DNA of 63,746 bases, filler included, from Octopus bimaculoides (GCF_001194135.2; 6 parts of 6 records of this genome joined end to end with filler, not necessarily neighbours in it), one strand, 5' to 3'; numbered from the whole stretch's first letter, positions 1 to 63,746 are shown. Numbers and translations are program-made. The notes: generated by a model not told the origin, from the letters alone.

Positions 1-45
1 TCTTAACCACTATGGCAAGATTCCGAGTTCGATTCCAGGCAGTGT

Positions 46-116
<71 letters not shown>

Positions 117-163
117 TCGAAAAATACCTTAGGAATGAGAACCCAGGTTCGAAATTTCCCCCA

Positions 164-210
164 GGACAACTGAAGAAGGCTGGAGAGTATATCAGTCGAA
201 ACGTTGTGCT
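164..210 (+). ncRNA. Degenerate minimal hammerhead motif
   Basis: CTGAAGA at 170-176; helix II GGCTG/CAGTC; GAAA at 198-201; AACGTT palindrome; helix I poorly paired. Confidence 0.5.
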
Positions 211-1912
211 AATAACAAACAAGATGAAGGCAAATATCTGTCAAATGTAAATAATGCAAAATATGTACATAATTCCTCATCTCTCAGATATAGAACTGTA
301 AGTATCTCTCAGTGAAACACTCAACAAACTTAATCTACATTCTACTAATCTATGTTTTTACTTTTTAGCCAGGGGTCAAAGGCATTGATCATCACCCGTC
401 GCAGACCTGATGAATATCAATAGTTTGCAACAAAGGGAACTTCGGTAAATGCACTGAATGTGCCAAAAGTTGGTGTTAAATAGGACGACCAGTTTAGTCT
501 GTAAAGTATAGCTATAGATAGGCGTAGCTGTGTAATTAAGAGGCTAGCTTCTTCATCATACGGTCTTAGGTTCGGACCCACTGCACGACACCTTGGGTAT
601 GTTTTCTTCTATTTATAGACCTGAGCGAATTAAGGCTTGGAATGAATTTGCTTGAGAGAAACTGAAGAAAACCGTTGAATGCATACATACGTATACACGC
701 GCACGCACACACACACACACACACAAACATATACATATACATATATATATACATCTCTATGTATGTACATGTGTATGTATGTAGTATGTATGTATGTATA
801 TATGTATGTATATATGTATAAACATGCTTGTGCATGTGTATGCATGTTTCTGTTTATCTACCACCGCCGCCGCTTGTAACCGGTTTAGGTTTGTTTATGT
901 TGTGTCGACGCCCCCCAGACGATGAAGTAGGCTAGCCCAATACGTAGATATAGAGGGAGAAGTTTAGACGTCGGGGTAGTTGAGTAGAGGTCATCCGCAC
1001 GTGCGATATAACTGTTTACTTCCCCATAACTTAGTGGTACGACAAAGGAGTCCGACAGAATAAGCATCAGGTTTAAAAAAAAAAAGACATGTGTACAGGT
1101 GCTAATTTGCTCGACTTCCCCAATCCTCCAAAGAAAGTTGAGAAGTGCATTTTTGCACAATGAATAATCAAGAAATATGGTGTACATACTATGATCATTG
1201 TCTAACATTTACCAAATATGCTGTTCTGTTTACCATCTTTGTTCTTTCTTTTATTCATTTTCGTTTCTTTTGCTGCTCAGTTTTTCTTCCATTTTGTACT
1301 TTCGCAAAACAATTAGTTGGGAAAGCAACTTTACTCGAATCTTATTTACCCAATCACGTGGTTATAGGTTCAGTCGCAAGGCACGGCACCTTCCACAAGA
1401 CATTTGAGTGAATTTGTAAGATGGANNNNNNNNNNNNNNNNNNNNNNNNNNNNNNNNNNNNNNNNNNNNNNNNNNNNNNNNNNNNNNNNNNNNNNNNNNN
1501 NNNNNNNNNNNNNNNNNNNNNNNNNNNNNNNNNNNNNNNNNNNNNNNNNNNNNNNNNNNNNNNNNNNNNNNNNNNNNNNNNNNNNNNNNNNNNNNNNNNN
1601 NNNNNNNNNNNNNNNNNNNNNNNNNNNNNNNNNNNNNNNNNNNNNNNNNNNNNNNNNNNNNNNNNNNNNNNNNNNNNNNNNNNNNNNNNNNNNNNNNNNN
1701 NNNNNNNNNNNNNNNNNNNNNNNNNNNNNNNNNNNNNNNNNNNNNNNNNNNNNNNNNNNNNNNNNNNNNNNNNNNNNNNNNNNNNNNNNNNNNNNNNNNN
1801 NNNNNNNNNNNNNNNNNNNNNNNNNNNNNNNNNNNNNNNNNNNNNNNNNNNNNNNNNNNNNNNNNNNNNNNNNNNNNNNNNNNNNNNNNNNNNNNNNNNN
1901 NNNNNNNNNNNN

Positions 1913-2020
1913 GTGCGTGCGCCTAGTGTGTGCGTGCGTGCGCCTAGTGTGTGCGTGCATGCGCCTAGTGTGTGCGTGCGTGCGCCTAGTGTGTGTGTGC
2001 CTAGTGTGTGTGTGTGTGCA

Positions 2021-2068
<48 letters not shown>

Positions 2069-2095
2069 TGTGCGTGTGTGTGCGTGTGTGGTTTT
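1913..2095. repeat. GT-rich minisatellite and microsatellite
   Basis: GTGCGTGCGCCTAGTGTGT-type units grading into (GT)n. Confidence 0.85.
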
Positions 2096-3274
2096 CTTGG
2101 TGTCTGTGTTTGTCTCCAGCACCGCTTGACAACCGATGATGGTGTGTTGACGTCCTCGTTAGCTAGCGGTTTGGCGAAAGTGACCGACAGAATAAATACC
2201 AGGCTTAAAAAGTAAAAAGGAAGTTCTGGGGTCGATTCATTCGTCCGAAAATTCTTGAAGGCGGTGCTCCAGAATGGCCACAGTCTAATGACTGAAACAA
2301 GTAAAAGATGAAAAAAATAATAAAAGCTACATTGAGTGGCATTCGTCTAACCAATTATATGGTCTAAGCATTATAAATAGTACCTGGAGTGGGTGTTCTT
2401 ATTAACCAAACAAATAATTCCTTTTCGCGGAGAAGGAAAACCAAATTGTGAATGAAGAATAAAATGTTTAGCGATGTAATTTTTTGTGATTTCTTTCTTA
2501 TATTCGACAATCGAAAAATTTTACGTTTCAAAAATATATCGTCTGATATTAAAGCACGTGACACTTACTCCACCCCCACCGCACCCCACTCACACTTCCA
2601 TTCCTCTTGTCATCGTTTGTTACACAGGGGTCAAACAGAAACATTCTGGAATCCTGGAATGTTGACACAAACTCTGAAATATGACGTTTTATTGTTTGTA
2701 AAGTATATTATAAAACGGTAATTAAGCAAATTTAATTTATCTTAATAGCCACAGGTATTTAAGGCGGCGAACTAGCAGAATCGTTAGCATGCCGGACAAA
2801 ATGCGTATTAGCATTTTGTCTAGTAGGCAAATGACTTAAACATATACAGAAAAGAGTAGAAAACGTTTATAGCCAGACAATCTGCATTATATATATGTAT
2901 ATAAAGAGAGAGAAAAAGGAAAACGTTCCTCTAGATCAGTCTACAATACTTGCGTTTTGTCTTCGTTGCTATATACGTATATGGGAAACTTGGGTTGTTT
3001 GCCTGAGATATATGAAAGGACTGGAGCGATTTTACCAACAGTGTCTTCATCCTATGCGAGATATTCGATGGTGAATGTATGTAAAGGATGTTGAATTCCA
3101 CGAACGCAATCAATGCACCAGTATACAGTCTCTGGTATTTCAATATTTATAATGAAGTGGTTATGTCGTCAGCATGGGAGATGTTCGGATACACAAGCAA
3201 TTTCTGTATTGTGAGCGAGCCCAAGATAAAATACCAGCGAGCGTACAGACCGAAATTAAGTTAGGTAGGGTAAT

Positions 3275-3347
<73 letters not shown>

Positions 3348-4239
3348 GATGGTTGCCACTTGATTCCGAGTAATGCCATGTACTTCTGCTTGGAACATAC
3401 ATACTTTTGCACTGATGTGACTATGATAGGCGTCTCTTGTAAGTAGGTGTTACGGTATTGTTTTAGTCAATCTTAATATGACTGTTCAATTCCGAGTATC
3501 CTGAACATTCTTTTCCTCACTCCCTACATTAAGAATACACTGGATGGTGGTAGTTCTCTGTCAGATGTCAACGATTATTATCCAAGATTTTCAGAAAAGC
3601 GCATAATTGGATCCGCGACCGTTGGCTACAGGTGTTTTGAGCATTGAGCGTCTTCACTGAAAGAAGGTATAACCCCATGTCAAGAAACGATCCGCAAACG
3701 TCTCGCTAGTTGACTGCTACGTTACTTACATCACTAGGTTGTGTGTATAGTCTAACATAAAGACTCAGGTATGGCTGTTGATTAAGAAGTTCAGTTTGCA
3801 ACCACGAGTTTTAGGGTCCACTCCCTACGTGCAGCAACTTGTCTTCTACTGTAGCCCCAAGCCCACAAATGTCTTGTAAGTGTACTTGGTAGGCGGAAGT
3901 TATAGGGAATTCCGTCATGTGTGTGTGTGGGGGGGGTGTAGGCCCCCGCCTGTAGTGGTTGTTTACAGCCCCGTAACTTAGTGATTCGGCAAAAGATACA
4001 GATAAAGCGAGTACTATACTTCCAGACTTAGAAAATGTAAAAACTGCTACCGGTTTGTTCAGCTAAAGTCTCCTGTGGCGGCGCACCAGCATGTCCATGT
4101 TTCAACGAATGAAACAAGTAGAAGAAGGAAAGAATAGTCACAAAGCCTCCAGTTTTGACGATAAGGCAGTATAAACGATTATATAGATGTGGGTAAAACA
4201 AGGTATGCACAACGTTAGCACGCCGCGCAAAAATGGTTA

Positions 4240-4625
4240 GTGGCACTTCGGCTATCTATACGTTCTGAGTTCAAAGTCCACCGAGGTCGACTTTGCTTTC
4301 ATTCTTTCGGGGTCGATAAATTAAGTACTAGTACGCAACGTACTAGGGTCGATCTAATCGACTGGTCCCCTCCCCAAAAATTTCGGGCCTTGTGCCTAGA
4401 ATTGAAAAAAAAAAAAAAAGGAAAATGGTATACACGACGTTAGGACACCGGGCAAACTTGATTAACGGCACTTCGTCTGTCTATACGCTCTGAGTTCAAA
4501 GTCCACCAAGGTCGACTTTGCCTTTCATTCTTTCGGGGTTAATGAAATAAGTACCAGTTGAGCACTGGGATCAATAAAAACGACTGACCCCGGAAATTGC
4601 CGGCCTTGAACCAAAATTTCAAACC
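4240..4625 (+). mobile_element. Two tandem SINE family B copies
   Basis: Repeated core CACCGAGGTCGACTTTGC at about 4280 and about 4505. Confidence 0.8.
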
Positions 4626-4715
4626 AGTGTAAGTGGAAAGCTCTTTTGATTTTTCTTTTTCTTTTTCAGTATGAGAATTTTATGATCCCATGTTTTTTTA
4701 ACTATTTGTTTGTAT

Positions 4716-5078
4716 GTGGCTGCGTGGTAAGAAGCTTGCTTCCCAACCACATGGTTCCGGGTTCACTTCCACTTACATGACATCTTGGGCAAGTGTCTTC
4801 TACTGTAGTTTCGGGCAGACCAGAGTTTTGTGAGTGGATTTGGTAGAAGGAAAATATGTGTGTGTGAGTGTGTTTGTGTCTGTGTTCCCCACCACCGTTT
4901 GACAACCGGTGTTGGTTTGTTTACGTCCCTGTAGCCTAACGGTTCAGCAAAAGTGACCGATAGAATAAGTAACAGGTTTAAAAAAAAATAAAACCGCCAG
5001 GATTGATTCATTCGACCAAAACTCTTCAAAGTGGTATCCCAGCATGGCCGCGGTCCAGTGACTGAAACAAGTAAAGGA
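4716..5078 (+). mobile_element. SINE family A
   Basis: Colinear with 6298-6715. Confidence 0.85.
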
Positions 5079-5842
5079 ATGATAAGAATAGTTATTCCTA
5101 AACATAAAATTCTTATCCTGAAAAAGAAATAGAGAAACGAAAAGAAGATTCCACTCATATTGGGCAATTGTTTACCTAGTTTTGCCCATACATGTATAGG
5201 TTCCAGTTCTTTGTTTCTATAAATGTTAATGATGACCTCGGTGGGATTTGAACTCATAACAGTGTCTACATTACTACTAATAACTAGCTATAATACATAT
5301 TTTGTTCAGCATATCATAGCTGCTTCTAATTCGCCCACTGTCTATCTGCATAATAATCTGATTGCTTACTCACCCGTTATACTTTAGTTAGTTAGAGAGG
5401 TGGAGGTGGAATGAGAAGTAGAGTAAAAATGTGAGAGACGGCAAGGAATGCGATTAGAGAGGAAAGAAGAGAGGAGAATAATAATGCATAGTTGAAGAAA
5501 GAGGCGAAAAGCGAGAGAAAAAGACGGTGAGAGAAAAGAGGCAAAGAGAAGTGTTAACAATGTTCGGTAGGGTGGGGAGGGAAAGGTGAAGAGAAAGAGA
5601 TATGTTTAGGATACAATATTTAGCAGAGGGTAATGTTCTGGTGATGATGTTAAAGAAAGGCAAACTGAGAGAGATAGACAGGGGAAGCAGTTACATTAAG
5701 AGAGAGAGAGAGAGAAAGGAAAGAGAGAGAAGCAGATAGCTTCTGTATTGTCAGAGAAGAGATACTTCGACAGCAAGAAAAAGTATATATATAAGAAAAC
5801 AGCTGAACTGAAATGAAATGGGCATTGTTGCTGAAAACCATA

Positions 5843-5866
5843 GTGGTGATGATGATGATGATGATA

Positions 5867-5917
<51 letters not shown>

Positions 5918-5955
5918 GTGTTGGTGGTGGTGTTGGTGGTGGTGGTGGTGTGTTG
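5843..5955. repeat. (GAT)n/(GGT)n microsatellite
   Basis: Directly visible. Confidence 0.95.
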
Positions 5956-6297
5956 ATAGTGAAAAGTATTTTTTTACTGAGCTAAATCTATATTATTATT
6001 CTAAATGTTCGTTGAAGAATAATTTTATACTTTGTTAGAAAGAATGAGGAGATGGAGTGAGAGAGAGAGGGGGGAGAGGGAGAGGGAATGTGAGAGTGAA
6101 TGAGAGAGCAGATAGCCCACCGATGCATTATGCTGTCACTCCTGTGGTTAGTGGTAGTGAGAGGTGAAGAGAAAGAGAGAAATTTTAAAGACATGAGAAG
6201 GGAAATTGCATGGTTAAAAAATTTGTTGAAGTGGTAGAGACAAATAGAAAATATAAAATGCATAGCTTAGGGAAAAATTTTAAATCATATAATATAT

Positions 6298-6715
6298 AGG
6301 CGCAGGAGTGGCTGTGTGGTAAGTAGCTTGCTTACAAACCACGTGGTTCCGGGTTCAGTCCCACTGCGTGGCGTCTTGGGTCAGTGTCTTCTACTGTAGC
6401 CTCAGGCCGACCAGTGGATTTGGTAGACGGAAACTGAAAGAAGCCCTTCGTATATATGTATTTATATATATATATATGTGTGTGTGTGTGTATGTTTGTG
6501 TGTCTGTGTTTGTCCCCCTAGCATTGCTTCACAACCGATGCTGGTGTGTTTATGTCACCATAACTTAGCGGTTCAACAAAAGAGACCGATAGAATAAGTA
6601 CTAGGCTTACAAAGAATAAGTCCCGGGGTCGATTTTCTCGACTAAAGGCGGTGTGTTCCAGCATGGCCGCAGTCAAATGAGTGAAACAAGTAAAAGAGTA
6701 AAAAAGTAAAAGAGT
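6298..6715 (+). mobile_element. SINE family A, full length (tRNA-derived head, internal TA/TG microsatellite, tail ending GAAACAAGTAAAAGAG)
   Basis: A- and B-box-like head GGCGCAGGAGTGGCTGTGTGGTAAG...GGGTTCAGTCCC; more than 20 related copies in the window. Confidence 0.9.
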
Positions 6716-7466
6716 ATATCATTGTAACTGGAAGTGAAATAACTTAGCAAAATTAAAATTAAAATGCAAANNNNNNNNNNNNNNNNNNNNNNNNNNNNNN
6801 NNNNNNNNNNNNNNNNNNNNNNNNNNNNNNNNNNNNNNNNNNNNNNNNNNNNNNNNNNNNNNNNNNNNNNNNNNNNNNNNNNNNNNNNNNNNNNNNNNNN
6901 NNNNNNNNNNNNNNNNNNNNNNNNNNNNNNNNNNNNNNNNNNNNNNNNNNNNNNNNNNNNNNNNNNNNNNNNNNNNNNNNNNNNNNNNNNNNNNNNNNNN
7001 NNNNNNNNNNNNNNNNNNNNNNNNNNNNNNNNNNNNNNNNNNNNNNNNNNNNNNNNNNNNNNNNNNNNNNNNNNNNNNNNNNNNNNNNNNNNNNNNNNNN
7101 NNNNNNNNNNNNNNNNNNNNNNNNNNNNNNNNNNNNNNNNNNNNNNNNNNNNNNNNNNNNNNNNNNNNNNNNNNNNNNNNNNNNNNNNNNNNNNNNNNNN
7201 NNNNNNNNNNNNNNNNNNNNNNNNNNNNNNNNNNNNNNNNNNNNNNNNNNNNNNNNNNNNNNNNNNNNNNNNNNNNNNNNNNNNNNNNNNNNNNNNNNNN
7301 NNNNNNNNNNNNNNNNNNNNNNNNNNNNNNNNNNNNNNNNNNNNNNNNNNNNNNNNNNNNNNNNNNNNNNNNNNNNNNNNNNNNNNNNNNNTATATATAT
7401 ATATATATATATATAAAGAGAGAGGGAGAGAAAGATACACAGATAGATAAACATATACATACACAC

Positions 7467-7502
<36 letters not shown>

Positions 7503-7940
7503 ACGCATATACATGCATATATGTATACACCGATCATCGCTTATGGTCAATTAGATACCAGTCTAGTCAGACAGACGTATCGTTGCAGTCTATTTTATTA
7601 TTGTTGTTGTTCTCTTTTTTTTTTTTGTTCTACGATTACTACTGTTACTACTATATCTACTACAACTACTATTTTTCTTTCAGCCGCATATCTTCCTTGA
7701 TCGAACTGTTCTATTTCCAAACACGTACCAGCCTTGACCATCCCGGTGTATTTTCATTATTTTTTTTTTCTTCTCTAGATCTACATTATCCGATGTGTCC
7801 ATTTTTATTTAAGAATGCAGATTTCAGCCAAATATTGTTACTATTTCTAGCAAATCGTAGGTCTACTTAGTGGCAACGAGACTACGTCGCTGTCGGGTAT
7901 TACATATCGTACCCGACCGTCTTAAGATATAAAATATGTA

Positions 7941-8297
7941 GGCGCAGACGTGACTCTGTGTTAAGAAACTTGCTTCCCAACCATAAGGTCGCGCTTCAAT
8001 CCGACTGTGTAGCATCATGGGCAACTGTCTTCTACTACTACTACTACACACACACACATGTACATGTATATCTATATGTGTGTGCGTCTTCGTGTCTGTG
8101 TTTGTCCCCCACCCCCATCATCGCTTGACAACTGGTGTCAGTGTGTTTACGTCACTGTAACTTAGCGGTTCGGCTAAAGAATACAATAGAATCAGTAGTA
8201 GGCTGAAGAAATAAGTCCTGGGGTCGTTTTGTTCAATTAAAACCATCCAAATAGTGTCCCCAGCGTGGCTGCAGTCAAAATGACTGAAACAAGTAGG
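7941..8297 (+). mobile_element. SINE family A, diverged
   Basis: Head and tail match; middle partly deleted. Confidence 0.75.
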
Positions 8298-10403
8298 CGA
8301 ATATATAAATAAAATATATAAATTATAAAATACTAAATGAATAAAATGTAAAAGACTTTGTGCATTAGACAAAGATGGAATATTTATGGTCGAAATGTCT
8401 TCGAGTATAGGCATGCTCAATCAGGGATGAAGGAAATAAAAAATATTTTTAAAAATGAAGAGAAATGACCTTGAACACCGCCGTAGAAAGACCTGGAATA
8501 ATAGAAAAACACTCTTTGAGAGAGTTATAATGGTAAATGTAGACATCGGGCATGTGTGTGTGTGTGTGTGTGTGTGTATTTGACGGGATTCTTTCAGTTT
8601 GCGTCTATCAAATGCACTCGGAAGGCTTTGGTCGGCATAGGGCTATAAGAGAAGACATTTGGCCAATGTGCCACGCAGTGGGACTGAACCCGGGATCATG
8701 CGGTTGGGAAGTAAGCTTTTTACCGCACAGTCACGTGTGCACCTATTTTTATTTACCCATAAGTTAAGAAGAGCAAAAAAAAAAAAGAAAACTAAACTAA
8801 GGCACAATCACCGTGAATAATTGAGCGGTTGTACTTTCAAATATGATTGNNNNNNNNNNNNNNNNNNNNNNNNNNNNNNNNNNNNNNNNNNNNNNNNNNN
8901 NNNNNNNNNNNNNNNNNNNNNNNNNNNNNNNNNNNNNNNNNNNNNNNNNNNNNNNNNNNNNNNNNNNNNNNNNNNNNNNNNNNNNNNNNNNNNNNNNNNN
9001 NNNNNNNNNNNNNNNNNNNNNNNNNNNNNNNNNNNNNNNNNNNNNNNNNNNNNNNNNNNNNNNNNNNNNNNNNNNNNNNNNNNNNNNNNNNNNNNNNNNN
9101 NNNNNNNNNNNNNNNNNNNNNNNNNNNNNNNNNNNNNNNNNNNNNNNNNNNNNNNNNNNNNNNNNNNNNNNNNNNNNNNNNNNNNNNNNNNNNNNNNNNN
9201 NNNNNNNNNNNNNNNNNNNNNNNNNNNNNNNNNNNNNNNNNNNNNNNNNNNNNNNNNNNNNNNNNNNNNNNNNNNNNNNNNNNNNNNNNNNNNNNNNNNN
9301 NNNNNNNNNNNNNNNNNNNNNNNNNNNNNNNNNNNNNNNNNNNNNNNNNNNNNNNNNNNNNNNNNNNNNNNNNNNNNNNNNNNNNNNNNNNNNNNNNNNN
9401 NNNNNNNNNNNNNNNNNNNNNNNNNNNNNNNNNNNNNNNNNNNNNNNNNNNNNNNNNNNNNNNNNNNNNNNNNNNNNNNNNNNNNNNNNNNATATATTCA
9501 TACACACACATACACGCGGTGGGGGTGCTTTTTCTGATTCTTTGTTCTTTTCTCTCTCTTCCTCTTTCTCCACTTCTCTGCACTCTGCTCTGCATATCCG
9601 TCGAAGTGCTCTGCCCAAAGCGACATGTTTCTGCTCTGAACTTTTCTTGAAGCCGTGTCGGGACACCGGAGGTATATCATGCAACTTTATTCAGGTACAC
9701 ACGGCGATTAAATAAGAAGCAACACCGAAGAAAACCAACTGAAATCTGCTGAAGCGGTCTTCTGGGTCTTATCTGAATGGAAGTATAAGATACAAAGGCT
9801 GGCAGATGGTGAGGAGAGACATTCTAAAATAATTCACACAACTTAAGCGTTTTCCAGAACTCAAAAAGAGAAATTCTCGGATACTTCTCTCATGAGCGGA
9901 AATTTGTCTTCTCAACGAGATCGTGTCCATTCTTGGACCAGGGAATGACATACACAGCTTGCACGGTGTACCCACTGCTAAAACTAATCCAGGAGAAATA
10001 GCTTGACTTTTCTCCCGGAAAAAATGTTATATCTTCAGTTTCTTTCCATTTCCTTTTACTAACACCGAGCCAAGCATTTCCGACCACTTTGTCTAAAGAT
10101 TCTACAATAGGCGCAAAGGTCAACGTCAAATCGGTGTTGGCATTTTGAATAGTTATATGTCATAACTGACAATAGAACCCTAACTTAACTGCTTGTTACC
10201 ACTAAACTACATCTCACCTTACCTTTTCTATCTCGTTTGTGGGCAAGGACGTTAATGTGCGCTTTATAAACCGTGAAATACGGTAACACAGGAATATTTC
10301 TATCTCTTTGTCCTTGATTGATAGTCTGAACGCCTGCCTGCCTACCTTATAATTATTGTCTATCTGTCTACCTGCCTGATTCATCTGCTTCACCATTAAT
10401 AAG

Positions 10404-10450
<47 letters not shown>

Positions 10451-10478
10451 ACTATCTATCTATTTATATATATGTATG

Positions 10479-10529
<51 letters not shown>

Positions 10530-10888
10530 NNNNNNNNNNNNNNNNNNNNNNNNNNNNNNNNNNNNNNNNNNNNNNNNNNNNNNNNNNNNNNNNNNNNNNN
10601 NNNNNNNNNNNNNNNNNNNNNNNNNNNNNNNNNNNNNNNNNNNNNNNNNNNNNNNNNNNNNNNNNNNNNNNNNNNNNNNNNNNNNNNNNNNNNNNNNNNN
10701 NNNNNNNNNNNNNNNNNNNNNNNNNNNNNNNNNNNNNNNNNNNNNNNNNNNNNNNNNNNNNNNNNNNNNNNNNNNNNNNNNNNNNNNNNNNNNNNNNNNN
10801 NNNNNNNNNNNNNNNNNNNNNNNNNNNNNNNNNNNNNNNNNNNNNNNNNNNNNNNNNNNNNNNNNNNNNNNNNNNNNNNNNNNNNNNN

Positions 10889-10944
<56 letters not shown>

Positions 10945-11317
10945 TATAGAGAGAGAGGGAGAGAGCAGTGAATAATTTTGGTTTTAGTGAAATTATATAT
11001 TAAAACTATATTACATATATATATATATATATATTGTATGTATCTATGTACATATGTATGTATGTGCATTTACTAGACTATGTTTCTGTCCGTCTAACTA
11101 TAATATACATACCTACATACATGAATACATACATATATATGTATATATACATATATACATATATACATGTGTGTATGTGCGCGCGCGTGTGTTTGTGTGA
11201 GTATATGTGTGCGAACGTGTATGAGTGAATGGGTTTGTGTGTGTGTGTGCGTGCATGTACGTGTGAAATAGAAAACCTAAACTAGCTAAATCGATCGAGC
11301 AACAATCGATCGAAAGT

Positions 11318-11361
<44 letters not shown>

Positions 11362-11806
11362 CACATACATACATAGCTTATCTGTCAGGAGACTGATCGT
11401 TTACACAGGTGAATAGTGAAAGCAATTATATTTGTCTATCTGCCTACAAGACTATTTGTTAGTCAAGTAGACAAAGAAAAAGTGATACTGGTTGAAATAT
11501 TTGAAATTAGACTAGTTGAGTGACTCTCACACTTGTTTACACGGACGCACACGCTTATATTNNNNNNNNNNNNNNNNNNNNNNNNNNNNNNNNNNNNNNN
11601 NNNNNNNNNNNNNNNNNNNNNNNNNNNNNNNNNNNNNNNNNNNNNNNNNNNNNNNNNNNNNNNNNNNNNNNNNNNNNNNNNNNNNNNNNNNNNNNNNNNN
11701 NNNNNNNNNNNNNNNNNNNNNNNNNNNNNNNNNNNNNNNNNNNNNNNNNNNNNNNNNNNNNNNNNNNNNNNNNNNNNNNNNNNNNNNNNNNNNNNNNNNN
11801 NNNNNN

Positions 11807-11840
<34 letters not shown>

Positions 11841-12105
11841 AGTTTATGTATATATTAATATTATCTCAGTTTTAAAAAAACCTTTGATAACGTAAATATG
11901 TTAATAGTTACCAGAGGTAGCAAAATTACACTAGAAACCACGATATCACAGCCGTTTTACAGGTAGAGATACCAAGTTAAAGTGATACATTTTGAGAAGA
12001 TATGAATAATAATAATAAATGGAGCAAACCGCATATAATTGGAATTAAAGGAACTTTTATTTATATGCATTTTGCTCCATTTATTATTATTATTCATATA
12101 TATAT

Positions 12106-12460
12106 AGGCGCAGGAGCGGCTGTGTGGTAAGTAGTGGTTTCAGTCCCACTGCATGACACATTGGGCAAGTGTCTTCTACTATAGCCTCGAGCTGACCAAA
12201 ACCTTGAGAATGGATTTGGTATATATTTGGCATATAAAGCCCGTCGTATATATGTATATGTATATATGTGTGTGCGTGTGTGTTTGTGTGTCTGTGTTTA
12301 TTCCCAACATCGCTAGACAACCGATGCTGGTGTGTTTACGCCCCCGTTCGGCAAAAGATGGCTTACAAAGAATAAGTCCTGGGATCGATTTGCTCGACTA
12401 AAAGCGGTGCTCCAGCATGGCCGCAGTCAAATGACTGAAACAAGTAAAAGAATAAAAGAG
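12106..12460 (+). mobile_element. SINE family A
   Basis: Colinear with 6298-6715. Confidence 0.85.
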
Positions 12461-12734
12461 AGTAAATACTCTCTGTATATGTACACACACACAACATACA
12501 CACACAAACACCCCCACACACACACACACTCGCACAAACATGAGAGCAAACATGGCTATGTAGTAAGAAGTTTGCTTCCAAAACACATAGTTCTGAGTTC
12601 AGTTTCAGTGCATGCCACCTAGGGTAAGAGACGCTCATTAGAGTCCCGGGCCGAGTAAAGCCCCATGAATGTACAGGCACGCACGTACGCGCACGCATAC
12701 ACATACGTTCAAACGCGCACACACTCGGATACAC

Positions 12735-12882
12735 GCGCAGGAGTGGCTGTGTGGTAAGTAGCTTGCTTACACATGGTTCCGGGTTCAGTCCCACTGCGTG
12801 GCAAGTGTCTTCTACTATAGCATCGGGCCGACCAAAGCCTTGTGAGTGGATTTGGTAGACGGAAACTGAAAGAAGCCCGTCG

Positions 12883-12954
<72 letters not shown>

Positions 12955-13162
12955 TGTGTTTGTCCTCCTAGCATTGCTTGACAACCGATGCTGGTGTGTT
13001 TATGTCCCCGTCACCTAGCGGTTCGGCAAAAAGAGACCGATAGAACAAGTACTAGGCTTACAAAGAATAGGTCCCGGGGTTGATTTGCTCGACTAAAGGC
13101 GGTGCTCCAGCATGGCCGCAGTCAAATGACTGAAACAAGTAAAAGAGTAAAAGAGTAAAGAG
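12735..13162 (+). mobile_element. SINE family A, full length, little diverged
   Basis: Nearly identical to 6298-6715. Confidence 0.9.
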
Positions 13163-13209
<47 letters not shown>

Positions 13210-13637
13210 GTACAAATACAGAGGCAGTAAAAATATATAGTCTTTATAAGTATTATGTGTATGTGTGTGTACGTGTGTGTGTGTGTGTGTGTGCTGCGCG
13301 CGCGTGTGTGTTCGGACTCATGCATATGTGTAAATGTATACACACATATATATATATCTATGTGTATGTATGTGAGCATAACGTCAAATAGTCTAATCAC
13401 ACATCACAGCGTGTCTTTATTGTCTCTTTGTCTATGTTCCTGACTCGCAGTTTTGCAGACAGACAGACGTCAAAAATTGTTGAACGTATGTTCACTTGTC
13501 TTTTTAGTCAGCCCATCTAATGTCTACCTGTTAACCTTCCTATATACTCATCTATCTGCGTATCTTTTTATGTTTAAATCTCTTTATTGGTCTATCTGTG
13601 TCTGTCTTGTTTATCTAATTGCCTGAATGTTTGTGAG

Positions 13638-13688
<51 letters not shown>

Positions 13689-14275
13689 GTCTCTATCTGT
13701 CTGTCTGCCTTTATTACTATCTGTCTATCTCCCAACATATTCGGCTGTCTATCTGGTTGTTTGTCTCCACCTATCCACCTGTCTCTATATCTTTCAATCG
13801 TATCTATCCATCTGTTTGTCTATCCATCCATCCACACACACCTACACACACACTCACACACACATACACCATAACACATAAACATTTACATGCATAAATA
13901 TTTAGACACACACGCATAAATATACAGATGTACACACTAATTCTCAAATACATGCTTACCGAACACGTATCTAGGATATACCGTGATCGAGACAAATAAT
14001 TATAAACTGGAGCAAATGACAATCACACCACATTCCTTCAGATGACACCCATGTGGTGGTCACCGCCCCATTATTATTATATAAGAATGGATATTAAAAT
14101 GCATTATTAGTAACACACATTAGTTCAAATTCCGCCGAGGTTGACTTCGCCTTTCATCTATTCAGGGTCGATGAACTTTGGGGTCGATGTTATCAACTAG
14201 CTCCCTCCCGATAAACATTTCAGTGTTTGTACCTGTCAGAGAAAAAGTTAACAGTTGCACACTTATACCTTAGAC

Positions 14276-14559
14276 CAGGGGTTTTCAAACTGTGGTCCGC
14301 GGACCACAGGGGGTCCGCAAGGACAAGACAGGGGGTCTGTGGACAGCAAATACTTTATATGGGCAATTTGATTTTATATATGATTTTTAATCGAAATCTT
14401 TTAATTGACAATAAACCTATTTGTTAAATACTGTTAAATAAATAAATGTAAAAATATGTTATTTTAAGCAAATATTTATGTATAAATGTCATAAGTGTTC
14501 ATAAGGGTAAAGCCTGAAATATAAAGGGGTCCGCAAGTCAAAAAGTTTGAAAACCCCTG
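14276..14559. mobile_element. hAT (Charlie-like) MITE
   Basis: Perfect 16-bp TIRs CAGGGGTTTTCAAACT / AGTTTGAAAACCCCTG; perfect 8-bp TSD CCTTAGAC; repeated GGTCCGC subterminal motifs. Confidence 0.92.
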
Positions 14560-15559
14560 CCTTAGACCTATTCGAATCTTCATACTACGTAAATTCATCA
14601 ATACAACAAAAGCTACGCAATCTCTCAACCTGCTAAAACTGCAGTCAAACATTCATAAAAAACTTGATTCTCCCGTTTTCTTGTACAGTTTATGAAGATT
14701 TCAATCTTTTAGAAATTAATATAAAGGTTCGGGTATTATCTGCTGACGTTCAGGTGATAAGCAATTAAACTAGCAACCGCACTCAGTTGTACAGTGCAGG
14801 TTTGTGAACAAGTAGTGACGTCATTCAAAGGACGGATGTACTCTTTGAGGTGACCAGCCTCACCTATTGCATGGAGAGGAAATAGGCCCCACTAGGATTA
14901 CAAATCCCAATAAAATATTTAATCCTGGACGGTGGGAGCCCTCGGGTTTATAACCAACAGCCCAAAACCAATAGAAGTGGTAGAGATTGGTATAAAGGAT
15001 TCCACTGCTCCCAACAGCAGAAATATTATGGTAAAGACTTAATATGGTAAACACCTATCATTTATCAACTTCCTTATCGTCTATTCCATCAAGTCTTTAC
15101 TTTTCTACAACCACAATATCGGTCCATCCGTTATTATTTTCTCTCGTGGGCCCTCTTTTTACTCTACGGGTCTTCCCTCTACCCTTTCCTCCAATCTCTT
15201 TAACAACCTCTCCATCTCTTTTGTCCGCATCATCCAATTTTTACCGCGTCTCATTTTCACTTTCACTCAACCCACTCAGTCTCGAGCAACATATTCAGGA
15301 CAGAATTGCTACTATAGAGCATAAACAATTGCTAGTCCACAAGCATTCTCTCTCTCTGGTTTTATACAGGAATTCAAGCTGAACATCAATCATTCCTGTC
15401 TGGTAGCATTTGTAAAGGTAAGGAGTACTTCTACACCTCCTAACACTAAAATACTTGCTGTTTTGTCTGCACTGTTGTTGGCAAGATAACGAAAACTTCC
15501 GGATCTTCGGTTTGTTTGTCATATAAAGATAGAAGACGGAGTAATTGTTATGGCGACAG

Positions 15560-15900
15560 TGACGGAAATGGAAGTGACGGTGGTGGTGGTGGCGGCGGTG
15601 GTGGTGGTGTTGGTTTCGGTGGTTGTGGTGGTGGTTGTGGTGGTGGTCGTCGTCGTCGTGGCGTTCGAGATGTTGCCGTTGTTGATAACAAAGAGGATAA
15701 TAGTACAGACGATTTTCGGATTCGTTGTTGCGATGGTTGGAAGCGGCGATTGTATTGGCGCTGTTGTTACTTGTGGGGTGGCGGTGGGAGGATGCTGGTA
15801 CTGGTTGGTACTGGTTGGTACTGGTACTGATACCCATTCTGGTTGTGATCGTGATGCTGCTGATCTTGGTACTGGTGAGGTTGTTTTTGCTCCGCCCTAA
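15560..15900. repeat. GTG/GTT/GGT low-complexity tract
   Basis: Degenerate trinucleotide repeats. Confidence 0.85.
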
Positions 15901-16059
15901 TTCTGCACCGTATCGATGTGTTTTTTCATAGATATTCTATATGTTGGATGAAACGTTCGCGCCCCTTTTTTGAAGACGGTAGTGTGAAATTTGAAGCAGA
16001 TTTAGCTACTATTTCTGGTATGGCTAAACGACCAGATTTAAGGACCCCTTTCTCTTTTT

Positions 16060-16265
16060 CTTTCTCTTTACTTGTTTCAGTCATTTGACTGCGGCCATGC
16101 TGGAGCACCGCCTTTAGTCGAGCAAATCGACCCCAGGACTTACTCTTTGTAAGCCTAGTACTTATTCTATCGGACTCTTTTGCCGAACCGCTAGGTGACG
16201 AGGACGTAAACACACAACCATCGGTTGTCAAGCGATGTTGGGGGGACAGACACAGACACACAAAC
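16060..16265 (-). mobile_element. SINE family A, 3' half
   Basis: Reverse complement of the family A tail; ends at a TA microsatellite and gap. Confidence 0.85.
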
Positions 16266-16273
16266 ATATACGT

Positions 16274-16320
<47 letters not shown>

Positions 16321-16420
16321 NNNNNNNNNNNNNNNNNNNNNNNNNNNNNNNNNNNNNNNNNNNNTTAATTAATTAANNNNNNNNNNNNNNNNNNNNNNNN
16401 NNNNNNNNNNNNNNNNNNNN
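16321..16420. other. Scaffolding gap marker: N-run + TTAATTAATTAA + N-run, 100 bp (also at 44871, 56934, 59242 and 61713)
   Basis: The identical 12-mer centred in five equal-sized gaps indicates an assembler placeholder for gaps of unknown size. Confidence 0.9.
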
Positions 16421-16625
16421 TATATATATATATATGGTGTACACATGGATATGTGTTTATGTGCATGTAGTCAACTGCTTTTGTTGTGCACAATATCACT
16501 ATATGCATACATACATACATACATACGCACGCACACAAACACATTACACATATCATGCAGGCGTGACAATCTGTTCACAGAGACAGACATGCTTTAAGGC
16601 ACTAACGCACACAGTCCTCACTCAC

Positions 16626-16699
<74 letters not shown>

Positions 16700-16906
16700 A
16701 TGCACAAGCACGCACGCATATACTCATGCACATAATAGCACACGCTATTTTTTGTGAAGGTGTATTGTATGTGAAACAGCTTCAACAATGGAACATAGTT
16801 TGGTTAAAACTGATAATTCAAGTTTTCAGTCAGATGTTTATTGTGTGGAAAACTTAGGGAGTTTTTAGGGAGGTTGTGAAGAAGAGAAAGGTAAAAATAT
16901 AGAAAG

Positions 16907-16951
<45 letters not shown>

Positions 16952-17275
16952 GGTAGAAAGAAAGGGAGAGAGCATATATACTTATCAGATGCTTTGCATA
17001 CAAGTGTGTGTGTATACAAGTGCATATGTATGAATATAAGTATATTATGCATGTGTATGTATAGATAGATTTATGTTTACACACACATAGATACACACAC
17101 GCACGCTCATACATTAAAGTATTATAATCACAAAATGTAGTTTACATTACATGGGCTATTTTTGTGTACATCTAACCGTAGACACAAATACCAAACAAAT
17201 TGATACACACACACACACATACTTATATATATATATATATATATATATAAAGACAAGCAAGGCAAAACTGACATT

Positions 17276-17594
17276 ATGCACTTCTCTGCAAGGTTGCTGT
17301 CTTTTATAAGTTTCTTTCAGTTACATTTCAACGTGAATTCTACAAACGATAAACAGCTTTTCAATGCCGTCTCCAGTGAATGTTTTTTACAGTCGCCTTG
17401 TTCTAATTGTCGTTATTCTTACTTCACTCACCCGTATAATAAGAATCAATTTGGTATATGCTATCGAGGAAGATTTTTTGGTTACTTCCATTGCAAAAAC
17501 GGTACAGTTTTCTCCGACGCCTGGAAAGTATGTATCTTCAATACGACATCGTTGAATTCAGGAAATGATACATTTGGCAGAACAGAGAGACCAG
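17276..17594 (+). CDS. Protease gene 1, exon 1: putative signal peptide plus chitin-binding type-2 (CBM14/peritrophin-A)-like domain
   Basis: ORF MHFSARLLSFISFFQLHFNVNS...CFLQSPCSNCRYSYFTHPYNKNQFGICYRGRFFGYFHCKNGTVFSDAWKVC matches the YFxHPxxxxxFxxC..G....C..G.vF....C pattern. It ends at a phase-1 donor G|GTAAGT that joins in frame to 19651. The start is uncertain: there is an internal acceptor TTTCTTTCAG at 17311-17320, so an upstream exon is possible. Confidence 0.75.
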
Positions 17595-17704
17595 GTAAGT
17601 ATAAATCGGTGAAAATGTGCACTTAAGAATTTGAAACCTCGATCTTACCAAATGTCAATATTCTTTTTTATTAGCCGCATCTACTCGTTATTTTATACTT
17701 GATT

Positions 17705-17845
17705 TTAAATGAAAATCTGGGGTGGGATTATATACATGAATGAAGCTAAAACTATGAAGGGTAAAACATTTTGTACCAAAAGTTAACATTAAATTAGGGG
17801 TGCGACTTATACACTAGTGCAATTCACTCACGAGTACATACGGTA
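17705..17845. mobile_element. Tc1/mariner-superfamily (pogo/Tc2-like) terminal fragment
   Basis: Ends ...GTGCGACTTATACAC...ACGAGTACATACGGTA; related to the terminus at 33796. Confidence 0.45.
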
Positions 17846-18559
17846 TATATTTCCCTCTCTGGGTGCCAAATTGAAATTGCGATGCTCATGGCTTCCCCAC
17901 CCGAGAACATTCAAATCGTTTATGGTAAGAATTAGAAGCAAATTGGTATTGATAACGCGATTCGATCTCGGAATCACCAAAGATTTAAAATATTACTCAT
18001 GAAAACTTATGCAAGGAGAGTCTAACTCAAGAACACAACTCAACACTCCTGGATAGACTTAAAACAAGGATCTTATCTTTACAGCCAATTATATACTTTC
18101 TCCAACCGATATTAGGATCACTGGCTTATTGTAGTCATTATTATATCTGATTGAATTTTCGGTACTTTCCTATTATTATCCCCTATTATCCGGGATCTCT
18201 TCTGGTGAATGAACATTCCCAGTTTAGCAAAAACTGCATCACAGAGACTAGCTTGCCGTCTTCTCTAGGACCAGAAAATAATTCCTTAGTGGGACGGCCT
18301 ACTGACAGTATACAGACGTTCAAGACCGCATCCTAAGTAAGCCCAGAGTGACTGATATGAAATCGCTCACAACATACTCTAACTTCTGGTCCACAGAAGC
18401 ATTGTCTCCTCTTTCTGAGTTTTCTATCGCTACTATAAGGGCCAGTGCTCCTTGGAGTTAATTAGTTTCATGCCATCTATACTCAGCTCAGTCCAACCCT
18501 TCCAACTCTCTCTCTCTCACCCTCTCCCTTCTACCCCCTCTCTCTCCTTTCCTCGTCAC

Positions 18560-18715
18560 TCATATCCTGTCCCATGTTGCTCGCACTAAACACTGCCACC
18601 AGTCTTTTCTTCCTAAAATGCCATCCCTTTGGAAATTCCTTTCTGTCCATGTTTCTTTCCCCATTGAGCAATCAACTTGCAACTGCTCAAGAACAGAATT
18701 AACCGTTCCAAACTC
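18560..18715 (+). mobile_element. CR1/L2-group LINE 3' end relic
   Basis: ARTKHCHQSFLPKMPSLWKFL resembles the RT.HY..SF.P.T..LWN.LP terminal motif. Confidence 0.5.
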
Positions 18716-19407
18716 ACCCGTTTCGGAAGTTTTACAATGACCTTGGAAACACAACTTTCCTGTAGATTAAAGCAATAAAAACTGGAAACATACCTCAACA
18801 TTCCTGAATAGAATACAAATCTTTGAAACGAGACCCGAAACTCAAATCTCGTTTGTATCTACTTTACATATGTAATGCAACCACAATACAACTGTAGTTA
18901 TCTTTCAACTTTTACTTGTTTCAGTCATTGAACTGAGGCATTGTTGGGGCACCACCTTGAAGAGTTTTGGTCGAACAGATCGACCCCAATACTTACGTCT
19001 TTTTAAGTCTGGTACTTATTTTATCGGTCTATTGCTGAAACACTATGTTGCGGGGACATAAATAAATCAACTCACCTCGAGATAGTTTGTACAGTGTATT
19101 GTCTTTCTAAATTCAAGTGCACACGAACATGTTAACAATGACTGTACAGAACTACAAAAATTAAACATGTTTTTTTCTTTTACAGTATATCTAATCGTAC
19201 TTTGAATGTTGAATGTTCATACTCACTAACTACCATTATCCCTTATTTCAGGATGGAATTTTGTGGTCCCAGTAAAAAAAAAAAAAAAATTCAAATGATA
19301 ACAGATATTCCTGTGTAACCTGTAACTATAACGATATGTATTTCTAGTTTTCACAAATATTTCTCTTTAAAACAATTCACAAGTTATCAATATTTCCGTT
19401 CGTATAG

Positions 19408-19814
<407 letters not shown>

Positions 19815-19985
19815 TAGGTTTTTACATTATAACTGCTAATTAGTGCCGTACAATGGGACTGACCCAAAACTACACGGTTGCAAAACGTGCTTCTTAATCA
19901 CACAGCCATTCCTGCACCTACAGTGAAAAGATTTGTCCATGGGAAAGATCTGAAATGACTGAAAAATGAAGTCTGTTAATAAACA

Positions 19986-20490
19986 GTCGTGGCTGTGTGG
20001 TAAGAAGTTTGCTTCCCAACAACATGGTCCCGGGTTCAGTCTCACTGCATGGCACCTTAGACAAATGTCTTCTACTATAGCCTCGAGCCGGACCAAAGCC
20101 TTGTGAGTGGATTTCGTAGACAGGAGCTGAAAGAAGCTCGTCACATACATACATACATACATACATACATACATACATACATACAGACATACATACATGC
20201 ATACATATGTTCGCCAGTGTGTGCGCGCGCAAGCGTGTGTATGTGTGTGGGGGTGGGGTGAGGGGTTACCGTATGTGTGTATATGTGTTGTGTGTGTTTT
20301 CGTCCCACTACTGCTTGACAACCGGTGTTGATGTGTTTACGTCACTGTAACTTAGCGATTCATCAAAAGAGACCAACAGATTGAGGACCAAGCTTATAAA
20401 AATAAGTACTGGGGTCGATTCGTTTGACTAAATTTCCCCAAGGTCGCACCCTAGCATGGCCACAGTCTAATGACTGAACCAAGTGAAAAA
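19986..20490 (+). mobile_element. SINE family A (gene 1 intron 2)
   Basis: Colinear, with an expanded internal microsatellite. Confidence 0.85.
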
Positions 20491-21176
20491 CAAACGATAA
20501 ACTATGATTGGATAGCGTGATATCTATATATATAAAAGAATATCCAAGTGTTGTTTTATACAAGTAACTGGATCGTCGTTATTAGCAACTAGAGTTATCT
20601 GTTTTCACTACAAGTCTAAAAAGTTGTTCCACATCAGTGGATGTTGCTTTTAATGATTCGGTGACTTGCAATGGTGGTGGTGGTTGTGCGCTAGGATAGC
20701 TCCTGGCATGGTGTTAGCACCTATCGCGAGACCTTTAGCATTTTATCGTTTGAATGGATTATGTTTTTAAAGGCCAGCTTAGATTAAACATTTTATTTCG
20801 ATCTATTCGTTTATCTAAACTCCATGGCAGCAACCCATCGTTCTGTTTGTCTAACCTATTTAACCAGTAAAAGAGTGAGCGTCGTAGGATACAGACAAAA
20901 TTCTTCCTTATTGCTTTTATGTTAACATTTTATGAAATCCTTTACACGATCCGTGCTTGCCATTTCATTTTTCTCACAGAATATTATCCTGTGTGAGTGA
21001 GTGAATGTCATTATTCACTTTATTTCAAAATTTCTTGCCAATAGAGAAAGAACCGGTTTCTAACCTAGATTCAAGGTTCCTTCATTGGAATTTCAACATC
21101 AATAATAGGGTATTTTTGTATGTATGTATGTATGTATGTTTGTTGATTGGTAGAATTTGAACCCGGACATTAATTA

Positions 21177-21213
<37 letters not shown>

Positions 21214-21214
<1 letters not shown>

Positions 21215-21530
21215 CGGGTTCAGTCCCACTGCGTGGCACCTTGGACAAGTGTTTTCTACTATAGCCTCGGGCCGATCAAAGCTTTGTGAGTGGATTTGGT
21301 AGACGGAAACTGAAAGAAGCCTGTTATATATATATATTTGTGTGTATGTGTGTGTGTGTGTGTATGTTTGCGTTTGTCCCCACCCATCATCGCTTGACAA
21401 CTGATGTTGGTGTGTTTACGTAACTTAGCGGTTCGGGAATAAAGGGGGATAAAATAAGTACTAGGCTTACAAAGAATAAGTCCTGGGGTCGATTTGCTCG
21501 ACTAAAGGTGGTGCTCCAGCATGCCCGCAA
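21214..21530 (+). mobile_element. SINE family A, 5'-truncated
   Basis: Colinear from the B box onward. Confidence 0.85.
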
Positions 21531-21876
21531 GTAATATATATATATATATAAAGTTGTGCGTGTGTGTTAGAAAATAAACACCAGATTTTATATATTTTCT
21601 GTAGACAAGAATTCATGTTCCTACACGTGTGATATCGTGAACTGAATGAGAAAGTGGTTACAGAATGTGTGTATATGTGTGTGTGTGTGTATGTGTGTGT
21701 GTGTGTGTGTGTGCGCGTGCGTGCGTGTGTGTGTGTGTGTGTGCACGTGCGTGTGTGTGCGTGCTCAAATTCAGAACGTGTTGGCTTTTCGTTTTTCCAG
21801 TTTGAGTATTATTAATGTCTCTCTTGTACCGTGTACCGACACTTTTGTATATTTTACGAATTTCTTTTCTTTTCAG

Positions 21877-21973
21877 GCAAAATCCCTACCAACTTCAGAT
21901 TGCTCTTGGTATTACAGAACTTTATAAAGATGCATTCAGTGTAAGATTCAGAAAAGTTTCGAAAATTGTAGTG
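21877..21973 (+). CDS. Protease gene 1, exon 3
   Basis: Acceptor TTTCTTTTCAG; reads QNPYQLQIALGITELYKDAFSVRFRKVSKIVV; phase-0 donor GTAAAT. 97 bp, the same length as exon 3 of gene 2. Confidence 0.9.
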
Positions 21974-22339
21974 GTAAATCATATTTTTCCATTCATATTT
22001 CAATTCATTAAATATATCTTTGTCGCTTTCGGATTTTATCCACTTGCATATTTCCGCGTTCCAGTCAGCCAAGCCAGTATTCTTCAGCCGCCATTAAAAG
22101 TGTGACCGTCTCGTCTTCTTTCCTATCATACTATGCCCAGGACTTCTTTATCCTGTACAAATATATCCGTTTTTAAGATGGTAGGATGATTATAATAATA
22201 AGTCGGCAGGCCACGTAGTGTTTGTCGTTCGTTGGTCCAAGTATTCCCTTCGTTTCTTCGAGACACGCTTTTTCATGTTGTCTCCGATTCATTTCAAGAA
22301 ATAATTTTACCATTTGAAGTATTGCCTACAAAATTTTTG

Positions 22340-22790
22340 CTTCGCAGTCACATGGTTCCAGGTTCAGTCACACTGCATGGCACCTTAGGCAAGTATCTTC
22401 TACTTTAATCTCGGGCCGACCAAAACCTTGTGAGCAGATTTGGTAAACGGAAAGTGAAAGAAACCCATCGCATATCTATATATAGTGTATGTGTGTGCGT
22501 GCGCGCGTGCATGCGTGTGTAAGTATGCATGTGTCTTTGTGTGCGTGTGTGTGTATGTATATCTAAGTGTGTGTGTGTGTGTGTGTGTGTGGGTGTGTCT
22601 TTGTGTCTGTGTTTGTCCCCCACCTCTGCTTGAAAACCGGTGTTGGTGTGTTTACGTCTACTTAGACTAGCGGTCCGGCCAAAGAGATCGATAACATAAA
22701 TATTAGCCTTGAAAAATTAAAAACTGGGGTCGATTCATTCGATTAAAACTCTTCCGCGTCTAATGGCTGAAACAAGTAAAACATAAAAGA
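22340..22790 (+). mobile_element. SINE family A
   Basis: Colinear. Confidence 0.8.
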
Positions 22791-23484
22791 TATAAGGACC
22801 ACTAGTAGGTCGTAGACGAAATATCGAAACGATTTCCAGGATATAATTCAATTGTATTTCCATCGATTCGGTCAATCCAGCTGACCCTTTCAATTGTTGG
22901 TTGACGCTAATTTATAACTTTCGCTCAGGGCTCACATTTTAGACTGTAATGGCGCGAAATTATGGCCGCCATTAAGGAAGTACAATCTACGCATGCGCAA
23001 GGGCCTTGCCTTCCCGGAAGCCCCTCGATTGCGCATGCGTAGTAAAACCAGTACTTAAAGCGCTTCTTTCGTTTTCTAACCCTCTTAGCGCGATACCTTC
23101 GATCTAACAACAACTTGCTCCTCTCAGATGCCTCAACGAAGCTTTTAACCTTCCAGTGCTGATTACAAGTTACCAGCGACTACCAGGCTGAATGACACAG
23201 GATTTGTAAAACGAAACATCACCAAAAATAAAACTTATTTTTATTATGTTGTTAATTGTTCTACTGTTTCTTAATATATAATTTTGTTGAAAGGTGATAG
23301 AGAGAGACTAATGTCTCTATTGCAACTATCAACCTTTTACAAGACAAAGGATTTGTGTAACCAATTTTTAATCGATTCGTCGATCACTGATTCCATAATA
23401 ACTTGACTTGTCCTCATTTCCTTCATCCTAAAAATAACTTTTGTTTTCAAAATCGATTAAAATTCAATTCTTATATCACCCCAG

Positions 23485-23653
23485 TATCCTTTCTACGTTC
23501 ATGGAGGAAGTTATCCGAACGATATAGCGCTTATGGAACTTTCAGCACCAATTCAACTGTCTGAATACATTAAAACTGTTTGCCTACCTTCTAAAACGAA
23601 TCGGTTCACTGGTCGAGATGAATGCTGGGTCACTGGATGGGGCGATACACGAG
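23485..23653 (+). CDS. Protease gene 1, exon 4: catalytic Asp
   Basis: Reads YPFYVHGGSYPNDIALMELSAPIQLSEYIKTVCLPSKTNRFTGRDECWVTGWGDTR; acceptor CCCCAG; phase-1 donor GTGAGT. Confidence 0.95.
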
Positions 23654-23719
23654 GTGAGTGTTTTCCAGTCCCTGTTGTTACTTTTTACCAAAGATCATAG
23701 ATGATTCTATCTTTTATCT

Positions 23720-24040
23720 TTTACTTGTTTCAGTCATTAGACTGCGGCCATGCTGGGGCACCGTCTTAAGAAATTTTAATCGAATGAATCGACCCCAGTA
23801 CTTACTTGTTTTCGAAAGCATGCTACTTATCAGCCTCTTTTGCTGAAACGCTAATTTACGGAGATGTAAACACACCAACACCGGTTGTCAAGCAGTGGTG
23901 GGGGACAAACACTCACACATACACACACGCGACGGATGTTTTTCAGTTTCCATCTACCAAATCCACTCACAAGGCTTTGATCGGCCCGAGCTGTAGTAGA
24001 AGACACTTGCCCAAGGTGCCACGCAGTGGGACTGAGCCAA
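23720..24040 (-). mobile_element. SINE family A
   Basis: Reverse-complement copy. Confidence 0.85.
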
Positions 24041-24080
24041 AGCCGTTGGAAAACCGATTATAGCAGCGACTCATCTAAGA

Positions 24081-24117
24081 ATATCTGAAGAAGGAATTTT
24101 ATTCGGAAATATCATCG
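24081..24117 (+). ncRNA. Degenerate minimal hammerhead motif
   Basis: CTGAAGA at 24085-24091; helix II GGAAT/ATTCG; GAAA; ATC triplet; only 2 bp of helix I. Confidence 0.4.
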
Positions 24118-25255
24118 GACTGTGGATAACTAAATTACAACAGGTCTATAGTCCATTTTTTGTATTATAGTGCATTGTTGTACCATTCAAAACTTTTTAT
24201 TCTTTACAAACAATACACAATGCTTCAAGCGAACTACAATACTCTCCTACAAAACATTTGGTTTTTTTCTTCAAAACTTCGCCCACAACTCATACACTCA
24301 TGTTCATACACGCGCAGACTTCAGAAAAGTCAAATCTTACCCCAGTCTCACTCTACTCTCTTAAAGAAAAGATAATGTGTTTCAGTGTTTGAAAAAATAA
24401 ATAAATAAAATAAAATAAACATGGATGGTCACAATTGGAATGCTTTTGATCATAGATCTTTGGACCAGCTGCCGACTTGTGTTTAAGCAACACCAATTGC
24501 AACAAGAAGCGTACAACAATACAACGGATACTGGAGCGAGTACAACATGTCTTGGCTGTCGCACTGCAGTTTTATATAACTGCATTGCATGGCGGGATGA
24601 GCAGTATGGTGATCCTTTGTTAGAATCCCTTGCTAGAATATGTGATTTGCTATGATTAAAAATAGAGATCTCTGGGTCGGGCTACGTCGTTCGAGCGACA
24701 GCCTATGTGCCATATGACTTCTCGATCAAGGTTGAGCTGGGACAACGATAAAAACAACAACAACAACAACAAGTGATATACAAGTACAAACTGGACAGTG
24801 GAGTGCACTCCACAGGATTCCTAATTAAACATCAGAATATAGAGTATGGGAATGGGGGCTTCAGAACACCACCATCACCACCGTCGCTAACAACAACAAC
24901 AATATCGCGAGGATTGAGAAAGAATTCCGTCAAACGGGAAAGTAACAAGGTTGGAGTTGAAAGGAAAAATAAACACTGAAGTTGAAGACATGGTCACGTG
25001 GTCAAGAAAGAAGAGGAATGAAGGAGATAGGAATTGACATTGAAAGGCATCCTGGGTAAGATGTTCTGTGGATGAAGGTAAAAAAACAGTTTTGCTATTT
25101 CTATGTTGTTATACTGTAACATCTGTTCTGTTGCTTCTTATGACAAGCAAACCACCATGACGGACACAACCTACTGTATCGCCCTGAAATATGGAGGGGA
25201 CAACGCACTAAATATTTTTTGTCAGCTCGCCATCACACACACACACAAGTGTGTA

Positions 25256-25286
<31 letters not shown>

Positions 25287-27454
25287 AAGTGAAAGGGGGA
25301 GAGAGGGAGAGACTCTCGCATACAACGACTGACACGAATTTGTTAAAATTTCTTGGAGGCGATGAGTGGAGAAAAATGTCATAGTTTAGGGGGAAATAAC
25401 ACATGGTAGATAGTATTATAGATATTTATGATAAGTAACCAGTGTGAATATGTATGTATGCTTACATGGAAATTGATTAATTAATTAATTTGTGCAATCA
25501 AGTGTTTCTTAAAATGAATGTGTTTAGTTAACGCTGTGAGACCTGTTGCTATCTCTTGTATTATATATTATAGTCTTCCTCGGATGTTTGACTATTACAT
25601 GTTCAACAACCTTAAACCTGGAACAGCAATTTTTTTGCATAATGGAAACAAATTTTAGTTGAGCAATGTAGACGGACGGACGTCAAACTTTGCAATCTAT
25701 AGATCGTGTCCTAGGTAAGACTTTAAAGTGCATCCGGTAGTGGGGCCTTGGTACGGGAGTTCCAGGGTTTGGAGGAGTGTGGAGCCACCTCTTAGCCACT
25801 ATTTTTCCTACGTCTACTCTGACCCAGAGTCGTAGCACCTGTTAGTGCCACTGCTATGGGTTAACTAGCATGTATATCACCCGCTTCAAACCCGGGCTAC
25901 GTCTGACCGATAATCGGCAGTGACTTGGTCAGCGAATCCTCTGCAATAGTCGAAAATCGACTGTAACATGAGCTGCTATGAACCACACTATCGCAAAGTG
26001 TGTAGGCATGTAACCAGGGACCCCATGTGAACTTGTATTCGCTCTGAAACTTCGAACGTGAACTCTACATCTCACAATAAATGACAACTACGGTTACGGC
26101 GTCCGCGCTTTCCGCCGCATTTGCTCTCTCAGTGGGGCATTCGTCGAATTTGCAAGATGGATTTTTAGGTTGCAGGCAGGAGTATTACTTTGCCTGCTGG
26201 AATGTTAGGGCCGACCGTCGGATATGGCAGCATTCGTGAAGGACATGGTGAACTCGTTGGTCGGGGCCATCTCATCCCACTCCGGGGTGTATGTCGCTGC
26301 ACATGCAAACAACTACAAGTAATCTATTGAGGGTTAGTGGTGGGTAAGTGCGACGGTGTTCTAAGGATGTTACAGAGAGTCGATGGAGACCATCTGAACA
26401 GCCTATTTCGGAGCACCTTCACGTTGAGGATTATGCACAATTTCCAGTAATCACTAACTTGGCAGTGCTATTAAGGACATATTGACGGTTCGGAAGAAAT
26501 TCAACAGGGTTGGTAAAGTCATCAGCTGGGCCAGTCAGAAAGGCGTACTGGGAGACATTACAGTTTTACACGCAATGGGTCTGTGTCCCAACATTGGTGA
26601 GTTACGGAGTTATGTTGAACAAATATCGTTAAGTGAAGGACGGAACCGATTATCAACCCAGTCCCTGGAAACGATTGCTCCACCTCTTTCTTTCGGTCTA
26701 AAAGAACAACCATTTTACCTCTGTCTGGTTACCATGGTGAAAGAGATTCCACAGTAAAGATAAAAAGATTGAAGAGAGACGGTTCCCTATTCAACGAAGC
26801 CATCATCGGGAAATGAGTTGCTGCCCTTAAGTTAATTTGCTGAAAGGTGAGAGTGACAGGACTTACGCTCAGTATGCGCAGAGTGAACATCGGCATATTC
26901 CTTTATTTGCATATTCCCTTTATTTGCATATTCCTTTATTTGCAAAGTTTTTTTTAATTAACTTTTAGTGGTTGCCTCCCCACTACTGAGCATCTCTTCT
27001 TTTATATACTTTTACTTTCCTTGTCTATTTTTTAAATCATAATCGATACTGTGTGCCCCTACTGCCACTTTTTTTGTAATTTGTCCTTGTAATTCTCCCT
27101 TTATCGCCTTTGTATCATATAAACGAAATCATCATTATTGTTGTTGTTGTCAAAGGATAAATAAGAGAAGAGAGGTGGTGAGTTGGCAGAATTGTTGGGT
27201 TACTGACAAAATGCTTTGTAGCCTAATTGAGTTACGTCTGTTATATTTTTAGAGTTGCTAAAATCAAATGAAGTACTGAGACTGAATTCGATCCACAAAA
27301 TATGCAGGCCTTTTGTACACAATTTAAACAAGAGGCAGCATAGAGAACTGACTGAAATAGTAACTATATATTCCTGAAATCACGCCTTAGTATCCGATAT
27401 AATGGCTAATGAGGACTAAAATCTAGGACCCACCACAGGGTCTAGTCCTTGTTG

Positions 27455-27640
27455 TGATGTGGTGTAGCGGCTCGTGCGCCTCAATAACCCACAGAGTTAA
27501 ACTAGCAGAGTGCAAGTTCCTGATAGGATCTCCCATACTGGATATGTCAAAGGAAAGCGGCCACGTTAATACAGACCACCTCTTCTCAGAGGTGAAAATG
27601 GGTTTGCTTAGAGCCAACACTCCTACCTAGAAAAAAGGGA
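27455..27640 (+). mobile_element. RTE-like LINE 5' UTR fragment
   Basis: GGTGTAGCGGCTCGTGCGCCTCAAT...GCAAGTTCCTGATAGGATCTCCCAT...GTCAAAGG resembles RTE 5' leaders as I recall them; no ORF follows. Confidence 0.3.
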
Positions 27641-38923: not shown

Positions 38924-39577
38924 GTGAGTAAACAGTTGCTCATTGTGTTTACCGGAATTTTTTTAATGATTTTTGTTTCAGGAGGCAGAGAAATGCCCAT
39001 AGATGTCCTTCACTTGTGGGGCGATATGGCTGACATTCAACTTGAAGTTTTCTCAGTTGGCATCTGTAAATTTAATGCAGAAAAACTAAGGCCATAAAAG
39101 ATTGCTGTTTTAGGAAGGAAGAGCAATTTGTTTTGTGTGTATTTTCTTAACTACATGATGCATTTATATACAATAGGATCATTGTTTATAGGTTTTCATT
39201 TATAAACAATAAGATCATAGGTTATAGTTTTTCAACGGACCCTTCACTGACTCACTGAATTTCCGACGGGGAGGGTAACAAACAATGAATCCTCGGCTTT
39301 TGAAATCTTGTATCCCGCCATCTAAAATGGTTTTGATGAGTGTTTCTGAAAGTTTGTTTCAAATTTTGATAGTCAAAGGAAGAAATCTTATGACTAATGT
39401 GTGTGTCTTGGCATCAGGTGTTGAGAGGCCAGGAATGTATTGACCTTTAAAAAATGGTATGTTTCATGCTGTTGTTGGTACATTACTCTGAAGTTTACTA
39501 ATATGTTTACTAATAGTTGGATTAAAGTGCTGAGATCGAATCTTACTCTCTTTCTCTCTCGGTATTTTTCCTTACAG

Positions 39578-39674
39578 AACGGCAGCCCGTGAATTCACTG
39601 CAGTTTTTGGAGAATATGACTTAGGATGGAAATCAGGACACGAACAGTATCGCTCAATTTTTCGAACTTTCGTT
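39578..39674 (+). CDS. Protease gene 2, exon 3
   Basis: Acceptor TTTTCCTTACAG; reads (R)TAAREFTAVFGEYDLGWKSGHEQYRSIFRTFV; phase-0 donor GTGAGA; 97 bp. Confidence 0.9.
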
Positions 39675-39726
39675 GTGAGATTTTTTTTTTTTTTTACCAA
39701 GTTTGCCTTGGTGTGTGTGTGTGTGT

Positions 39727-40020
39727 TTGTGTGACGGTATGTGGCCCTGTGGTTAGGGTGTTACCCGCACAATTGAGAGATCGTGGTTTCAATTCCTGGA
39801 CCAGGTAGTGCATTGGGTTCTTAAGCAGAACACTTCAGCTCACGTTGCTCTGCGACCACTTCGGCACCTGACGTGTGGTACGAGATGCATCTGTACAGGC
39901 AACGTCGATTTGACGGAGAGAGCGAGCTTATGTGCAGCACGAGCATTTGATTACTAGAAACAAATCATTTGTGCAGGTTGTTCAGAAAGAAATTGCAGAA
40001 CCGCCATCCTTCGTCTACAG
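39727..40020 (+). mobile_element. SINE family D (tRNA-derived head)
   Basis: GGCCCTGTGGTTAG...GGTTTCAATTCC head; body unlike families A-C. Confidence 0.55.
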
Positions 40021-40506
40021 CATGTGTATATGGAGAGACCACAGCGTGCGTATATGCATATGTATGTATGTATGTATGTATTTATGTATGTATGTATGTA
40101 TGCATGTATGTATGTATGCATGCATGCATGTATGTATAAATATGTGTGTGCGAAAGAGAGAGAGAGAGAGTGAGAGGAAAAGGGAGAGAGAGAAAGAGAC
40201 TTACAACGAATAAAATAAAGAGTGCTCAATACACATTTCGAGTTGAACCAATGAAAACTAAATATACTAAGTGAAACGATACAACACGCTCACATACACA
40301 TATAATCGAAGCACATGTACAATAAATATTCACTCGCACATATGTATATATGGATACATGTATGTATGTGTGTGTGAATATATATTAATTCTGTTTCCGT
40401 CGCTAATTAATTTTACTAAGTCTTCAGGCTATTTGAGACATTAGCGTCTAAAAAGATGCTGGTGTTCGTGGCAGCGAGATTTGACTGGCATGTGATGACC
40501 GGTGCT

Positions 40507-40543
40507 TCACACTGATGAGGTCCAGTAGACCGAAATTACGTGA
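40507..40543 (+). ncRNA. Minimal type I hammerhead ribozyme motif
   Basis: CTGATGA at 40512-40518; perfect helix II GGTC/GACC; GAAA; AATT palindrome; TTA triplet; helix I TCAC/GTGA. Confidence 0.6.
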
Positions 40544-41508
40544 TATGGGAATTCTGGCGCCTGTGACAGATGACTCTCATCTGCTACGATCCTTGTGTGT
40601 GCTTTTATGCACCAGGCCACCCATAATAGAGGATATTTCAAGGCTAATAGCACAATATTTGGGTCTCTAACAAGACATCCATGTTAAGTTGGATATACAG
40701 ATTAACTTAATTAATATATATATATATATANNNNNNNNNNNNNNNNNNNNNNNNNNNNNNNNNNNNNNNNNNNNNNNNNNNNNNNNNNNNNNNNNNNNNN
40801 NNNNNNNNNNNNNNNNNNNNNNNNNNNNNNNNNNNNNNNNNNNNNNNNNNNNNNNNNNNNNNNNNNNNNNNNNNNNNNNNNNNNNNNNNNNNNNNNNNNN
40901 NNNNNNNNNNNNNNNNNNNNNNNNNNNNNNNNNNNNNNNNNNNNNNNNNNNNNNNNNNNNNNNNNNNNNNNNNNNNNNNNNNNNNNNNNNNNNNNNNNNN
41001 NNNNNNNNNNNNNNNNNNNNNNNNNNNNNNNNNNNNNNNNNNNNNNNNNNNNNNNNNNNNNNNNNNNNNNNNNNNNNNNNNNNNNNNNNNNNNNNNNNNN
41101 NNNNNNNNNNNNNNNNNNNNNNNNNNNNNNNNNNNNNNNNNNNNNNNNNNNNNNNNNNNNNNNNNNNNNNNNNNNNNNNNNNNNNNNNNNNNNNNNNNNN
41201 NNNNNNNNNNNNNNNNNNNNNNNNNNNNNNNNNNNNNNNNNNNNNNNNNNNNNNNNNNNNNNNNNNNNNNNNNNNNNNNNNNNNNNNNNNNNNNNNNNNN
41301 NNNNNNNNNNNNNNNNNNNNNNNNNNNNNNNNNNNNNNNNNNNNNNNNNNNNNNNNNNNNNNNNNNNNNNNNNNNNNNNNNNNNNNNNNNNNNNNNNNNN
41401 NNNNNNNNNNNNNNNNNNNNNNNNNNNNNNNNNNNNNNNNNNNNNNNNNNNNNNNNNNNNNNNNNNNNNNNNNNNNNNNNNNNNNNNNNNNNNNNNNNNN
41501 NNNNNNNN

Positions 41509-41583
<75 letters not shown>

Positions 41584-41685
41584 TCATTTTTTTCTTTTGA
41601 CATTTCGTTTAACTTTTTTCTTTCTTTCTTCCCTTTCTTCCTTTTCGACTTCTTCGTTTCGTTTAACCAAAACTCAAAACGAAAG

Positions 41686-41851
41686 CACCCCTATTTCAGA
41701 CCAGGCGGAAATTATCCCAACGATGTTGCTTTGGCTCAGTTGACGTCTCCAATCCAATATACAGATTATGTAAGATCGATCTGTCTTCCATCTCGATATG
41801 ACAGTTATGATAACGACGAATGTTGGATTAGTGGATGGGGTGCAACCAGAG
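41686..41851 (+). CDS. Protease gene 2, exon 4: catalytic Asp
   Basis: Reads HPYFRPGGNYPNDVALAQLTSPIQYTDYVRSICLPSRYDSYDNDECWISGWGATR; phase-1 donor GTAAGA; aligns with gene 1 exon 4. Confidence 0.92.
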
Positions 41852-44345
41852 GTAAGACGTTCTTCACATTGCAGATCATAAGATTTTTGGTATTTAATTA
41901 TTGGAACTGTTTTTATTATCAATAGAATAAATATAATACCTATAAAATAAAGATGATAATTGCATATGTAACACATATATGACACATATGCAATTCAAAA
42001 CCACGTTAAAATACAGATCGAAACATAAGCGAAGAAAGAATATAAGAGATAGAAAAAAGATAGAAAGCACATCTATTCAACACTGTCTCAATTGGTCGGA
42101 CACCACAAGAATTAACGGAACCTACAGAAGCAAGCCAACACGCACGCGGCATTACCATGGGCGATGGTGTGGCTAAGGTGTTGGAACAGCCAAGCACCCT
42201 CACAAGCATCACCTGACACCTTGGTAAGGCGATGGTGGTGATTGTGGTCGTAGAGGTGATAACAGTTGTGTTATATGTTCATATCTATGTGCATGCATAG
42301 GTATACGTATATATGAATACATCTTCACTAGTAGTACTATTTCGTTAAGCGCATCTACTAAGCAGTATGAACTGTGTTTAAGGCAGATACGCACAGCGTG
42401 TATCACTCCGCTATAGACACTGTTTGTAAACATGTCAAATAAAGTAAACACGTAGAAACATAACAATGCCTTCAGTGAGTTGTTTATTATCCCACAAAGA
42501 ACAAAAGAATACATAACAAGTTGTTATCGTTGTTATTGTGGTGGTGGAGAAGATTGAGTCGGTTGGAAGAAGAGAAAAAGTTTGCTAGAGGCCTGGTGAT
42601 GGATAACATTTATCACGCTTTACCATTATTTGGAATGGATGGAGAAAGAGAAATTGAGATGGAAATTCTTGTATTATTTTAGACCTGACTTTCACATCTT
42701 GGAGAGTATACAAGCTACACACTTTATATTTAATTCTTGAAGCCGCAAACATTTTTCTCGGGGGTTTCTAATTTCATGTTTTTCTTTTTGTATTTTTCTT
42801 GAGTCCTAGGTCTCATAAGGTCGGTTACCAGGTTTCCATGGTATAAATGACCGAGGTCACAACATTATTTCTGAGTGGGATACCGGTGAGTTGCAAGGTT
42901 CAAGGCCAGCAATTTTTTGCGGGAAGGAACAAATAGATTACATAGACTCTAGTACTTCACTGGCACTTTATTTTACCAATCCCGAAAGGATTGTACTAGG
43001 GCTGGTTTTAGCTGCTGTATCTAGCGTAGGAAGTCAACAGTTATGCACAGAAAAAGACAACGAAATCTGTGGAATTTTATTCTTTACGTACACAAGCAAA
43101 AGTCAAATATTGTTGTTATAACGAATGACAAATGTTGAGAGAGTTTGGATGTTATTGTCCTTGGTGTAATTGTAGCAGAGTTCAAAAAAATTAGCTGCTA
43201 ATCGTTGTTTTGCTGTCGCGGGAGTTCATTATGTTGATGTCAGCTCGGTTCAGCAACTGCCTATGGATATTTGCCGTCATTCTACCGTGTCGTCTTTATT
43301 GTCTCCCATGCTCTCTCTCTGCTACAGTCCAAAATTCTCTGGTAGTCGCGATGTGTCAATTTTATGCTGATTGATGGGCTCAGAAAGGATCGCGCTAAAA
43401 ATTGAAATTGTCGCTGGATCCTATTCCACACGAAATTGTGATTTTGTTGACCACGTTGGTAATATTCTAGCGAATCGCGACGTCGGTTGATTGCTGAATA
43501 TTCTTGCTATAGGATGAAAAGTAAAGTTGACTTTGGCGGGATCTGAACTCAGGACATAGAGAACAAGAAGAAATGCCGTTAAGCATTTTGTCCGACATGC
43601 TAACGATTGTGCCAGCTCGTTGCTTTAATTTCATGCACACGACTCAACAAAACTGATCTTGGAACATTTCGTTCTAACGCAGAATGTTTAGCAAACTTGC
43701 TTTACTATATTCACCACTTAATAATTAAATATCTGATATTCTTAAGTTGGCACAATGCCATAGATCCGTGTGTGTGTGTTAAGGGAATGTAGTCGATTTA
43801 ACTCTACATCAATGAATGGCTTGTAGCTATTTGTATCGATAAAAGACAAAGTCGACTTCGTTGGGGAATTTAAACTCGAACATGAAGGGACATAACTACA
43901 TAAGTCAAGGTTCAAAACTATCGTTTCTGCTTTTGTATCGCCATATATTGATATGTAATAATGTATTTCGAATTAAACGTATAAATGTTTGAGATAAGTT
44001 ATTGTTAAGAAGATTATAATATTTCAGACAACTAACCTTATCGTTATATGCGAACATTTTTTTCTTCAATATTTACATTTACACTAAGTTTCTGACGGTT
44101 TGCCTTCCGACAATCCTCGAGGGTTTATTTTTGGATATGTACGTAATATCGTAAAATGAGTTCGATATATAAATTCTTTGTTATCTAAGCTAAGACTAAT
44201 AACCTTCTTATCCATTTGTCCACTGGTGCATCATATTTAGTTATTGTTGCAATTTAAAGATTGTTAATATTTAATTTTTAGTAATGAAACAACCATATTG
44301 ATTTGATGTCAGCATTTGGTTTACTGATCAGGTTATCAGCAAGTG

Positions 44346-44405
<60 letters not shown>

Positions 44406-44488
44406 ATATATATACGTATGTATATATATATTTATGTGTATGTATGTATGTATGTGTGTGTATGTGTGTATATACATACATTTAGCTC

Positions 44489-44800
44489 TCTCTATATAAA
44501 GATGAGAATGTGTGTCTGTCTGTGTGAATCTCTAAAACTCAAGAACTACATAACCGATTTCATTCAAATTTTACACATACCTTACTTAGGGCCCAGGTAG
44601 TGTCATGGGCCAAAAAAAAAATTTTAACTTTTTGCCTAATGTGAGCCCAGAGCAATCTCTTATATCTTTCACTTTTTCAGTATTACGTGTTAAAAGCGAA
44701 ACGATAACATCTCTCTATTGTAATGTCAGATACTTTCACTTTAATATTTCCTCTATTAATATTGAAACTATTATTAAAGTGAAACTATTATCTCACATCT
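44489..44800 (+). mobile_element. Helitron/Helentron-associated non-autonomous element-like fragment
   Basis: TCTATATAAA start, a GTCT-type microsatellite, then AACTAC...ACCGATTTCATTCAAATTTTACAC; recognised from general family features only. Confidence 0.4.
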
Positions 44801-44835
44801 ATACAGGCATACATGCATATATATAATATATATTT

Positions 44836-44870
<35 letters not shown>

Positions 44871-45063
44871 NNNNNNNNNNNNNNNNNNNNNNNNNNNNNN
44901 NNNNNNNNNNNNNNTTAATTAATTAANNNNNNNNNNNNNNNNNNNNNNNNNNNNNNNNNNNNNNNNNNNNATTATTTTTTATTTTCCTATTATTCCTTCA
45001 CGTGCGGTTAACACAACCCCACCATTTACTGACTTATATATATATATTTCAGTTAACAGACTG

Positions 45064-45101
<38 letters not shown>

Positions 45102-45617
45102 CAGTCTGTTAACTGAAGGAAATTTACGTAAATGTTTGCATTTCCAGTTATAGACTACATAAATCTTAAACGTACGTACTAAACGATTTCAAAATATCAC
45201 TTATTTGTTTTGGTTTAACTTCATTATTACAACTTATATAATGTGTGTGTATTTGTGTGTGTACGTGTGCGTGCGTGTGTGTGTGCGTGCGTGCGCGTGT
45301 GTGTGAGTGTGTCCTGAGTGTGAGTTTAAACTGCATCCAGTTTGGCAGATTCAGGGTCTTGAAGAGTGTGGAACAACCTCTCAGCCATTATTGTTCCCTA
45401 GGTCTATTCTGACCCGGAGTAGCAGCACCTGTTAGGGTCCCAGAGACAGCGTTTTTTGGACAGAATGACAGGATTGGGTGTCGTTCTTGATTTGATGCGG
45501 CTGACTGAATATTCAAACTGTTTCGGTGACTACATTTACGACGCAAGTGGCAAACTTACATACATACACACATATACACGCGCTCGAGTACGAAAACGGA
45601 GAAAAAGAAAGAGAGAA

Positions 45618-45650
<33 letters not shown>

Positions 45651-45664
45651 CAGANNNNNNNNNN

Positions 45665-45713
<49 letters not shown>

Positions 45714-46088
45714 ACGTTAAAGAAGATAAATATTGGTTTCAAATTTTGACACAAGGCCAGCAATCTTTAAGTGGCGGCGGTAAATTGATTATACTCATTC
45801 CTTATTTTATCGAACCCAAAAGGATCACGGCAAAGTTGACCGCAGAAGAATAGAAAGCATTTTCGTACTAATGACTCTGCCTGCTCAACGCCTTAAAACG
45901 AGAAAAATGTTAAAAAGTCTGATTTCAAATAAGTCTGCAACGAATCAGCGACGCCAAACAGCAGCTCCACAACGCCTCATACACAGTTTAGGAAGTCTAG
46001 TCAGAAGGTTTATGTTTCAATGTAGGACAGCTATAATATAACTATTAGTCTTGATTATATTTTCAATGACAGTTTCTTTTTGTTACAG

Positions 46089-46169
46089 TCACACTCGTAT
46101 TTTTTGTTTATGCCGAGTTTTTCTCAATTCATGTTCGTCTGAATACTTGTGAACGCAATTTCATCGTAG
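46089..46169 (+). CDS. Unrecognised gene 3, internal exon (beta-strand-rich)
   Basis: Acceptor TTTCTTTTTGTTACAG and donor G|GTGAGT; 81 bp, phase 1-1, open frame TLVFFVYAEFFSIHVRLNTCERNFIV. Length, phases and hydrophobic pattern match the minus-strand exon at 51111-51191. Confidence 0.55.
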
Positions 46170-46923
46170 GTGAGTTGAATTTTTTTTCTATTTTAATCAA
46201 TAATAATTCATAGGGTTCTATTTAATCTAATATCATTTTTTACTTATAAGCTATTAGTTGATCTGAGAATATAGTAGCACACATTTACTCAAGTTAGTCA
46301 GTTGGACCGAGCCCGGATCCATATGGCTGCAATGTGAACTTCTTAGCCACTTGCCAAATATAAATTTATCTATCTCTCTAGCTATGTTTGTCGCCACTTC
46401 AACATGAGTGTTTCGTACGAAACAAACGTTACTACGAAACCCCGAGGGAAAGCCTCCCCTAGGTGCTGCAATCTGCACCCAATATATATTGCTAGTAGGG
46501 GAGCGAACTCGTACCATATTCTAGCGACTTCACAGGACCAATAGGCCGTCCGGTTTCGGGCTATTTTTGCCCATTCTCGGTGCTGGACACCTGTCCGCTA
46601 GAGATAGCTGTAGTTTACTCCAGCTTGCAATATATAGAAAACCAAGCGACAATCAGTCACTGATCTTGCAACAAGCAAAGTAGCTAGTTAGAAAATCTCC
46701 ATAAGAGATGAAAGTTGTGACTATACTGGGAAGTAATGTTTATTGCCATTTTAACATGGGTGTTCCGTACGAACCGACGTTACTACTACTTTGAATCCCT
46801 AGAGGAAGCCTCCTTTAACTGGTTATCGATGTACTTTGCACCCGATATATACTGTAAACAGTATAGAGACGGTCTTACTATCTATCTATGTATTTTACTA
46901 TGTACCGACATTTATATATGTAA

Positions 46924-47560
46924 TCTGATCAATAAGTATCCGGAATGTTCCCATAGTGACGAAGCTAAAGCACGCGGAATAACGCCGCTCGACAAAGATT
47001 GACTATGAACTCTGCTGTGCATGCGCACTAAGTTTTGGCGTTCTAGCTTACTTCCACTGTTTTCAGCAGTGCTTGGAAGGAACGAGTGTTGCGTGTAATC
47101 GTCGCATTGACCACAAAAGAGACAGTCGAGCAGAGAATCTGCATCAAATTTTGCCAAATGCTCGGCGATTCTTGCTCAGAGGCCTATGCAAAGTTTTCAA
47201 AAAATTTTCATCGTTCTCGACACGATCAAGGAGATCTTGAGCAACTGAAACCCGGGTGTCTTTTTGGTCAGCTGGAAGCAGTTTTGGGACAAACTTGGCA
47301 GACACACACCTCATACTCAAATCTTCAGTGATAATGGACAGAGCTGTAACTAATCTGCACATCCTCTGACAACTCATGGATGGTGATTCGACGATTTCCC
47401 CTCACAGCGGCACACACATCTGTGGAAGTGAGCTAGAACGTTAAAACTTAGTGCACATAGATAGCAAAGTTCATAGTCAATCTGTGCCAAGTAGCTTCAC
47501 TCTGCGTTCTTTAGCTTCGTTATAATAGCAACAGTCCGGATACTTATTGATCGGACCTCG
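46924..47560. mobile_element. Mariner-derived MITE with long inverted arms and an inverted internal transposase segment
   Basis: Arms of about 135 bp at 46924-47057 and 47422-47560 are reverse complements. Forward EQRICIKFCQMLGDS at about 47110-47200; reverse RRITIHELSED...MRCVSAKFVPKLL...DENFLK at about 47200-47420. Confidence 0.9.
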
Positions 47561-48106
47561 CATAGTGAATCCCCTGCACAACAGTGTCTTGAGTCTTGAG
47601 AATCGCATGTACGAGGACCTAGTTTCCATGGTGTACAAATGAAATGACAGAGATCACAGAGGTCCCCTTGAATGGAGTTTCCTGTCCATCGCAGGCATAG
47701 TCATTTACAGCCGAATGGACTGAGCCATGAAGTGTTTTGCTCAAGAACAGAACGCACCGCCCGCTCCAGGAATCGTAACCATATACCTTCATATATCTAT
47801 GTATATATGTGTGTATGTATGTATACATATTTATATACATACATACATACATACATACATATATTGACACACAAAATTAAAAACGAATGCACGTGGAAGT
47901 GAATTATATAAAAATCCTCACCGACTAATTAGCAAAGGAAAGTAAAAAGGAGCGTGACAGTATATAAGCAAAAATATTCAGAAACATATCAAACCATGAT
48001 TAGTGAGATGCACATGTGAAGATACTCATAAATACAACATACGACATACATGGAACATGTAGTAATCTTTTGATCACTTTCTTTTTTTCTTTCTTTTTTT
48101 TTGCAG

Positions 48107-48318
48107 AAAACAACCAAGAAGGGCATTTTAATATTACGTTATATTCAATCAGCGCAATGTTTTTTGATGTCCGTCACGTTGAAGCATCCCGATATCATTC
48201 AAAATTTTGTCTCTATCAAGATAAGAAGCGGGGTTTCTTCAGCATCAGTCTGGGATGCTTTGAGAAATGGTGGCCGCAACAAACGAAGTTTTTAGTAAAA
48301 GAGGACGTAAAACGATGA
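48107..48318 (+). CDS. Unrecognised gene 3, terminal exon
   Basis: Very strong acceptor (about 30-nt pyrimidine tract ending TTGCAG). In phase 1 it continues the 46169 exon: (E)NNQEGHFNITLYSISAMFFDVRHVEASRYHSKFCLYQDKKRGFFSISLGCFEKWWPQQTKFLVKEDVKR then stop. Confidence 0.5.
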
Positions 48319-48981
48319 TTAATGAAACTAAAACATAGATGCTACTCTAGTGCCAAATTGATTTTTCTGTCTTTGTCTTTAATCTTCTACTTGTTTCGGT
48401 CATTGAACGGCCCCTGTGCTAGGGCACTACCGTGAAGGATTCTTCTTATCGAACAATTCGACTCAAGTACTTACTTTTATATATGGTACTTATTTTATCA
48501 GTCTTTTTTTTTTTTGCCGAAATGCTAAGTTACGGGAGTATTAACAAGCCAACGGGTCCCGCGCCGTATGACTGAACCTGAAATCATGCGATTGCAAAGC
48601 ATGAGCTTACCCATACAGCCATGCTTGCCTGTACGCGTGTGTGTGTGTATTCGCGCGTGAGTGCGTGTGCGTATGTGTGTGCATGTATGTGTGTGTGAAA
48701 ATGTGTTCCACATTTATACATATATTTTTATTCGAATAAAACAAATTTTCTTTCTTAACATAGTTTTTNNNNNNNNNNNNNNNNNNNNNNNNNNNNNNNN
48801 NNNNNNNNNNNNNNNNNNNNNNNNNNNNNNNNNNNNNNNNNNNNNNNNNNNNNNNNNNNNNNNNNNNNNNNNNNNNNNNNNNNNNNNNNNNNNNNNNNNN
48901 NNNNNNNNNNNNNNNNNNNNNNNNNNNNNNNNNNNNNNNNNNNNNNNNNNNNNNNNNNNNNNNNNNNNNNNNNNNNNNNNN

Positions 48982-49275
48982 GAGCGAAAACACCTAAAAG
49001 CTCCGCGAGGCTCCGGCAGGGGATGGTGGCGAACCCTGCTGTACTCTTTCACCACAACTTTCTCTCACTCTTACTTCCTGTTTCTGTTGTGCCTGTAATT
49101 CAAAGGGTCAGCCTTGTCACACTGTGTCACGCTGAATATCCCCGAGAACTACGTTAAGGGTACACGTGTCTGTGGAGTACTCAGCCACTTGCACATTAAT
49201 TTCACGAGCAGGCTGTTCCGTTGATCGGATCAAATGGAACCCTCGACGTTGTAAGCGACGGAGTGCCAACAACAA
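48982..49275 (+). mobile_element. SINE family C
   Basis: Nearly identical to the 33317 copy; head lies in a gap. Confidence 0.9.
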
Positions 49276-50060
49276 CAAATATATATATATGAAAGTAAAA
49301 ATACAAAATAGTTTTCACATAACAAATGTTTTCGTATAAAATATTTACTGAAAATGGTGTGTTTTCACAAAGGTGAGTTTTAAAACATATGTATGTATAT
49401 ATGAATGTAAGCAAAAAAAACATATGTATGTATATATGAATGTAAGCAAAAAAAACAAGCGTAGTATTCAAAGATTTATAGGATAAATACGCGGTTCAGG
49501 TAAATGCCGAAATAATTGCATAAGAAATAGAAACATTGTGCAATCATGCGTTTTTAACTCTTCAGTGTCCCGCCATTAATGCGACAATCTATGTAGAAGC
49601 TTGCCGTTATGCAAATGATAAAAACTCGCGGGTCACATAAATAACAGACGAAGCATCGCATCGAAGAACGTCACACCTCTTTCAAAGCATAAATGTGAGG
49701 GAGAAAGAGAGTTGCTGATGGGAAAAATTAAAAATAAAAGAACCGACAGCAGAAGGCCGGTAGGTCATAACTGAATTGGGGGCCCCCCTAACTGCTTTTA
49801 TAGCTTACCGATTTCCTTCTGCCAATTGTAATTATTTCTCCAATTTGCTGGAATGCGCGTATGTCCTATAAAGCTTCGAATACCAAACCTGTTTTCTTCC
49901 TTTTATTTCTTTGCCTTTTGTGGGGGGCTTATAATCTGCTCTCTACCGTTTCCCGAGTCTGATGCCACGGGTTTTTTTTTCTATAATGGATACCAGAGGG
50001 AATTGTAAAACTCACAACTATTCCCGATTTTGGTTCTGTGTCGGATTTTACTGTGCCTCC

Positions 50061-50147
50061 CTATTTTTGGTCCATATTAATGATATAAATACATGTGCTT
50101 TTATTACCACGAATATGAGAAGTGCTCTCAACGCAATATTCGATTTT
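50061..50147 (-). CDS. Unrecognised gene 4, candidate terminal exon
   Basis: Phase-0 frame KIEYCVESTSHIRGNKSTCIYIINMDQK then stop, loosely similar to VEASRYHSKFCLY in gene 3. The acceptor is the second AG after a pyrimidine tract, and the frame stays open after the stop, so the boundaries are uncertain. Confidence 0.3.
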   Translation of the reverse strand, partial: KIEYCVESTSHIRGNKSTCIYIINMDQK

Positions 50148-50384
50148 CTAACACAACATCTACGTTAATTTGGACATAAAGAGAAAGACTTAACATATAA
50201 TAACGTTTTATTCATAAAAATATTTATAACAATGTATGTTTATTGTTTATATTAACATATATTAACATATATTAAAAGGTATCTGTATTAACGTGCATGC
50301 ATTTATGTTAATATCATTTTGTGTTATTAGCATACGTTTCTGCCAGCTCACCGCTTTCAGTATTAATGATAATAATAATAATAA

Positions 50385-50600
50385 TCTTTTCTACTAAAGG
50401 CACAAGGCCTGAAATCTGATGGAGAGGACTAGTCGATTACATCGACCCAAGTATGCAACTGGTACTTAATTTATTGACCCCGGAAAGGATGAAAGGCAAA
50501 GTGGACCTCGGTGGAATTTGAACTCAGAACGTAGCAACAGACGAAATACCACTAAGCACTTCATCCAGCGTGCTAACGATTCTGCCAGCTCGCCGCCTAA
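50385..50600 (-). mobile_element. SINE family B
   Basis: Reverse-complement copy with an AAT-type tail. Confidence 0.85.
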
Positions 50601-50787
50601 CAATAGTAGTAGTAGTAGTAGTAGTAGTTCATCATCATCATCATCATCATCACCGACAGCGTCATCATCGTCTTGGAGGCTTATGGTCACGATTGTGAAA
50701 ACAACCAACCTGTCTCACATACGTTTTTTCATTTATGTTCGTTGTAACCATAACGCACCACTGCCTATAATGTATTTTAAACCTTAC

Positions 50788-50858
50788 GGCAAAGAAACAG
50801 ACACTTAATATCGGCAGACGTTTAACCTTCACTTTCAAAAACAACATTTTTCGATTCC
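50788..50858 (-). CDS. Unrecognised gene 4, internal exon
   Basis: Acceptor CTCCTTATTTTTCAG. The phase-1 frame is the only open one: (W)NRKMLFLKVKVKRLPILSVCFFA; donor GTAAGG. Confidence 0.5.
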
Positions 50859-50911
50859 CTGAAAAATAAGGAGAAAAAAGGGAAAAATTAAATTCATGAA
50901 ATACAAAATTT

Positions 50912-51072
50912 CAGGAGTGGCTGTATGGTAAGTAGCTTTCTTACCAGTCGCATGGTTCCGGGTTCATTCCCATTGCGTGGCACTTTGGGCAAGTGTCTTC
51001 TACTATAGCCTCGGGCCGACCAAAGCCTTGTGAGTGGATTTGGTAGACGGAAACTGAAAGAAGCCTGTCGTA
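50912..51072 (+). mobile_element. SINE family A, 5' half
   Basis: Head to GAAGCCTGTCG; lies between the gene 4 exons at 50858 and 51111. Confidence 0.85.
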
Positions 51073-51110
51073 TATATGTATACAGAAATAACAAACAACT
51101 TACTACTTAC

Positions 51111-51191
51111 ACAGTTTTATCTTTTGTTGTTTCCCATTCACTGTCATTAACAGTTGAAAATATCCTTTTCCGATATGTATATCGAAAGTAA
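51111..51191 (-). CDS. Unrecognised gene 4, internal exon
   Basis: Acceptor CTTTATTTTTCAG and donor GTAAGT; 81 bp, phase 1-1; reads (F)TFDIHIGKGYFQLLMTVNGKQQKIKL. Confidence 0.65.
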
Positions 51192-52772
51192 CTGAAAAAT
51201 AAAGATCACGAAATTAACTGTATGAGCAGCAACAGTCTGCAAATTGCCGTTACAAATAATATTTAAAAAGTGACACTGGAGAGACGGCAAAGGAGAATAT
51301 AGAAAAAGAAACAGAAAACACTCACACACACACACACACACACACACATACTAGACGCAGACTGGCGCAACCCTTCATCAGTTGTCGACCAAAAATCATC
51401 ACAATTTCGACACCGTCCGAATCTTTTGTGAAGGTGATGGTGGGAAGCTTAGGAAAAAAAGGTTAGGAAAAAAAAAGAAAAGACATGTGAGGGAACTGTT
51501 CTGAATACATTCATATAAGTGTGTTAGTGTGTATGTATTTGTGTATATATGTGCGTGTATGTATGTAAACACGTCAATTCTTCGTGTCTTACCGTGGATT
51601 GTAAAAAGGATGAACAGCTTTTAATGATTTTCGGTTTTTATTGGGCTCTTGTCAAAGGTATCTACATCGCTTGACCAATCCCCAAGCAAAAAGAACCAGG
51701 TATTCTTTTATATACACATCATTAGGCGCAGGCGTGGCTGTGTAGTAAGCAGCTTGCTTCCCAACCATATGGTTCTAGGTTCAGTCCCATTGCATGACAC
51801 GATATGACAGGGTTTCTTCAACCACCTCCACCACCATCACAACCACTAACACCTAGGAGTAAATGGACACGATCTGTCTTTTCGACTATAGCCTCGGGCC
51901 GACCAAAATCTTGTAGGTGGGTTTAGTAGACGGAAACTGAAAGAAGCCCGTCGTATATATATGAATATATANNNNNNNNNNNNNNNNNNNNNNNNNNNNN
52001 NNNNNNNNNNNNNNNNNNNNNNNNNNNNNNNNNNNNNNNNNNNNNNNNNNNNNNNNNNNNNNNNNNNNNNNNNNNNNNNNNNNNNNNNNNNNNNNNNNNN
52101 NNNNNNNNNNNNNNNNNNNNNNNNNNNNNNNNNNNNNNNNNNNNNNNNNNNNNNNNNNNNNNNNNNNNNNNNNNNNNNNNNNNNNNNNNNNNNNNNNNNN
52201 NNNNNNNNNNNNNNNNNNNNNNNNGAATTTAAGGATTGGAGAAAACGCATGTTATAATTGCATACTTTATTCCTACATATGTTTCAAAGGATAACAACTT
52301 GTGTGATCCATAGGGATCTTTGATATTAAAATTGTAACCTTCTCAAGAGGGAAAGCATGGGAATCATCTTAAACGTAAGACATTATGTATTTATTTTCTC
52401 CTAGTTAATAATTAACTCGGACAAAATAAATTGGTTAATAGATACCATGGTAGCAAAGACTGTGGTGTAACTCCTGTTTATAAGGTAGAAACTCCTTGTT
52501 ATTTTGGGTACTTGAGTAAATATACAAATTTAGTAAATGGAGTAAAACGCATATGTTAAATGAATTCTTTTATTTCCAAGAAATTCATTTTCTAAGTTCT
52601 TCATTATTTTCGAAATTAATTGAGACAAAGGTAGCGGATTTCGTTAATAATATGGGAGCAAAAAAAGGGTATAGCTCAATGATGGCAGCTATTCGCATAC
52701 GATACAAAAATTATATGGGGTGGGGGTAATCTCAAGAGAAATTGGCCCCTACATATGGAAAAAGTAACTTAC

Positions 52773-53030
52773 AGTATATGCCCACAGTTCTTATGCCAGT
52801 CACTTGGTAACAAGTATAATGGTTTCCGGTCCCATTGCAGGACATAGATCTTACATTCTCCAATATTTCAGCCTTTGGTATATTATTTATCATTCTAATT
52901 TCATCTAAGCTTTGATCCATTGTTATAATCGATCTATCAACTTCAGCGCCATTCATTAGCTTGTCCTCCTGAATTGGTCGGGTGATCGAAGAAGCGTTAC
53001 CATTCGTCTTCTGCATAGGAATGGAAGCAT
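52773..53030 (-). CDS. Unrecognised gene 4, internal exon (putative pro-region and start of Cys-containing domain)
   Basis: Acceptor TATTTTTCCTAG and donor GTAAGT; 258 bp, phase 1-1; reads (D)ASIPMQKTNGNASS...EILENVRSMSCNGTGNHYTCYQVTGIRTVGIY. Confidence 0.65.
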
Positions 53031-53302
53031 CTAGGAAAAATATAAAAGATGTCAAATTTAGATTTAGATTTTTTATGATTAAAGAATGAGGTTTAAAAAA
53101 ATGGAAGACGTCTACTGAATTTCTTTTTTTCTTTGTGGGCATGTTGTTTAATTGAAGGGAATATATTTAATGTTAGAGACTAATTAATTATAGAGCATTT
53201 AGTTTATTGCAGATATCTATTTCTGCTAATTATTCTGTCGAAAGTAACACCAATTATACATAAATACATATAATATCTCTCGCTTTCACACACCCTCTGT
53301 CT

Positions 53303-53353
<51 letters not shown>

Positions 53354-53583
53354 GCACATATACATGCGCGCTCACACACGCATGTCCAAGTATATAGGCA
53401 TTTACATACAACTAGATACACGCGCATACGCACACGTATGGACGCTTATATACATACATATGTACAGGAACTCGTATATGCAGTTACGCACGTGTATATA
53501 TACATAAAAATACGTACATGGCATAGATAAATATGTGCATAGGTACGTACATAAAGCAAGACACTCAAGTCCGTACGAAGCTT

Positions 53584-53627
<44 letters not shown>

Positions 53628-53715
53628 TTAATACATCTATTTCTGTTAATTATTCTGTCGAAAGTAACACCAATTATACATAAATACATATAATATCTCT
53701 CGTACCTGAATTGAT

Positions 53716-53757
53716 GTACCTGGAGAGACTCAGAACGGGTCGAAACATGTGTTGTAC
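53716..53757 (+). ncRNA. Decayed hammerhead motif
   Basis: CTGGAGA (core mutated); helix II GACTC/GGGTC; GAAA; ACATGT palindrome; helix I GTAC/GTAC. Confidence 0.35.
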
Positions 53758-54759
53758 CCAATAGAGGCTGTTACACATTCCATCTCCTAGTTTATTAATA
53801 TTGTTATATATATATATATATATATAGTTATTTAATATTTTTATATATATATATATATCACAATATTAATAAACTAGGAGATGGAATGTGTGTAATAGAC
53901 TTTATTNNNNNNNNNNNNNNNNNNNNNNNNNNNNNNNNNNNNNNNNNNNNNNNNNNNNNNNNNNNNNNNNNNNNNNNNNNNNNNNNNNNNNNNNNNNNNN
54001 NNNNNNNNNNNNNNNNNNNNNNNNNNNNNNNNNNNNNNNNNNNNNNNNNNNNNNNNNNNNNNNNNNNNNNNNNNNNNNNNNNNNNNNNNNNNNNNNNNNN
54101 NNNNNNNNNNNNNNNNNNNNNNNNNNNNNNNNNNNNNNNNNNNNNNNNNNNNNNNNNNNNNNNNNNNNNNNNNNNNNNNNNNNNNNNNNNNNNNNNNNNN
54201 NNNNNNNNNNNNNNNNNNNNNNNNNNNNNNNNNNNNNNNNNNNNNNNNNNNNNNNNNNNNNNNNNNNNNNNNNNNNNNNNNNNNNNNNNNNNNNNNNNNN
54301 NNNNNNNNNNNNNNNNNNNNNNNNNNNNNNNNNNNNNNNNNNNNNNNNNNNNNNNNNNNNNNNNNNNNNNNNNNNNNNNNNNNNNNNNNNNNNNNNNNNN
54401 NNNNNNNNNNNNNNNNNNNNNNNNNNNNNNNNNNNNNNNNNNNNNNNNNNNNNNNNNNNNNNNNNNNNNNNNNNNNNNNNNNNNNNNNNNNNNNNNNNNN
54501 NNNNNNNNNNNNNNNNNNNNNNNNNNNNNNNNNNNNNNNNNNNNNNNNNNNNNNNNNNNNNNNNNNNNNNNNNNNNNNNNNNNNNNNNNNNNNNNNNNNN
54601 NNNNNNNNNNNNNNNNNNNNNNNNNNNNNNNNNNNNNNNNNNNNNNNNNNNNNNNNNNNNNNNNNNNNNNNNNNNNNNNNNNNNNNNNNNNNNNNNNNNN
54701 NNNNNNNNNNNNNNNNNNNNNNNNNNNNNNNNNNNNNNNNNNNNNNNNNNNNATATATA

Positions 54760-56210
54760 CACCTTGTCTGAAGATATTAGGCAAATCGCTTTGTTTTTTT
54801 AATAAAATGAATGTACATGTACATACGAACCTGAAATTTTAGGATGTTGGTACAAATGTTTTTTCTTAACTGTGGCTAAAATTTGACATGGATCTGATTT
54901 GATTTTCGTGAATAATTGAGAATTTACCAAATTGGCCGTCTGAAGCTATTATGCAAATGTTGGAATTGTTATTTGCTCTGCGTATCAGGACAATTAAAAT
55001 ATAAGAACCCATTTTGAACATTTTACTAATTCAAAGAACAATGTTTTAATATATAGTTGAAACAATTTACATATAACGACCTTTCTTTTCAATCATAACG
55101 ACCTTCCTTTTCAATCCACGTTACTAATCTCTTGTCCATCGAATTTGTTGGTTTTCCAATTTGATCTGGCGAAGCTGCAGCTGTAATACTTTGTATAGTA
55201 TCCCACAGTTCTACCTTACTGTTGTACTGTTTGCCTCCTTCATAGAGTTTCTGTTTGATGATTGACCTGGGGTTTTCTACTGAGTTCAAGTCAGGGCTCG
55301 ACGGTGACCGCTCCATCGTTTTGTCTTCAGTAAATCGTTCGCGCTCAAGAAACTCACAAGATAGGCGAGAAGCATGTGATGGAACATTATCATGCATAAA
55401 TATACACTTTATCTTGAAATTGTGAGGCTGACGTTTGTACCATTCAAAGAAAGTTTGATCCAAGAATTCACAATAATTAGTACCATTGCGTTTTACACCT
55501 TCGTCAACTTTAAACGGTCCAATGATGGTTCTATTAACAATACCAGCCAATATCATTACACCAGCACCTCCTTGTTGCCGTCGTCTCGTTATAGGAGCAT
55601 CTCTTGGTCTCACAGAACCCATCCTTTAACCCGTTCATCTGGACCATCTAATGTGACGCGCGATTCGTCAGTGAATATGACGTTTCTGAAACCTGTTTTT
55701 AAGTACTTTCTTGCCCACTTTAGACGTTTATCAATATTAGTTGGAGATATAGGAGGCTGGCGAGGAGATTTTTTCACAGAACCAATGTCACGAAGGACTC
55801 TACACCTCTTGTTTCTCTTTACTCCAACAATCCCAGCCATATCAAATACCTTATCACTACTGAGTAGTGGGTTTTTATCGGCAATGCGTTTCAACTGATG
55901 TTTATCTCTCTTGGACAAGTTCTTCAACCCCCTACCCAGACCTTGGTTTCCTGTTCTTTGTTATATCTTCAATTGTTTTCCTGATTGTTCGATTATATCG
56001 GCCAAGCTGTTCAAAGAGGTCATGCCATCACTTAAAAGCTTAGTCATTTCCTGCTTTTCAGACGCTCTAATATCTTTCTTTTTACCCTTGATTATATTAT
56101 GACCAGCAAAATAACAAAAACGTATTACTAACACTGTAAAAATATAAGTTCCAACATTTGCATAATAACTTCAGACAGCCAATTTCAGTAAATTCTCAAT
56201 TATTCACGAA
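54760..56210 (-). mobile_element. Tc1-superfamily DD37E (TRT-like) DNA transposon relic
   Basis: One end follows TA at 54760. Inverted repeats at 54905-54966 and 56148-56210, the latter cut by a SINE. The motif GTCTGAAGxTATTAxGCAAAT recurs at the outer end and in the inner repeats. Confidence 0.85.
55089..56089 (-). pseudogene. Frameshifted DD37E transposase
   Basis: GKKKDI...; NVIFTDESRVTLDGPD; RRRQQGGAGVM; FMHDNVPSHA...SPDLNSVEN, with 37 residues between the second D and the E (hand count). Confidence 0.9.
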
Positions 56211-56355
56211 TTCCGTGTTCAAATTCCGCCGCGGTCGACTTTGCCTTTTATCCATTCGGGGTTGATAAGATAAGTATCAGTTGAGTACTGGGGTCGACGT
56301 AATCGACTTATTTCCTCCCTTGAAATTGCTGGCCTTGTGCCAAAATTTGAAATCA
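56211..56355 (+). mobile_element. SINE family B interrupting the end of the DD37E element
   Basis: Core and tail match; starts where the inverted repeat stops. Confidence 0.8.
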
Positions 56356-57033
56356 ATATTTCGTTTTAATATTGCTGTTGAATGAGACATACGGCGAAAG
56401 ACATCTCAGTCTGCCTCTCCTCCTGTCCCTCGGGTCACAGTGTAGCAAGGATTATATTATCTCATGCATAGTTTCATTTTTACAACAGCATGGTATGGTT
56501 TGCGAGGAGCTAAGACGCATTGGTCAAGGACAGAATGTCAGAAACAAGAAATACGAAAACGTCGTATTGTTCGAATTGTCGACTGACTAAACAAAAAGAT
56601 AAGCGGATTTCGTTTTAAGTCTTTATACGATAATATCATGAGATATAAATATTGATTAGTTCGATTGTTATAACCAATTGAATTTTACTTCTTTTATATA
56701 TTGATATATTTTATATGTTGACATATTTTATATATTGACATAGGTGCAGTCGTGGCTGTGTGGTACAAAGATTGCTTCCCAGCCAGATGGTTCCGTGTTC
56801 AGTCTCATTGTGTGGCATCTCGGGCAAGTGTCTTCTATTATAGTTTCGGGGCCAATCAAAGCCTTATCAGTGGATTTAGAAAACGGAAAGTGAAAGAAGC
56901 CCGTCGTGTGTGTATATATATATATATATATATNNNNNNNNNNNNNNNNNNNNNNNNNNNNNNNNNNNNNNNNNNNNTTAATTAATTAANNNNNNNNNNN
57001 NNNNNNNNNNNNNNNNNNNNNNNNNNNNNNNNN

Positions 57034-58630
57034 CTCGCTCGAAAAACCTCATGTGTCACCCGCACAAGAGCCAGGCCAGGGGCACCGGCAACGATCTCGC
57101 TCGAAAGAATTCATTTGTCTCCCGCACATGAGCCAGTCCAGGGGCACTGGCAACGATCCCGCTCGAAAGATTTCATGTGTTGCCCGCACATGAGCCAGTC
57201 CAGGGGCACTGGCAACGATCCCGCTCGAAACATTTCATGTGTCACCNNNNNNNNNNCACTGGCAACGATCCCGCTCGAAACATTTCATGTGTCACCCGCA
57301 CAAGAGCCGGTCCAGGGGCACTGGCAAAGATCTAGCTCGAAAGATATCATGTGTTGCCCGCACATGAGCCGGTCCAGGGGCACTGGCAACGATCCCCCTC
57401 GAAACATTTCATGTGTCAACCGCACAAGAGCCGGTCCAAGGGCACTGGCAACGATCTCGCTCGAAAGATATCATGTGTTGCCCGCAAATGAGCTAGTCCA
57501 GGAGCACTGGCAATGATCCCGCTCGAAAGATTTCATGTGTTGCCCGCACAAGAGCCGGTCCAGGGGCACTGGCAACGATCTCGCTCGAAAGATATCGTGT
57601 TGCCCGCATATGAGCCAGTCTCGGGGCACTGGCAACGATCCCGCTCAAAAGATTTCATGTGTCGCCCGCACATNNNNNNNNNNNNNNNNNNNNNNNNNNN
57701 NNNNNNNNNNNNNNNNNNNNNNNNNNNNNNNNNNNNNNNNNNNNNNNNNNNNNNNNNNNNNNNNNNNNNNNNNNNNNNNNNNNNNNNNNNNNNNNNNNNN
57801 NNNNNNNNNNNNNNNNNNNNNNNNNNNNNNNNNNNNNNNNNNNNNNNNNNNNNNNNNNNNNNNNNNNNNNNNNNNNNNNNNNNNNNNNNNNNNNNNNNNN
57901 NNNNNNNNNNNNNNNNNNNNNNNNNNNNNNNNNNNNNNNNNNNNNNNNNNNNNNNNNNNNNNNNNNNNNNNNNNNNNNNNNNNNNNNNNNNNNNNNNNNN
58001 NNNNNNNNNNNNNNNNNNNNNNNNNNNNNNNNNNNNNNNNNNNNNNNNNNNNNNNNNNNNNNNNNNNNNNNNNNNNNNNNNNNNNNNNNNNNNNNNNNNN
58101 NNNNNNNNNNNNNNNNNNNNNNNNNNNNNNNNNNNNNNNNNNNNNNNNNNNNNNNNNNNNNNNNNNNNNNNNNNNNNNNNNNNNNNNNNNNNNNNNNNNN
58201 NNNNNNNNNNNNNNNNNNNNNNNNNNNNNNNNNNNNNNNNNNNNNNNNNNNNNNNNNNNNNNNNNNNNNNNNNNNNNNNNNNNNNNNNNNNNNNNNNNNN
58301 NNNNNNNNNNNNNNNNNNNNNNNNNNNNNNNNNNNNNNNNNNNNNNNNNNNNNNNNNNNNNNNNNNNNNNNNNNNNNNNNNNNTGAGCTAGTCCAGGAGC
58401 ACTGGCAATGATCCCGCTCGAAAGATTTCATGTGTCGCCCGCACATGATCCAGTCCAGGGCACCGGCAACGATCTCGCTCGAAAAACCTCATGTGTCACC
58501 CGCACAAGAGCCGGCCCAGGGGCACCGGCAACGATCTCGCTCGAAAGATTTCATGTGTCACCCGCCCAAGAGCCAGTCCAGGGGCACTGGCAACGATCTC
58601 GCTTGTAAGATATTATGTGTCGCCCGCACA
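57034..58630. repeat. About 62-bp minisatellite array, interrupted by gaps
   Basis: Unit approximately CCCGCACAAGAGCCGGTCCAGGGGCACTGGCAACGATCCCGCTCGAAAGATTTCATGTGTCA, head to tail with point variants. Confidence 0.95.
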
Positions 58631-59159
58631 TACACAAAAACGCGCACACACGCGAAATTATAACTGTGTATGCACACATACGAATATGTAAGTATTGTTA
58701 CAATACAGACATCTACATAAAAACCCTTTTTGATCTCAGCGTATATATGCAGACAACTTAAAGTTAAAATCAGGCGAAAATACATGCATAATAGAATTCT
58801 ATATGTCGAATCGTCTATAAAAATGGTAAAATTTGTATAGAAAGTGTTTTAAAATAAATAGAATAAAATAAAATAAAGTAAAAACAAGGAAGAAGAAAAA
58901 AACTATGTATATAACAGTCGAAGGTTTTCTTAAAATGACCTAGGCTCTATACAAAATTCTTACAACGCTAAATAAATCATATTTAATGCGGTACCAATCC
59001 AATAGTAAGATTGTACAATGCTTACTTGTGTCAGATGGCACGTATAAAGACATTCGAGTGAGATCGTTGCCAGTGGCGCTGAACTGTCTCCTGTGTAGGT
59101 GGCACGTAAAATACACCATTTTGAGCGTGGCTGTTGCTAGTCTTCTACCTAAGCAGGTA

Positions 59160-59241
59160 TAATATGAAAGATGAAGATCGAACAGGACTTTCAGTTGAGT
59201 TTGATGATAAGCTTCTTGAGGCATTACTTGAAGAAAATCCT
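59160..59241 (+). pseudogene. Mariner transposase fragment
   Basis: MKDEDRTGLSVEFDDKLLEALLEENP resembles the mariner DEPRSGRP linker; cut by a gap. Confidence 0.6.
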
Positions 59242-59629
59242 NNNNNNNNNNNNNNNNNNNNNNNNNNNNNNNNNNNNNNNNNNNNTTAATTAATTAANNN
59301 NNNNNNNNNNNNNNNNNNNNNNNNNNNNNNNNNNNNNNNNNTCTCCCCCACCCACCCCCGTTCGTTTGCGCAAGTTTTTGTTTTCATATTCTCGTTTCAT
59401 TAAAAGAATACCTATTTTCCAGAAAGTAATGAGAAGGAAAATGTCGGGTCCTGTGAATTTTTCGAAACTCCTCTCCCCAATCCATCGGAAAAGTTTTTCC
59501 AACAAATCTTTACATACACTCAATCTACAGGGTATAAGCGATTATTTGGTGAAACTTTCGTTTAAAAGTATCCGTTTTTCTCGAAGTTATGAGGCAACAA
59601 AGTCGGTGGGGTATTGAACTGTAGTTATG

Positions 59630-59746
59630 CTTTTTTTCAATAAAAGTGAACGTTAATGAGTTAACGTTAACTTCCGTTACCTTTTCAAAGAATTAACGGA
59701 TTAACGATTAACGGAGTTAACTTTTGGATTAACGGTGCTAACCTCT
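59630..59746. mobile_element. Probable hAT element end
   Basis: Clustered TTAAC subterminal repeats ending in GGTGCTAACCTCTG. Confidence 0.4.
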
Positions 59747-59792
59747 GTGTATATAGTATTTTGCGAGTGAAGTGAGTTTTCATCACTAGCTG

Positions 59793-59847
59793 GTGATTAA
59801 CGCTGAGGACGGGTAACCACCCAGAAACTCGAGTCCGTGTGTATCAC
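59793..59847 (+). ncRNA. Type I hammerhead ribozyme motif (best preserved in the window)
   Basis: CTGAGGA at 59803-59809; helix II GGGT/ACCC; GAAA at 59824-59827; palindromic helix III ACTCGAGT; GTC cleavage triplet; helix I ACG/CGT plus GTGAT/ATCAC across an internal loop. Confidence 0.7.
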
Positions 59848-60261
59848 GTTAGGCTAGGGATGGGAGCGATGACCTCCCCTCGCAAATACTAATCGAACAC
59901 AGAATGGTCCGTTCACTACTGATGGTACCTCTCTCTAACTCGAGTTGTCACTAACTGACTAACTGATTTTTACTTGGGGTTTCTTGTTTTTATAACTATC
60001 TAGAAGAATAGACATATGGATTTCGTTGATGGTACTTGTTATCTTAATTCTAGCTTTTAGTGAAGTAGAAGAGGTTAGAAGGGTCAAGTGGTGAAGAAAT
60101 TATTTCGCTTAGCATCTGGCAAATGTAAACTGCTATCAAAGAAAAACTCTTGTTTTGCCGTGAGAAAAGTTCTGTTGAAGTGTTAATTTAAATTTGGCTA
60201 TGGTGGATCGAATCCACTTCATGCCTGCAAGATTCGCTACATCTATATACTCCATTCTATA

Positions 60262-61100
60262 ATGAGTAATTTATATCCTAATGTGAACAACATTACACAT
60301 CAGCAACTTTCTGTCTTTACGATCACGACAGCGGAATACATTAGTTGGCTGAAAGTACATGACCTCCTCAATCATCCTCTCAACTGTCCTGTATGTGATT
60401 GGCCGATGAGAGAAATGATAGACAGCAAGTTGACAGATGGCATTATTAGGTCGTGCGGAAGACTATGTAGAAAAAAATTCCATTCACAAAGCTATCTTCC
60501 TTGAAAGTAACAATTTAAGGTGTCACCAAGTAACAGATTTGCTATATTTTGGAGTCCACGGATGTTTGGGATTGGAAATTGCTCATGAATATGACATTGC
60601 AAAGGAAGCCTTGGCGGATTGGTGCAACTTTTGCCGTGACATATGCGAGGAATACATACAGCGAGGGAGAGGGGGCAAACAGAATTGTGGAAATTGATGA
60701 AAGCGTGTTTGTCAAACGAGAGTATCATGTGGGACATGTGATAAAAACGCAGTGGGTATTCGGAGCAATAGAAAGAGACATCAGAAGGTGTCTCTTAGTG
60801 GCAGTAGCAGACCGTACAGCCGACACACTTCTTGCCGTTATACAGGATCATATCTTACCCGCAACTACAATCATTTCAGAGCTTTAGCGTGCATATGATA
60901 CAATAAATCAGCTTGGTTATGAACATTTAAGGATCAGTGATTCTGTTAATTTTGTTGATCCTGTGACATTTGCTACAACTAATCACATTGAATCTTTGTG
61001 AAAGCATGCAAAAAACAGAAACAAAAATAAAATGGAATTACTCGAAGTTTATTGGAATCACACCTCATTGAAGTTATGTGGAGCCATGAATTCAAAAATG
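60262..61100 (+). pseudogene. Merlin (IS1595/ISXO2-like) transposase relic
   Basis: CPVC zinc-finger-like N-terminus; IVEIDESVFVKREY...WVFGAIER...DRTADTL...TTIISE(stop)...NFVDP...TNHIES; frameshifts and stops. TIRs were not identified. Confidence 0.9.
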
Positions 61101-61435
61101 AAGCATCCCAAAAATTGTTGGAACGTATTCGTTATAAATATCCTTGCAATTGAAGTAGTTATACAAATTATTGTTTTAAATGTTGTTTTATGCGGAAAAA
61201 AAAAATTTTCCGCCACATATTTTTTTACAATTGGTGCAAATGTTTGTTCTCATATTTATTTAATACACATATTATTACACCTATCACACTCGTTTTCTTT
61301 TTTGTTTTGGTGGCCGGATGTTCTCTCCACCCGCTCGGAAAAAAAAACAAAGCTTTTTTCTCACAAATTTCTTAATAATCGTAATCCATGCCGTTTGAAA
61401 GGTATTGTAGTGAAACTACCTCTCGTCTCTAATAC

Positions 61436-61478
61436 CTATCGCCATTAGATACAAGGCTGCTGTCGCCATTCTTCTCAT
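61436..61478 (-). CDS. Candidate first coding exon of gene 4 (signal-peptide-like)
   Basis: MRRMATAALYLMAI then a phase-1 donor G|GTATTA, compatible with the 53030 exon, lying next to a promoter-like region. The link crosses several gaps and is unproven. Confidence 0.3.
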
Positions 61479-61625
61479 TTAAATATAAACAAACGCGAAC
61501 GTAGGGGAAAACATTAACCTTGTCATCACGTGACTGATCATTATTCGAATCGGCAACTTCTTCGAACCTTTCCCGCCAGAACGCAAACTGACCAATCACG
61601 GCCCCTAATAAAGTCACGTGATAGA
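61479..61625. promoter_or_regulatory. Promoter-like segment with two TCACGTGA E-boxes and a CCAAT box
   Basis: ATCACGTGAC near 61526, GACCAATCAC near 61590 and GTCACGTGAT near 61613, in a locally CpG-richer, non-repetitive stretch. Confidence 0.35.
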
Positions 61626-61812
61626 GTAAAGTTCTGAAGCCATTTGGAGCCCTCTTAACGCTATAAATAGATCAACTCATACCCCACAAATTTGTCTCGG
61701 TTCAGTTTCTCTNNNNNNNNNNNNNNNNNNNNNNNNNNNNNNNNNNNNNNNNNNNNTTAATTAATTAANNNNNNNNNNNNNNNNNNNNNNNNNNNNNNNN
61801 NNNNNNNNNNNN

Positions 61813-62680
61813 CGGAGGCAGTGGTGGTAGTGCTGGTGGTGGTGGTCGTCGTCGTCGTCATGGATGTACTTAAATTCATAACCACCACCATCACCGCTAC
61901 ACACTCATTATCATCGACTTCGCTATCAATATACGTTATATATTCTACCACCACCACAACCATCATGTATTATATTTTCTACCACTAAACACCACCACCG
62001 CAACCACTATCACTATTACTACCACCACAACCACCATCACTACCGTCAACGTCACCACCACTATCACCACAACTACCACTACCACCATCACCTCCATCCC
62101 AACTGTCACCTACACCACTATCATTATCACCAACAACAACCCCCACCATCACATTACCGTCACCACCACCATCATTATTACTACCATCATCAGCATCATC
62201 AATATTGTCACCAACAGCACTATGACTACCGCCGCCACCACGACCACCACCGTCGCAGTTTTTCTGCTGTAAGCAGCATAACTAGTAAATCAGTGACGTC
62301 AGTTTAGATTTGTAAAGTGAAGTTAAAGGATTTAATTAAAGACGGGGGGAGGGGGAGGGAAGGGAAGAATATGTGAAAGGAGGGAGAGAGGTAAGGGGGG
62401 AGGGAAGAGATACGTTTTAGAAGAAGAAGAAGAAGAATGAGGAATGAAGAAGAAGAAGATTGAAGAAGAAGAATGAAGAAGAAGAAGAAGAAGAAGAAGA
62501 AGAGGAGGTTAAGAAGAAGAATAAGAAGAAGAAGAAGAAGAACAACAACAACAACAACAACAAGAACAAGAAGAAGAAGAACAACAACAACAACAAAGAA
62601 GAACAACAACAACAAACAAGAAAGGAGGAGAAGAAGAACAACAACAACAAAGAAGAAGAAGAAGAAGAAGAAGAAGGGAA
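61813..62680. repeat. ACC-rich then (GAA)n/(CAA)n low-complexity tracts
   Basis: Directly visible. Confidence 0.9.
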
Positions 62681-62849
62681 GTAGGATTTCGGTAAATGTG
62701 GATTCCAGAAATTGTGTTAAGAGAGGGATGGTCGTGGTGAGATTGGGTGGATTGCTGAGTTGATAGTATACCAAACACATAGACGCAAGGTGGTGAGTTC
62801 AAATTTCACTATTGACATTGTGTAGTAACCAGATCTGTAACCAGATATG

Positions 62850-63180
62850 AAGGCGCATGGGTTAGTGGTTAGTGTATTTGGTTCGCAATCGTAAGGTCGT
62901 GAGTTCGATTTCCGGCGGTGCATTGTGACCTTGAGCAAGACACTTTATTTCACGTTGCTCCTCCAGTCCACTCAGCGGGCAAAAATGAATAGTACCTGTA
63001 TTTCAAAGGTCCAGCCTAATAACATTTTGTATCACGCTGAATCTCCCTGGGAATTACTTTTTAAAGGTATGCGTGTCTATGGAGTGCTCAACCACTTGCG
63101 CGTTAATTTCACGAACTGGCTGTTCCGTTGATCGGATCAACTGGAACCCACATCGTCGTAACCGACGGAGAGCCAGTTAT
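62850..63180 (+). mobile_element. SINE family C-related, older copy
   Basis: tRNA head and the same 3' part (GGCTGTTCCGTTGATCGGATCAACTGGAACC); different middle. Confidence 0.75.
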
Positions 63181-63589
63181 ATCTGTAATCAAGACAACTC
63201 GAATGCAAACGGATTAGTCCATAGGAATGGTTCTCTAAGTCATAAGTTCTCTTCGAAATTCCATAGCTTCGTGTTCGATCCGGCTAGGTAGCACCTTAGA
63301 TAAATACCTTCTATTATATCATCTCATAAGTGAACGCGTATGGCCTAGTGGTCATGGCATTGCATCCACGATCGCAAGATTGTAGTTTCGATTCTTGGGC
63401 TTGGCGTTGCGTTGTATTGCAATCCCAAGACGTCCAGTTCTGGTTCGTGCTATTTGTACGACCATTTTAAGACTTCATTTTTTTCTATCCGTTCGTCGAT
63501 AGTCGGTAAGGAAGCGAGCTGACAAAGTCGTCGACAAGTCGAACAAAACACTTAGCGACGTTTCTTCTGGAAATTTACGTTCTAACTTT

Positions 63590-63746
63590 GAAATCCTGGT
63601 ACTTATTCTATCGGGTTCTTTTGATAAATCGCTATGTTACGGGGACGTAAACACACCAACACCGGTTGTCAAATGGTGATGTGGGGACAAACACAGACAC
63701 ACACATAGATATATATACATATATATACGACGGGCTTCTTTCAGTT
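63590..63746 (-). mobile_element. SINE family A, 3' half, running off the window
   Basis: Reverse complement of the family A tail. Confidence 0.8.

What the first reader, a model, noticed from the sequence alone, without database searches (positions are those of the whole stretch)
46089..53030. Convergent pair of unrecognised, probably paralogous beta-rich genes
Seen: independent exon chains on opposite strands, each with canonical splice sites and compatible phases. Each has an 81-bp phase 1-1 exon (TLVFFVYAEFFSIHVRLNTCERNFIV versus TFDIHIGKGYFQLLMTVNGKQQKIKL) that aligns without gaps in hydrophobic pattern and a shared Asn. Downstream segments are loosely similar (VEASRYHSKFCLY versus VESTSHIRGNKSTCIY). 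These exons are largely invisible in the ORF track and I do not recognise the family. Inference: a fast-evolving, lineage-restricted family with an all-beta fold, created by inverted duplication. The C-terminal C-x15-LGCF-type ending of gene 3 faintly recalls DUF4773 proteins, which is only a hypothesis.
Basis: partly seen in the sequence, partly recalled or inferred. Interest (0 to 1): 0.7.

Follow-up and report, generated by a model that had tools for sequence, protein, structure and literature searches.

The report
Octopus-only secreted beta-protein gene pair
The two tail-to-tail exon chains are real, already annotated but uncharacterised Octopus bimaculoides genes that are probably distant paralogues in a small family of secreted, cysteine-braced, beta-rich proteins found so far only in octopods; the function is unknown, so this is an orphan gene family and not a new kind of system.

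Summary
The observation largely holds. The piece is Octopus bimaculoides chromosome CM046613.1. Gene A (+) is LOC106876292 and gene B (-) is LOC106876296, both "uncharacterized protein". B's proposed last exon (50147 downward) is wrong: the real last exon reads through the 50788 donor to a stop at 50665.

The two gaps named in the finding are harmless; one is intergenic and one is intronic. Two other gaps each hide an exon: B's signal-peptide exon and A's exon 2.

Paralogy is probable. Sequence signal is weak (P about 2e-4 to 1e-2). However, gapless O. vulgaris and O. sinensis orthologues show the same layout in A and B: signal peptide, C-x8-C-x12, a phase-1 intron, an 81-bp exon, another phase-1 intron, then C-x14-17-G-C.

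A search of 1.84 billion representative proteins found relatives only in Octopus and Argonauta. DUF4773 is not supported. A moderate-confidence AlphaFold model shows nine beta strands with no Foldseek match. Both genes diverge fast (dN/dS 0.47 for B, 1.46 for A). Interest is modest.

The parts
45132..45171 (+). Gene A (LOC106876292): alternative first coding exon of isoform X2 (MFAFPVIDYINLK + 1 nt, GTACGT donor). It has no signal peptide and is probably a minor or spurious 5' end.
   Evidence: P0003 sequence read. It lies in a block 93% identical to O. vulgaris.
46089..46169 (+). Gene A: the 81-bp phase 1-1 exon (V)TLVFFVYAEFFSIHVRLNTCERNFIV. It is exon 3 of the full 4-exon gene. Exon 1 (signal peptide) lies beyond the piece. 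Exon 2 lies in the 2783-N gap just left of 44971.
   Evidence: AG acceptor and GTGAGT donor read.
48107..48318 (+). Gene A: terminal coding exon (ENNQEGHF...FCLYQDKKRGFFSISLGCFEKWWPQQTKFLVKEDVKR, TGA at 48316-48318). It holds conserved Cys3 and the G-Cys4-F motif.
52773..53030 (-). Gene B (LOC106876296): exon 2, phase 1-1, 258 bp. It encodes a polar pro-region followed by the hallmark CNGTGNHYTCYQVTGIRTVGIY.
   Evidence: Splice sites read. The RefSeq model starts at the internal Met (53015) because exon 1 is unsequenced.
51111..51191 (-). Gene B: the 81-bp phase 1-1 exon (F)TFDIHIGKGYFQLLMTVNGKQQKIKL.
   Evidence: The same exon size occurs in O. vulgaris B and paralogue C; it is 84 bp in Argonauta.
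50665..50858 (-). Gene B: true terminal coding exon (WNRKMLFLKVKVKRLPILSVCFFAVRFKIHYRQWCVMVTTNINEKTYVRQVGCFHNRDHKPPRR, TGA at 50665-50667).
   Evidence: The conserved Cys3 and G-Cys4 lie downstream of 50788.
53907..54752 (.). Assembly gap that by synteny contains gene B's exon 1 (signal peptide; MSRFSSLCIVLVAFYVVAATSEIDNDELRN in O. vulgaris).
   Evidence: The flanks align to L001 11303 and 9517, which bracket O. vulgaris exon 1 at 10001-10091.
50060..50147 (-).
   Evidence: It is absent from all annotated models. The frame is broken by a 4-nt indel and a stop in O. vulgaris.
48769..48981 (.). Assembly gap in the intergenic spacer between the two 3' ends. It does not affect either reading frame.
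   Evidence: The stops are at 48318 and 50665.
51972..52224 (.). Assembly gap inside B's intron 2. No exon is hidden there.
   Evidence: The O. vulgaris gapless orthologue has no exon between 16846 and 19667, and the protein is continuous.

Best explanation
Two real protein-coding genes sit tail to tail, with their stop codons 2.3 kb apart. They are LOC106876292 (A, + strand) and LOC106876296 (B, - strand) of Octopus bimaculoides.

They are distant paralogues in a small, octopod-restricted gene family. In O. vulgaris a third member (C) lies about 75 kb away on the same chromosome.

Each gene encodes, in order:
- a cleavable signal peptide;
- a variable polar linker or pro-region;
- a roughly 110-residue all-beta domain with four conserved cysteines, arranged as Cys1-x8-Cys2 near its start and Cys3-x14-17-Gly-Cys4 at its end.

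All introns are phase 1. One always falls 12 residues after Cys2 and is followed by a 27-codon exon.

Shown here: the genes and their exons, the family, its restriction to octopods, the shared layout, and the rapid divergence.

Inferred: the proteins are secreted, N-glycosylated and braced by two hairpin disulfides. They act outside the cell as small binding proteins (carrier or ligand type). The interaction evolves quickly, with gene A possibly under positive selection.
For: Gene identity:
- The chains match RefSeq proteins at 93-100%.
- The piece is identical to GCA_001194135.2 CM046613.1.

Family:
- A profile search of 1.84e9 representatives returns only O. bimaculoides B, the O. sinensis/O. 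vulgaris paralogue C (E 3e-28) and an Argonauta hians protein (E 7e-19).

Shared architecture:
- Exon sizes are 91/261/81/194 (B), 91/258/81/173 (C), 169/84/182 (Argonauta) and 151/168/81/212 (A). All introns are phase 1.
- All four have Cys-x8-Cys-x12 before the intron.

A-to-B sequence signal:
- The B-family HMM hits A collinearly over about 115 residues and aligns all four Cys. P is 2e-4 to 1e-3. Shuffles reaching the observed score were 0/2000, 30/2000 and 28/5000.
- hhalign gives P = 0.01 over 101 columns.

Secretion:
- N-terminal hydrophobic leaders are present in O. vulgaris B, in C, in the Argonauta protein and in A isoform X1.
- Many N-x-S/T sites are visible in the sequences.

Fold:
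- AlphaFold on the domain gives pLDDT 76.5, pTM 0.65 and nine beta strands.

Evolutionary rate:
- dN/dS is 0.47 for B and 1.46 for A.
- Exon mismatch is 13.8% and 11.3%, against 8-9% in flanking aligned non-coding DNA. There are no frameshifts.
- A's non-synonymous rate exceeds the non-coding rate (P = 0.009). Only 18% of neutral simulations keep A's frame open.
Against: - A-to-B sequence similarity alone is not significant at database scale. The B profile did not retrieve A at E <= 0.001, and BLASTP gives E 0.1-7.
- Gene A is known only from three closely related Octopus species. With dN/dS >= 1 it could be decaying rather than adapting.
- In O. bimaculoides itself, A's exon 2 and B's exon 1 are unsequenced. 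The full layout is inferred from orthologues.
- The AlphaFold result is shaky. The five models range from pLDDT 37 to 76, and the full-length model failed at pLDDT 36.
- No transcript, proteomic or functional data could be consulted. The binding function is inference only.
- BLAST-aligned non-coding DNA is biased towards conserved stretches. This inflates the apparent excess of exon divergence.
Confidence: 0.72

Rival explanations
1. Both are real genes but are unrelated to each other. The shared 81-bp phase 1-1 exon, the cysteine spacing and the adjacency are coincidence.
For: Pairwise BLASTP is not significant. hhalign probability is 4%. A was not retrieved by the B profile in the whole-library search.
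Against: Four independent features coincide: Cys-x8-Cys-x12 before the intron, a 27-codon exon, all introns phase 1, and Cys-x14-17-G-C-F at the C-terminus. The alignment is also collinear with P about 1e-3, and the two genes are physical neighbours.
Confidence: 0.15
2. Gene A is a decaying or non-functional duplicate (a transcribed pseudogene or young ORF). Only B-type genes encode functional proteins.
For: dN/dS is 1.46, not significantly different from 1. The exons are as diverged as introns or more so. No A-like sequence was found next to the Argonauta B homologue. O. vulgaris and O. bimaculoides carry several exon-skipping isoforms (P0003, P0004, P0011).
Against: The frame is open, with no indel, across 97 codons in three species. 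Neutral expectation is about 18% open from substitutions alone, and about 7 gap openings per kb occur in the flanks. All four family cysteines, the signal peptide and the blocks SRYHSKFC and LGCFEKWWP are conserved. The non-synonymous rate exceeds the local non-coding rate (P = 0.009), which points to positive selection rather than drift.
Confidence: 0.2
3. The family is a divergent branch of DUF4773 or of another known beta-barrel binder family such as the FABP/lipocalin-type calycins.
For: Foldseek's top 45 PDB hits are nearly all intracellular lipid-binding proteins (FABP/CRBP), with probability up to 0.89. DUF4773 proteins do exist in octopus (PMC11431876).
Against: No DUF4773 hit at E <= 10 for any of 7 members. 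The best Foldseek E-value is 0.048 with TM 0.33 and rmsd above 10 A, which is not the same fold by the usual criteria. No PDB sequence hit was found.
Confidence: 0.07

Closest known systems
RefSeq/UniProt gene models LOC106876292 (XP_014780273/4, A0A0L8GK62) and LOC106876296 (XP_014780278, A0A0L8GLC2) of Octopus bimaculoides. Orthologues are LOC115218537 and LOC115218674 in O. sinensis and CAI9731736-40 in O. vulgaris.
   Same: These are the same loci. The exons in the window reproduce the models exactly.
   Different: The databases call them 'uncharacterized' and do not link A to B. Both O. bimaculoides models are truncated by assembly gaps: B lacks its signal-peptide exon and A lacks its Cys-x8-Cys exon.
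Pfam DUF4773 (PF15998)
   Same: Small secreted invertebrate proteins with conserved cysteines.
   Different: No match to the Pfam model at E <= 10 in any family member.
Calycin-type up-and-down beta binders (FABP/CRBP, lipocalins)
   Same: The predicted domain is about 110 residues and forms an antiparallel beta meander of nine strands. Lipocalins are likewise secreted, disulfide-braced and fast-evolving. Foldseek ranks FABP/CRBP first.
   Different: TM-score is only 0.26-0.34 with rmsd 8-15 A. There is no helix-turn-helix lid and no sequence similarity. This is a resemblance in strand topology only, not a demonstrated shared fold.

Membership tests
Pfam DUF4773 (PF15998) | Match to the Pfam HMM at or above its gathering score | tested here: not met
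Intracellular lipid-binding protein / calycin fold | Structural superposition on a solved member (TM-score > 0.5, significant Foldseek E-value) | tested here: not met
   Best hit was hFABP1 6do6 with E 0.048, TM 0.33 and rmsd 10 A. The model is only of moderate confidence.
Octopod B-type family (defined here from P0001, P0002, P0005/9, P0006): is gene A a member? | N-terminal signal peptide | tested here: met
   A isoform X1 exon 1 encodes MNFKIVFLYFLVPLFSGIFVSC (L002 21370 downward, outside the piece). This was judged by eye; no SignalP run was possible.
Octopod B-type family: is gene A a member? | Cys-x8-Cys followed 12 residues later by a phase-1 intron | tested here: met
   Met in the O. 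vulgaris and O. sinensis orthologues of A: LPCKTEGFINTCLFPVTSGKKDYN, then the intron. In O. bimaculoides the exon falls in an assembly gap and cannot be read.
Octopod B-type family: is gene A a member? | 27-codon (81-bp) phase 1-1 exon with the invariant Asn | tested here: met
   Window 46089-46169. MAFFT and HMMER align it without gaps to B's 51191-51111. The Asn is invariant.
Octopod B-type family: is gene A a member? | C-terminal Cys-x14-17-Gly-Cys-(Phe/His) | tested here: met
   A has FCLYQDKKRGFFSISLGCF. B has WCVMVTTNINEKTYVRQVGCF. C has FCADVTTTVRGELAVRKLGCF.
Octopod B-type family: is gene A a member? | Statistically significant profile match | tested here: inconclusive
   For a single targeted comparison, HMM P is 2e-4 to 1e-3, empirical P is <5e-4 to 0.015, and hhalign P is 0.01. 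The match is not significant at whole-database scale.

The most novel reading that the evidence does not exclude
The family is a new, octopod-specific all-beta fold with no structural relative in the PDB. Its members are secreted signalling or carrier proteins, for example ligands or carriers in chemotactile sensing, reproduction, venom or mucus. Gene A would be under recurrent positive selection after an ancient inverted duplication.
Probability: 0.15. Interest if true: 0.55.

Novelty: new member of a known kind. Interest (0 to 1): 0.3.

Why it matters
Cephalopod genomes contain many lineage-restricted genes with no known function. This report links three 'uncharacterized' loci into one family. 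The family has a clear signature: a signal peptide, four cysteines, all phase-1 introns and an 81-bp exon. That signature gives annotators a way to repair two gap-truncated O. bimaculoides models.

It also gives experimenters a small, secreted, fast-evolving target to look for in octopus secretions. If the fold and the positive selection hold up, the family would be a modest example of new-gene evolution in octopods. As it stands, this is an ordinary orphan gene family.

Tried and rejected
- DUF4773 and every other Pfam family: no hit.
- PDB by sequence: nothing.
- Full-length AlphaFold of B: pLDDT 36, unusable.
- Foldseek of the domain model against PDB and BFVD: no hit with E <= 0.001, and TM about 0.3.
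  - O. vulgaris does have an annotated alternative isoform (P0012) that splices out of the last exon.
  - It uses a different donor (after ILH) and a different tiny exon 3.3 kb downstream.
- DNA-level inverted repeat between the two genes: none.
- Transposon origin of the exons: each exon has only its single syntenic match in 38 kb of O. vulgaris, whereas SINE and TE pieces hit many places.
- A-like exons near the Argonauta homologue or near paralogue C: none.
- Literature and one octopus skin-mucus proteome supplement, searched for all accessions: nothing.
- tRNA scan for SINE heads: none.
Full report
**What the piece is.** Bases 44971-56933 are identical, in reverse orientation, to L002 6084-18046. 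L002 is Octopus bimaculoides assembly GCA_001194135.2, chromosome CM046613.1, and it has the same N runs. A 2783-N gap lies immediately to the left of the piece.

**Checking the exon chains (gene A).** A word-indexed search of 5.8 billion proteins returned RefSeq proteins for both chains.
- Gene A (+) is LOC106876292.
- Isoform X2 (110 aa, P0003) matches at 100%. Isoform X1 (148 aa, P0014) was also retrieved.
- A's 81-bp exon (46089-46169) and terminal exon (48107-48318) are exactly those of the annotation.
- X2 adds a short first exon at 45132-45171.

**Checking the exon chains (gene B).**
- Gene B (-) is LOC106876296 (172 aa, P0001).
- B's exons 53030-52773 and 51191-51111, and the acceptor at 50858, are also exact.
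- The annotated last exon does not splice at 50788. It runs on to a TGA at 50665-50667 and encodes ...CFFAVRFKIHYRQWCVMVTTNINEKTYVRQVGCFHNRDHKPPRR.
- The O. vulgaris and O. sinensis orthologues do the same (P0002, P0013).
- That exon is rejected, and so is the similarity block built on it.

**The assembly gaps.**
- Gap 48769-48981 lies between the two stop codons, so it is intergenic.
- Gap 51972-52224 lies in B's intron 2. The gapless O. vulgaris locus (L001) has no exon in the corresponding interval, and the protein is continuous across the junction.
- Two other gaps hide exons.
  - O. vulgaris B begins with a 91-nt exon encoding MSRFSSLCIVLVAFYVVAATSEIDNDELRN. The blocks flanking window gap 53907-54752 align to L001 11303 and 9517, which bracket that exon at 10001-10091.
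  - B's signal-peptide exon therefore sits in that gap. The RefSeq model starts at an internal Met for that reason.
  - O. vulgaris and O. sinensis gene A (P0015, 203 aa; P0010) have a 168-nt exon 2 that the O. bimaculoides model lacks. By synteny it falls about 450-620 nt left of the piece start, inside the 2783-N gap.

**The family.**
- A HMMER profile of B was run against 1.84 billion representative proteins. It found only O. bimaculoides B, a paralogue in O. sinensis and O. vulgaris (LOC115218436, P0005/P0009, E 3e-28) and one Argonauta hians protein (P0006, E 7e-19).
- In O. vulgaris the paralogue (here called C) lies about 75 kb from B and A on the same chromosome.
- No family member matches any Pfam family, including DUF4773, at E <= 10.
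- No family member matches any PDB sequence.

**Are A and B paralogues? The sequence evidence is weak.**
- BLASTP gives E 0.1-7.
- hhalign gives P 0.01-0.03.
- A four-sequence B HMM scores the A proteins at P 2e-4 to 1e-3.
- Shuffled controls reached the observed score in 0/2000, 30/2000 and 28/5000 trials.

**Are A and B paralogues? The alignments and gene structure are much stronger.**
- The alignments are collinear over 100-120 residues and place all four cysteines together.
- Exact threading gives these exon sizes:
  - B: 91/261/81/194
  - C: 91/258/81/173
  - Argonauta: 169/84/182
  - A: 151/168/81/212
- Every intron is phase 1.
- In all four genes the exon before the 81-bp exon ends with Cys-x8-Cys-x12. 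B has CNGTGNHYTC-YQVTGIRTVGIY and A has CKTEGFINTC-LFPVTSGKKDYN.
- All four proteins end with Cys-x14-17-Gly-Cys-Phe/His.
- With physical adjacency added, I rate paralogy at about 0.8.
- The tail-to-tail arrangement fits an old inverted duplication, but no nucleotide-level inverted repeat remains.

**What the proteins look like.**
- All full-length members start with a typical hydrophobic leader. This was read by eye; no signal-peptide predictor was available.
- They carry several N-x-S/T sites.
- B and C have a polar stretch of about 65 residues between the leader and the domain. The Argonauta protein lacks it.
- AlphaFold on full-length B failed (pLDDT 36).
- On the 114-residue domain, with six aligned A, B and C sequences, the best model reached pLDDT 76.5 and pTM 0.65. 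It shows nine antiparallel strands and no helix. The other four models were worse, at 37-64.
- Foldseek found no significant match in the PDB. The best hits were FABP/CRBP with E 0.05, TM 0.33 and rmsd above 10 A. It found none in BFVD.
- 'All-beta' is therefore supported at moderate confidence. No known fold can be assigned.

**Rate of evolution (O. bimaculoides against O. vulgaris).**
- B has dN/dS 0.47 overall and 0.37 in the domain.
- A has dN/dS 1.46, from 34 non-synonymous and 6 synonymous differences in 97 codons.
- Exon columns differ at 13.8% (A) and 11.3% (B). Flanking BLAST-aligned non-coding DNA differs at 9.0% and 7.8% (Fisher P 0.014 and 0.019).
- Coding columns contain no frame-shifting gaps. 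About 2.5% of non-coding columns are gaps.
- A's non-synonymous rate exceeds the local non-coding rate (P 0.009).
- Only 18% of neutral substitution simulations keep A's frame open.
- This fits a rapidly evolving coding gene, possibly under positive selection. A recently relaxed gene is not excluded.
- Aligned non-coding DNA is biased towards conserved stretches, which inflates the contrast.

**Mechanism.**
- Shown: the genes, the exons, the family, the layout and the rates.
- Inferred: the products enter the secretory pathway, are glycosylated and are braced by two local disulfides (Cys1-Cys2 and Cys3-Cys4, each spanning a hairpin). They act extracellularly as small binding proteins whose partners change quickly.
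- I put about 0.7 on 'secreted disulfide-braced beta-domain family'.
- I put only about 0.25 on a carrier or ligand role of the lipocalin/FABP type.
- No expression, proteomic or literature data could be found for any accession.

**Verdict.** The genes are already annotated, and the family is one of many octopod orphan families. The new information is:
- the A-B-C family link and its signature;
- the correction of B's 3' end;
- the recognition that both O. bimaculoides models are truncated by gaps.

Noticed in passing
window 46924-47555 (intron of gene A): A foldback element with 134-nt inverted arms (81% complementary) separated by 364 nt. Short ORFs resembling the N-terminus of a mariner transposase gave no Pfam hit. 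It is present at the orthologous position in O. vulgaris, so the insertion predates the species split.
   Followed up: partly
window 54929-56185: Remnant of a Tc1-like DNA transposon with 46-nt terminal inverted repeats. It has broken transposase ORFs on the minus strand (HTH_Tnp_Tc3_2 E 3.7e-6 and DDE_3 E 2e-4, both below Pfam cut-offs). One ORF is called as a 177-aa 'gene' in the public annotation. An orthologous copy (88% identical) lies just upstream of B's exon 1 in O. vulgaris.
   Followed up: partly
window 50903-51077, 51720-51960, 56738-56913: Three copies of an abundant octopus SINE-like repeat (61-88% identity to each other), with many further copies in the O. vulgaris locus. The first copy sits in B's intron 3. 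ARAGORN finds no tRNA-like head.
   Followed up: partly
window 53215-53282 and 53635-53702; 53773-53891: A 68-nt direct repeat at 99% identity flanks a TA/CA microsatellite block. Next to it, and ending at the gap edge, is a near-perfect 50-nt palindrome. This could be a local duplication or an assembly artefact beside the gap that hides B's exon 1.
   Followed up: no
L001 24383-24440 and 27791-27814 (O. vulgaris): O. vulgaris annotates a B isoform (P0012, 170 aa) that splices out of the last exon after ...PILH to a 7-codon exon 3.3 kb downstream. This removes Cys3 and Cys4. It is unclear whether the isoform is real or an annotation artefact.
   Followed up: partly
L001 11676-16258 (O. vulgaris intron 1 of B) versus window 53365-53413: O. 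vulgaris carries about 4.6 kb of extra sequence in B's intron 1 relative to O. bimaculoides. The gene spans 17.8 kb there, as annotated with the alternative 3' exon. In O. bimaculoides exons 2-4 span only 2.4 kb, and exon 1 lies about 1 kb further upstream in a gap.
   Followed up: no
window 45066-45238: This block is 93% identical to O. vulgaris and contains the start codon and donor of A's isoform X2. It is flanked by a TA-rich palindrome (45034-45131). Its conservation is not clearly above the local background, so the X2 first exon is not independently supported.
   Followed up: no
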